A stretch of DNA of 62,703 bases, filler included, from Rhabdomonas costata (taxonomy: Eukaryota), in NCBI GenBank assembly GCA_019059605.1. It is 42 parts of 42 records of this genome, joined end to end, with 100 filler letters (N's around TTAATTAATTAA, not from the genome) between each part and the next. Parts side by side here need not be neighbours in the genome. Positions count along the whole stretch, not along the records: positions 14,958 to 16,353 come from JAHMHO010017170.1; 41 more parts are not named here. One strand, 5' to 3'. Positions within the stretch are counted from its first letter, which is position 1; each line of letters begins with the position of its first letter. A model generated the notes under the pieces. It was not told the DNA's origin, searched no databases, and worked only from the letters and a program-made list of their open reading frames with translations. Positions 1-62,703 of the stretch are shown here, in pieces. The translations under genes and the position numbers were made by a program.

Positions 1-198
1 GGTGGTGGGGGAAACTGGTCAGGGCTAAGTGAAAAAATTCCCTGCCAATGAAAACAAAAAAGTTCCCCGCCGCTTTTCAGCCTTTTCCTTGTGTTATTCA
101 ACACAATGGAGAGGTTTTCTGGACTCAGCATGGAGACTATCGTGGAGAGATACAAAGATCGCATTGCCCTCCTGGTTGAATTTTACGCTGCCAACTAC

Positions 199-422
199 TG
201 CACCCCATGCCATGGCATCAAATGGAGCAGCGTAGTTCGAGTCAGTGGATCTGGAGGTGTACCAACCACATGTGCAAGGAGCTGAGTTTGTTGAAGGACA
301 ACACCATGTTCCCCGAGGTCAGGTTAGTTTTATTGCACAGGGTTAGTTCGAATTAGCATTCTTTCTGCTGCGCTACCCATGTTGTGGAAAAAACCATCGA
401 CTGGCTCGAGCATTGTCCTGAG
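199..422 (+). mobile_element. Degenerate Merlin/IS1595-like transposase N-terminus (Zn ribbon plus HTH remnant)
   Basis: CTPC, then a frameshift, then QMEQRSSSQWIWRCTNHMCKELSLLKDNTMFPE, an in-frame TAG at 354-356, then VEKTIDWLEHCPE. Matches the CxxC..M..WRC..C..S..TxF and KTxxDW...CRE pattern of Merlin transposases. Confidence 0.4.
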
Positions 423-605
423 TTTCCTGTGACATTATTCGTCACCTTTCCGGAGAGCGGCGGGGAATCTTTTCACCGGCGGGGAATTTTTTACTTACTG
501 GTATATTTGGCGGAACAACCATCCACGACGAAGACCTGGACCTGGGGTTCGTTGGGGTCTTCTATTTATACAGCAGACCTTCCGCACAGCAAGGCGGCCG
601 GTCCT

Positions 606-629
606 TGGTTGGTTGGTTGGTTGGTTGGT
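606..629. repeat. (TGGT)n microsatellite
   Basis: tggttggttggttggttggttggt. Confidence 0.85.
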
Positions 630-803
630 GTCATTGGTTGCCATCTCCATTTGTTTTCGACTTCACCTCGCCATCTACACGACGGTCTTGTGCTGCAAAA
701 GTCGTCCACTATTCAAAAAGGCGTGCCAGTAAAAGAATCAGGAAAAAAATATCAGAGCGAGGAGGGACGTGGCGCTGTGGGTGGTGGGGAATGGTGTTGC
801 CAC

Positions 804-968
804 CCTGTAGCGGCGGAAGCAGGCCGGGCAGCAGTCGAAGTCGCACTGGCGGCACTGGTAGGCTACGGCGTGCGGCACGCGCTCCCCGCACATGTCACAA
901 CGGTGGCGGTGCGCGGCGGCGGTGAAATACAGGGCGTGATAGTGAAGCTCCTTGGAGACCACAAAGCC
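804..968 (-). CDS. Internal exon encoding a ZZ/C1(DC1)-like zinc finger
   Basis: AG|GFVVSKELHYHALYF...CDMCGERVPHAVAYQCRQCDFDCCPACFRRYR|GT; 165 nt; HxHxL..CxxC..YxCxxCDFDxCxxC motif. Confidence 0.75.
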
Positions 969-1396
969 CTCCTAATTCGGGGGGAAACACCGCAGAAGTG
1001 ACGGGGAGAGAACACGACCAGGCAAGAGAAATCAACAACAACCCAAGCAGGCTGGAAGAAAATGCTCCTTACCCGTGGCCAGCGTACAACTGTCCGCCCT
1101 GGGGACCAAGAGCATAATTCGGAGGCAATCTTAATCGGTCGCCTGCACGATGCCTCCGTTTCTGTATCGATGAAGTACATACTTTTGGCATAAAAAACGC
1201 GAGCAAACGCGGACCAGCAGCCAAGCCCCCCAACGCCCCCCGCCTGCTGAAGCCGCAAAGCGACACCCAATTGGAAGGCAGGTATCTGGAAAAAACTTCA
1301 CTGGCGGAGATCTGAGCCAAACAAACAAACCACCGTATGTTCCAATACAAAAAAACGTCCACCCCCATTTATTAAGAAAGCGTACGAAACCAACAC

Positions 1397-1496
1397 NNNN
1401 NNNNNNNNNNNNNNNNNNNNNNNNNNNNNNNNNNNNNNNNTTAATTAATTAANNNNNNNNNNNNNNNNNNNNNNNNNNNNNNNNNNNNNNNNNNNN
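1397..1496. other. Artificial contig spacer N44-TTAATTAATTAA-N44 (first of 41 copies, recurring about every 1,495 bp up to 61210-61309)
   Basis: Identical 100-nt unit with stop codons in all six frames; TTAATTAATTAA at 1441, 2937, 4433 ... 59759, 61254. Confidence 0.99.
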
Positions 1497-2506
1497 GGGT
1501 TTGTGCAACCTAGAGCTTCCACAAGGCTTTTGACGAAGCCAAACCAATGCATACTTGATTCCTTTGTATAAATTGCAGCGGGAACCTCACCGCACAATTA
1601 CTCGCAGCGTTGGGAATCCCCTGGCTAACCTCGACCAGCTCGAGACTTGCTTAATAGGGACCACCCAAAACTCAACATCAGAATGCTGGACATATGGCTT
1701 CACGATAACTACGGGCAAAAAGTAAGCATCCCCCGAATCCACGGTAACACTAAGGAATGACATGTGTCGTACAGGTCGTCGTGAATGTCGTACAGGCTGC
1801 AGCGTGCCGAATGCGCTGGTAGGTGAGTCACGGCCTCCCGGAAGGAGGAGGTGTGTTCCTCACCCATCATCAACTTCGTTCAACCCAAAATTCAAGGGGC
1901 AGGTCATCCCCCCTCCTCACGAGAGGGGGGGTGAATAGCCGGAGTAGAGGGGTGTGATAGCCGGAGAATCGCCAGTTCGCTTCGTATTCCAGTAAAAACG
2001 ATGATCGTCAATCCAGGGCCACAGATGGAAAAGGTCTCTCTGGCAGTGAAGGCGATGATCTTCTCTTGGAGTCCAGGGTTCAGATGGAGAAGGTCTGCGT
2101 GTATGGTATCCATGACAGCAAGCAGCACCGGAAATCAGGCACTTTCTCGGCGCAATGTCCAACCATTCCCTCTCGCTCTCTCTTGGGCGCGTAGCACGCT
2201 GACTGTTGCCTGATTGACTGTTGGTGACCACTGTGGATTGACGGGCGCACGCGATGTTGGCCTAAAGGGTGCTCGCGAGAGGAGGAGCGCTGGAGCGAAG
2301 GCTGCCGTGAAGTACGAACTAACCGCCACCACCTTCCACAAGAGTGCGTTTCTCTCTCCGTGTGGATGCGGAATGCTTTCACGCGCAGTGCACAAGAGGA
2401 CTACTAATAACTGGGCACCGCGCGCGTCGAAAAACAAATGCGCGCACGTGGTAAGTGGCACCCCAAACTATGCCCTCACCCCCTTCCTCACCCCAAAATT
2501 ATTGAT

Positions 2507-2762
2507 TTAACTGGGGTGCATGCACACCCAGCAGGGCCTGCTCCGTCTCCAGCTCGTACATCTCCGCGAAGGAAGGGATCGCCGTGCCCAGCTCCAGCAG
2601 CCCGTCCCGGGTGACATTGTACAGGGCCCGCAGAGCCACGGCGCAGCTAACGCTGCCCCGCACCCGCGGCGGGGTCCTCCCCTCCGCCGATGTCGAGGAG
2701 GTAGTCGTGGAGGAGGGCCCTCCCCGCACGATCCCGTCACGGCCGTCCGCCAGCGGGGGCAA
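2507..2762 (-). CDS. Probable terminal exon of an unknown protein
   Basis: GC-rich coding-like frame (..LRALYNVTRDGLLELGTAIPSFAEMYELETEQALLG..); boundaries approximate. Confidence 0.35.
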
Positions 2763-3172
2763 GGCCTGCAGCAGAGTGCCCTGCGACAGCGAGAGGAGGA
2801 GTGTTTAGAGTATCATCGCAACAGGGAGCTGAAGGAGAGAATGTCAGCTCCAACGCCAACTTGCTGCACTGACAGTGAACAGGAACACAACCNNNNNNNN
2901 NNNNNNNNNNNNNNNNNNNNNNNNNNNNNNNNNNNNTTAATTAATTAANNNNNNNNNNNNNNNNNNNNNNNNNNNNNNNNNNNNNNNNNNNNTGTTGGTG
3001 TGTTTGGGGGTGTGGGTGAACAGCGGAGGGGGGGTGGTGTTGAGCCCATGAGCCTTTCTTGCGCGGATGGCGTTTAAGCATTTCTATTCAAAGAACCTGT
3101 TGTGCAATCATCTGCAATGCAGCGAGTTTGGATGCATCGTATTTTGGTGGTCATGCTGTTTTGTGGATGCAG

Positions 3173-4127
3173 GGGACTCCTGAGCAGAAGCAGGCTCTCG
3201 GCCAGGTCCATTTCGACTTCGAGAGCACCACTGGAGAGCTTTTGGTTAAGGTCTGTCCTCGCTTCTCCTCGGCGACGTGCGTTGCCCTTTTTTATGCTCG
3301 TCAATGTGATAATGTGTGTTGACAACAAATTTCAGCTTGCCGGTTACTTACCACGTCATATTCTCACAACCACCGAACCGGTCTGGCAAGTTTCCATAGA
3401 AACTGATGAATGTGTGTGTATGATTTGGAACTGATGAATCTATTTTGGAGGAGAGTGTATTCATATGGTGACGCAGGCTTATCCTCCTTGTGCAACCTTT
3501 TCAAAGCGTGGCTTTCGTATGACTTCGTGCGACATGCCTCATTCACCTGGAACCTGAGGAGAGGAAGCGCCAATTGCCCAATCAACCTTCCCATTGGCGT
3601 GACGGCTTTCTATGAAAAAAAAACACGATGCGGAGAAGCCATGCACTTTCGAAACCCTAGCCAAGTAACTCTAACAAACAGCAAAATTGAGAATCTCGTT
3701 TGTGACGTGAAACTTTTTGCCTCATAGCTATGGCGGTGGGTCTTCGCGTCATGCAGAGTGCTGTGTTGAAAACTCCCAGTTTACGATGCAGCTTGGTGTG
3801 GTTAATGTTTTTGGTCTTCTTCTGGACACGGAGTGCTTCGGATTGGTCACCCGAGATACCGACCAGTTAGGAATTCAGTGTGCCCTGTTCTGTGTGCAGA
3901 CCGACGAGGAGATGGCCGCCTACCTGCTCTCAGTCGAGCACCTGCCGTGCGCCCCAGGAATGGCCTCCCTTCTCCCGACTGCATCTGGGGTGTCGGCCGC
4001 GGGGGGCTTCTTCCCCACCATGGGCTCCTTCGTCGCACACTCCCTGGCCGCGGCGGGGGGCGGGGGCGGAATGATGCCCGGGGTGCCCCAGACCGCGAGT
4101 CTCATGGGCTCTGACCCTTCGCAGCTG
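3173..4127 (+). CDS. Two exons (3173-3250, 3900-4127) of an unknown protein with a Gly/Ala/Met-rich region
   Basis: Both exons are AG/GT bounded, phase 0, and splice in frame: GTPEQKQALGQVHFDFESTTGELLVK|TDEEMAAYLL... Confidence 0.65.
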
Positions 4128-5030
4128 GTGCCCCCCATTGTTTCACTAATGTTTCCCCTTTCTGATTGTCACTTCGTCACAAATATCCCCAGCTTAAAGC
4201 CGGTTTATCACCCAAATACCCTTTACACCAACGCTGCAACCTTCAGCTCCTAATCGTCAGCCGCTGATCATGAGCTGCTGAGCTTATATTGCACCTGAAA
4301 GCAACCGAAAGATCGCATCAAAGAGCGGAAGCCAAGTTGTTTTTTACCAGAGGATTTGCTCAAGACAAATGCTCTGGTAAAAAACACCNNNNNNNNNNNN
4401 NNNNNNNNNNNNNNNNNNNNNNNNNNNNNNNNTTAATTAATTAANNNNNNNNNNNNNNNNNNNNNNNNNNNNNNNNNNNNNNNNNNNNGTGTTTTTGGTG
4501 ATGTGAAATGGAAATTTGGCTTGAAATGCACTTTTTTGTTTCTGTTTATGTTTCTGCACTTTTTCCACCTTTTTTATGCACTTTTTTTTTTCGCATTTGT
4601 GGTCTCGCCAATTTGCAATTTTTTCCCAGCCTCCCCGCCCCAAATTTCAATCGGCCGCTCTATACCAAGTCAGTTGAGAAATCTTCCTTCAACCGAAATG
4701 TTTGCTGCTGTTATATCCAGTTTTGGCTTCTGTCTTTTTTTCCTCAATGGAAGAGGATGCGACACTACTTTTTGTGTGGGGGCAACGGGCTACGATTTTC
4801 GAGGACGACGCCCTTGCCAAACACCTCGACGTATGCTATATGCTGGTCCTTTGCACTCTTCACGCGTTTGTTTGCTCACTTTTAGATTGAAATATTGCTG
4901 CTTGAAGAGCTAAATTCGTGGCGGAAACAGGCTGCAGTCTGTACACAAAGGCTAGAGTTACCGAACGCCACCTAACCCTGCAAAGAACCAAAGAAATGAA
5001 CCAAAGGAAACAAGAGAACGAGGAGGCGGC

Positions 5031-5580
5031 CTCTTCCTCCACGGCATCACATTCACGGAGGCTGGCCTGGAAATGTCATTTTAGCGTTTTCCACTCTTCA
5101 CAAATGCGCATATCAACGCTCCTTGATCTTAGCCTTCCGCCAACCAGCCACCCCTGGATTCCCAAGACAGTGTGTTGCGTGCGGCCGGAAAACCCTCGCT
5201 CCCACAAAGGGTGGTCAACAATAGGGGAGGATACCTTCAAAGAGACCAGGTGGGTCGAAATCTCCTCAAAGCACTGCAAAACCCCAGAAAAAAAACGAGA
5301 AAGAGAGAGTTGGAAACGATTCGCGAGACAGAAAGTCTAATATCATGACAAGCCCTCACTCCAAAAGCTTGCCGTTCACCGAGTACCCAAGGACAGGTGC
5401 TAACTTCTTCGAAGCTACCACCCTCCAAAGGTTTGCAAAAAGCTTAATGTCAACAACAGGTGAAAGGGGCCATTCCTTGAGGGAAGTCTCCGTGGCCACG
5501 GCCTTCTCTGCGCTGGCCTGCTTCTCACTTTCGTAGCGGAACTGCGTGTCCTCCAGCTTCTGGGCCAGCAGGTCATACTC
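5031..5580 (-). CDS. Three exons (5476-5580, 5235-5273, ~5031-5066) of a coiled-coil protein
   Basis: EYDLLAQKLEDTQFRYESEKQASAEKAVATETSLK|CFEEISTHLVSLK|ASLRECDAVEEE; YAG acceptors in phase 0; first donor non-canonical or shifted. Confidence 0.6.
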
Positions 5581-7842
5581 CTGCGCGGTGCATTTATTAA
5601 GCACAGCAAAGGAGCGTGTGCATCTGTGTTATGTGAGGTGCAGAGAAAAGAAAGCAGAAAAAATGCTAAGCACAGAAGCTTAGCGCGCGGACAAGAAAGC
5701 GATATACAAAAAGGGAAAAATAAATAACACGGGGAACGATACAACGTGACAACACGCAAGGGAGGAGACCAAATGACGAGCGAAGGGCTATGCGTGTACG
5801 TGAGTAGATGTGCAAAGAAAGGTCTCGAGCTGACTACTTTATCGCTATGCAGCCAAGCAACCATTTCTAAATTTTTTTTGCCATNNNNNNNNNNNNNNNN
5901 NNNNNNNNNNNNNNNNNNNNNNNNNNNNTTAATTAATTAANNNNNNNNNNNNNNNNNNNNNNNNNNNNNNNNNNNNNNNNNNNNGGGGGTGTTTCCTTGT
6001 TCAGTCAGGGAGAAAACCAGTTTCCGAAGGAAACCATTTACCAGTTAGCATACTGCTCCTGTGTGTATCCCTGTGTGTGCCCCCACCCCCTGATCTGACA
6101 ACGTGCAAAAAGCTCAAACAAGGAATAGGTAGCTGCTGCAACGACTCAACTGAACTGCAGAAAAGGAGGCATCGTGCATTGGCGAACTCGGAGAGTGTGC
6201 TAACAAAGAACAAGAGCAGGGGAACCTGGTGTTCCAAAAACAGCCTGGGTGACTCGTGCAGGCCGTGCATCTGGCGATCTGAGCGTTCAAGAGAAAGAAG
6301 AGCAATAACCTTGGGACGATGAGACCAGGAAAAACAGGAACCCCGCGAGGGATGCACTATTGATACACTAAAGAGTCAAGCAACGAATGTACCGAGGAGG
6401 ACGCAAAGGCACGTCCACTGAATGCGTATCCAACTAAAAACCATCAGCGACTTTGAGACTTATGCTTGTTTGTCAGTGGCGGAGGTAAATGAGTGGCTTA
6501 CCCGGTTAAAGGACAGTTGAATAACTCCCGACGGGACTGAGCCTCCGGGGGACCACGTGGGAACCAGAATCCACGCTTCAGGAAACCACTTATTTTTGGG
6601 AAAATATCATTGACCATGGTCATAAAAAACAAAACAAACGTTTCCCGTACCACCCGACATTCAGCGCACACCGCTGAGGGCCGTCCACTAAAAACGTGGT
6701 CTTCAGCCCGGCCATATGGCATCCCAGCTTACGAAACAGCCCATGGGACTGCAGCACAATCTCGCGAGTCGGGCACAGGACAAGCACCTGAATCGAGCAT
6801 AGGATGAGGACGAAGGGGAGCCTCCGAGAACAGGATGGGGTGCGCGTTGCTGCCTAACCATTGCATCTCAGCGCCATGGCCCGTTTGTAGTCGGGGGATG
6901 GCATTCACCAATCACAACAAACATAGGTATCACAGCAGGTTACACAGCCATGTAATATAATGCTCTGGTTTGCTTCTGTTCTGTTGGCTCTGTTGGTTCA
7001 CTTTCTTCCCTTTCAGAATATAGAGACTACCTTATGTCGCGGGAGGTTCCAGTGCGGCCTCGACCAGAGCAGCACCTCTCTTTCTTCCAGCTCCCGGCTC
7101 AGTCCTGATGACAAAGTTTGGGTGCGGCGGAGGCCAGTCCGCGGCTCGGCCGGGTGGGTTGGGACGTTCCATGGGGTGGGCGATAATCCGTTTTGGCGGT
7201 GCCAAACGTCCGAATCAGACACATTTTGGCATGTTATTTTTTTAGGAAACGGGGGTTAGGTAAACTGTGTCAGCTACCTCTAAATATATTCATTTGGCAG
7301 CGGTCTACTTGACCGGCCAAGGAATTCAAGCATTTTTTTCATGTGGGGTTAGGACGCCATGCGGAGCCCCCCCCCCCACANNNNNNNNNNNNNNNNNNNN
7401 NNNNNNNNNNNNNNNNNNNNNNNNTTAATTAATTAANNNNNNNNNNNNNNNNNNNNNNNNNNNNNNNNNNNNNNNNNNNNTGTGGTGGGTGTGGTTGGGG
7501 TTTGTGGTTGGGTTGGCACACAAATGCCGGGGGGCAGCCTCAGAACGGCCCATGGCGGGTAAAAAGCCTTGCGACTGAGCTTCCCGCTTCCCCATAAAAA
7601 AGGATGATGCGCGCTGTCAGGCTGGTTCGTGTGTGTATGGTCAACCTTCCGACAGGACAGAGAAGTAAACAGAGTGTGTAACCCACTCTTCCAGATCAAA
7701 ACAATCAAAACATTCTGCTCAGAATCATTAGTCTGATTAAAAGAAAGAAAGAAAGAAAGGTAAAAACCAATTCACGGACTCCATCATCCATCTCTCCCTC
7801 TCTTCCCTGTACCCTTTCTGCCTTTTCTTCACTCCTCCCTAC

Positions 7843-8830
7843 CTCGTCGATGCCATAGGGGTCGCCCTCATCGCCGTAGTCACAGTCCTCAGCTTCCCAG
7901 CGCTGCGCTTGCCTCAGGACCGCCATCTCTCGCTGCAGCTGCAGTTGGGCTGCGGCAAAGGCAGCCACGGCCAGAACGGCCGCGGTCGCCGCGGGCAGGG
8001 CCACCGCGGCATGGAGGCGGGCGTGTATCACCGAGTGAAAACGCTTCGCCGGGATGCGCTGCGAGAAGAACAGCTCTTGAACCTGAAGGACATTTCCACC
8101 CACCGCCCACAAAAACAGCTCAGGGAGCCACAGGCACGGGCGCTTGGAGAAGAAATGAGTAACAACCTGAACGGAGGATATGCGATGGAGAGAATGTGAA
8201 AGACTGTGTGTGGTGGGCGTTACATGTTGTGTTTAGTATCCGAATAAGACCAAACAAATGGATATAATCCCTGCTGGTACCTGTGGTTTGGGCTGGTGTC
8301 GGACGATGGTTGTTCGTGTGAGATCTACCGCACACTGCCACACCGGGCCAAAGCACTAGAGCAGATCGCTGGACTGCTTGGAACACACACCAAATGTTTT
8401 TGCTGACTAAAAAGTAAGGGGGGGGGGTGAGTGGGTGGAGGACAACTGAAGTTTCGCACGTTCTCCTTCATTTCCACCACGGTGACACCTTTTCCTCCAC
8501 CCTCGACTTACTGCAAACGTACTCAGCCCCGACACTGTGCTGTACCACGACCGGGTCACTAGTCATGTGAAGAATTTTGTGACTTTCACGTGCGAAACGA
8601 AAGTTTGCGCGCAAGCAAATAATAAAGGACGCCTCCCCTCATCACACGCATCACACACAAGGTTGCTATCCCCAACCCCTTGGGAATTCCTTCCGTCCCA
8701 CTTGTCGGGTGAGGCTGGAATGTTTCACACAGACCTCCTCGGAGACCCACAGGCTGCGCAACACCATCTCCAGCGCCACGGGATGCTCCACAGGGGCGCA
8801 CCGGTGGGCGTCCCCGAGGACAGCTGTCAG
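7843..8830 (-). CDS. Two exons (8735-8830, 7843-8058) of an unknown protein
   Basis: AG/GT bounded phase-0 exons: LTAVLGDAHRCAPVEHPVALEMVLRSLWVSEE|RIPAKRFHSVIHARL...GDPYGIDE. Confidence 0.6.
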
Positions 8831-10764
8831 CTGCTCAGACAGAGCCAGTGGTGTTTCCGCACCGTCGGCCTATTTNNNNNNNNNNNNNNNNNNNNNNNNN
8901 NNNNNNNNNNNNNNNNNNNTTAATTAATTAANNNNNNNNNNNNNNNNNNNNNNNNNNNNNNNNNNNNNNNNNNNNGTTGTTGGTGTGGTTAAGTGCTCTT
9001 GCGCCTGTGTGTACTCCTCAGGCCCAGCCTGAGGAATTGTAGCCGAGCTGTCGCGGAACTGCTGGCGGAGCTCGACAGAGAAAGTGGCCAGGAGCCGGGT
9101 AACCGGACTTCTATGACACTTCCACTTCGCCGAATTGTGCCCCTGTCTGGTGGCGCAGCGAAGTACTACTTTTCTGTCCACCCCGCTTCTCACTTGCCTT
9201 TTGGGGATTTGCAGGACGTGCCAGATTTTGGTACTGCCCCTCAGAAAATGAAGTATCTTTGACCATCGGCCATCGGCTATCGGCTATCGGTGCGACGGTC
9301 GGTTGAGGAAGTTTTGAGAACGGTGGCGCACACTTGCTTTTCCCATGGAAGAGACCCATCGGATGCCACCAGTGAAGTGTTAAGCCTTCGTTGTGAATTG
9401 TAGCCGTCTCCGCGCAGGATCTTCTCAATAGTACTCTCATTAGGGTAGAAAAACTGACGTAGGCAGACGTTATCTTAATACTACGTGACACCGAAAGCAC
9501 ACTGTTGTTCTCGTTTCTTTCCTTATTTATGACTCGTTTGTGATACGTTGTTGTGAGGTCCGCACGTGATTTGCATCTATCCAACCGATCGATGTCAACA
9601 TTTCTTGGGCCAATACACTTTGCCCAGTCAGCTGTGTACATGCTTTGTTTAAATGCATGTATGTCTGTGTCTGTTTTTTTTTGGCAGATCTATGGAGTGG
9701 AAGCTGAAAAACGACGCCCAGAGGCTCCGTCCGCCTTCTGCTAACACTGAAGAGGCCAGAGCTGTGCTCACTGCCCCTGGCGGTTCTCCGGCAAAGGGCC
9801 CGCAGACCTCTCCTGTGCTCTGTGGATCCGTATGCCCCAGCCTTTCTTCTGCCTTCATCTGGTCCAATCCTCCTCCTTTGCTCCGAGAAATGTTTAAAAC
9901 TTCTTCGAAAGCTGGAAAAGACCTTTCGGAAACTCTAAAATTCGCACCAAAAGAGACGGGAATGAACTTGTGTCTCATTACTCGGGTTTGTTGGGCTTAG
10001 TTTTATGGTACTTTCGAAACACGGCTGGAACTGTGGTTTTATGCATTCTGAAATAGGGATTTTTGGGGCATTCTGCATGCCAACGTCGCATGTTTCTTTG
10101 CGGAAGGTTGTCTCGCTTTCTATCTGCCTACATTCACGTAGTCTAACTTGCGCTTGATGGGGTTTCCGTCGACATCTGAATGAGTTCATTTTTTTGCTTT
10201 CCTGCGCAAACATAAAGCATGCCGCCGCCTCGAGGTTCCGGCGAAGGCCTCCTCAAGAGCCTGATTCCTGCAGTAGCCCGCAGGCAGCCTTCAGGGCAGG
10301 CAGTCCTCACCCCTCCCCAACCTACTCGGCCGTCTATCCGTACCCCAACCACACCCAAACACACCAACACNNNNNNNNNNNNNNNNNNNNNNNNNNNNNN
10401 NNNNNNNNNNNNNNTTAATTAATTAANNNNNNNNNNNNNNNNNNNNNNNNNNNNNNNNNNNNNNNNNNNNAGATGTGCTTTCTGCTGTTTTGGAGGTAAA
10501 AAATCATCGACAAGATGTTCTGGTGTGTACTTTTGAGGGTGTCTGTAGTACTGGCTGTTAAAAGGGAGGACAGCTGGCTTTGCTGCCAAAATTGCCACAA
10601 GCGTGGTTTCCCAGTTTTCTTTCAGGGTCTTTTCGGATGGAGGCCTTTAGCTGGTGCACGCACAGACCATCCTGCATGCCTGCGTGTTGCGTGTGCCAAG
10701 GAAGCCTTTCGTTGGCAGTGGTTTCTTCACTTTCAGCGCTGTTTTCCGTGCCCTTCCGCCCAGA

Positions 10765-10947
10765 ATGCTGTTTCTTGGCTTCGGTGGCCCGCCCCTTTTT
10801 GGCATGGGCGTGTTTGGGGGCCATCGAGGCTGTGGTGGGTTTCCGCGGGGGGATGGTTTCCCCATGGGTGGCTTCGGCTACGGCGGCTATAGCATGCCCT
10901 ATGGGGGCCGCGGCATGGGCGGCTTCTATGGTCGTCCCTACGGATAA
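10765..10947 (+). CDS. Small Gly/aromatic-rich protein (60 aa) or terminal exon
   Basis: MLFLGFGGPPLFGMGVFGGHRGCGGFPRGDGFPMGGFGYGGYSMPYGGRGMGGFYGRPYG*, directly after a pyrimidine tract and CAG. Confidence 0.55.
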   Translation: MLFLGFGGPPLFGMGVFGGHRGCGGFPRGDGFPMGGFGYGGYSMPYGGRGMGGFYGRPYG

Positions 10948-12140
10948 TGGTGAAGAGCTGCAAAACGGGCCAACCTGCTCTTTGGCGGTGCCAAAGACAC
11001 GTAAAGTGCGAGTATTTCCAGTGATGAGCTTTTAGGTGTTGTTGCTGCGTGGTTTGGGGCATTGTCTTCGTGGTAGTACAACGGTATTCTTGAATATCTT
11101 GCTTTGCCTGCTGATACATTTTTATAGGTTTTTGCTACCGTTTGTGCGGCTGTCCTTTGGTGCCGCTGCACAACTGTGTTTTGCACGGTTCACGAGAGGG
11201 GTTGACTTCATTAGTTCAGCATTCTTTCCCCCTCGGAACCATATCCTCGACTCTGTTATGTGTGAGTGACTGGGCGGGTGGGTGGTGGTTGTCGGACATT
11301 TTCGAGTGTGTTCGGCTGACTTTCTTGATGGACGCCCTGCGTCGTTTTGGAGTGTGGAGTACTCCTTGGACAGTTCGTTCTGTCGTCTTCGTGAATTCCT
11401 CTCGGAAAGAATGTTTTTGCTGATGGGATGATGCAGCTTTGTTGAGACGTTGCTTTCTTCGTGGGAATTCGCGGTGTGTGCGTGTGTGTTTATGTGTATC
11501 AAACCGCGGTTCTAATGCGCCAGTGAGGTTTCCTAAGGACCTCTGCCCAGCAGTAGAGGAGGGGGTGGACGTTTCCCCTCAAGCAGCGCCCGTGGAGGTG
11601 GGAGAATCCATCAGAAGGCCGACTACAGGGGACCTCCAAACGGACTTCTGCCTTGCGCATGCAGCGTGTCTGTGTGCCTCACATCAGGCAGTGCCCGATT
11701 GCGTGTTCGTTCATGCGAGTCCGAATTTCGGCTGCTGGCGGCCTTTCCAGTGCTTGAGCCCCCACTTTTCCTACACGGTGCAGTGTTGGATTTAAGGGTT
11801 GGTGGGAGAAGCGCTGGTAACATGTAAGACCCATGCGATTCAAAGCAGCGAAAACAGTGGTCCCCTNNNNNNNNNNNNNNNNNNNNNNNNNNNNNNNNNN
11901 NNNNNNNNNNTTAATTAATTAANNNNNNNNNNNNNNNNNNNNNNNNNNNNNNNNNNNNNNNNNNNNGTGGTTTTGGGTTCTATGAAAAAACGTAAGGATG
12001 TCATGGTTTCCATTCTTGGAGTGTGTTCACCTGTTCTTCGTCTGGTCCTTGCTTCCATAGAATTTCGTGAGTTGAAGATTTGAGTGCGTTTTGTGGCGAC
12101 TGTTTTTCTTTTCGGGCATCCTGCTTGCCCATACGACCAG

Positions 12141-13044
12141 GTGGCCATTTTAGGTTGCAGCGCAGGATACCTCCCACTTATCTCGGAGTCCATGGGGGCC
12201 TCTGTGACCTACAACGTTGACTGTCACAGCTATGGTGTGGGCTTTTTATCCTTCATGTGCTTGTGTACGGGCACCGTGTGTATGTGGAAGGTGCAGGCGG
12301 ACATTTTCGATTCAAGTAGGAGCCCACTCTCGCTGTTGTCTCTCCTGTTTCCATCGATGATAGCGTATTAGCACCGGTGCTTGCATTTTTGATCAAAATG
12401 CTTCAGCGGGCGTAGTCCTTTATATCATGCACATCTATGGTGCATGTGTTAGCCATGCTTCCTTGGTGGGCGGGTGCAGAGGCCAATGTGACGAAGGCCG
12501 TCATCCAGGCCAACAAGCTCAGACAGATGCAGCAGCTCTTCGGACCCCGAGTGAAGGTATCTGATCGCCTTAGTGAGTTTAACTTGCCACACTACAGCTC
12601 TTTTGCTTCATTCGTGCCCACTCTTATTGCATGCACGGCTCGGCTGACAAGTGTGCCAGTATCAGGAGAAACGCCCTGCGGAAATGTGCCTCGTGGTATG
12701 GAAAGCACTCTTAAAGAAACTGACGGTCTCTGCTTTGAAGAATTAATCTGAAGTTTAAAGATTTCACCCGGTCCACGGTAAGGCAGTTACCTTCCCTCTC
12801 TACCCTAAGTTGGGCTATCGCATGACTTTTGTTTTCAAGTGCCAATCCCTGACTTCCACGTGTCCAAATCAAAAGAGGAAGGCAGCATCGTTGGGCACAA
12901 AACGACCATTTGGTTGATGTGCTGCGCATTGCATTCACCACATGCATATCCCACCCCAGGACTTTACCCCAGAGCAGCGCCGCATCGAGCTGTCGATGTT
13001 CTGCCAGACTTTCCGGCTGCTTTGTAAAGACCCAAGGAAGCTGG
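12141..13044 (+). CDS. Three exons (12141-12234, 12480-12556, 12960-~13044) of a divergent class I SAM methyltransferase-like protein
   Basis: Phases are compatible; VAILGCSAGYLPLISESMGASVTYNVDCHSYEANVTKAVIQANKL resembles motif I/post-I of PRMT/PrmA-type enzymes. Confidence 0.5.
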
Positions 13045-13630
13045 GTCTCTGCCCCCATCCCGCTCCAGCTTCTCTCCTATTTTGCGAGCTCTCCTTTCTT
13101 TTAACCAGTTTGAGTTTCGGTTTTATGTTGTTCCATGGGCACACTTCAGTTTTCAGTTTTTAACTACTATACTAACCGTGTAGTGTGAGGCAGGCTATCC
13201 CACACTGCAATGGGGACGCTGATCAGCGCACACTCGCACACGTAAGTGTGATTATGCAGTTTCAATTGAAACTTCAGTTAGCACAGGGAGTGGAAAAGGA
13301 TGCTCAGAACGCACACTCATCGCAGTGGGAAACTCGGAGTGTCAGACAGAAGACAACCAACANNNNNNNNNNNNNNNNNNNNNNNNNNNNNNNNNNNNNN
13401 NNNNNNTTAATTAATTAANNNNNNNNNNNNNNNNNNNNNNNNNNNNNNNNNNNNNNNNNNNNTGGGTGTGTTTGGGGGTTTGTGGTGAAGAGTGGAAAAT
13501 ATGTGCTGGGTTACGGGCAAGTGCTGCGGGAGCTTCGAATGGTGTTCATCTTTTGGGAAGCGCTTTTCTGCCAGGGAATTTCGTTTTGCAGGATTGGCTG
13601 CATCGGCCCGGCACTTCAAACCTTTTTCAG

Positions 13631-14173
13631 GGGCGCTCTAAGCTTGTGCTGATCTCAAACAATTGTAAGGCTCTGCGGAAGGCTGAGGTGGAGTACTACG
13701 CAATGCTGGCGAAGACTCCTGTGATTCACTACACGGGAAGTATGTGCCTCCAAAGTGATTTTTCGCTCGCCAGAGACCGTGTGGCGAGTGTGGGTTCCCC
13801 CATAGATGGATGAATTTAGGCTGAAAGGGTGCATCCGCCTGCCTCATCCGAAATTTGGTGAGGTCAGCGGTTTGCTCTTCAAATATAATAAAGGCACAGC
13901 AACATGCCTTTCTCAGGGATTCTCCTTATTTCAATATTTCATTGCCAAACCAACGGCCCATTGCCACATTCTTCAGCATAGAAGGGGGATAGCATTTATA
14001 TAGGGAGGATGGTAAAGATGTGGTTACCGCTGTTGGAACCACACCACACTCTGTGCAACCTGTTGTTCCTGATTCGATTGTTTCCACGCGCCTGTGTACT
14101 TCAGACTCCATCGACCTTGGCACCGCGTGCGGGAAGCTGTTCAACTCCTCTATGATGGGCATCATCGACCCAG
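13631..14173 (+). CDS. RPL30: 60S ribosomal protein eL30, two internal exons (13631-13739, 14105-14173)
   Basis: [60 protein letters not shown]; canonical phase-1 GT-AG intron 13740-14104. Confidence 0.96.
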
Positions 14174-14632
14174 GTTCGCAAAACCTTTTGCTCGTTCATT
14201 GGAACAGGAATTTTTCATCATTTATTTTCCAAAAAGAGGACAGTTATATGAGGGCGAAGCCGAAGCAGACCCGGGGTCTTTTGTATGAACAGTGGGCCTC
14301 CCAAAACGCTGCGTAGGCCGGTCCTTGCACTCAGGCCGGTACCCACCCGTGCCCGTGCCCCTCGGTGGCTCTATCCTTTTTTTAAAAAAAATTTTTGTGC
14401 CGCTTTTTTCCCCAGCGGAGGGTTTGCCGACAGCACCCACAACGCATGTACAAAAACCCACCTGCCTCTATCCCCGTGAAAGGTGCGCAGGCAACTGACT
14501 CTCGACCGCTTTGCCCACCAAAATCACTCAGTCAATGCTGGCCGGGACCAGGCACGACAACTGGAGCTTGATCGTGCTTTATTTATGGAGGTGCCGTTTA
14601 AAGCCGCCACTGCACCTCCCAGCTGCAGTACC

Positions 14633-14857
14633 TCAAGCCACCTGTTGCGCCTGCGCCAACCGCCGTGCCACCGCACGGGCCAGCGCTTGCGACACCGCCA
14701 CCCAATGCCTGGACCGCCACCTCGCGCAAACCCTCGCCAATACGCAGGGCTCGCTTGCGAGCCTGGCGACCAGGCGTTGCCCATATTGAAACCACGCCCC
14801 CGTCGTCTTTGCGACCGCATACCACAGTTCCCAATACCTCTCCTTGCACAACCCCAC
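14633..14857 (-). mobile_element. 3' remnant of a CRE-like non-LTR retrotransposon (end of the restriction-like endonuclease domain)
   Basis: ..VAKTTGAWFQYGQRLVARLA...WVAVSQALARAVARRL resembles the ExxGAW...SxALxRxxA C-terminus of RLE-bearing elements. Confidence 0.4.
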
Positions 14858-15583
14858 NNNNNNNNNNNNNNNNNNNNNNNNNNNNNNNNNNNNNNNNNNN
14901 NTTAATTAATTAANNNNNNNNNNNNNNNNNNNNNNNNNNNNNNNNNNNNNNNNNNNNGTTGGTGTGGGCACTTGTTCGGGTTCATGTGTTTCTTGTGTTG
15001 CTGTAATGGGGCTGGTGGTGGCGGTGGCCTCCACGGAACTGCACCGACCTTTTTCCTTGGCTTTTTGGGGTGGCTGCGGGACCCGGAGTGCTTCCCTGGC
15101 CGCTTTGAGTGGTGCGGAGCGGACGGCTTTTCTTTCTTTCTTTCGTTGGTACTTTTCCCAACCCGCTGCAAATTACCGTGCGTGCCCTATGTACCGGATC
15201 CAGAAAAACAAAAACTTTACTATCCTACATTGACAAAGACCAACTCTTTAAATTTCAACGGGACCCCCCTTTTTTTTCGGAAGCGGAAAACAGCAGCTAC
15301 GGAACCGTGCGCACAAAAGGGTATCAAAAGCCAAGTCCATGTATCACACGCCAACCGTAAAAAGCCGACCAGACTATCATAAGATATATACAACTCTTGT
15401 ACAAATGGCCCTCCCTTCCGCTCGACTCCGGCGCGTGCTGAGTCCAACGCAAAGCTTTTTGCAAAAGATGGCATATAGCACGGCGAAAAAAAATCGCAGG
15501 TCACGCAGTTGCACAATGCACACGGAGAAGCATCCCCGTTGTAACTGGGGCAAAACGCCAGCAAGGATGCCATAGCCGAACCC

Positions 15584-16348
15584 TTACAGAGACTGGAAGC
15601 TGCCCCACTTCCGCGCCTCTGTCAAGTTGCAGAGGACGGTCACCTTATCGAGAACGTTGAGCTGCAGCAGCTGACGCCGGGCATTGCTCGCGTCCGAGCA
15701 AAACACGACCACTTGGCCCTTATACCCCAGCTGGCGGAGCTGCTTTACTAGCCGAGCTCCAGCGCCGCGATCCAGTGCGTCGCGGTTTGCAGGGTCCTCC
15801 CCCTTGCGTGACATGTCGGTGATAATGCGGAAGTAGTCCAGGCCCAGCTGCAAGGCACCCGGGTTCACCCGCACCCACTGCTCAAGCTCGGGCGTGGAGG
15901 AAAGCCAGTGGACCACCACTCCGCTGTCGCGAAAATTCATCCGAAGCGCCTCGTTCTGCTGCCACTGGTCATCCACCCACAGCAGCTTGGGTCTGTTTTG
16001 TGTGTCGAAGCGCTCCACCTCGGTCATCTCTATCGTAGGCGGGTTGCCCGCGTTCGGTGGAGTAACACTGTCTACCCTCCAGAAAGTCAGCACACTATGC
16101 ATCACCTCTTCTTCGGTAGGGTACTCTGAAAAAGTCCGCACGTAACGGCCTGACTTACTGCGAAGCTTAAAAAGGAGCGACCCCATTGAGCCAGCGAAGC
16201 GCTGCGCCTGCGCTTTGGAGATGGAGGTGCTCAGGACTCCAACGTACCCTATCACTCGACCAGGGCTGTATAACCGAAAGAGCTCGTCCAAGGTGAGATC
16301 ATTGCGTTGCCCCCACCAAACTAGCGTGGTGCCCCCTTCGTCTACCAC
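15584..16348 (-). CDS. 5'-truncated intronless gene: R-S-E type ADP-ribosyltransferase domain fused to a C-terminal response-regulator receiver-like domain
   Basis: VWWG...YSPGRVI...LSTS...AQRFAG...FSEYPTEEEV (ART), then KLLWVDD...FRIITDMSR...AGARLVKQLR...VVVFCS (REC); 254 codons open from the contig edge. Confidence 0.8.
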   Translation of the reverse strand: MVDEGGTTLVWWGQRNDLTLDELFRLYSPGRVIGYVGVLSTSISKAQAQRFAGSMGSLLFKLRSKSGRYVRTFSEYPTEEEVMHSVLTFWRVDSVTPPNAGNPPTIEMTEVERFDTQNRPKLLWVDDQWQQNEALRMNFRDSGVVVHWLSSTPELEQWVRVNPGALQLGLDYFRIITDMSRKGEDPANRDALDRGAGARLVKQLRQLGYKGQVVVFCSDASNARRQLLQLNVLDKVTVLCNLTEARKWGSFQSL

Positions 16349-16459
16349 ACACCNNNNNNNNNNNNNNNNNNNNNNNNNNNNNNNNNNNNNNNNNNNNTTA
16401 ATTAATTAANNNNNNNNNNNNNNNNNNNNNNNNNNNNNNNNNNNNNNNNNNNNGTTGGT

Positions 16460-16577
16460 GGTGAGCTGTTTGATCTTCTGCGATTTCTCCGCCTGCAGCT
16501 TCATGTACTTCGCCCTCCATGAGGCGAAGTACATGAAGCTGCAGGCGGAGAAATCGCAGAAGATCAAACAGCTCACC
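16460..16577. repeat. Contig-terminal fold-back inverted repeat (55-bp arms), amplification chimera
   Basis: 16460-16514 is the exact reverse complement of 16523-16577. Confidence 0.9.
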
Positions 16578-17824
16578 GCCGAGTCAACGGAGCGGTTGCT
16601 GCCATTCATCCTGCTATTGTCCTTATTTTGCTCAATATTGGGGGGAAGATCTCCATCTCTTCGCTGCCTTTGGGGCTTTGGCGGTTATTTCGGTTCTTTT
16701 CTCACGGATTGGAGTGGTGCAGTTGTGTTGAAATGTCGCGGTGAATGAAACAACACTTCACCGTTTCAAAAATTTCAAAAATAAAATGAAACCTATTCCA
16801 GGGAGGAGACCTGGAACACCCGCTACGAGACCCTCCGAGAGAAATACCAAGAGACCTTGGAGCAACAGGAGAGCCACGAGAGGGCGCGCCGGGAGGACCG
16901 AGAGGAGCTGCGGCGTGCGGTGGCCGCGGAGCGCGACAAGCTCAGCGTGGGCTGGCAGAATCAGAGGCTGGTGCTGATGAAGGAGTACCGCGCCGCGGAA
17001 GAGAACCTGTGCGCGCAGCATGAGGCGGACGCTGCTCAGGCCAGGGAGAACTTTGAAAAGGTCCCACCACACACTCAAACACATACGCACGCAGTGCACC
17101 CGCGCACAAGTTAAAATGAGCCAGCTGAGACCGGCCGTGTGGACAGAGCACATGGTAAAAGTCTGCCAAAGTGCTGCCCCTCATCACCCAACACAATTGA
17201 CAGCATACCCATGCACCTGCAACTTCTAAGCCTGATGTGAATGCAGTTGGTAGCCGGTAACGGCCTTCCCTTCGGTGCATCTCCAAACGTCCTCTGTTTC
17301 TCAGCTACACGCTCGTACCGTCATACTCTCTGGTTGCGGTTGCGAAGTGGCAGAAGGATGCCCAACACATTTGAGCCTCAAAAATCAAAGAAAGCTAATC
17401 TGGAGTGCAAAGACCACCGCACAGCCGTTTCCTGTCCTTCGGCTCAAGCCCCAATATGCTTATAAGTACAGCTTCTCCATCAAAACCAACACTTTGTTCA
17501 AAACGACCAGCACTGGATCGAGGGTGGTTTGCTTTTCCTTGCTTATGGACACCCACCCAGGAAATGGCCCTGGTCGTAGAGGAGCATCGGCTGAAGGTGG
17601 AAAGCCTGACCCGACAGAACGTCAGCCTTCGCCAGCAGGCCGAGCAAGGCGCCCGGGACAAGCTGGAGCACCGTAGGACGCTGCAGCAGGGCTTGGATCG
17701 CCTGGAGGAGGCCCAGGCTGCGGCGAATGCCCTGCTCGAGGCTCACATCACGGAGGGGATGGCGGAGCTGGAGCAGTTCCAGAAGTTCTCCCTCGACAAG
17801 GCCGCAACAGGCTGGCAGAGGAAG
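16515..17824 (+). CDS. Three exons (~16515-16594, 16802-17060, 17561-17824) of a long coiled-coil protein
   Basis: E/Q/R/K-rich heptads; GT-AG junctions with matching phases (2, 0). Confidence 0.75.
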
Positions 17825-18058
17825 GTCGCCATGCCTTACCCACAAAAACNNNNNNNNNNNNNNNNNNNNNNNNNNNNNNNNNNNNNNNNNNNNTTAATTA
17901 ATTAANNNNNNNNNNNNNNNNNNNNNNNNNNNNNNNNNNNNNNNNNNNNGGTTTTGGTGTGAACCATTGGCTGCCCGTATGCGCGTGCAAGTCCTGTTGT
18001 TTTTGTTTGAATACTGTAGCTTGATTAGTTAATCTGGGGGCATTTGTGGGTTACATGC

Positions 18059-19186
18059 CTGGTGGGTGTGCCGCGTTGGTGAGGCTCATCAGGAACACCG
18101 CCGAGGCGACCGCGAGCCCCGATGAGAAGCACCGGAAGTCATATGGGTCCCCGAACGCAGAGAAGATTTTCTGCACGGTCACCCCGGCCAGGGCAGACAC
18201 CACGTGACCCAACACAAGGTTGCGGGGCTGCGCCAGCGGGGAGGAGATCGCATTGTAAACCAGCACTGCGGAGGCTCCAAAGCTGGGCACGATCATCGCC
18301 AGGTCGGTGCGCTCTAGAGCGCCAAAGTGGATGGCACCCACCGTGGCGATTCCGATGAATGTGAACAGGGTAGACCACACCCGGGGAGCTGCAAAGAGAT
18401 CAGAGAACCGCCGCCAATGCGAAACTGACGAAGAAAGATACGGTATTGAAGCGCTAATAAAGTGGTCATGGCGTGCAACGCTCAAGTATGCATGCCTCGG
18501 AAGATGGCCCACTATTTTTAGGACACCACACCTCGGCACTGAGCCGTGGCCAGAGGCTGCATAAGCACGGCAGAGGAGCACTGCCATTGGTCCAGGTACC
18601 AAACCAATCAAGCTATGATGCCCAATGCCTGACAGCTCTGTTTCCGTCGCGAGGGGAGGAGTGAGGGGAGGAGTAATCCAGGGCTGACGCTCCAGCTAAG
18701 ACGCAGAAATCTCAGAACACCCTTCTGCACGAAACAATACCGCAGCCCAGTTCTCAGAACCGAACTTGCTCATTCCTAAAAAGCGTTTTAACGCATACGA
18801 CTTCACAACACACCAAACGAACCCCAGAGCTCCGATGGAGGACGGGCAGCACCAGGGCGACCCTTGAACTTCATCACATACTCCATCCACCAACCACGGG
18901 GCTCCACTACTGCCCCCACGCTCTCCCCAATCTCGGGATCTCTGGGTGCCTTGCCCGAACTCGACCCCCCACTATCACAGGCCGGCCCGGGGTCTGACAG
19001 AGGCATTTCAACAACGTGTGGAGGAGGGACCGGACCCATGGACACCGCATGAAAGGCTCGGGCATCAAGAGCAACGACGGGGTCTTGGGAGGTCACCGGC
19101 ATGTAGTCCGTGGGGAACTGGCCGTTTTCTCTTTCTACTGGAACCCCTGGCAAGGCCTCCGTTCCGGCGCTGTCGCAGGAAGCCAT
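18059..19186 (-). CDS. HPP-family integral membrane protein, first two exons (18823-19186, 18059-18388)
   Basis: PSFGASAVLVY..SSPLAQPRNLVLGH...AVASAVFLMSLTNAAHPPG signature; phase-1 GT-AG intron joins PSELW-A-PRVWS; next donor is probably GC. Confidence 0.9.
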
Positions 19187-19476
19187 AAAGCAAAGCGAGA
19201 GCTACTTGATCCCCAAAAGGACCCGTGGCACCCCCGGGACGAACGGGCGGAAGAAAGGTACAGGGAATGCGAGGAGGAAGGAAGCAAAGCAATTGCGCAG
19301 GGCAAGGCACAACAGGGTACAAGAGAGGTCGAAGTCACATGCACANNNNNNNNNNNNNNNNNNNNNNNNNNNNNNNNNNNNNNNNNNNNTTAATTAATTA
19401 ANNNNNNNNNNNNNNNNNNNNNNNNNNNNNNNNNNNNNNNNNNNNTGTTTGTGGTTGTGCCTCTTTTTTTGCGCAG

Positions 19477-20572
19477 GTTTTGCTCAGCTGCAGCCATGTG
19501 TTTCACAAGGTGCTGCTGCTGTGGGAAAACTATTCTCGTTGAAGGGTAAAACCGTGTGGATTGGCTAGAACTGCTTCTACTCATTGTTTTCTTCTGCAGG
19601 CGTGCATCACTTCCTTTGAGAAGTTTGTGCGTACGAAGCAGTGCCCCTTGTGTCGAAGGCAAGGTAAGTTTGGTTCCTTTCGGTTCATTGAGTTTCACCT
19701 GGCAACAACATTTGCGGGTGACTTATAGTTGTTTACCGGTTTGGCTTGTCGTTGGCTCGCAGAATACCAAAAGCGGCTGATCAACGACGGCGCTGTTGCG
19801 CTTCAGCACCTCACTGCTATTAAGTGTGCCGCTGTATGTGTGTGTGTGTGTGTGCGCGCGCGCTATTAAGTGTGCTGTGTAGGGCGTAGTGTGTATTTTC
19901 TTTCCTTTCTCTCTCTCCTTTTTTTTTAACGAATGCACTGTTGTGCTGTTCATAGGATCCAGTCGGTTTGGCGAGGATACCTTGCCCGTAAAGTGCGATT
20001 CCACCTTCTGCTTGACCGTGATCCCACAATGAAGAGAGCATATCACTTTGGAATTGTATGATGATCCCCCACACCGCATTCACTGGTTTGTCGATCACTT
20101 CGCATCTCCGAATTGCACGGGTATATCCGATGATTTTTCGGGTGACTTTCAGTGATTCACCTGTAGTTCTCAAACATACTGCAGAGCAAGGGGATCGCCG
20201 TTTCTGGTGAGTGTAAACTCCACGATGCGTAGCAATATTTCCTTGTCTCCAATCGAATGTGAAAAAGTTGGCGAACTTTGTTCATATCCCCTGAAGAGAG
20301 TAGATATTTTTGCTGCATAATGTTTGCGCCAAATCCTCTTAAGTGGGAGGCAATTTGGTGAACCGAAAACAGGCGCACGACAGTACTACTGAGATTGCGA
20401 CAGGTTTTGATAAACACGCGCACAGGTCCAGAGAATCGGCGCGAAGTGGGCCGCGGCGGCGGAGCAGCATGCGCGGGAGGTGGATTCCTTCTTGGACCAG
20501 CTGGACCGGCAGCGGTGCCGAGCTCTCCTTTCCGCGATGACCACGGAGGACTGGAAAGGGGTGGCCCACAAG
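19477..20572 (+). CDS. RNF32: RING finger protein 32 homologue (RING-IQ), five exons: 19477-19509, 19600-19663, 19763-19823, 19956-20055, 20426-20572
   Basis: VLLSCSHVFHK|ACITSFEKFVRTKQCPLCRRQEYQKRLINDGA...AIKIQSVWRGYLARK...MTTEDWKGVAHK; all GT-AG with consistent phases. Confidence 0.9.
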
Positions 20573-21740
20573 GTTCACCTTGTTTCTCATCCGTTAGAGC
20601 TGAAGGGAGACTTAGCAACATCCCATGAAGGCTCCGCGTGTTATTGTTAGCACAACAAACACAACAACGTGCTCCGTTCATTTCTTTCAATGCTGAGGGT
20701 TTGGGGAGAATCCTCTTCCAACTCTGTTTGAAGGGGATTCGGAATCGTGAGACCCTACTTTTTGTCGTGAGCAACCCGTCGAAATTTGGCATCCCCCCCT
20801 CCATGTCGCCTACGCAGTACTCCTAAGCAACTTCCAAGCCGNNNNNNNNNNNNNNNNNNNNNNNNNNNNNNNNNNNNNNNNNNNNTTAATTAATTAANNN
20901 NNNNNNNNNNNNNNNNNNNNNNNNNNNNNNNNNNNNNNNNNTTGTTGGGGTGAACTTGTCAGAGTTGCCTGTAGACGTGTTGTCGATTAATTTCCCTACC
21001 TAAGCAGTGCTCCTCTCGCTGCGCAGCTTCAAGACAGGTCAAAATCGACTTGGGAGGAGCTGGCGGCAGCCGCCACAACGTGTCAATAATATAGCAAAGC
21101 TACTCAGTGTGGATAAAGAAGAAAAGGGGGTGGCTGCTGATTGAATAAACATACGCTAACATGAAACGTGCGGACATTGGCAGAAGCCAAGTGCAAGGAG
21201 CCAAATCACAGGTCACGGCACCCCCCCAAAAACTGCCACTCTGTACCCGTCCACAGCCATGGGCTCACCAAACGGCCTGAACGTCCTCCTTCTTCATAGT
21301 TCCTTCCACCGTACGGGGCCATCTCCGGAAACGACCCCTTCCCACCCGCTACTCGCATGTGCAACCCCGAAGTGCAGTTTCAGTCCCAATTGGTTAATCG
21401 AGGCTTCCTCTGAGGCTTTTTTCACACTACAGACACACATAATTAGCACAATTTATAGCCCTCATTGCCCTTTTCTTCTGGTCGGCCTGTTTAAACCTTG
21501 GTAATGATAAATCTTCTTTCAATCCGCTGTTGGTCGTCATCCCGCCGCCGCTGGTCATCAGCTTGTCGCCGGGTCGTGCATTGAATTAGATCACTGTGGT
21601 GGTTGGGCTCATGCCAATGGTTCCGCAACAATGCAAGAGGTGTGGGCCCATTGCCCAACACCAGCGTCTGTTTTCATCCGCCCTCAAACAACCCCGAAAC
21701 AGCAAGACCCGCACAGCAACGCACACACAACACAGGTAAC

Positions 21741-21947
21741 CTCGACCACAAAGGTCATGGGCTGTAGAGCGGCGGCCAGTGAGCTCCTCTCGCAGTCGGC
21801 CAGCTGCCCAAGAAGGACACAACAGTCCTCCTCGGCCTTCTCCAGCTCACGCCGCGCGCAGGTCTCGCCAGCCTGAAGCAGCTCCAGAGTAGAATAGAAT
21901 TCGTTGCGCACTCGGGCGTGAGATCGCAGAAGGTTCTCGTCACGGTC
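21741..21947 (-). CDS. Exon of an unknown helical protein
   Basis: AG|DRDENLLRSHARVRNEFYSTLELLQAGE...MTFVVE|GT, 207 nt. Confidence 0.5.
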
Positions 21948-22125
21948 CTTCGCGCAGACAAAAAGGAAATGAATGGGCAATAGGAAATGAATGTCAAACA
22001 TGGTGTCACTCTGCTGGGAATATAAAACTAAACTGGCGGGGCAGTAAGAAGCAACACACTGCTTCTGCATCTAACCGATTCACATATTGAGACAGAAAAA
22101 CACTGGAAACACCCGAAATGGCTGT

Positions 22126-22187
22126 ATTTCTATTCCTATTTCTATTTCTATTTCTATTTCTATTTCTATTTCTATTTCTATTTCTAT
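22126..22187. repeat. (TTTCTA)n microsatellite, with a shorter copy at ~22243-22260
   Basis: About 10 tandem hexamers. Confidence 0.9.
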
Positions 22188-23007
22188 ACTATTTCAATGT
22201 CGCTGATTGCCCCCCCCCCACACACACATTGACTCTGTCATATTTCTATTTCTATTTCTATAATATGGCCCGTGTCACCTCAAAAGTAAGAGGTGACCGT
22301 AGAAAGTTAAAATCAGGTTGAAAGAGTAAGGAATAAGNNNNNNNNNNNNNNNNNNNNNNNNNNNNNNNNNNNNNNNNNNNNTTAATTAATTAANNNNNNN
22401 NNNNNNNNNNNNNNNNNNNNNNNNNNNNNNNNNNNNNGTGGGGGTGGGGGTGGGGGTGCTGTGTGTTGCCCTTTCGGCGTGCAGTGCTGGGTGGCGGTCG
22501 CCTCCTCCGGTTCGTTTCTGCTCCCGTGTGGGCGGCTGTGCGCTGGAGTGCCCTTATATCCGAGTCACTCATTTTTCACAGCTCCTTTTTCGTGCGTGGA
22601 GATGTTTTTTCTGGGGCGTTTAGCTTTTCCACGGCCAACCAAACTAGTTCATGAAAACCGGGTCAACGAAAACGCGGGCTCGGCAATGCGCGTGCGAAGA
22701 ATTCTGGGCAAACAACCGCAGCTCCACCGTGGGACCACACATACCTCTTCCAAGCGTTCAAGAAAATTAACCCTTCACAACCCCTGGATTTGCAACGTTC
22801 GCAGCTTTGAAAGCTGTATTTCTGAGGTGTCGTGGTGTTGTGGGGGGTTCAAACTAATGTTGAAAAAGACGAGTGGCATGTACCTAGTTACCGCGCATAT
22901 ATTTTACCAATTCGTTTCGACTGCTCAGACCATCAGACCTCTGATTTCCAATCCCGGCTCCAACATCCTCATACCAAAACACCAACTCGGAGTTGTCACT
23001 GTTACAC

Positions 23008-23833
23008 TTATGCGGCAGGGGGCCCATCGGAAAGCGCGAACACAGTTGCCTCAGTACCCAGCAGAGCCCCAACTGAGGAGGCAACCTCACTGCTGCGGTG
23101 TGTGTTTGTTGTCACCACAGTGCTGACACTCAGCGGGGCCAGAAAAGCTGCCAAGTGCGCCCCAACAGCCGCGCGGAGGTCCTCAAGCTGCACACTTTGC
23201 AGCACGTCCCATCTAACGGTCCGCACAGAGAAGCATCCACAATGGAAGTGTTGTGCGACGATGAGTGGTGTGGGTCGTCCGACAGGAAGAAAGGGTGGTA
23301 TAGAGCGGAGATATCCGAATTCTTCGATACGCTTTTCGCGAAGCGTATCGAAGATAGGACGGATACATTTTGAAGTCATCAAGTCAACCTCACTCCGCAA
23401 ATTAAGCCACAGACGACAAATTTCTCAGTCCCTGTCAGTTTTAACCTACCTCTAGACCGATTTTGCCGGTACTTCTGCTTCTTTTTCTTTCCACTTTCGC
23501 GCCGAGCACGCTCAACACTCTCAACACACGCTCACGCCCAGGTACCTTGGCTCTGGGTTGGGGCAGTCGGGCCGCATGAGGTAGGCTGTGTACGCCGCCG
23601 ATATGGCATGAACAGGAGTAGCCCTCCCGCTCTTCAGGAGGTACGCGTAAGAGGCCTGCAAGAGCACAGCCAACCCACAACTTTCTAATTGTCCTCATGA
23701 ACAAAACAAGCTCCAATGAATCGAAACGTCTTCTCACCTTGGCGCTGGAAATGTTGAACTCAGACAAGATGGTCCGAACGTAGGTGTCGTCCTCAAGCAA
23801 GCGGCGAAGGATCCCATGGAACTCTGCACCCCC
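23008..23833 (-). CDS. Probable spliced gene fragment, function unknown
   Basis: Two long minus-strand frames joinable by a ~60-nt GT-AG intron (23389-23449): ...KIGLE|VDLMTSKCIRPIFD... Confidence 0.35.
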
Positions 23834-23933
23834 NNNNNNNNNNNNNNNNNNNNNNNNNNNNNNNNNNNNNNNNNNNNTTAATTAATTAANNNNNNNNNNN
23901 NNNNNNNNNNNNNNNNNNNNNNNNNNNNNNNNN

Positions 23934-24676
23934 GACATGCGGAGGTTGTGGCGCTGCTGTGCGAGCGCGGGGCGCCCGTTGACTGTGTGGACACGCAGGG
24001 GCGCACTCCGCTGTACCTCGCGGCGAGGTACGGGCATACCGCGGCCGCTGCGGAGCTTTGCCGGCACCGTGCAGATGTCAGCCTGGCGCAGAAGGATGGG
24101 TATGTACCTTTGCACACGGCCTGCCAGATTGGTCACCGCGACACTGCGGAGCTGCTGCTGCACTGTCAGGCCGACGTCAACGTTGCTGCAAAAGACGGGG
24201 CGACTTCTCTTTACGTGGCCTGTCAGGATGGCCATCGCGACACTGCAGAGCTCCTGCTGTGCAGTGGGGCCGACGTCAACAAAGCAAGGCACACTGGTGC
24301 CACCCCTCTGTACATTGCGTGCATGAATGGCCACCGCGACACGGCAGAGCTGCTGCTGCAAAGTCACGCTGATGTCAACAAGGCGAGAAACGATGGGTGC
24401 ACGCCTCTTCTCATCGCCTGCCAGAAAGGCCACCGCGACACGGCGGAGCTGCTGCTGCATCACCATGCCAACATCAACACTGCAATGGATGATGGAGACA
24501 CTCCTCTTATTGTTGCTGCGGCCAAGGGGCACGGTGAGGTTGTGGCGTTGTTAGTGGAGCACGGGGCGGACCTAACTGTGGAGTCTAATGGGGCGGACGC
24601 GGAGTGTGCACGGCGGGAGGGGTACGGCGCGGTACTGCAGCTGCTGCAAAAGCTGTCGCAGGCGAAGCCGAAATAA
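23934..24676 (+). CDS. Ankyrin-repeat protein, C-terminal part (6 full repeats plus partial ones), intronless here
   Basis: 33-aa repeats GxTPLxxACxxGHRDTAELLLxxxADVN; stop at 24674-24676. Confidence 0.95.
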
Positions 24677-25029
24677 GTGGCATGGACATACAAAGTTTTG
24701 CAAAAGCAAAGATGATAGGGGATAGAGGTTGCATGGATATGCTCATTGCATGGAAGATGACGTGGCTCAGGTGTTTCATGTGGTTCCTATGTTGTTTGTG
24801 CGGCCACGGTGGACTGTGTCGTTGCTGTTTCTTGCGATGTCACGTTTATCAGGTCGTCCGAGGAAGCGGCGAGTTGTGAATACAGGCACAGTGCTAAATA
24901 AAGGGTGATCGCCGCTCACGGTGTTCAATGGGAGAAGGATCCGGGGGGCGCTGACAGTTTCGGTATATGTAATTTCTGCATGTTCCTGCCTGGAAGACCC
25001 CCTGGAAGCCCAAATATGACCGCACCCCA

Positions 25030-25190
25030 ACACCTAACACCCAACACCTGCAGGGGAGCTAAGGCTGCACTGAGCGAGTCGGAGAAACGCCGCTGTAATA
25101 CCTTTGAGGTGAGACGTCGAAGCACCTCGCCCACGGCCACCGGTCTCGAGCCGCCCGCAGGTTTCAGGAGTGGAAACAACTTCGCAGCTT
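25030..25190 (-). mobile_element. Reverse-transcriptase fragment of a CRE/SLACS-clade non-LTR retrotransposon
   Basis: AAKLFPLLKPAGGSRPVAVGEVLRRLTSKVLQRRFSDSLSAALAPLQ matches the KxxGGxRPxAVGExLRRL..K......LxPxQ motif; isolated and degenerate. Confidence 0.8.
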
Positions 25191-25429
25191 AACCCCATGC
25201 TTTCCGTCTCCACTCTCCTGGGCTGACTTGTTTCACCATCTCTATTTCTCTGCAGTTTGAATGCATGACCAATTTTGGCTGATTAGTGTGAAGTGGTGGA
25301 TTCTGACCCCAAAACCCACCCAACCACAANNNNNNNNNNNNNNNNNNNNNNNNNNNNNNNNNNNNNNNNNNNNTTAATTAATTAANNNNNNNNNNNNNNN
25401 NNNNNNNNNNNNNNNNNNNNNNNNNNNNN

Positions 25430-25735
25430 TTTTGTTGGGGGGGGTTGGGAACAAACCGCCTCGGCAAGCCCATCGATTGAGGAGTACGAGGAGACAGATG
25501 TCAATGCCCCAGCATTGAAGACAGCAAGGTCCCGGTCGTGCCCAATATGGATCCCAGCGACGCACTCTGAACTGGAAGCGTTGCCGTAGGCATGACCCAC
25601 ATCATACATGCTAGGGAGCTCTTCAGGAACCGTAGCCTTTGACGATCGGGAATGTCGCGAAAAGGTGCCACGGGAGCTCGACATACAATTGACAGCCGAA
25701 AAGCAGGCAAGTAGAAGAAGCACTAGGCAATCCAT
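25430..25735 (-). CDS. N-terminus of a secreted or membrane protein
   Basis: MDCLVLLLLACFSAVNC signal-peptide-like start; frame open to the contig edge. Confidence 0.5.
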
Positions 25736-27414
25736 CACAGACCACTGCGACAACACCCCAAATCGCGAGAGACTGAGACAGACAAAGAAATGAGCGCCGA
25801 GGGATGGTTGCCTGTCGTGGTTCCGTGTGCCGTCGAAAGCATCAGTCTGTACTTTATATTCACCGAAGAGCGACACCCCACAATCTTTCTGCGCAGGAAC
25901 CAATATTTTCTTTGACTGGTAGTTCGGTGCCCGGTTGACTCGACTGGATGTATTTCCGGTATTCAGCGAGAAAAAATTATCGAGGGCCGCAGAATCGAAG
26001 CTGGCGCGGAAACAAGGGCGCAGAAACAAGATCTCAAGGACTTGACAACCACATCGTAAATTGAAATCAAAGTGTAAATCAACGGACGCCGGGAGCCTTT
26101 GCCTCCACGGAGGTCCCAATTAGCAGATAAGAAAATGGAGCGCCAATATCATCGCAGAGAGGTTGGGGGAATATCATATCAGTTTGTGACGATTGGTCTC
26201 CTCATCCCACCACTACGATTCAACCAACCCCACACAGGAATCGACAGTTCCAACCACTAAGGAAATGTAGCAACAACCAAGCCGTGACCCAATGGCACGC
26301 GACCCCGGAAGTACCACAATTTCTCCCATCTGCAGTTCTCAATCGGAAACATTGATTCAAGCCGCGAGTGGAGTGGCAGACATTTAGACGTGCCATGCTA
26401 CCCTCGGTCTCATCCCCCAAGCTCAGATGAGAGAGCACAGCAAGGCAGCGTCAGCACTTCGCCCTGTTCACAGCCACTGAGTCCAACAAACATGCAAAGG
26501 TCACAAAGCACGAGTACACGCGCCACTCCAAAATCAGTCAGTCATCCATCACGTTTTGATGGTCAAAAGACAAGACCATGTGTGCACATCGCACGACTGT
26601 GTGCAAATGTGTGAAGCATTGTGAGGCACTGGCAAGACACACTTTCCCCACACGCCACTCCAACCAACACGCACACCCATACTCACGGGCCGAAACAGAG
26701 GGAGCAACTAACTCTCGCCCAACAAAAACATCAGGCAAGCTGCCTTCACCCCTCAATTATTTTGCGCTGTCTTGCAGCCCAACAGCAACATTCCTTTTGC
26801 AATGCTGATCCCCACAGACTGCATCNNNNNNNNNNNNNNNNNNNNNNNNNNNNNNNNNNNNNNNNNNNNTTAATTAATTAANNNNNNNNNNNNNNNNNNN
26901 NNNNNNNNNNNNNNNNNNNNNNNNNGCACGGGAGAGCATCAGAAGAGGAACGGAATTGAGCAAAGAAAAACATAAACGAAAGGAGAGGGACGGTTGCACT
27001 GCTAAAGCAAACACAGCAGACAGACATTTACATTTGAGATCTACGGGGAGGAGAGCGGGCCGGGAGGGTTGGTGGGGGAGAATCACAGCTCGAGTTCCGC
27101 CGGCACCACTGTGCTGGCGAGCTGCCGCCCGACCGCTTTGTAGCTCGCAGCACGTCATTGGTTGCCTACCTCGCCAGAAAGTTCCCACTCGCAAGGATCT
27201 ATCCCAGAGGAAGGCATACCCCTTGCTGACGACATTTTGCAGGGATTGTCCAAAGTCCCGAAGTGTTGCGCCCCAGGCGACATTTATCGCGGCAGTGCTT
27301 GCACGAGAAAAGGGAGAGTGGCGTCCTAATGCGTAAACTAGTGCCCAGACGCGCTTCCTCTGCTCCGTGTGTCCACATGTGTTGCACTATTTCCTGTTTT
27401 CCCGCGGTTTGCAG

Positions 27415-28028
27415 GTCAGTGCGATCTCGTCCCACGCACAACCACTCTCCCGTCTCTTCCCCAAGTCTGAGCCCCGTCAAGGAACCTTTTTCCCTTGACC
27501 AAACTGCTGTGGAAGTCAGGTACGAAATCTGAACACATGAATGTGTTAGCTGTTTGACCAAGAATGCTTTTCGCTTCCACCCGCAAAAAGAAACAGTCAC
27601 GACTGCAACGTGGAAATTTCGGAACAGGATGAATTTCGTGTCACGGGTGCCTGGTTCATTTTCGGACCACTTGATTTTCGGAGCGCTCCGACCCCCCTCG
27701 GCTCGAGAAGCATGAGCCCCGCACAGGATTCAGCAGCGTTGTAAGGACAACGTTTTCTGGAGAGCACAAATGAGCACAACCGCGCACTCAAATGCAGACA
27801 CAGAGACAGGTGCGCTCAGAGAGGAGGATGGGAAACTGGACCAAGAGCCTTGGGCCCAAATCACGCTGAATGCAGATGTCCGCATCGGTGCACAAAATGC
27901 CTATCCACCACATCTTGAGCTCGTCAGGGCGAGCGCTGTCGATAGCGCTTTTGCGACCCAATCCATGTTGAGTTCTTTCACCCGGGTTCCACGAACTTTT
28001 CGTTTTGTGCTTGAAAATCCACAGGAAG
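27415..28028 (+). CDS. Two probable exons (~27415-27519, ~27798-28028) of an unknown protein
   Basis: CAG/GT bounded segments; second reads TETGALREEDGKLDQEPWAQITLNADVRIG...FVLENPQE. Confidence 0.4.
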
Positions 28029-28419
28029 GTGTTTCCTTGTCTTTGTCCCCACGCTTTACGAATTGATTCTGGCGCTGAAGAGACTGTGCCCATTCATCCG
28101 TATCGCGTAGGTCTGGGACAAACACTGGGGAAAAACCCACGCCCGCACCCTTCAGTACTGTGCCGTTGACAATCCGGCATTGTCGCAAACCTGAAGTTAG
28201 CGCGAGTCTCTTACTGCTTTTCCTGCCCTTTCAGCCCTCATTAGAATTTTGTCGTGCACCTCACCTCCTTCCCACCCAACCTCCCATATTTTGTCTCATC
28301 GCCCGTCAAAAAGGACTGANNNNNNNNNNNNNNNNNNNNNNNNNNNNNNNNNNNNNNNNNNNNTTAATTAATTAANNNNNNNNNNNNNNNNNNNNNNNNN
28401 NNNNNNNNNNNNNNNNNNN

Positions 28420-28853
28420 GAGAGGAAGAGCCGTCAAGAGTCACGGATGGGTCCGGCTTGAGGGAAGCCACACAGCGTTTCGGGATATAAATAGAATAAT
28501 CCTGTACTTCGCCTTTTTCATTTCGAGTTTTACTATTTAACATCGTTCTGTAATCAATGCTCATCAAGGAAGCGAAGCAGCGCAACATGCTTGATTTTGG
28601 GCAGCACGCGGCCGAGAGCCTCCTTTCGTGGTGATACAGGTGGAGGGGTTATTCTATGTGGGTGCCGTCGATAAATCTGCTGCGATAAGGAAAGAAGCGG
28701 CATAAGCTCAGAAAAGGAAAGAAAAGGAGAGGAAGAGCCGTCAAGAGTCACGGATGGGTCCGGCTTGAGGGAAGCCACACAGCGTTTCGGGATATAAATA
28801 GAATAATCCTGTACTTCGCCTTTTTCATTTCGAGTTTTACTATTTAACATCGT
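28420..28853. repeat. Exact 127-bp direct repeat (28420-28546 and 28727-28853), 307-bp period
   Basis: Identical copies; the first begins exactly at the contig edge. Confidence 0.9.
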
Positions 28854-29914
28854 GTCATCTGCACGTTCCAGCCGATATCGGAACTCTCACATGATACAAT
28901 TCATCCTCCAGTTCTGCTCTTGCTGTTCATCATTGCTAAATCGTTTTCCTTCCATCCAAGCTGTGAATATTATGCTGTGGACAACTGTGCGAAGGTTGTA
29001 ATTCAGTTCCCCAAACAAAACGTCTGCTTTGGCCTTTGCGCTAATTTCTTCCATTGTTTTCACCATCCCCACTCTGTCAGGGGGGTTTCTTTTGCTATCA
29101 GACCGCCTCCAGCTCAACCAGTCCCTCTTCGTTTGCCCGAATGACACGGTATGCACCGCTTGGGAAGGAAATGGTCATCTCTGAAAGCTCATGAACCCCG
29201 TGCAACTTGGAGTTCAAGAAATCAAAGAAGTTCTGAAAGGGTCATTTCTGAGAACAATTATTCATTCATGCCTTCAGTGACAGAGAGCGAGCCACTCCGA
29301 GCACATGAAGAGAGACCAAAGGCAACCACTACTGACAAACCTCTGCGGAACGCCACACAGTCTATCGCATCGCCAGGCAGCAGCGACAGCAGAATTTGGC
29401 TCTGTAGGGGCTCATCCCTTTCGTCCATTTCGATCTGTTCGGCCCGTTGACACCCTTGAACGTCAGAGTCAAAGAGGGGCTTCAAATTTCGGCTACCGGA
29501 GGCGCTCCCTTTGCAGTCTATCCCTGTTTTCTGCAGGGCAGCAAGGCAACGCGCCAAAAGCGATGCCGCAAACAGCGACCCCGGGCGCGCTGTTCAGAGA
29601 ATCTTGGCTGACAGCTTCCGGTTTGCCGTGCAACGAACTAATCATTTTGTTTGCCATAAATAATGAGTTTTGATGAGAAGCGAATTTGATGTCGTGGTTC
29701 CCGTGCGTCTGTGGCTGCTCTTCAGGCCAACGTGCTGTCGCATTCCTGAATATTGTGTGCCTTTCTCGTTAACATCGTTCCGTTCGAAAAACACATTTTT
29801 ATGGCAAACAAAACNNNNNNNNNNNNNNNNNNNNNNNNNNNNNNNNNNNNNNNNNNNNTTAATTAATTAANNNNNNNNNNNNNNNNNNNNNNNNNNNNNN
29901 NNNNNNNNNNNNNN

Positions 29915-30142
29915 GGAGGCGGCCTGAAGGTCACCCACTACTCTGTACGTCGAAGTGATCAGTACGGCAGCCACCGACGCCGCGGTCACGACAACAATCA
30001 TTGCGAAGCAAAGAATGATGCACATCCGGATAGAGAGGAGCCTTGGAGGTCGCTCAAGGGAGGAAGTGCTGCTCAGGTTGGGCACGCGGTTTATGACGGC
30101 AGATCGGGGACTGCGGAGACTGGGATCGAGGACGGGTTGCAT
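29915..30142 (-). CDS. N-terminal exon of a receptor-like membrane protein (first TM helix)
   Basis: MQPVLD...LLSIRMCIILCFAMIVVVTAASVAAVLITSTYRVVGDLQ; open to the contig edge. Confidence 0.55.
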
Positions 30143-31138
30143 ACTTTTTATTGAACGCGAGGAAAAGACACAAAAAAAATACAAGTAAAGTCTGAAACTG
30201 TCAGAAAATACTCTATTCTATATTATTATTAAATCAAACGGAGGAACCGGAAGGCAAGTTTGAGCGATCTGACGAAATTAGCGGCGGGAACAAATTTGAC
30301 AGGACATCTTATGAAAAGGAGACGAAAAGGCTCGAAAGTGCATAGACAGTCTATAACAGAACTTATCGTACTGGACAAAGTGCAAGGTCACCGATCACAA
30401 GCGGCTCGAGACAGAGGGGACCGCGGCCGTGCCTGGTGCCAGAGCGCTGAAAACCTGAACCCTACGGGCCCGCCAGAAAGCTTAAGCTCCCCAAGTTGCA
30501 CAAGTGGAGAAGTGAAGTGTGATTAATGGATCAACGATGTAACGAAATACTTTCACCTGAATGCACCCTATGGGCCCTAGAAAGACGCCCGAGGCACCAC
30601 ATTACACGCCAATGTGTGTAATGACAGTAGTCGCAAAGACGAGGATTCTGATGATGAGTGAGTCTGCCGTCGTCTTTTTGGACCGGCGGGCACGCCCAGT
30701 TCCTGGCTCTGAGGGTGTTGGGGTTGTTTCAAAAGTTGTACCAGATGACACGGTACAACTTCCGAAAGGTAACCCCTTCAGCTAATGTGAGAAATTGATG
30801 GTGCACCGGCCCCTGTGGAGCCCGAGGAGGCCCGCTCGGAAGTTTCGGGGGGAGAGCAGCACCCGGCCCACCGCAAAGGGAGAGAAGGCTGCCTTGCCAC
30901 ACCAGCCACGCACCTCGTCGGATTAATGCACCGACATACCTCCATATTTGAGTGCTTGTACAGGCATCTCGGTTTTCTTCTGTCACAAGTCTTTACGAAG
31001 TCTCCTAGGACACATTTCTGTCAGGTGTAACTGAGCAGAAATACAGCATGGCGGTCACGTGGCCAGTAGAACCCCATCCACGGGCTGGTAAAATGTGCAG
31101 TGCATCGGCTGCTTCATCGCGTGAGAGCAGGATAGGTA

Positions 31139-31303
31139 GGTGGTAGCACACCATCACATTATCCGTGTCGAATTGGATATTGGGGAACGAACAGGACAAG
31201 AGCACAAATACACTTATTTGAGATAAAAACGCATCAGCTGTTGGCAAAAGCGCTACCCGTGTACATAAATTCGACACGGATAATGTGATGGTGTGCTACC
31301 ACC
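31139..31303. repeat. Contig-terminal fold-back inverted repeat (36-bp arms)
   Basis: 31139-31174 is the reverse complement of 31268-31303. Confidence 0.85.
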
Positions 31304-31983
31304 ACCAACCNNNNNNNNNNNNNNNNNNNNNNNNNNNNNNNNNNNNNNNNNNNNTTAATTAATTAANNNNNNNNNNNNNNNNNNNNNNNNNNNNNNNNNN
31401 NNNNNNNNNNGGTGGGGGGGTTAACTAGGCTTACTAAAACTACAGAGCAGTTTGCAGAGGAGCCTTCTGCGGGAGTCCGAAAGACGGGGAAAAACAGCGT
31501 TCGAAAGGCAACAGCGAGGCTCCACAAGGCTCACAACGGCAATGCTCAGTGTCCAGCGGAAAGAAACAAGGTAGGACAGCGGAGGTCAGAGCGAAGAGAG
31601 GAGAAATAGCAATGCAACGCGGCAGAAGGAAAGTGTGATACATGAAGTGTACGGAACAAAACACAATGATGCACCTCCAAAAGATCAGTGCTGGGAGTAT
31701 GTGAGATAGAAGCGAAGACAGCGGTTGAAAACCCAACGTGTTTCCATCGAAAAAAAGGTCCAGCATCCGGTGTACGGCGAAAGTATCACCCGTCCAGTGA
31801 CCAAGCACAAAGGATGCTTTTGGTGCATACAACACCAAGCAGGCCATTGAACCCCTGGAACTTGACACATCCGAAAGCAGCTGCTAATTGCATTAACAAA
31901 CGGTATGTGGGCAGCGGAGGAGAGGAAAATATAAAATCGCAGCAGAAGCCCACAGAGTAAATGAAGAAGAAAAAGGGAACTAC

Positions 31984-32503
31984 CTGAGGTACTCGAGGAA
32001 AAGCGGCTTTCGCCGAAACCTCGGCCAGCACCAGCACCCACCGAAGACACTGCCTGTATGCCCCCTCCCACACAAACGCACACACTCCACTCGGCGCTCC
32101 TGGAATCACTCTTCTTTACCCTTCGTTTTATTCGACCGCACAGTATTGCATTCTGGGTCAGAATAGATCGGCAGTGCGGCCTGGAAAAAAATGCTGGGCA
32201 ATCTCACTGTTGCTCAGGTGATATCAGCGCCTACTCCCAGGGCACTCGATTGAAAAACTAGGGGAACATCGCATCCAAAAGGAAGCGCGGTGGGGTGTGA
32301 TAGAATGTTGCAACACTTTAAAGGCAAAGGTCTGGCTGGGAAGAGAAGGAAAGGTAGGACCTTTTGGAGCTCGCCCACGCAGGTCAGGAGGTGGTTTCTG
32401 GTGCGGATGCTGGACACGCCCAGTCTGGAAGCCTCTGCTGGGCCCAAACGCAGCAGGGCAGGGCCGTCCACCCCGTGGCGTAAGAAGACCGCCTGGCATT
32501 CCC
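31984..32503 (-). CDS. SAM (sterile alpha motif) domain protein, exons 32361-32503 and 31984-32053
   Basis: ECQAVFLRHGVDGPALLRLGPAEASRLGVSSIRTRNHLLTCVGEL matches the SAM consensus F....IDG..LL.L.....LG......R..L; GT-AG bounded. Confidence 0.75.
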
Positions 32504-35287
32504 CTGGAGCAGCGAACCAACCACCCTCCTTCCCCCTCTTATCACAACGAAACACAAGCTTAGGCCCAAGCTTTGAACCTCAGGGAGCACGTAGAGAAGC
32601 CAACCATTTCAGCACATCCAGATATATTTTTTTACATTAAGTTCGGGCACCGACGGCCCTTTTTATTCACTTGATTTATTTGCTTAATTTCGGAGTTGCA
32701 CAGTTCCTGTAGCCACAGTAGCACAGTAGCCATAGTAGTTCCACAGTACCACACGTTAGAATAAGGATCATCGTTAATGAACAATATCAAAGGCCAACAA
32801 ATACANNNNNNNNNNNNNNNNNNNNNNNNNNNNNNNNNNNNNNNNNNNNTTAATTAATTAANNNNNNNNNNNNNNNNNNNNNNNNNNNNNNNNNNNNNNN
32901 NNNNNAACCTGCAAGTAACTCCCCAAAAAACCATAGGACCTGGTCACTTTCAGTTGGAGGTAACCTAAAACAGTGGTGGTAGAAGCACAGCAGCTTATTG
33001 AAATCGGGTTGGGCTGCCCACGACGCTCTTCGGCCCAAGATGCCCCGGACGAAGCTTGAGGGAAAATGTAAATACAGAAGGGAATTCCAGCCGACAGGTG
33101 CAATGCTACTCCACCCCCCTTCAATCCTGCATACAACCAGAACACCATTCCACAAAACATACCTCAACTACAACTACCTGTGATGTATGCGACTCCCATA
33201 GGGCCAACGGGCCTGTCCCGTTTACTTGGTTTCCAATATAAACTTAAGGTCCCATAAGTTTACCCCACATGTGTGATTCAGTCCAAGTGCTTCCAAGTGA
33301 TTCGTAGTGCTTTTTTTCGATTATTTCTTATACTCAGCCATTACTTCCCATTGTTATCAAAAAGAGGCAAGCCCAAAAAGGTCCGCATTTAGCTAACCAT
33401 AATTTTGGTGGTATAGGCATGACTCCTTCCAGAACTAAGTGACCAGTCCCCCTTGTGACCCGCTCGCCAGCAAGTTTTCCTCGTTCCGAGGGTGAACCAA
33501 CCGCGCAACCACCCTGTGGCAGACGTCAACCATGTCGGCCAGGAAGGGTGGCGGGGACAGAGCCCTCTAAACTTTCGCACATCATTCCCTTTTCACCTTG
33601 AGCTCGATCCACCTACCCCACCACAACCAGAGAGTGTGGGAAAAAGAAAGAAGCAAAGCAACCACAAAAATAAAGAGGAGAAGAGCCCCTCGCAGACGTT
33701 CTCTCGTATCTTCCATGCATTTACCCTCCCTCGTCATGATGAAGGAGAAAGATGGAGTAGAAGCAACCCAACAAAAACCCGGAAAGCTCTCTAAGTAAAA
33801 GAGGGGAGGCCAGTGCCTCGCAGAGTTTCCCTCCCCAAGCGGAACCGTAGAAAAGGAGGGGAAACGGAAAGGTAGTGCCCACGCAATGTATCTTTCGGTA
33901 TTCCGATGGAGCCACCCTCCCTCACTAAGATGAAGGACCGCAGGTGGGGCACAAAAATTTCCACAAAACCACACAAAAGAGAGAGGGGACCAATGACTTC
34001 GCATAGTTTCCCTCACAACGCAGCAGAGTTGAAGTAGAAATAAAACACAAGTACGGTACAGGATGAAAAAGAAAAGGCAGCGCCCTGCCTGGGTATCTCG
34101 ACGAAGAGAGTGCGACCAAAAAGGCTGGCTGGTGTGCACCACTTTCAAAGTTCCAGAACACACCCCAGGGCTTGCTGCACGGGAGGTGTGCTCTGGGGAG
34201 AGGTGCTGTGAAAGAATATCTCAGAACTAAAAAGAAATACGCTCAAACCACCCACCCTTCTCCAAAAGAAAAGCCTTCTCCAGGGCTGGATTGCGAAGAT
34301 NNNNNNNNNNNNNNNNNNNNNNNNNNNNNNNNNNNNNNNNNNNNTTAATTAATTAANNNNNNNNNNNNNNNNNNNNNNNNNNNNNNNNNNNNNNNNNNNN
34401 TTGGTTTTGTGGGAAACCGTTATTCTCCACTTTTCATTTTCCAACCAGAGTCACCTGCACGTGCAAGCCCCCGTGCCATTGACCCCGTCGCTGCATGTGA
34501 AGCAGGCCGTGGAAGAAGCACAGGGAGTGCTGCATGCCCAGCCGTAGTACCGCGCCGTGCAATCCGAGCACCCGTTGGCCGAGTCCTAAGCCCCGGAAAA
34601 AGGCACAACATCAGCTACAGCCAGCGAACTGAGAACAAGTAAAGCATTGGTTCGACGAAGCAAACACGCAAACAAAGAAAACCGATGCTAAGGGCCAGCA
34701 TACAACCTGTTGAAGAAAAGAGACTTGAATGCCGAGTAATGAGACGTGCACTGTGACGCTCAAAACTCAGGTTCAGTGTATCCGACCCCAAGGGGACAGA
34801 AGGTGCTAAGCCATATCAGGAGTTTCCGAGTTTGGTGAGGACAGGTGGAACTCCGTAAATTACGAAAATCGTTGCGGACAGATCGCATCTGACCTGTGCT
34901 AGGACTCGCAGAAAGGAAACGGACAAGCACGAATCCCATGATCAAAAACCTCCACGAGCACCAAACAGGAGGAAATGTCTTATTAATACCAAAAACAATC
35001 AGATTGGGAGGCACTGGCACAAAAACCTAATCCCTCAACAAAGCGTGAAAGAAAATTATGTCTTTAACGGTGAAAACACAACCGTTTAACACCGGTAAAC
35101 CACAAAGGACTCAAAACGACGTTTAATATTCCCATATACAGGTAACTCTGATCATCTAAAAAAATCTGCAACATGGTCGCATTTCGGAATTGGGAAATGC
35201 ACATCTGACCTGTGCTCGGATTCTTGCATATGGATGAAGTTAAGGTTCCTGCATGAACCCCAAGGGTATGGCAATCCACGGGCACAC

Positions 35288-35515
35288 CCAGTGGCCGATG
35301 AGCGCGGGGCTAAAGCAGCTGCAGGACCCGTTGCCCAGCTCCCCGTCGAAGCACGACCCGCGGCCGTGGCACACCGCACCCGTGGACAGCCCGGGGCACG
35401 CGTTCGTACAGGAGGAGCCCCAATACCCTCTCTGGCAGCGGTCACACCGGGAGCCCATCCAGAACCCGCGGGTGGAGTCGGAGTAACACGTGCACTGCCC
35501 CGTGCCGGAAACACC
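35288..35515 (-). CDS. Exon with laminin/EGF-like Cys-rich repeats (surface protein)
   Basis: GVSGTGQCTCYSDSTRGFWMGSRCDRCQRGYWGSSCTNACPG...VCHGRGSCFDGELGNGSCSC; CAG/GT bounded, 228 nt. Confidence 0.85.
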
Positions 35516-36190
35516 CTGCGCAACCGGACATGCATGCGAACCAATGAACCTCAAACTTGAGCTTGCACTTCCCCTGGCCACGGCTATCTGGCTCCTCCAT
35601 CTCGCAGGTCTTCTTCTTCCTTTGTTTTGTAAAACCAACCGCGATGTGACTAAACAAAAATGTGCGGACCGAATTCACTCACCCGCTCACGACAGCCACT
35701 TGGCTACTCTGGTATTATATATTACTACGCCCCAGAGCCGGCACTCTCGTCATTGAGGTGCAGGAAACCCAAGGGGTGTGAACGCCCTCGTCAGCNNNNN
35801 NNNNNNNNNNNNNNNNNNNNNNNNNNNNNNNNNNNNNNNTTAATTAATTAANNNNNNNNNNNNNNNNNNNNNNNNNNNNNNNNNNNNNNNNNNNNGTTGG
35901 TGTGGTAAGAACAGGAAAGGTCATTCGGTATAGAAGAGGGTGGTGAGGACATCCCTTCTCAGAACTCACCACTCTTGCTCACAGCACACTACTCAGAGTG
36001 ATGCCTGATTGATTGCATGTACAAGGTCCCATTTTGAACCAGCGCGCAGTCAGTTGCCAGAATTGTTTCGAAATCAAATTTGGTTCATTTCAGCGCACAA
36101 CAGGTTGCCACCTGCACATAAGAGAGAGAGTCATTGGTCCAAACCCAACGCTCCAGAATCACTACCTGCTGTCATATCGTCATAGCCCAC

Positions 36191-36862
36191 CTTGAGCGTG
36201 TGCATGGTGAGCTCCAAGGAGAGCTCCTCAACAAGCTTGGCCAAGGGTTCGGGAAGGGCATCTACGCCAGCAGCGGAAAAAATAGTACACAACAAAAAGG
36301 TTGACCCTTAGCTCAGCAAACTCTCTAAAGCCCCCGGTCGTTCTCGAAGCCAAGGTGTCCACTGGAAACAACATCCGACGCACGACTTTGAGGCCTTCAC
36401 CTTTTTGTTTTGTTTTGTTTTGTTTTGTTTTGTTTTGTTTTGTTTTGTTTTGTTTTGTTTTGTTTTGTTTCGGGACGGCTGTATTTAAATCTGGTTTTAC
36501 CTATATCTGTATCCTCGTTCGTTTCAAACACACGAGAGGTTGCGCAGTGCTACCAAACAAAAGTCCACTCTACAACTCGTTCGTTTCAAACAATTTGGGT
36601 GAGAAATGGCATAAACGTGTAGATTGGTAAGATCGGCTTTCAATGGCCAACAGCTACTGGCTCAAAAAATAGTCCAGGGGGACACACCAAGTTTAACAGC
36701 CTCGTCGAGCAGAAGCAGCCGCGCAGCTTCCGGTGCGACCGGGTCGTGGATTAGGGAATGCAGTCTCCCCCGGTTCAGCCGAAACCTGAATGGCCCGTTT
36801 GAAGAGAGAAGGTACTTATAGAGAAAACGAACCCGACTTGTCAATTCTGCCTCATCCACCAC
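36191..36862 (-). CDS. Probable exons of an unknown protein
   Basis: VDEAELTSRVRFLYKYLLSSNGPFRFRL...EAVKL|GT and ...ALPEPLAKLVEELSLELTMHTLK|GT; boundaries approximate. Confidence 0.4.
36403..36470. repeat. (TTTTG)n microsatellite
   Basis: About 13 tandem pentamers. Confidence 0.92.
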
Positions 36863-38159
36863 GAAAAACGTGCTCGTCGGTGGCTACACGTTCAACAAAA
36901 ATTAGACATACGGGAGCCTCTTTCGCATCACCACATCCACCAGCTTCAGCGGAAGGCGAAGTGCAACCACGGTCAGGCTCTGAGCAAAGCGTGTATTGAC
37001 ACACAAACGCGCGCGCGCGCGCGCGCGCATGCACGCACACACATTCCAATCAGGTAGTTGGAGCGAACTGCTTATCACAGAACTGAACCAAGCAAAGCAC
37101 ACAAGCGGCTGCAACCCACCACCCCGCACTAGTAACGTTTGCTGTTACAGCCGGAGTTGGGAAGTCATCATTATCATTGGCAGCTAGGAGTCTCAATGAC
37201 CGCGAGCCTTGTTATTTAATCTCGTTTAATCGGTCGGTATATGACAAAACCGAAACGACCCAAGCACATCCTTTAGAGTTGACCCCCCCCACNNNNNNNN
37301 NNNNNNNNNNNNNNNNNNNNNNNNNNNNNNNNNNNNTTAATTAATTAANNNNNNNNNNNNNNNNNNNNNNNNNNNNNNNNNNNNNNNNNNNNTTGTTGGT
37401 GTAGCCTCCGGTGTCACTTGCATCTGCATGAATCTCTGTGGGTTTGGGTTTTGTGGGTGTGAGTGGGTTTTTGTTTTGAACTGGTTTCTTCTCCAGAGAA
37501 TAATCGAGATGCCCTCTGCAGAATGTGTGTGTGTTGTGTTTGTGTTTTTTTTGTCCTTCGAGTGGGCTCTTCGTGATAATTGCAGATGACCTGGGGATAC
37601 CAAGAGAGACAACCGAGCGATATACAGAGACTGTAAGTTGACTGGGCGAGCGCGAGGGTTGGAGCTCCCCAGAACCACTGCATAATTCATAAGAACCTCC
37701 ACCCAGCAGCAAATGGTGATCCGCACCTCAACAAGCAACAGAAAGCAACATTAGGTGGTGGGGCGGAGAGGAAAACCGAGTCACTATTTCTGGTATGGAG
37801 AAATTGCATGGTTGAATGAAGACCGACCAACATGTGTATGAAACCGAGTAAACTTAGGAAGACCAATGTACGGAGATGAACCACCACTAACGCTAGTGAC
37901 CATTCAGGCGGAAGATAGATATAAAGCTTGAGGCAGAAAGACTTGTGGCCCTGGCAGGCCGTTTCGGGGTTCTTCATGCATTCGGAATTTCCCGCTGCAC
38001 GCACACATGCACACAAACCGCATCATCATATCACACTCCTCACATGCCACGTGCCCAGTCCATCAATTTTAGCCGAGCAGTGTTGCGTTGAGGTGAGGCT
38101 TACTGCGACTGTTGACCGGATTTTGGAGAGTACCCACTCCCTTTCTTCTTTTGTGGCAG

Positions 38160-38787
38160 AGCCCAGTGCCCGCCGAGGATGGAGGATCCTCCCGGGCGGT
38201 GGTGCGGCCCACCGCGGTCGCTCCGGCCTCCGCACGGGCGTTCGCGGGGTCCTCCTTGCGGGCCAAGCCGGGGTCCAAGGCCAAGGCAAAGGCAAAGCCT
38301 GGGGTCGCGGCAGTGACTGTTGCTCCAGCAACCCCGTCCCCTGCGGCTAAGGTCTTAGCTCCCGCTCCGTGAATACACGACTTTGCGGAGGGTGCGTGTG
38401 TGCCTACTGCCAATATGGGGTGCCGGCTCACCAGGCCAGGCCAGGACCCTTCGCCTACCCCCGGTGTCCCAGACTTATGCACAGGAAACCAATATGTCTG
38501 TATGTGCCCTCTCACACCCTTGGCCACCATTGGGACGAGAATTCTCTGTAGGGGTGTAATGCACTCCATTGATACTGTTCAATCAGCCTACTTCGGTAAA
38601 TGTTATGTGCCGTGAAGAACGCGCTGAAGTCCTGCCTGCTCCCTTCGCACTTCGCCAAAAGGCTTCCGCAGCCTCGAAGGAAGCCTCCAAGCCTGCCGCC
38701 AAGCCCCCCTCCTCTGCCACGCCTGAACCCAAGCCCACGGCGGCCAAGCTCACGGCGGCGAAGCCCACGGCAGCCAAGCCCAACCCC
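38160..38787 (+). CDS. Ala/Pro/Lys-rich low-complexity exons
   Basis: SPVPAEDGGSSRAVVRPTAVAP...AKAKAKPG and KEASKPAAKPPSSATPEPKPTAAKLTAAKPTAAKP. Confidence 0.5.
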
Positions 38788-39524
38788 NNNNNNNNNNNNN
38801 NNNNNNNNNNNNNNNNNNNNNNNNNNNNNNNTTAATTAATTAANNNNNNNNNNNNNNNNNNNNNNNNNNNNNNNNNNNNNNNNNNNNTTGTTTTGTGTGG
38901 CGGCCGCTCTCGCTTCGTCTTACGGCTGTAGTTTTCAGTTGTCACTTTGTTTCTGGTGCTGCTTGTGAATTTTTGGCTGAGATGGATGCATGGTCGGATT
39001 TCATTTTTCCCGCAATGCCGGGCATGAAAAGCAACGCTGCTTCTCTCCACGAGCACGAGCACGAGTATGCGCTGCAGCGCTCTTACTGGCTGTGACGGAA
39101 AGACGCGCGCGTAAGGAAAGCAGAGAGATATAGGATAGATAACCAAGAAGACTGTCGTGCAGGCGAAGAGACAGACATAACATACAAGAGAGGTGAACGG
39201 ATTTGTACGGTGCCGTTGCCCCGTTCCCGTGTCCTGCTGCTTCTCTCCAGTGCTGCAAAAACAGGGCACCTTTTCCTCCAAAAGGCAAGCGGTTTCACCT
39301 GCTCACTGGCTCTGTTTGGAAACCACTACTGTGCGCTATTCATTGACCCATGTTTCCGTGGTGCACCCGCGATCTTTGTCCTGTTCGGCGCTGTGGTGTC
39401 CTTTGCTCGCGGCGGGGGGAGTAATGAGGAGCGAGAAGGCCAGTTGCATCGTGAGAGGTCTCTTCTCTTCTTTGTTGACCGTAACATGCAATTTTGGGCG
39501 GTGAGTTCATCCTTCTGTTGACAG

Positions 39525-40252
39525 CTATACTCCCATCAACTCGACGGACGCCACGATCCAGGCTGCGGCAGTGTGGCTGCTGGACTCGTTCTATGGGTGG
39601 GATGTAATACCGGACCTGAACTTAGTGCAGTCTCTGCACGGAGAAGAGTTCTGGCTCAACTTCGCCCCCGTCATCACGAAGGTCCGACCTGACTCAATAC
39701 AAGCTCTTAAGTCAGTGAGTGCTGATTCTGCAGCTGCAGGAAACCATGGTTTCGGGACGAGCCATCTTTTCAACTCTGCCCACTTGCTTTATCTTCGGTT
39801 GGTTGATTTATTGTGTTATTGTGTCAGAAAAAATTTTCTTTGGATAGCAGAGGTTCACAGTACAGCCCAGACGTGAGCTTACCGCGCATCACAGAAACTC
39901 CCTCGCATTCCAGGGTTGGCTGGCTCAGATCCACACTTCTACGGACGTTATCAGCTTTAATGAAGTTTCGCTGTAGAACTGTCCTTCTGTGGAGGGCAGC
40001 TGTGTCCCCCCCCCCCTGCCTTTGCTGCAGCTGGGGCTGCGCGTGAACCTTGTCCTTCTTGTGGACCGCGACACCACCATGGGTCCCATCGAGGCCAACA
40101 CGGCCTCCACCTTGGCGGGAATCCGCCGCGCCATCACCAACATGACCATAGTGCTGGTATTTGTGGTTGTGATCGTGCTGGTGTTTGCCCTGCTGATCAG
40201 CTGGATGCTGACCGTGCCGCTGTCACGGCTGGCGTCTGGGATGGACATGCTG
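39525..40252 (+). CDS. Receptor-like protein: end of a Cache-like sensor, TM helix and start of a HAMP domain; exons 39525-39681 and 40031-40252
   Basis: NSTDATIQAAAVWL...GLRVNLVLLVDR..MGPI...TIVLVFVVVIVLVFALLISWMLTVPLSRLASGMDML; layout typical of protist receptor adenylate/guanylate cyclases; catalytic domain is not in the contig. Confidence 0.7.
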
Positions 40253-40725
40253 GTGTGAGCGGAGGCTGTGAGAAACCCACCANNNNNNNNNNNNNNNNNN
40301 NNNNNNNNNNNNNNNNNNNNNNNNNNTTAATTAATTAANNNNNNNNNNNNNNNNNNNNNNNNNNNNNNNNNNNNNNNNNNNNTGTTGGGTGTGGGGGGTG
40401 TGGGTGGGGGGTTTTCTTTGAATTTTATGTTTGGGCCGAAAGTTACCTACGAAGGTTCCCGCTCGAGATTTCCGTGTCGTGCACAGAAAGGGAAAGGAGG
40501 CCAGACAACCGTGATGCGTGATGTGCTGCAGGCACCAAAGAGACCCTGGACCCCATCTTTTTTGCCCCCCAGAACCTCCTTTGAAGTGCACTGACCAGGG
40601 AACAAATACGGCGACGCCCACTCACCCTCCAAAGCACACACACTTTTCATTGCAGGAAAGACAGATCCCGCCGACACACACCCGATTGTGCTCCACCAAA
40701 ATAAAACGCAGGCATTGTGCAATAC

Positions 40726-41076
40726 CAGCTCCTGGAGCTGGGACAGAACTTCCTTTGACAGGACCTCCTCCCCGGAGAGCAGCATCTCGAGGGCCCACAG
40801 CGACGGCACCACGTGCACGTGCCGCAGCACCGCCCGCACCTCCGCTCGCAGACCTTTGCACCGCACCAGAAGACCTCTCTGCCGCCGCCGCGTCTCCACG
40901 AGGGCCTCGCGAAGCTCCGCAAGGGCGCTGTTCAACCAAGCGAACACACATCACACACAAAGACAGACGCAGAGAAAATGCCGAATGCGAAGAGCAGAGA
41001 TAGCCTCAATCATGTTGAAGTCCAATTCTCTCATTCTCAAATCTCGTGGCAGCTCTTCAGCAGCCTCCTCGAAGCG
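40726..41076 (-). CDS. Two exons (40982-41076, 40726-40927) of a coiled-coil protein
   Basis: RFEEAAEELPRDLRMRELDFNMIEAISALRIR|ALAELREALVETRRR...; in-frame joining requires a 54-nt GC-AG intron. Confidence 0.55.
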
Positions 41077-41875
41077 CTGATGGCTTCAAGCAAACAAAGT
41101 GCATTTCAGTATGTAGGGCGCACCAAGAAAAAAGTGATGAGAAGTGACACCCCACAGGATTTTTTTGGGGGGTGGCAGTGAGGTGAGAAAGGTCTTAGAT
41201 TGAGAATCATCTGCAGGTTGCCTGTGCCCCAGGCCCGAAAAAAAAAGGGAGACCGGGAAAGGAAAAAGGATGGGGTCCGGGTGTGTGAGGTGTCTATGGG
41301 GGGCGCAACCTTTCCAATCGACAACCCCGCAGCAGGTCCGAGTTCAGCTTGGCCACCCCTTGCGCTGACAGCAGAGACAGCACCGTCTTGTCATCCATGG
41401 AGGGCACCAAGGAACCCAGATCACAAATCGTCATTCTTGTGTATTTCGATTTCGCTAATACTCACACTGCGATGACAATAAAATTCAGAAGACCCCAGAG
41501 GTATAGAGGTCTCACACGATCGACGTGCAGCCAGTTCTTTACGCCCGAGCGACGTTTCTTAGGAATCAGGTTCTCGTTCTTCGGTGGAATCGACCAACGA
41601 CCGAAAGCAAGAAGCCAAAGACGAACAGCCAACGACCGATCAACCAGGGGAACATCGTCCTAAAGGCATCGCTGCAGGACCCTGTTTGCGTTTCCTAAAA
41701 AACGGCATTCTGCCGAGACAAGATGGAAGATGAGGATGCGGAAGTCCATTTACAGGATGCTTCTACCCCAACACCNNNNNNNNNNNNNNNNNNNNNNNNN
41801 NNNNNNNNNNNNNNNNNNNTTAATTAATTAANNNNNNNNNNNNNNNNNNNNNNNNNNNNNNNNNNNNNNNNNNNN

Positions 41876-42507
41876 TTGTTGTGGCACTGAGCGGGCGGGA
41901 GCCAAGGGCCCGCCCCCGCTGAGCCAGGCACTGCTGCAGCAGCTGCCGGCCCTCCTCAGCCTATTCGGAGAAGAGCTATAGATAAACTACCACCGCACTT
42001 AATGCAAGTGGTTACCATGAAAACCGGCTTCAGCTTTTGAGGTCAGGAGTCGATCCCTCAAATGGTGTTCAGTGACCAGATCACAGCGGGCTTCAGGAAG
42101 CCTGTCAGGTGCCCGTAAAGTTACTCTGGGTGCTGGAATAAGCGCATGAGAAAATAGTTCAGGGAAAGGATCACACCGAATATGCTCTGAGGGAGGCCAA
42201 AAAGCACTTTTGCTTCAACGCACAGCCACTGGGAGGCTGTATGGGGCCTAGGGTCTGCAAACGGCTGAGCTTAGCGCGTGGGAAGATGGGTGGAATATGA
42301 GGAAAATTTGGGATCAGCAGGCGCGCCGCGGAGGGAGGGGAAGGAGGAGAATCAGGCCCACCTGCCCCTCCGGGTTGTCATCGCAGGCGAAGGTCAGCGG
42401 GGCGAAAGGCAGCGAGCACAGCCGCATCGACCGCGAGTACAGCCGCATCAGGGTGGCCAGGCTGCCCGCCAGAACCAGCCCGGGCACCATGAGCCAGTTA
42501 AACCACC
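41876..42507 (-). CDS. Two exons (42362-42507, 41876-41960) of a TM-containing protein
   Basis: WFNWLMVPGLVLAGSLATLMRLYS...NPEGQ|AEEGRQLLQQCLAQ; GT-AG, phase 0. Confidence 0.55.
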
Positions 42508-45500
42508 CTGGTGTGCGTGAGAGGACTGATTGATGTTGCACAGCACAGGATCTCTGTGCCGCATCGCACCCATGACGTAACGTGTTGCGCCGTGACACAT
42601 GGCATTGTACCAACCAATATATCGCGGTGGCGACTCTAATAGGGCGAACTCAAAAAGCAATCTAGTGCACACCCAACACCAGTTTCTCCCCAGAAAAACT
42701 CCTGAAAACCCAAATTCAGACCAAAAATGTTAAAACTGGGCTTGAAAAGAGACTCAACTCAAGATAAGGGCGAAGTTCTGGTGCTTTGGGATACCAACGA
42801 GCTCGGTTGACAATGTTTTTGGAGGTATGCTTATCATAACAAAGAGAGGTCGCCGCCTTTTTGTAGCTCTGCAGATTTTTCTCCCCCCGAAAAACCTCGA
42901 GTAAGTCCGAAGTGTCTCATTTTTATTTTGCACAAATAGGCACACCAATCGAGAACCTCATAAGTTCGCCAAATAAAAGTGTCCACCGCGATATTATGAA
43001 CTGCACAATATCAGGATTGTCAGAATGTGCACCTTCACACCATCCCATCATCCGTTATGAATTTGGCGGACAAGATCGCATATCCGTATCCGTATCCCTC
43101 TCAGCTTTTCAGTGACGACAGAGAACTTTCGTTTCCGTGTCCTGAGTCAAGACGAGTACTAGTCTATAGATTGTCCAAGGATCGCAGAGTCAAAATCTCG
43201 ATGGGAAGGTGTCCAGTCTGGACAGTCTGGAGAAGTTCGCAGATGACTTCCACCAACCCAACGAGGCGGGNNNNNNNNNNNNNNNNNNNNNNNNNNNNNN
43301 NNNNNNNNNNNNNNTTAATTAATTAANNNNNNNNNNNNNNNNNNNNNNNNNNNNNNNNNNNNNNNNNNNNGGTGGGGGTGTCGCAGAACAAGTGTTGCGG
43401 CAGGCTACGACCTAAGAAGTGCTACCATGTTCGCCACTGAAGGAGATAAAGCGGTATTGCTTGGAGACATCGCCATTGAGGTACCTTCCAGCACCTATTG
43501 TCATACATCCCCTTGTTGAGGCTTTGCCGAAACGCCATGGAACTGGAGTTTTCGATGGTCTATCCTGGTAATTTCGGCGTTGTTTTCTTTAAGCGTTCCC
43601 ACAAGGACCGTAACGTTGCTATAAGAGATAATGGCTCACAGATCCCACCCGAGAAGATAGCAACACCTGAAGTGGTTGAGCAATGCGGGCGGATTGGAAC
43701 GAAGAATCACCAATAAGTCCAGCTCATTCCCGAACACAAGTCTCAGAACTCGCAGCGTGCGCTATTCAGGAGAAACGTTGTGCCATTCCTAACGGCAAAG
43801 AGCCAGGCAGAACGTAAATTTAAATTGGAAAATAGATAACTTTCACCACTTCGTTTATTCGAAAAGCCATTGACCGGCGGTGGATTTAAAAAATGGACAA
43901 CGAGGACTAATATGATCCATAGAAATAACACCACCGCCTGGTTTCCCGGAATAGAGGCAAAGTACCTGCAAACTTCGAGCGCCATCCTGTCCCGGAATAA
44001 AGCGTTCCATTTCTCAATCTTTTTTCCTGAACGGAACGTTTTACTTCATTGGAACCCCATGCCATGACCAATTGGTCCCTACCTTTTTTTGCAATTAGGG
44101 GCAAGAATCAGGGTGATGAAATAGGCGCGGTACTTTCCACACTATTTGCTTAAAACGTTTTATATTTTCGCCGAAATTAAGCGGGGGTCAAAAGTAAAGG
44201 TTCGAAAAATTGTTTTTTTGATCTCTCTCCATCTCTCCATTTTCCTTCTTCCCTCCCTGTCGGTCGCTTTTCTCCCACAGTATCGGTCGAGATCAGGGGC
44301 AAAATAATAAATTAAATTCCAGTGCGGCTTTTTTTGGCCACACATTTGGAAGATCTAATTTACGTTTAGTTGGCGGGCGCCGCAAAATCCCCGCAAAACC
44401 GACCTGAACTGGGAGAAGCACGGACTTTATTTCAGCAACTCTTGACTGCAATGTAAACCTTCCTTGTCACCAATGTGTTATCTCACTCATTACGACCTCA
44501 CACTCCTGCAATCCGTCTCCCTATAACGTACAAAAACACTGTGGACAAACTTGGTCGCTGTATTAGCTTCCACGCCTCAGAGTGATATACTCTCCATTTA
44601 CACTCCACACTTCTAACCGCCAACATTTCCAGCAATGAAAACAACAGCGCTTCTGGCCAGTTAATTGTGACCAAGATTAGCCCTGACCCATTCTGCAAAC
44701 TTTGGCCGACACATGTGCCATTATACTCCACCTTGGGTCAGCGTAAAAGCAATCGTTTGAGCTCCNNNNNNNNNNNNNNNNNNNNNNNNNNNNNNNNNNN
44801 NNNNNNNNNTTAATTAATTAANNNNNNNNNNNNNNNNNNNNNNNNNNNNNNNNNNNNNNNNNNNNGTTGGTGGGAAAACATGGCAGCGCCCGTCGTGCAT
44901 ATTATTTTTAGCTGGCGGTGCGCTTCTACTACGTCCGTTCCCATAAATCCCGATTGGATTAGCGACTCCAAAAAAACGTCCTCATCCACTGAGCAACTTT
45001 ATCATCACCGCGGTGCAGTCCGCCGCCATAATAGAAACCGCGTTGCTTCATCAGCCTGAAGGCATCCAACTGTGGCAACTTCGTCCTCCCTGGAGATTCG
45101 CAGTTCGTTTTCGCAAAATCATACGTCAGCGCCAAGCGCTCAAGCCACTGGTAGGGAGGCAAGTCCACGGGCTGGATTGCCTCTGACCGCTGCAAAGTAA
45201 GCCGCCCGTTCCTCTGCGAAGTAATATACCACAATTTCCGGTGACAAGATCTTGAGCAGCGCGATCACACGGCCTCGCTCCGCACGAAGTTGCACCCGGT
45301 CGAAATTCCGCTTCAAACTGTCTTAAAGCGCACGCAGTTCGAGGGCCACCGCGAGGAACGAGTCAGGCCGTATATCATTTGGAAGGGCCTGAGTTGTGGT
45401 GATCAGGAAAGCGCTCAGCATGCTGTCCATCGCCTGGTGATGGTGACAGGTCATCTTCCTCAGGCCGACTCTCTAGGAGCCGTATACATCAGGAGTAGGG

Positions 45501-45867
45501 TGGTTCCTATTTGGATACATCGGGCCTGTGCCTGAGAGGATGTTCCAGTCACCCAGCCCTGCTCGAGATATGTCGTGTGATCACGCGGCTCTCTCTCCCA
45601 TTGTACATACGCGTGATCTCAAACTGGTCATAGTAAATGTGAGGAGAATGTTCCAAAAGATCTTTCCTGACAAAGGTCTTTCCTGACAAACTCATTGGCA
45701 TTTATTCCGTTCGCCCAATCACGCAGAAGACTCGATTATCAACACTCAGAAGAGCAAAACAGTGGAAGAACGAATACACACATGCCAAACAAAGTGCAAT
45801 AAGCTCATGCTCGCCCTTAAACACGCCAGAATGAGAGAAGCGAAAAAAGCAGTGCAAAGGAAGAAGC

Positions 45868-46080
45868 CTGCGCCGACGAGCCCATGGTGCTGCGTGGGGT
45901 ACCCGGGGGAGTGTCCGTCTGGGCCTGGGCATCCCTGTGGCGGATGGCAGCGTGGCGAGTGCGTTCCGCAAGATCCTTGCGACGGCTCTGCCACCAAAAC
46001 CGCAGGAACCGCCGGTCCACCCCAGCCTCCTCCCACTCCTCAAAGCGGCCCAAAAGCACCCGCGAGGCCACCAGATAGAC
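45868..46080 (-). CDS. Exon of an unknown protein ending at a probable GC donor
   Basis: CAG|VYLVASRVLLGRFEEWEEAGVDRRFLRFWWQSRRKD...SSAQ|GCTTCTT; 213 nt. Confidence 0.5.
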
Positions 46081-47217
46081 CTGGGAGAGCGAAACAGACG
46101 GGGGAAGAGAAACGCTGCGGTACACTCGGGCAATTGCTTTCTCCAGAGTTAATGTCTGATATCTCTCCACATGCAATTTATCGGTCAGAGAGGAGTCGCT
46201 CCGGCCCACCTCAACCGCAGAGGCGCAACTTCGTACTCCGTGTCTGGGGCAATCCCAAAANNNNNNNNNNNNNNNNNNNNNNNNNNNNNNNNNNNNNNNN
46301 NNNNTTAATTAATTAANNNNNNNNNNNNNNNNNNNNNNNNNNNNNNNNNNNNNNNNNNNNGGTTTTTTGGTTCAGAGAAGTACTCCAGCACTATCAAGAC
46401 TTTTCCGTTTTATTTCCTGCATCTTTTTGATCCGGTTGCTCCCTTTTGCTGTGCTTCTGCACTTTAGCAAGAGCGGGCCCTCTGGGCGGGCACGGACGAA
46501 TGATCCGGAAACTTGGCTACCGGCACCGCAGTTTTGAGGGGGGTCAAATGCCTCTGGTGAAGCGACTGCCGAAGGCGTGCCCAAGGCACCTTTATTTTTC
46601 TCACTCTCGTCGTAGTTCCAATAGATTTTCACACTTAGAATCGGTTCACCTCGATTTACTGGGGCGCCTCCTTTCGGTCTCAATTGCGCGTGCACTTCTG
46701 ATTTCTCCTCTATTGCATGTGTTTTTTGTCCGAATGTCTTCATTTTTTGCCAATGAAACAACGAACGAGCGAATTCGTTCCATTCGCACCAGGGTTGAAT
46801 TGAATTGGTAGGTTTTTTCGAAACAAAAGAAGCGCGGCACTGCATCATCTCAGTTTAGTAGACGTACACCAGTATTGCAAGCAGCAACCTAGAAAGGTCA
46901 AAGAGACAGGTGGCGGTGGTTAAGGGCAGAGAATTCGCGGGGTTGGGCAGCCGAGGGTAACGGAAAGTACAGATTACAGTGAGTGACGAAGAAAAACGCT
47001 GTGAAGGAAGGGTGGATACGCACATGCGGAGCCCGGAGTAAACGAAACGCATTTACAACGTTTTCGTGGGATTGAACTTTGAATTGTCTCAAATTTTGAC
47101 GGGTTTTGACCTCCTTCTAGTGCGAGCCGTGGTTCTCGTTTGTCTGCGCGAGAAACTGTTTTTGTACCGTATTGTGGCTGTTGAGCAGTCACACATCCCT
47201 TGTTTCAACCGTCTCAG

Positions 47218-47750
47218 ATCGTGCCTCAGCCAATATTTTTCGAGGAGCAGATGAAGGAAATCACGCTGGGCGACCTTCAGGCCTGGGCCGACCAAGGCCG
47301 CCTGGATCCCACGCAGGTGATCACCCCGAGGTACCTCCTGCTGTCGGGGATGCTCCACGCGCTGCCGAAGTGGCCCGGGATCCGCCTCACAGGTCTTGTT
47401 GCCCGCGTGGCATTGGTGGGGATGAGAAAAGAGTGCAACCTGCACCGTTTGCTCGAACGGCACCTCAGGCGAGCACCCCGTGGCCAAGTCTGGGGTGTGG
47501 CGAGGAAAGAACACACAGACACACACACACACACACACACATACGGACACACACTCTCTCATTTTTCTCATTTTTTTTGGCAGCGCATGGGTACGCGATC
47601 TTCAATCTGAAGCTGGACGTCCGGCTGAACTGGGTGGACGAGGAGGCCGTCAGCGTGATCCGGGCGCGCGGCGGCACCGTGCTATCAGTGTACATGGACC
47701 CTGCGACGTACTTCTACCAGAAGCGGCCCGCGAATGATCCCGACCACACC
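47218..47750 (+). CDS. MRPL15: Mitochondrial ribosomal protein uL15m, exons 47218-47392 and 47584 to contig end
   Basis: ITLGDLQAWADQGRLDPTQVITPRYLLLSG...KWPGIRLT-AHG...KLDVRLNWVDEEAVSVIRARGGTVLSVY; phase-1 GT-AG intron. Confidence 0.85.
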
Positions 47751-49580
47751 CAACCNNNNNNNNNNNNNNNNNNNNNNNNNNNNNNNNNNNNNNNNNNNNT
47801 TAATTAATTAANNNNNNNNNNNNNNNNNNNNNNNNNNNNNNNNNNNNNNNNNNNNGGGGGGGGTGGGTTTACTGACCTTATAAGGCTAGTAACACCCCGA
47901 AACTGAGAATTTAGTATGTGACATTTCGAACAGTCTTTATTTATGCCGGTGTTCCTTCGCAGCATCCTGTTGTGTGCCGTGGTTAAAAACTCTGGGTTTA
48001 CGGGGTCGTGCTTGTTGGCAGAAGTCCCCCACCCCAAACAGCAATAATTGCCAACGTGAAAGACCCTAGAAAGGCACACAAGTTTTGACTTATAAAGCCC
48101 TCGAATGTGAAAGGTCATCACACAAACATACCATGCACCTCCCCCTCTTTGTCCTCGAGAGGCACACACACACACAGACACACAAACAGACAAACAAAAC
48201 AAACAAACAAATGCACCTGCCCGTCATTTTCCTCTATAGGTCGCCGCGTAAACGCGTTGTCCAGGTGGAGCTCGACCCCTGCGGGACCACGAATGCTCGA
48301 GAGGGACCACCGGAGGTTTTCCAGAGCATTGCCATGTTGGTCGGAGCCCAAAGTAGACCCGGGCTTGACACGGCAGGATTGCCGGTTGCGACAATTCCAC
48401 ATCAGAAAAGTCGCAAAAGTCACAAAAGGGAAGCAGCGGCAGAAAAAAACAAAAACACAAAAAGCGTGTTTATGTGTATGCGGATGGGTCGTAAACAAGA
48501 AGGGAGGCTGGGCTGAGAAAGGCAAGGGCAGGATAATGGCGAGGAGCCCCATACTTGCAGTTCAGCAGAGAAGAACCCTCGCAGTGAAGAAGAAAACAAA
48601 AAGCGGCTTGCAGACAGAGGTCTCGAACATTAGGACATTTCGCGGAATCCGAGGCTCCCTTCGGAGTGCCAGGAGACCTGAACGATGCTTTCTCCAGAAG
48701 AGAGAACCCACATTGCTATATTGACAAGCTGCAACCTTCCGCCACAGAGAGCCCGAAGGCGGGAGCACTGATCCCAGTGAATAGGAAAAGGCTTTAGAGG
48801 GCTACCCCCAGACTGACTGAACACCGCACGCTGGCCCAGCAGAAAACCCCAGCCATGGGTCACTGTCTACCCAAAAAGTTCATCCGCACCGCACTGGGGT
48901 GCTAGACAGCCACCAAGGCCACTATATTTTTCTCAAAGCGGACAATACAACTGGTCCTCTACTCACCATCAGATGAAAACAACAAACACCACAAACGATG
49001 CAATGCACTGTCTCAGCGGAGACATAAGGGAAAGTCCCCGAGGCATCGGGATATACACTGCCCGGGGGAGGGGGGAAAAAGCTGCTGGGGCAGTTCCTCA
49101 ACAAAGAAAGAAGCTTTCTGACCCACTACGGTGCCAACGTGCAGTACTCCTGGGCTTTTCCCTTAAGTAGCTCTTAGAAACCCCTTCAATAGCTCTAGGA
49201 GGGTCCGGCTGGCCCTAACTTTCTAACTCTGAAACTTAATAAACACAACCNNNNNNNNNNNNNNNNNNNNNNNNNNNNNNNNNNNNNNNNNNNNTTAATT
49301 AATTAANNNNNNNNNNNNNNNNNNNNNNNNNNNNNNNNNNNNNNNNNNNNTTGTGGTTGGAAAGCACTGATGGCATCTATCATTTTTAGTATTCTTGCAC
49401 TGTTTTTATTGCAGGTGGGAGCAGCAATGGCGGGTGTATTCTGAGATTCAAATGGTTAGGTTGGCATTAGATGTTTGTTCTTTGATTGAAAGCAATGCTC
49501 CTAAAAATAGTAAAATCCGTGCAAGAATACTAAAAATGATAGATGCCATCAGTGCTTTCCACTCGCAGTCTTTTTCTAAC

Positions 49581-50105
49581 ATGGCCGTGTCCGATGCGCT
49601 GCACAACACCATTTTGGGGAACGTGTGCTTGGGCTTGGGAGTGTGTACCTGGTCCTGCGTCTGCCGCTGGTATCTGTGGCCCTGGATGAAACGAAATCCC
49701 AGGGAGATTGCCTTGCCTCCGTTACTCCTCGCATGCTGCGGTCGTTTCCATGGCGCCTTGTTCGCGATGCGAGGAATCACTGCCGCGGACGTCCCCCGCA
49801 CCTGGGCTCTGGTCACGGCGTACACCGACATCGTTGCCGCGGTGCTGTCCCTTCTGGGGGCGTCTGCGGTGCGAAACCGCCACTGGTTGGGGATCCCGCT
49901 CGCCTACCTCGCCCACGGTCTGGGACTGGCTGACATCCTACTCTCAGCACTGTTCTACAACTTGTTCCTCCGGTTCAACCCCGCCAAGTTTGGGCCCGGG
50001 CTGCTCGTGCTCACGGTGAATGTGACCTGGCTGATGAACAACCACGTGATGAACTTGAAGTACCTAACTCAGGCGGCTGAACCGAATGGGCCCAAGTCCA
50101 AGTAA
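49581..50105 (+). CDS. Complete intronless 174-aa multi-pass membrane protein resembling a bacterial uncharacterised family
   Basis: ATG 49581 to TAA; about five hydrophobic segments; WYLWPW...ALPPLL...RF.G.LF..GI...DVP..WA..TAY.D..AA.L pattern. Confidence 0.75.
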   Translation: MAVSDALHNTILGNVCLGLGVCTWSCVCRWYLWPWMKRNPREIALPPLLLACCGRFHGALFAMRGITAADVPRTWALVTAYTDIVAAVLSLLGASAVRNRHWLGIPLAYLAHGLGLADILLSALFYNLFLRFNPAKFGPGLLVLTVNVTWLMNNHVMNLKYLTQAAEPNGPKSK

Positions 50106-50845
50106 ATCTGTGAAACCTAGAACCAGCGAATGGCATCGTCGTTCTTTGGGCGTTGTTGGAACTGTTATGTTAAGTTCTGTTAAGTTCAAAAGTCGAAGAT
50201 CGAAGGAAGGAGCGTCGGGGTATCTTGAAAAAATGCTCTGCTCCACTGAGTGCATCTTGACAGTTAGCTTCGTGGTTGCAAAAGCCTCCTTGGTATGAGC
50301 CCTTCGGAGGCTGCGGAACCGAAACTGCACCAAAACCTGTTCCAACAGCTGTGATACGTTCAGCGTCCAGTGCGGTGTAGGTGTAGGTGTAGTTGCCGGA
50401 ATAGCAATAAACATTAAAATTCTAAAGCGTTCCGAAGCTGTTCTTATCGTAGGTCAAGCCTGAAAACAGTATGGAAACGGTTCAAAAATTTCGAACACCG
50501 CCCATCATTTTCAGTTGTGGGTCGTTCTTTTTAGCAGGTGCTGGTCAGTCTTTTTTGTACCGCTGTACAGTATCTTTGGTGAAATTCCATTTCCCATTAT
50601 CTCGGTTCCATCACTGCGATTCGAACGGCGATGTTATATTCCTTTCTGCGAAACAGTCTTTCGCTGGAAAAGAGGTGATTTTACTTCACATTTTTTTCTG
50701 AGCAATTCCCCAGAAGTCGATTCTCCTTGAACTTCCAAACCCCCCNNNNNNNNNNNNNNNNNNNNNNNNNNNNNNNNNNNNNNNNNNNNTTAATTAATTA
50801 ANNNNNNNNNNNNNNNNNNNNNNNNNNNNNNNNNNNNNNNNNNNN

Positions 50846-51059
50846 GGTTGGTTGTGGCACTTCCGGAGCGCCGATGATGGGTTCTGGCACGTCTACGGAA
50901 GCTCCGCTCAGGCCGAGCTGAAGGAGGCCGCGCAGCGCGGGCGGCCCACCGCGCGGGTAGTGCTGAATGACGGGAGTGTGGTAGATGTGGACCTGGTGAA
51001 GCTGCAGCACGTTGGGCTACACTCTCAGCAAGTTCCGTGTCCGATCCGCTTCGTGCCTG
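50846..51059 (+). CDS. Exon encoding a WWE-like domain
   Basis: WHFRSADDGFWHVYGSSAQAELKEAAQRG...VDVDLVKLQH......PIR|GT. Confidence 0.65.
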
Positions 51060-52394
51060 GTACGAGTCGCTGATTTCTTAGCCTCGCACTGTGATTTAAC
51101 TTGAAGGGTCGCCTCGCCTGATTCTTTGTTTGTTGTTCATTCGGAACACTGGAAAGGACACGATTCACCACAGCTGTGAAAGAGTGTTTGTGTTTCATGG
51201 CTAATTCATTGTCGAGTGCTGCTTCGCCTTGGTCTTGCTTCGCAAGTTTCTTATTCCTCTACGCTGGTTGGGTAGCACTGATTGCGTAAGGGAAAAGCGC
51301 CGGTCTTGAAGTGTACCTTATTCAGGGAACTCACCCAAAATGCGATTGGATTGATTTGTTTGTGGGGTATGTCGGAATGTTTTGCTTGATCTCAGTCAAC
51401 TTTATGTCCCTTCGGAAATGGCGATATGTTTCTCGTGTCGGAACAGCCCCTTCCTGGAATTACGTGTTTTTGGGCTTGGGAACGAGGACGGAAATCGGGT
51501 ATATCGGGTCCCTTACCCCAACCCTGGGCTGGTTCACTGAAAGATTGTGTTCTTCCGTTGCGTGTGTTTTGTAATCGTTGAAGTATTTCTTCTCGGAAAG
51601 GTTTGTGTGCTATCGGGGAGGTCACTCCAAAGAGGTGATGGAATGGTTTTTTTTGGAAAGGTGTTTGCCCCTGTCCTGTATGAGGTGTATTTGGGTGCTC
51701 CCCCCTTCGTGCCCTAATTTTTTTCTCTTATTTCAAATGGAAATTTGGGAAGCGCAGAAGAGTTTGTTCACGGCATCCTGGAGGGTGAAAAGGCATCGTC
51801 GTAAGGTGAAACACAGGGCAGACCCCTTCGAGCATGGGTGCGCGGTTGCGCCACAGATGCGGTGGTCTCCCCCCCGGCGCGTGCCGTGGGAACCTCCAAC
51901 CGCAGCCCTGCGCGGAGTCCCGTCCAGAGCCCCGCCTTGAGCCCAGAGCTTGCCCCGCAGCCCTCGCTGGTCCACCCGACCACCAACCCTGGTCGCTTCA
52001 CCCCCAGCTGCCAAAGCCCTGAGGTATGTTCGCATGAGATATGCACGCGATGAACTGTGGAGCCATCTATTACATTGTTCCAGCCACTTCCTCGAACTCC
52101 AGGTGTACATCGTCCCTTCGCTGCAAAATCTTCGGATATCCTGCCGGAACCTTAACCCTCTCTCTCTCACCTCCCCCCCATGCATCCCACCCAAGTTCAC
52201 AGCAACCAGTGTGGCAGTAAAACTTTTCAACACCAAACCCNNNNNNNNNNNNNNNNNNNNNNNNNNNNNNNNNNNNNNNNNNNNTTAATTAATTAANNNN
52301 NNNNNNNNNNNNNNNNNNNNNNNNNNNNNNNNNNNNNNNNTGTGGGTGTGGTGCCTATCGATGTGGTCCATTCTGCATATATCTTGTTGCGAAG

Positions 52395-53728
52395 ATTTCA
52401 GTGGTGATGTTCACGGGGCTGCTGTGGCTGTGGCGGCCCATCTCGGACTGCAGCCGCTGGGAAGTCCTTCACACGGACCCCGTGGTCGCGGCCCTGTGCG
52501 CGGCAGTCTCTGTGGCCACCCTGACCACGATCCTGGTCTTCTTCTACCTTCTCCCGGACCACATCTTTGGGACCTCGAAGCACCGCCTGGCGGGTGGAGG
52601 GCCGGCGCCCCGGCCGCGCGTCATCTACCGCTGGCCCTATAGCATGGTGCTCCATCTTCTTAATTTTTGAACGGGTCTCGCAAGACGAATGTTACGCCCT
52701 TCTTTTCTGTTTCCCTCTAAACCATTTAGTATTAGTATTATTTTTTCAAAATGCCGTACCCATCATTGGGGTGGCGTCTCCCATCGGGTGGCTCTATTTT
52801 TCTTTTGTTTTCGCCAGTGCTGAGCTTGGGGCGAGAATACCCCAGCTGAGCACGCCCACTATTTACACAGGGAGAGGTGGGGGGTGCAGGGGGAGCAGGG
52901 TACCAGCCCGTAAAGCCAACGAAGTTTTCACCAAAGAAATCTCCCATTACATTTTTCCCGCGGCCTTTGTAAAAGATAATAAACAAGAAACTGGGCAAGT
53001 TACCTCATCTTTATCGATCGCGGTGTCAGTTTGGGATCCACTGTCTGAGCACTCAGCCTTCACGCGTTGTGTGGGTGGTCTCTTTTGTGGTGTTCTGCTG
53101 TTTCTCTGCTGTCTCTCTGTTGTTATGTTGTTCCCCCTTCAATAGAACTCCACCAGCCTATCAATTGTAATCATGCGGCTTTTTTGCTCCCAAGGTCCGA
53201 CACCCCACCACGGCGTGCTTCCTGTACTTCTTCTGGATGGGGATCCCGTCGTACACCGCGAACCACCTGGCGTTCAACGTGATCATCACGGCGTACATCC
53301 TGGTGGCCACGGACTGGGAGGAGGCGGATCTTCACAAGTGCTCTTCCCGTGTTCCAACGATTTTCCCTCTTCTCCATGAAATCCTAGTGATTTTTTCAAT
53401 AGAGAAGAATCTAAATCATGCACTCGCTGTGCCATGCCTAGGCTGCGGAAGCCAGACAGCATTTGCAGAGAGGGACCCACTGCCGCCGACTGTTTGAACC
53501 CTTGCCGGTCTGCACATTTTCTGAACTTTTCTTTTCTCGAAAGTTGAGGTCCACATGGTTTCATTGTCGGACCTTCAGTTGATATGGACAATGTTCGGAA
53601 TTGTCACGGACTGATGCTGCACTGGACTGGTGGCCTTGCTGTGCGCTGTCGCACCCTGTGCTTATGGTCAGGGAGTTTGGTCCGGAGTACAAGAGCTACT
53701 CCGAGCAAGTCGGGAAGTTCTTCCCCCA
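52395..53728 (+). CDS. ICMT/PEMT-superfamily membrane methyltransferase, MddA/nurim-like; exons ~52395-52646, 53195-53337, 53672 to contig end
   Basis: LLWLWRPI...HIFG...WPYSM|VRHP...FFWMGIPSYTANHL.F...TAYILVATDWEEADLHK|EFGPEYKSYSEQVGKFFP; GT-AG introns with phases 0 and 2 consistent. Confidence 0.85.
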
Positions 53729-56162
53729 CCCCCCCNNNNNNNNNNNNNNNNNNNNNNNNNNNNNNNNNNNNNNNNNNNNTTAATTAATTAANNNNNNNNN
53801 NNNNNNNNNNNNNNNNNNNNNNNNNNNNNNNNNNNGGGGTTGAGGGTTGAGGGTTTGGTCTGCACCTTTCACCTTCTCTCAGCGCTGAAGGTTGGGCAGC
53901 TCAGCTTCGTACTCAGCACTCTCGACATCCACTTGCATCGAGGCGTACCTTTCACACTGAGTCACCCTTCCGCGCTAACGTTGGAGGTGGGTTACTGGTT
54001 ACCAAGGTGTGGGTCCGATACCATGCAAGGGATTGCCGTAGCGTTACCCCTGTACCATGGTCATCACCATCATTGGCCTCAAGATCCACAAGCTGGAGAT
54101 GAGTGAAGAGGATTAAAGAGAAACGCGGTTAAGAAAAAATTGAGATATTGTATAAAAACGCGCAAGAGTAGTGATATAAAGCATGAGAGTGAGCACAAAT
54201 TTCTTAAAACAGCACTTTACGACTTGAGATGTTAACACATTACAAAATCAATTTGTACAATTATGTATCCAGCCATCATCACCAACCCCAGACCAGACGC
54301 TCTTCGTGCACCAAGCGTTTTGCCCCGCTCCTTTCCCATACACCAACCTGGACAAAATGATTTCAGGGTAAGGCACTTGAACGGAAGTCTGCGAGATGTT
54401 TTTGCCAACTCTTAGCAGCTCTCTGGAAATTAGAAATTTTAGGAATCGTGTTAATAAGCTCTTCAAAGAATATTCCTCGTGTGAGTTTATTTGTTGAAAC
54501 GCAAAGCGCCAAAATGAGTGAATCCGCACAGGTGCGGTTAACTGTCATAGATGGCGGTCTTGCGGTACCACCCTAATTGATAATTTACAGCTTCTGCAAC
54601 CACATTACAGATACTTCAAAGATGAAAATGCTTTCAAAAGCGTAGGCAGTGTAGCAATAACAAGGGGCAAATCTATCAGCGGTGCCGGCGCACTTTTCTG
54701 ATTGCAATTAATGGTCCAAACACATCACAGGACTTTGGTACAGGCTTGTGGCGCAAAACTCCTGTAAAGCGCGTCGCGCGATGCCTGGAATAAACGTGGT
54801 ATTCGCCAAGAACCATGCTGTATTTCACACAGACTCCTTGCGCTACGTGTGGCTGGTTTCACAGCGACTCCCAATTTTCCTTGGTGTTCTGGCTGTTGTG
54901 GTTCTTTACCCTCGTTTTTGGTTGGTGGGGCTACTTCGGCACTGGCGCGCAAGCGTCCCCAAAACACAATCCTCTTGTCGAAATTCCGGCGTACTGACAA
55001 ACAATCGTCCTGGGTGATGTGCTTTAACTGCTTGATGCCTGCGATGTATTCGAAGCCTCTTCCCAACTGAAAAAATGCGCGCTTCTTTGTGAGCTGTCGT
55101 GGTGCCATTTACATGATTCCATTATTTAAGGCGTTTGCACAGAAGCAAAAGGACCAAGCAACTAGCCAAACAGTGCAAATCAAAGGCTCAGCACAACCAA
55201 CGCCGCACGAATTACGACACACAGTTGCGGNNNNNNNNNNNNNNNNNNNNNNNNNNNNNNNNNNNNNNNNNNNNTTAATTAATTAANNNNNNNNNNNNNN
55301 NNNNNNNNNNNNNNNNNNNNNNNNNNNNNNGGGGTGGGGGGGGCGCTGTCGAACGGTTCGTGGGCTCTGTGCCCTGCGATCCATCTGGTTTCGTGAGGTG
55401 GACCTTTCTTTTACGGCCGAACTTTTGCCAGTGCATTTATCGTCGAGAGCAAATGAGGGTTCCATGATACGTACTAGCTGGAATGCTGGACACGAGGTAT
55501 GGAGAGAGTTTGCTCCGTCGACGAGCTTTAACAATGTCGGAAGGGCCCAAACAACAGTGACTGCTCGCTCGTGAGAAACTGAACCCCTGAATTTCATGGT
55601 TGGGTTCCGAGTGAGAATCCTTTAATCCTTCGCCCTTATCGAGGAATTAAGAGACCTCCCATCGTGAAACGAATTTTCCCGGTGCCCTGGGACGATGAAG
55701 GATATCTCCCCCCCCCCTCAGATACCCAGGATCAATCAGGGAATACATTGGTTTTGTGGGAGGGAGGTGAAGCACTTATTTTCAACCATTGGCAACCTTA
55801 TTGGCACCCTTGATATTCGTCCACAAAAGAGAAAGGCTCAATATCTACTTGGACCCTCCTTGAGATGAAGCGGGGATACGTTGCCTATGCTTTAAGGCAT
55901 CAGGGGCTCGATGTTCAGGTAGGCGACCGGGTTGGTATTTGGGCCCAGAGTCCAACTTGCACTAGCCCTGGGACGGCACTCGCTTCGTCGGCACCCTGAC
56001 GTGACCCCAACCCTGGAGCACGGAGCTCCTTCAGCCCAGTCGGAGGCTGAGGCGCCCACTATCCCCGTTTCTTTTTTCGGGGATTCCACCAGAGCTGCTC
56101 CCAGGACGGCGCCCTATCTGGTGGTTTTCATGAGTGACTTTGGCGGCCCGGGTGCGGAAGAA

Positions 56163-56390
56163 GGCGTGTACTGCGCGGAAGAACGTTTGCAGACCACCAA
56201 ACTACCGCCCTCGGAGGCGTGTACTCTGCAACCGTGCAGAGAATACCTCCAAGGAAGGCGCGCCCTGCCCCGCTCGCAGAACCTGGGCGTGTACTGTGCG
56301 GGCTCGGGACCGTAAGACTCAAGACGGTTCACAACCGCTCGACCTACCCAGACTACCCAGCATATCCACCCCTTGGGGCGTGTACTCCGC
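56163..56390 (+). repeat. Four interspersed copies of GGCGTGTACT(G/C)(C/T)GC
   Basis: Copies at 56163, 56216, 56286 and 56377. Confidence 0.75.
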
Positions 56391-56634
56391 CAACCTAACC
56401 AGCGGAGACTTCCCCCAGGTCAGGGCAAGCGTTGGGAGATTGGCCGGCCTAGGGTGGGTCGTTACCACCTCCGCCAAATGGAGGCTCCCCCATCCTACTT
56501 CGGATTGATACGCACGCATACGGATTGAGGTGACGACCCGCAACCAGGAGCCGTCACCATGGCATGTTTTAAGGCATTAATAGATCCCCTCCCCGTTCCT
56601 ATGGGGTAATTCATCTCGCAAGGGGTTAGATTGG

Positions 56635-56725
56635 CGATGTGCATGTCTGCGATGATGGGTCACCTGTCTCACAAGGAATTGTTTTCGTCTGGATAGGTGA
56701 CCCATCATCGCAGACATGCACATCG
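56635..56725. repeat. Contig-terminal inverted repeat (31-bp arms)
   Basis: 56635-56665 is the reverse complement of 56695-56725. Confidence 0.85.
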
Positions 56726-56901
56726 NNNNNNNNNNNNNNNNNNNNNNNNNNNNNNNNNNNNNNNNNNNNTTAATTAATTAANNNNNNNNNNNNNNNNNNN
56801 NNNNNNNNNNNNNNNNNNNNNNNNNGGGGGGTGTGGGTGCCGTATTTTTTGGCAACCAAAGAATACGGCAGCCACACCATCATCGAAAGGGTGAATGTAC
56901 A

Positions 56902-57907
56902 CCAGCCCGAACCCCAACGCGGCCGCGGCCACAACTCCATCCAGGCGCCCCTCTTCGACCGCTCCAGGCACAGCAGTAGCTGAGCGGGCGCTGGCCAACG
57001 GTGTGCCCTCCATCGTAGACGATGCCTCTGGAGCAGCTGAGGCATTCCCAGAAACGCTCCTGCTTGGCCGCGACAAAGTGAATGTCGTCCTTGGTGCCGT
57101 CTACGGTGCACACGGTCTCGGATACATACACCTGTGATGACACCATCTAAATAAGTCAACGAAATTTCGAAGCTTCCCAGCAACAAACCCGCAACGACAA
57201 AGCAATGGCACATGGCAATATAATTTGGGCGGTCCAAAATGATGGTCAGGTCAGACTGAAGGTACAGTTCCACCTTGAGTGCCTGAGAAACGCCCCGAGC
57301 GGTGCGGTGAGCGCCCAGCAGTTCCTGGGGGATACAGCGTCATACGGCATGTTTTCCTTCGCTTTCTGTCTTGCCTCAGCAAGCGGGAAAGATAACCCAC
57401 GGCAACGTCTCCCACAACCATACCATTGATTGTTTTTTTTAGGAGAATTCCGGTCGGGGTGCGGCTGTACTGGTCGCGGAAGGCCTACTTTTTTGTTTTT
57501 TACTCCCTCTCAGATCCGGGAGTGGGAGTACTGGATACAGCGCGTGGTACGAGACTGGGAAAAGGTAATCTGGTTACACGAGTTGCTCGTTCGCTGTAGT
57601 TTGAACTCCTTTGGATCGCGGCAAGCCGGTCAAGGGTTCCCCTTCAGGTTCACGAAATGTACCAACAATCTTGACATCCAGCCCCCAGCACTCACCAATA
57701 AAGACCTGGACAAACCTGCTGCGTGCGGTACCCGAAGGACAAGTCTGGGGTTGTGGGGGACCCCACCAGGGCAGGCAGCATGACGTGCTGCAGGGTGTCC
57801 AGGTTTAGCGGGAGGGCGTCCAGATTGCCGTACTTCACCAGGGTGCTAACCAGCTGGGGCACGTTGTAGGTCTTGTGGTGGACCCCCTCAAAGGTCAGGG
57901 AGTGAAC
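56902..57907 (-). CDS. Three exons (57767-57907, 57274-57324, 57131-~56902) of an unknown protein
   Basis: VHSLTFEGVHHKTYNVPQLVSTLVKYGNLDALPLNLDTLQHVMLPAL|ELLGAHRTARGVSQALK|VYVSETVCTVDGTKDDIHF; phase-0 GT-AG. Confidence 0.6.
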
Positions 57908-60799
57908 CTGCGCGACGTTCCAAAACGCGGAATCTCGAATTTAAGGGAAACTGGGAGCCTACAAATAGCCCCTTACAAAAGTGGGTAATGGAGGGAACCT
58001 CGAACACGATTGGATCCAAGGCCCACGTCAGAGTGTACGATGTTTCCACCTTTCGAAACTTGGGAGTGCGAGCCGTTCGGCGTAGCCTGACCTTCGAATA
58101 AAAGCGCTCGTTAACTTTAAATTTTAGGAGCTAATTTGTACGGACATCAGGAAGCAATATCCTATTCTTGGCTGGTTCCCGAGTCATCCAAACACTTCCT
58201 CGACCACACGCCCACACACNNNNNNNNNNNNNNNNNNNNNNNNNNNNNNNNNNNNNNNNNNNNTTAATTAATTAANNNNNNNNNNNNNNNNNNNNNNNNN
58301 NNNNNNNNNNNNNNNNNNNGTGTTGTTGGAGAGGATGAACTGCGGGCGCGCGGGTGGGTGGGAACAAGCACACGCAAGATTCAAATCCTATTCAAACCTG
58401 CAAATCACTCGCATCACAATTCCGTTGCTGTTTCGCACCAGTCAAACGAGCTTTTGGTGGAAGGTACCGATAATATTTTCATCTCAAACTGGAGATAAAG
58501 AGAGGGGGAGAACAGTCTGAAGGGGGAAAGCAACGCCTTCCCCCTTTAAGTGCCTTCTTGAACTCCTGCGCAACTCCTCGCCCAATAGAACATACAAATT
58601 TTACAAACAAACACACAAACCTCACCGTAAAGTCCAAGTGGAAGCATTGTGTTGTTCTCCAACAGCGAAGTCGCCAGCACGTACGAGGGAGAGCTGATCT
58701 GCAGAAGCAAACGCAAGCAGATGGGTATAGGGAAAACAATAAAAACGACGAGCAAAAAAAGAATAAAAAATCGAAGTTGCCCTAACCGTGAGCTCAATGA
58801 TAAGAAGCGGCGTCAAGTGGTTGAGATCCTCTACAGAGCCCGCCTCCAAGCCCTTTCTGATGAGCTGAATCTCGTGGAAACTTCCCGAGATATTTGCTGT
58901 GATCCTTGACCTGTGACAACGGCGCAAGCAAAGTTTCACTTTGAAGAAAGCAAAGCGAACTCATCGGAAGAGCCATATCACGACAATGGCAAGGTTGGTT
59001 AATTACGGAGAATTCAGCCGTTTCGGATCTTCCCTGGAAAAAGTGTGTCTTGGGGAGCGCGATTGTCATTGCATACTTGCATTGCACTGGGGGTTTTGTG
59101 CCACACTCCGTTTGATCCGATTCGACTAATTGATGCACTAGAAACGCGAAAGATAAGCAAGAAAAAAGAACACCACAACTCAGCAAAACTGCGAGCAAAT
59201 CTACAGCATTGCCATTAGCGATGAAGACATATTTTCCACATCCGTCCATTCTGGCGGCTTACGCATTGGAGAAGATTCATATCATGTCCCGAGGTGCCTG
59301 AAATTGCCCTCAGAGCGAGGGCGAATGAGCTGCAAAGCCAATAACTGCGGAGGCGCAATAATCCAAGGCTAAGGGTGATCAATATACCGGGAAGTATGCT
59401 AAGTTTTAGTCGAAATCATGAAGGACAAGGAGGTTTATATCCGGTAAACCCGGCAATGCGATGGAAGAGTTTGTTCTCCCTTCGGATCCCTCTTCCTAAC
59501 AGGACAACTACAGTCGTTCTTGCGTGCAGCATTCCTACAATAGCACGACGAACATAGCATTCAAGCCACGAAAAGACTACATGACTGCCGTATATTATAC
59601 TCCGGCTATCCACCCCTCCGTCTCCCGGAATCCATTGGTTCGGCTGCTCGGTCGTGGACAACCACACCGTTGAGCAAGAAGAGCGCCGACATGCTATTCC
59701 AGCGCCCCCCAACANNNNNNNNNNNNNNNNNNNNNNNNNNNNNNNNNNNNNNNNNNNNTTAATTAATTAANNNNNNNNNNNNNNNNNNNNNNNNNNNNNN
59801 NNNNNNNNNNNNNNTGTGTTTGGGGTGGGGTTGGCAGAATTGGCATGAAGCAGGTACCGCACCCACACACAGGGATAAAAGTGCACTGCATGTGTAGGTG
59901 CGGCTGATTCTTGCATTATGGGAATAAACTAATACTATCTGATGAGCGAAATGAGGCATGCATGAAAATAAAAAAAAATGCAGCGGGCGAGCACCCGCAC
60001 AGCGCCTAAAAGCAGTGGTGTTCCCGAGCCACGCCCACTTCCATACAAAAATTTAACCTAATATTTCACTGTGCATTTGCGTGGGTTAGATGGCCGTTGA
60101 ATTGCAGGGGTGCACAAAAAGTTTTTTTCAAAACTTCAGTGGTTTTGCTCGTGAATAACGGCTGCGTACGCACTGGGAGAGTAGCCCCGTTTCCCAAGCA
60201 ACGCCCTGAAAGGATCCGGGCAACGACACACCCCGTTACAGCAAAAGGTGCGAGCAACAGGACAGAGACCGCTTGCACGGCATCCGTGCCATCACAAAAG
60301 TAACAATGTATTGCCACCCCCACGGGCGTCATAGGTTCTTGCCGCGCTACGAGCAAATTGCACAAACAGACGGTGTATAGGGGGCAGGAGCGTCTGGGAC
60401 GCCGCAATCAAAGCAAAGCAAGGAAAAATTCGGACAGGCCCTCGGTTGCCCCATGGGATGGGGAGGACACAAGGCCAAAACCTAACGGTCTGTTGTGGTT
60501 GTCAAAGTGTAGCAGCCATGGGGTACCCAAGGAGGGGTGCCCGGCCATTGACAGCGCAGTGCGGCTCAAATTGGGTTGAAGAAAGCAAGGGTACAGAGAG
60601 TGGGCTCTAAGGCGGAGCTTCGTCAGAGGATGCACCTGCATACAAAACAATGCATATGGGCAACGAGCAGACCTGTCGAACGCGTGCCACGTTATGGAAA
60701 GCCATCGTTTCAGGAAACGGAGGATCACACTCTACACCTAAATCAAGAAACTCTCGCCGTGCGTCTCATAGAAACATATAGAAAGACGTGGAGGTATAC

Positions 60800-60944
60800 C
60801 TTTCTGCTTCGAATCCTCACTTTCGGGCTCACTGGCACTGTGCTCGTCTCCGGCAGAAGCAGGGGTGGCTGAGACAGCGGCCTCGCCCAAGGACGGCTCC
60901 GGCTGGGACAGCGGAAGCCCTTCTTGCTGCTCGTCCGCTTCCAT
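60800..60944 (-). CDS. Probable first coding exon, acidic low-complexity
   Basis: MEADEQQEGLPLSQPEPSLGE...EDSKQK-G|GTATAC. Confidence 0.45.
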
Positions 60945-61313
60945 CCTTGGTGGCTCTGGAACGGCTGACGCAGGAAAAAGAAGTTGCGACAGACAAACAG
61001 AGAGAGAAAGTGTGTGTGTGCGGGCGCGCGTGTGTGTATTGGGCGCATTGCGCATTGTGCAGATATGCGCATTGTCGACACACGAGATATTCAGGGCATG
61101 AAAGGAAGCCGGGAATTGAGGCGAGGGAGAGTGTAAGGCTACGTGTGCTTTTCACACAGGGGGTGCGGAAACAGATTCGGGATCGGGAATCTGTTTCCGC
61201 ACCCCCACANNNNNNNNNNNNNNNNNNNNNNNNNNNNNNNNNNNNNNNNNNNNTTAATTAATTAANNNNNNNNNNNNNNNNNNNNNNNNNNNNNNNNNNN
61301 NNNNNNNNNTGTG

Positions 61314-61422
61314 GGGTTGCTGCTGTTCTTCATTTGGGTGCCACTGGTGGTGCGCCCACTTCTGCGTGTGGTGCTTCAGGAGGTTGCACCTGTGGCACCC
61401 AAATGAAGAACAGCAGCAACCC
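61314..61422. repeat. Contig-terminal fold-back inverted repeat (31-bp arms)
   Basis: 61314-61344 is the reverse complement of 61392-61422 and interrupts a coding exon. Confidence 0.88.
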
Positions 61423-62257
61423 ACACCAAAGAGCGTGAAGCACAAACTCGACAGTCTTGATAATGATTGAAGTCATCATGCCTTCTGTAGGGCTCAGCAC
61501 CCGCTCCAGAACTGCTGGCGATCGAGGTCGCGAGTATGGGAGCAAGCTACATCGCTTACAGGAAATTTTGTTTGAATACCCCTACCCCTGCCCTTTCTTT
61601 GCAGGGGATGCCTCTGGGTGTGAGAACAGGACCAATTTGCGAAAGCAGAACGCAGGGGGTTTGTACTTTTCTTCTGGAATTTTTTTGTTGCCCTTTTATG
61701 TGTTCATAACTAGCGTTTATGATGACCACACGCCCCGTCCTTTTTTTTGATGGGGTCTGCTAATGATGAGCCTGTTTAGAAAAGAATGGTTTCCGAGGGT
61801 CACTAAGTTCAGCCCCTTCCCCAGCTAGCAATCAACCTCCCTCCTCAAAACCAAAGGCTTGAAATGCCGAGCAAACAGGACAGCTAGCCTCGTCCCCTGA
61901 CTTCTTCACGACCGAAACTTCCAACGAAAGGTATTCAGATTTCAGCAGTACAGATTTCAGCCTTTGGGGGGAATGGTGAGCTCGCTGCATACTCGGTGCA
62001 GAACCAGGCACCGTCGCAGCCCTCGCACACCACGGATGGGGTGCGCACCCCGCAGAACTCGCAGAACCGTGAGCCCGCCGCGGTGTACACGCAGGAGCGC
62101 TGGTGGTGCGCCATCTTGGGCCCGCGGTGCTGGTCCGCGTCGCAGTCCTTGCACAGCACCGCCCCGCAACACGGCGCGAAGGTGCACAGGAACAGCCCCG
62201 GGTGCTCCATGCACATGTCGCACGGGAGCTGCTGCTGCGACGAGATGCGGTGCTCGC
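61345..62257 (-). CDS. Tandem B-box zinc-finger protein, exons 61993-62257 and 61389-~61345
   Basis: CDMC...C..CC..LCKDCD..QH....AHHQR and CEFC...CEGC...FCTE|CNLLKH....AHHQ; a phase-2 GT-AG intron completes the second B-box. Confidence 0.85.
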
Positions 62258-62703
62258 CTGGAGAGAGTGCGTAAAATTCCGCGCGATGGAACATCCAGGC
62301 TCAGTTCTTCACCATATCAAGAGACCACGGGCCAGTTGACTAGGTGGTTAGTGTCCCCGAGTTGAGGAGGTTCTGAGTCGCGTCTTTGGGTTCGGGTTTC
62401 GCCTTCTGCCTTCGCTTTCGGGTTCCTTCTTCTCTCTTCGGGGTTCAGCATCTCGGGAGTATACGACCAGCAAAGAATACGCCCCTGCGAGGGGGGCCCC
62501 ATTCCCACTAGGCATATACTCCATACCCCTCCATCACTCCTGCATCTGGCATTCTTCTTCCACATAGAGTATTTCTTGCGTATTTCTCTTCCCCTAAGCC
62601 CTCCAACATGCACCCTATCCCGATACAAGGCTGGTACCCCCTCCCTATTGCCCCTACCCCTGAGGGTCACGCAGTGGGCCGAAGGGGTAGCTGGAGGACC
62701 CCC

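Follow-up and report, generated by a model that had tools for sequence, protein, structure and literature searches.

Several known systems lie close to the gene described here. R-S-EXE ADP-ribosyltransferases (ARTs), i.e. the ARTC or cholera-toxin-like proteins (Pfam PF01129) with vertebrate ART2 and the bacterial Vis, Tre1, HopU1 and XopAI, are recognised by an NAD-binding Arg on strand β1 (motif 1), S-x-S (motif 2) and E-x-E (motif 3). According to those parts of a 2010 review that deal with the motifs and their distribution, NAD binding requires the R-S-E triad, EXE is the arginine-specific variant, and arginine-specific ARTs seem to be absent from unicellular eukaryotes (PMC3102197). Receivers of response regulators (PF00072; CheY, PhoP, PorX) share a common fold with an acidic pair, an acceptor Asp and a canonical Lys at the end of β5. 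The cRec domain (PF20274) of phage and bacterial NAD/ADP-ribose systems is a divergent receiver fold, predicted to process cyclic phosphates; the portions of two papers concerned with it link it only to NAD/ADP-ribose-processing enzymes, predict that it is catalytic and do not describe it with histidine kinases (PMC7824862, PMC9503650). Similarly, in sections of two papers on conflict systems (vWA-MoxR or SAV_2336-type), receivers working without histidine kinases have been proposed as effectors or nucleotide-responsive switches (PMC8195603, PMC7159879). Finally, Tetrahymena thermophila encodes a BUBL-type 'polyubiquitin' protein (XP_001012667.2; UniRef Q236S8), and published work on this locus, as represented by section 2.4 of PMC8616854, deals with its BIL2 and ubiquitin-like domains only.

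The locus and its reading frame

The window, i.e. the whole 62,703-nt stretch of Rhabdomonas costata DNA that was analysed, was resolved by N-run mapping and contig splitting into 42 unrelated contigs, each of ~1.4 kb, with linkers of 100 bp (44 N + TTAATTAATTAA + 44 N) between them. Sequence flanking the contig of interest is therefore unrelated to the gene and provides no genomic context.

14958..16353, no strand: contig carrying the ART/receiver gene, 1,396 bp, with a 100-bp assembly linker on each side
15584..16353, minus strand: partial CDS, with 254 full codons (16348..15587) and a TAA stop (15586..15584); the 5' part of the gene is missing

The single intronless 254-codon frame proposed in the initial annotation is retained, as this minus-strand stretch needs no intron. 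Relatives align to it colinearly in single stretches (e.g. query residues 30-250), its C-terminus stops at the same point as the family consensus, and the chance of such an open frame in DNA of ~50 % GC is roughly 5e-6, from (61/64)^254. It is open under the standard genetic code, and an alternative code was set aside for that reason. Position 16348 is not the start of the frame, which stays open up to the last base of the contig (16353), so the N-terminus has been cut off by the assembly. Comparison with 79 relatives places the missing N-terminal part at ~120-235 residues, and the contig represents the 3' two-thirds of the gene. None of the other contigs of the window contains the upstream part, and an Rfam scan of the whole window gave no match. 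The GC content of the contig is 55.4 % (mean of the 42 contigs 52.3, sd 2.9), and 12 other contigs have a larger dinucleotide-signature distance. The contig that follows in the window starts with a 58-nt inverted repeat of 98 % identity, which is typical of an artefact.

An ADP-ribosyltransferase domain with Trp at motif 1

16010..16348, minus strand: R-S-EXE-type ADP-ribosyltransferase domain, C-terminal ~half (residues 1-113), from Pfam ART, profile search against PDB sequences and Foldseek
16313..16315, minus strand: motif 1 position, TGG codon (Trp12), aligned to the NAD-binding Arg of HopU1 VYRG
16223..16231, minus strand: motif 2, S40-T41-S42 (S-x-S), aligned to STT of HopU1
16106..16114, minus strand: motif 3, E79-E80-E81 (E-x-E, arginine-specific variant), aligned to EEE of HopU1

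Against Pfam ART (PF01129) the query scores 20.9 bits (E 2.4e-4), 1.4 below the cut-off of 22.3, and covers only positions 140-203 of the 222 in the profile. The ART domain suggested earlier is borne out at the level of fold by three lines of evidence. A profile of the family, when searched against PDB sequences, detected Vis (E 1.7e-22), ART2 (3.8e-20) and HopU1 (3e-15), i.e. known R-S-EXE ARTs at 1e-15 to 1e-22; the AlphaFold model of the whole frame has a pLDDT of 93.6 and a pTM of 0.73; and Foldseek with this model gave HopU1 as the best match (E 5.4e-7), with XopAI, Vis, iota Ia, C3 and Tre1 among the best ones. The query shares S-x-S and E-x-E with these proteins but differs from them in three respects: it has Trp for the motif-1 Arg, the contig encodes no more than the C-terminal ~half of the domain, and its C-terminal receiver-type domain appears in no title among the solved matches listed.

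Motifs were read off the query directly and were then placed against 59 relatives, HopU1 and CheY. Position 40 is Ser in 72 of the 90 relatives with a residue there and position 42 is Ser or Thr in 73 of 90, while E79 is present in 91 of 94 and E81 in 91 of 93. At motif 1, where the query reads V10-W11-W12-G13, Arg is found in 77 of the 82 relatives with a residue there, the other five having P, A, K, T and G; Trp occurs in the query only, which thus lacks the NAD-binding Arg that characterises R-S-EXE ARTs on β1.

The initial annotation had raised the possibility that this Arg-to-Trp change marks a pseudoenzyme. The substitution is real in the assembly and is unique among the relatives, which makes the pseudoenzyme a fair reading. 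Judged from the sequence, the ART half as assembled is most likely catalytically crippled, a pseudo-ART, with the receiver-type domain fully kept. The terminal branch of the query in the family tree is long (1.56, median 0.57). Because Trp12 stands in place of Arg, we class the protein as an ART-family descendant and candidate pseudo-ART rather than as a catalytically defined R-S-E enzyme. Arg15, three residues past Trp12, could conceivably compensate for the lost Arg.

Trp12 may also stem from an error in sequencing or assembly, or represent a rare allele, the organism's real gene encoding an active R-S-EXE ART. TGG is one transition away from CGG, at a would-be CpG site, the gene lies on an unplaced 1.4-kb contig that is one among 42 such pieces, the adjoining contig carries the artefact-like repeat noted above, and every other catalytic motif of the query ART is intact. 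However, the divergence is spread over the whole ART half, which departs from the family more than that of most relatives: among non-training relatives, 25 of 30 score higher in this half, as against only 13 of 34 in the receiver part, and further conserved positions have changed (F90>W, W35>Y, F38>V, P86>V). Such divergence with additional substitutions agrees better with relaxed constraint than with one isolated error. The motif-1 Arg is absent from five relatives as well. We regard the error or allele as an unlikely explanation.

A receiver-type domain at the C-terminus

15587..16000, minus strand: receiver-type (CheY-fold) domain, residues 117-254, from AlphaFold, Foldseek, VIA-align and the family HMM
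15968..15973, minus strand: D126-D127, acidic pair after β1, aligned to CheY D12-D13
15806..15817, minus strand: D178-M-S-R181, Asp at the phospho-acceptor position and Arg at D+3; D178 aligns to CheY D57 and R181 to CheY M60
15695..15700, minus strand: C217-S218, end of β4 (receiver Thr/Ser position), aligned to CheY T87-A88

The receiver domain that had been read into the C-terminal part is upheld by its CheY fold and by an acidic pocket in register with that of CheY. The AlphaFold model of the domain is a (βα)5 structure with a pLDDT of 95.4, and two independent aligners were used to match it to known structures. Foldseek detected the PhoP receiver (E 3.6e-5), all matches shown being receiver domains, and VIA-align detected the PorX receiver (Z 12.5, rmsd 2.3 over 113 residues). 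TIR and other flavodoxin-like folds do not appear among the 50 matches shown by each aligner, which is an absence rather than an exclusion. Additionally, a family HMM built without the query gives its receiver part 117.5 bits.

As in response-regulator receivers, an acidic pair and an Asp at the end of β3 occupy the CheY positions. The acidic pair after β1 lies in W124-V-D126-D127 (D126 in 99 and D127 in 97 of 103 relatives) and the end of β3 reads I-I-T177-D178, with D178 kept in 92 of 105 relatives and replaced by Asn in 9, and with R181 kept in 102 of 105. The complete DD/D pocket is intact in 87 of 103. The β4 end is F216-C217-S218, position 217 being T in 48, C in 40 and S in 3 of the 98 relatives with a residue there. 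Unlike those receivers, the query has no β5 Lys (L239-C240-N241), so that the domain is indeed atypical, as had been noticed at the outset; the family mostly has Thr at position 239 and no conserved Lys column, and relatives that pass Response_reg likewise lack this Lys. The subfamily has invariant residues of its own instead, namely W124 before the DD pair, a Ser-Thr after β2 (T152 in the query), R181 at D+3 and A196-G197 at the start of helix 3. Moreover, its β3-α3 loop is ~15 residues longer and the domain sits C-terminal to the effector.

At the sequence level, the query reaches 14.8 bits with Pfam Response_reg (PF00072), below the gathering score of 30.2, and among 86 relatives only one gives even a weak match (P0002, 22.1 bits). 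Profile searches against PDB sequences gave no significant receiver match (E 0.49-0.68 and 0.84-1.7), and hhalign of the domain with CheY gave E 0.041 at a probability of 1.3 %. A search with a profile of the C-terminal domain only detected 20 proteins, i.e. 13 ART fusions, one UBA plus U-box/RING protein and six non-ART proteins. All six of the latter have in common the signature LWVDDxPxNN / STxEA / SDMxR / AG, and four of them reach the Response_reg gathering score (P0138 60.3, P0142 43.5, P0140 35.4 and P0143 35.1 bits). P0138, the sole organism-named protein of the six, is a Bradyrhizobium protein with a SAV_2336 N-terminal domain (SAV_2336_NTERM, 243.9 bits), GAF and acylphosphatase, and contains two copies of the domain with the signature of the query family. 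It resembles the receivers of conflict systems that are proposed to work without histidine kinases; its partners are GAF and acylphosphatase whereas here the partner is an ART, and the evidence for the link consists of profile E-values from 4.8e-8 to 7.8e-4. Homology of the query domain to receivers is supported only transitively, by way of such proteins that pass the Pfam threshold.

A sizeable family with variable partners

No relative emerged from word-index searches with the query protein, whether at near or at longer lengths, and an exhaustive search was needed: HMMER detected 112 relatives at E≤1e-3 (best E 1.6e-19). In their aligned parts (hmmalign), 87 have both domains, 18 the C-terminal domain only and 7 the ART only; 66 of 86 scanned relatives reach the Pfam ART gathering score (53/59 and 13/27). 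Those members that carry a name belong to Tetrahymena, Stentor, foraminifera and bdelloid rotifers. The arrangement of ART and receiver-type domain, for which novelty had been entertained, is thus not unique to this gene but common to at least 87 cluster representatives, including the T. thermophila BUBL-type protein introduced above (P0067). Residues 902-1113 of the latter align to the query across both domains, its receiver-type part scores 103 bits, and R, S-x-S, E-x-E, DD, D and R are all present. In contrast to the query, it has the Arg intact and carries ubiquitin-like and HINT/BIL domains upstream, in the region which for the query lies off the contig. Within the literature searched, we found no published description of the receiver-type domain of these proteins and no published experiment on the ART or receiver-type domain of any member. 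The family of the query is sizeable and uncharacterised.

The receiver-type domain is not confined to ARTs. It is fused N-terminally to PARP catalytic domains in two representatives (P0073 and P0101; Pfam PARP 4.9e-8 and 2.6e-9), to U-box/RING in P0137 and to a fungal helical N-terminal region in six representatives. The fungal helical region is MLKL_N/RPW8-like, as a lead only (score 0.88). Fusions to ubiquitin, HINT and PDZ domains also occur in relatives, which suggests that these proteins are intracellular rather than secreted. Relatives with ruined ART motifs (P0087, with T/E/S/D/Q, and P0056, P0061 and P0018) keep the DD-D-R set: the receiver-type domain outlives ART catalysis.

With respect to origin, a single-protein search of 185,579 prokaryote species genomes and of metagenome contigs found no close relative, and a tblastn search of 50,697 phage records with the receiver-type domain gave no match. 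The profile of the domain and PF00072 similarly gave no match in the phage BF and rV5 records, an empty outcome that is uninformative. The nearest solved relatives of the ART are bacterial toxins and effectors and the receiver profile reaches the Bradyrhizobium multi-domain protein; the possible horizontal acquisition considered in the initial annotation can accordingly be kept in the form of a plausible bacterial ancestry of both modules.

Possible roles of the receiver-type domain

We consider it probable that the gene is a eukaryotic one, that it belongs to a family of intracellular effectors related to the arginine-type (R-S-EXE) ARTs, and that each member ends in a particular CheY-fold subfamily acting as a switch, this copy being a pseudo-ART. 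The frame, the two folds, the states of the motifs, the family and the other fusions are shown by the data, whereas the role as a switch, the loss of activity and a cytosolic site of action are inferred. The occurrence of the same domain on ART, PARP, U-box/RING and a fungal helical region suggests to us a portable switch that is attached to variable effectors. As a switch or sensor, it would have kept the Mg/phosphoryl-type acidic pocket (DD, D), lost the canonical Lys and gained its own invariants; its input might be Asp phosphorylation or a phosphate-bearing ligand, and its output would be to set the activity or the partners of the fused effector, usually the ART. Against this, the conserved pocket would also fit true Asp phosphorylation or catalysis and not sensing alone, and the link of the query's own sequence to receivers is weak, given its low Pfam, PDB-profile and hhalign scores.

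A canonical phosphorelay, which the initial annotation had proposed, would have a histidine kinase/HPt pathway phosphorylate D178, the phospho-receiver then turning the ART on or off. It draws on the register of the acidic pair and the acceptor Asp with CheY D12/D13/D57 and their retention in most relatives, on the Thr, Ser or Cys at the β4 position, and on related non-ART proteins that pass Response_reg. It is also favoured by the presence of family members in T. thermophila, an organism with 70 histidine kinases in the part of a survey that gives such counts (PMC6324907). However, the β5 Lys is missing from the whole subfamily, Response_reg-passing relatives included, and 9 of 105 relatives have Asn as the acceptor but retain R181. 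Members also occur in rotifers and in foraminifera, and for one sequenced foraminifer the same part of that survey reports 0 histidine kinases (PMC6324907). The receivers proposed to work independently of kinases in conflict systems likewise count against a relay. Phosphorelay gating has no direct support and seems unlikely to us, the loss of the Lys, the Asn at the acceptor and the members in foraminifera and rotifers speaking against a strict His-Asp relay.

Alternatively, the domain might, by analogy with cRec, be a phosphoesterase acting on ADP-ribose derivatives downstream of the fused ART or PARP. The cRec precedent counts in favour of such an enzyme, as do its fusion to two ADP-ribosyl-transferring folds (ART type in 87 representatives, PARP type in two), which dominate the spectrum of its partners, and a pocket with three acidic residues and an invariant Arg and Thr. 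Nevertheless, no match to Pfam cREC_REC (PF20274) was obtained with the query at E≤10 or with any of 86 relatives at E≤0.01, while the positive control, the Nudix-cREC protein of Serratia phage BF (AQW88638.1), scored 87.5 bits; hhalign of the domain with this phage protein gave no meaningful alignment. The query family also differs from cRec in being eukaryotic and in being fused to ART or PARP instead of Nudix. Partners without an obvious ADP-ribose link also occur (U-box/RING, the fungal helical domain, GAF/acylphosphatase), and the pocket of the PARP-fused copies is degenerate (DP/DH and Asn). An enzymatic role appears improbable.

Bacterial contamination as the source of the contig, or decay of the frame into a pseudogene, is improbable. 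Bacterial relatives do exist for both modules, the contig is too short for binning and one catalytic residue has been lost. However, all named relatives spanning both domains are eukaryotic, the prokaryote genomes and metagenome contigs searched yield no close relative, the other 41 contigs vary enough in composition to include that of this one, and the frame is open across 254 codons with nearly all family-invariant residues kept.

Conclusions

The query copy is truncated and probably inactive and adds little beyond pointing to its family, which shows arginine-type ARTs to be widespread in ciliates, foraminifera and rotifers, typically joined to a distinctive module of receiver type that passes the threshold of no Pfam model. 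The Tetrahymena member sits in the BUBL polyubiquitin locus that has already been studied.

Extending the switch reading, we offer one more speculative and rather improbable proposal: a new receiver subfamily, independent of histidine kinases and derived from bacterial defence-type proteins, might sense a phosphate-bearing small molecule (possibly NAD- or ADP-ribose-derived) in ciliates, foraminifera, rotifers and fungi and arm an ART, a PARP, a U-box/RING ligase or an MLKL-like pore former, with the query copy as a pseudo-ART that keeps the sensor, e.g. as a decoy or regulator. If true, this would amount to an immune-like 'sensor plus effector' toolkit of eukaryotes. Since the module is also found on PARP, ubiquitin-ligase and cell-death-like domains, we see in it a good candidate for a switch of general use in eukaryotes that would link a signal to ADP-ribosylation.

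The query frame and its contig

The initial annotation had recorded a frame of 254 codons and its motifs, and direct reading of the sequence confirms the frame as well as every motif in its place in the translation. In the upstream direction the frame reaches the N run at base 16353 with neither a stop nor a start codon, so that the contig boundary cuts off the N-terminus.

Features of the query and of other contigs in the window
14958-16353, contig carrying the query
16348 to 15587, minus strand, query frame of 254 sense codons; TAA stop at 15586-15584
16313-16315, minus strand, TGG codon of W12 in VWWG, at the motif-1 position
Query residues S40-T41-S42, serine motif of the ADP-ribosyltransferase (ART)
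Query residues E79-E80-E81, E-x-E
Query residues W124-V-D126-D127, C-terminal domain
Query residues I-I-T-D178, C-terminal domain
Query residues F-C217-S218, C-terminal domain
18054-18695, minus strand, HPP family transmembrane region frame (Pfam PF04982, E 2.4e-31)
23936-24673, plus strand, ankyrin-repeat frame (Pfam Ank_2, E 7e-56)

As mapped from the runs of N, the 62.7-kb window comprises 42 pieces of 1,394-1,396 bp each, in descending length, separated by 41 linkers (44 N, TTAATTAATTAA, 44 N). It is no single locus but a collection of short unplaced contigs concatenated in order of length; gene order, introns and neighbourhood across linkers are therefore meaningless, and no genomic neighbourhood can be read for the query because its contig stands between linkers. 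The other window contigs carry no part of the query gene, since tblastn with the query and its 112 relatives matched only 14958-16353. Amongst 137 other window frames of at least 110 codons, only the HPP and ankyrin-repeat frames had Pfam matches at E<=1e-4, the latter occupying nearly its whole contig and being open at the contig start. The contig following that of the query begins with an inverted repeat (16457-16580; 58 nt, 98% complementary, 8 nt between the arms), which has the look of an assembly artefact (chimeric read or fold-back) and calls for caution over the quality of such small contigs.

Recognition of the ADP-ribosyltransferase half

Taken alone, the query scored 20.9 bits against Pfam ART, just under the cut-off of 22.3, and E 2.4e-3 against ADPrib_exo_Tox; its closest solved relative was HopU1 (E 0.012), with W12 placed over the Arg of VYRG, STS over STT and EEE over EEE. 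A word-index protein search with the query gave no match. Exhaustive HMMER searching of 1.84 billion representatives detected 112 proteins at E<=1e-3 (28 of them at E<=1e-10), the top relative having an E-value of 1.6e-19 and 34% identity, and 66 of the 86 relatives scanned (53/59 and 13/27) reach the Pfam ART gathering score. A profile of 60 family members matched the solved ARTs Vis and a Tre1-type toxin (1.7e-22 each), rat ART2 (3.8e-20), XopAI (1.9e-18) and HopU1 (3e-15). An AlphaFold model built on the family alignment was confident (pLDDT 93.6, pTM 0.73), and its top Foldseek matches were HopU1, XopAI, Vis, iota toxin Ia, C3 and ExoS. These profile and structural matches identify residues 1-113 as the C-terminal half of an R-S-EXE-type ART domain, which bears out the ART proposed at the outset.

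State of the catalytic residues

According to PMC3102197, NAD binding requires the R-S-E triad, and E-x-E marks arginine specificity. When all 112 relatives were aligned to the family HMM, E79 was conserved in 91/94 and E81 in 91/93, with Ser at position 40 in 72/90 and Ser or Thr at position 42 in 73/90. Of the 82 relatives having a residue at the motif-1 position, 77 have Arg (the others P, A, K, T or G), and none shares the Trp of the query. Using HMMs built without the query, its ART half is more divergent overall than its C-terminal half: the former scores 64.9 bits, under 25 of 30 non-training relatives, and the latter 117.5 bits, under only 13 of 34. In a FastTree tree of 83 two-domain sequences the query groups with three sequences (support 0.805), and its terminal branch has a length of 1.56 where the median is 0.57. 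This divergence and long branch fit relaxed constraint on catalysis. The earlier reading of the Arg to Trp change as a pseudoenzyme is thus plausible, the Trp being unique amongst relatives and the ART half divergent, although at this codon one mistaken C>T change, at a CpG of a low-quality contig, would give an identical picture. The query is a truncated and probably inactive family member.

The C-terminal domain is an atypical receiver

By sequence alone the C-terminal half would barely be recognised as a receiver, with 14.8 bits against Pfam Response_reg (cut-off 30.2) and E-values of 0.49-1.7 for its profile against PDB receivers. The hhalign comparison with E. coli CheY was statistically weak (E 0.041, probability 1.3%), nonetheless the motif positions were in register: WVDD with D12-D13, TD with D57, AG with the Gly of helix 3 and F-C-S with T87-A88. 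In structural terms the predicted model of residues 114-254 (pLDDT 95.4) clearly has a receiver fold, with a (beta-alpha)5 layout. The Foldseek matches listed for it are receiver domains (PhoP at 3.6e-5, RssB, ArcA, PrrA, PmrA and others), at TM 0.6-0.7 by the target's length, and the best match by an independent aligner was the PorX receiver (Z 12.5, rmsd 2.3 over 113 residues), receivers making up most of the 50 matches listed.

The decisive link to receivers came from a profile of the C-terminal domain only (9 sequences), run against longer proteins. Its 20 matches comprise 13 ART fusions (Rotaria socialis and Stentor coeruleus among them), one UBA and U-box/RING protein, and six non-ART proteins (E 4.8e-8 to 7.8e-4), four of which pass the Response_reg threshold (60.3, 43.5, 35.4 and 35.1 bits). 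The signature LWVDDxPxNN / STxEA / SDMxR / AG is common to the family and all six, and therefore the C-terminal domain truly belongs to the receiver superfamily, although it is atypical, and forms its own recognisable subfamily.

Conservation of residues marking the subfamily
W124, kept in 101/103
D126, kept in 99/103
D127, kept in 97/103
T152, kept in 97/105
D178, kept in 92/105, Asn in 9
R181, kept in 102/105
A196, kept in 98/101
G197, kept in 98/101

The complete DD..D set is present in 87 of 103 relatives, and at the beta4 position, where the query has Cys, 48 of 98 have Thr, 40 Cys and 3 Ser. Canonical receivers have a Lys after beta5, whereas the query has none after its last strand and the family alignment has no such Lys column, Thr being commonest there; the subfamily has instead gained an invariant Arg at acceptor Asp +3 and an invariant Ser-Thr after beta2. 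The atypical receiver of the initial annotation is hence upheld by the model, the PorX match, the Response_reg-passing relatives and the absent Lys.

Fusion partners, distribution and origin

By aligned parts, ART and receiver-type domain occur together in 87 of the 112 relatives, ART alone in seven (a phage head protein and fragments) and the receiver-type domain alone in 18. In two of these 18, P0073 and P0101, the domain is N-terminal to a PARP catalytic domain (Pfam PARP 4.9e-8 and 2.6e-9), its acidic pocket degenerate (DP/DH, Asn) and the invariant Arg retained; thus one receiver subfamily is tied to both ART classes. Six others of the 18, fungal-type relatives without ART, P0072 (Jaapia argillacea KDQ56017.1), P0107, P0112, P0046, P0089 and P0084, have a helical N-terminal region followed by the domain, in two copies in P0112; the only lead for the helical region is MLKL_N/RPW8-like, scoring 0.88, under the 0.9 bar. 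Domains located upstream of the ART in relatives are of the ubiquitin, HINT/intein-like, PDZ, MIB_HERC2 or cytidylyltransferase-like type. The Adineta ricciae relative P0004 (CAF1429812.1) has ART and receiver-type domain followed by a C-terminal cytidylyltransferase-like domain (Pfam PF01467, E 3.7e-5), possibly an NAD-metabolism nucleotidyl-transferase fused to an NAD consumer. The only named protein amongst the six non-ART matches, P0138 of Bradyrhizobium nitroreducens (1,799 residues), has a SAV_2336 N-terminal domain (243.9 bits, cut-off 200), two subfamily receivers, GAF domains and an acylphosphatase. Acylphosphatases hydrolyse acyl phosphates, and that of P0138 adjoins receivers devoid of the canonical Lys.

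Named members occur in ciliates (Tetrahymena thermophila, T. utriculariae, Stentor), foraminifera (Bolivina, Nonionella) and bdelloid rotifers (Adineta, Didymodactylos, Rotaria). The T. thermophila member is a BUBL-type 'polyubiquitin', and there is published work on its intein-like BIL2 and ubiquitin-like domains (PMC8616854). Composition of the query contig lies inside the spread of the other 41, no close relative of the query was detected in the 185,579 prokaryote species genomes or the metagenome contigs searched, and all named relatives with both domains are eukaryotic. Since each module has bacterial cousins, the family may plausibly go back to an old bacterial source.

As for the initial interpretation, two real domains, an atypical receiver and a plausible pseudoenzyme stand, but the architecture is not unique to the query, given the 87 relatives sharing it. 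It is already in public databases under automatic names, for example 'NAD(P)(+)--arginine ADP-ribosyltransferase' and 'CheY-like chemotaxis protein'. No description of a eukaryotic fusion of ART and receiver-type domain was found in the full-text literature searched, which did not include Aravind et al. 2015, the likeliest source. A 2010 review (PMC3102197) still regarded arginine ARTs as seemingly absent from unicellular eukaryotes.

Possible mode of action

Receivers are regulatory modules on interchangeable outputs. The subfamily's own conserved site, together with fusion to ART, PARP, U-box/RING, helical cell-death-like and GAF/acylphosphatase partners, suggests that this domain would likewise act as a regulatory or sensor module on such outputs. 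The domain persists although the ART catalytic residues are ruined in four relatives (P0087, P0056, P0061, P0018) and in the query, and must therefore have a function of its own.

Phosphorelay gating, with Asp phosphorylation as the input, is unproven. The acidic pocket is intact and 70 histidine kinases are reported for Tetrahymena in PMC6324907, but the subfamily has lost the canonical Lys, the acceptor is Asn in nine representatives, and members occur in rotifers and in foraminifera, one foraminifer genome being reported there as having no histidine kinase. Moreover, receivers of bacterial conflict systems are viewed in PMC8195603 and PMC7159879 as working with no histidine kinase, possibly as nucleotide-responsive switches.

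A third possibility, by analogy, is that the domain may itself be an enzyme like cRec, a divergent receiver that accompanies NAD/ADP-ribose-processing enzymes and has a predicted phosphoesterase activity (PMC7824862, PMC9503650). The analogy remains, but the query lies outside the cRec Pfam family, with no match at E<=10 against 87.5 bits for the phage BF Nudix-cREC control, and hhalign with that phage protein gave nothing.

The interchangeable partners and the survival of the receiver-type domain beside a ruined ART point to a regulatory role, and the protein is most likely an 'effector plus receiver-type switch'.
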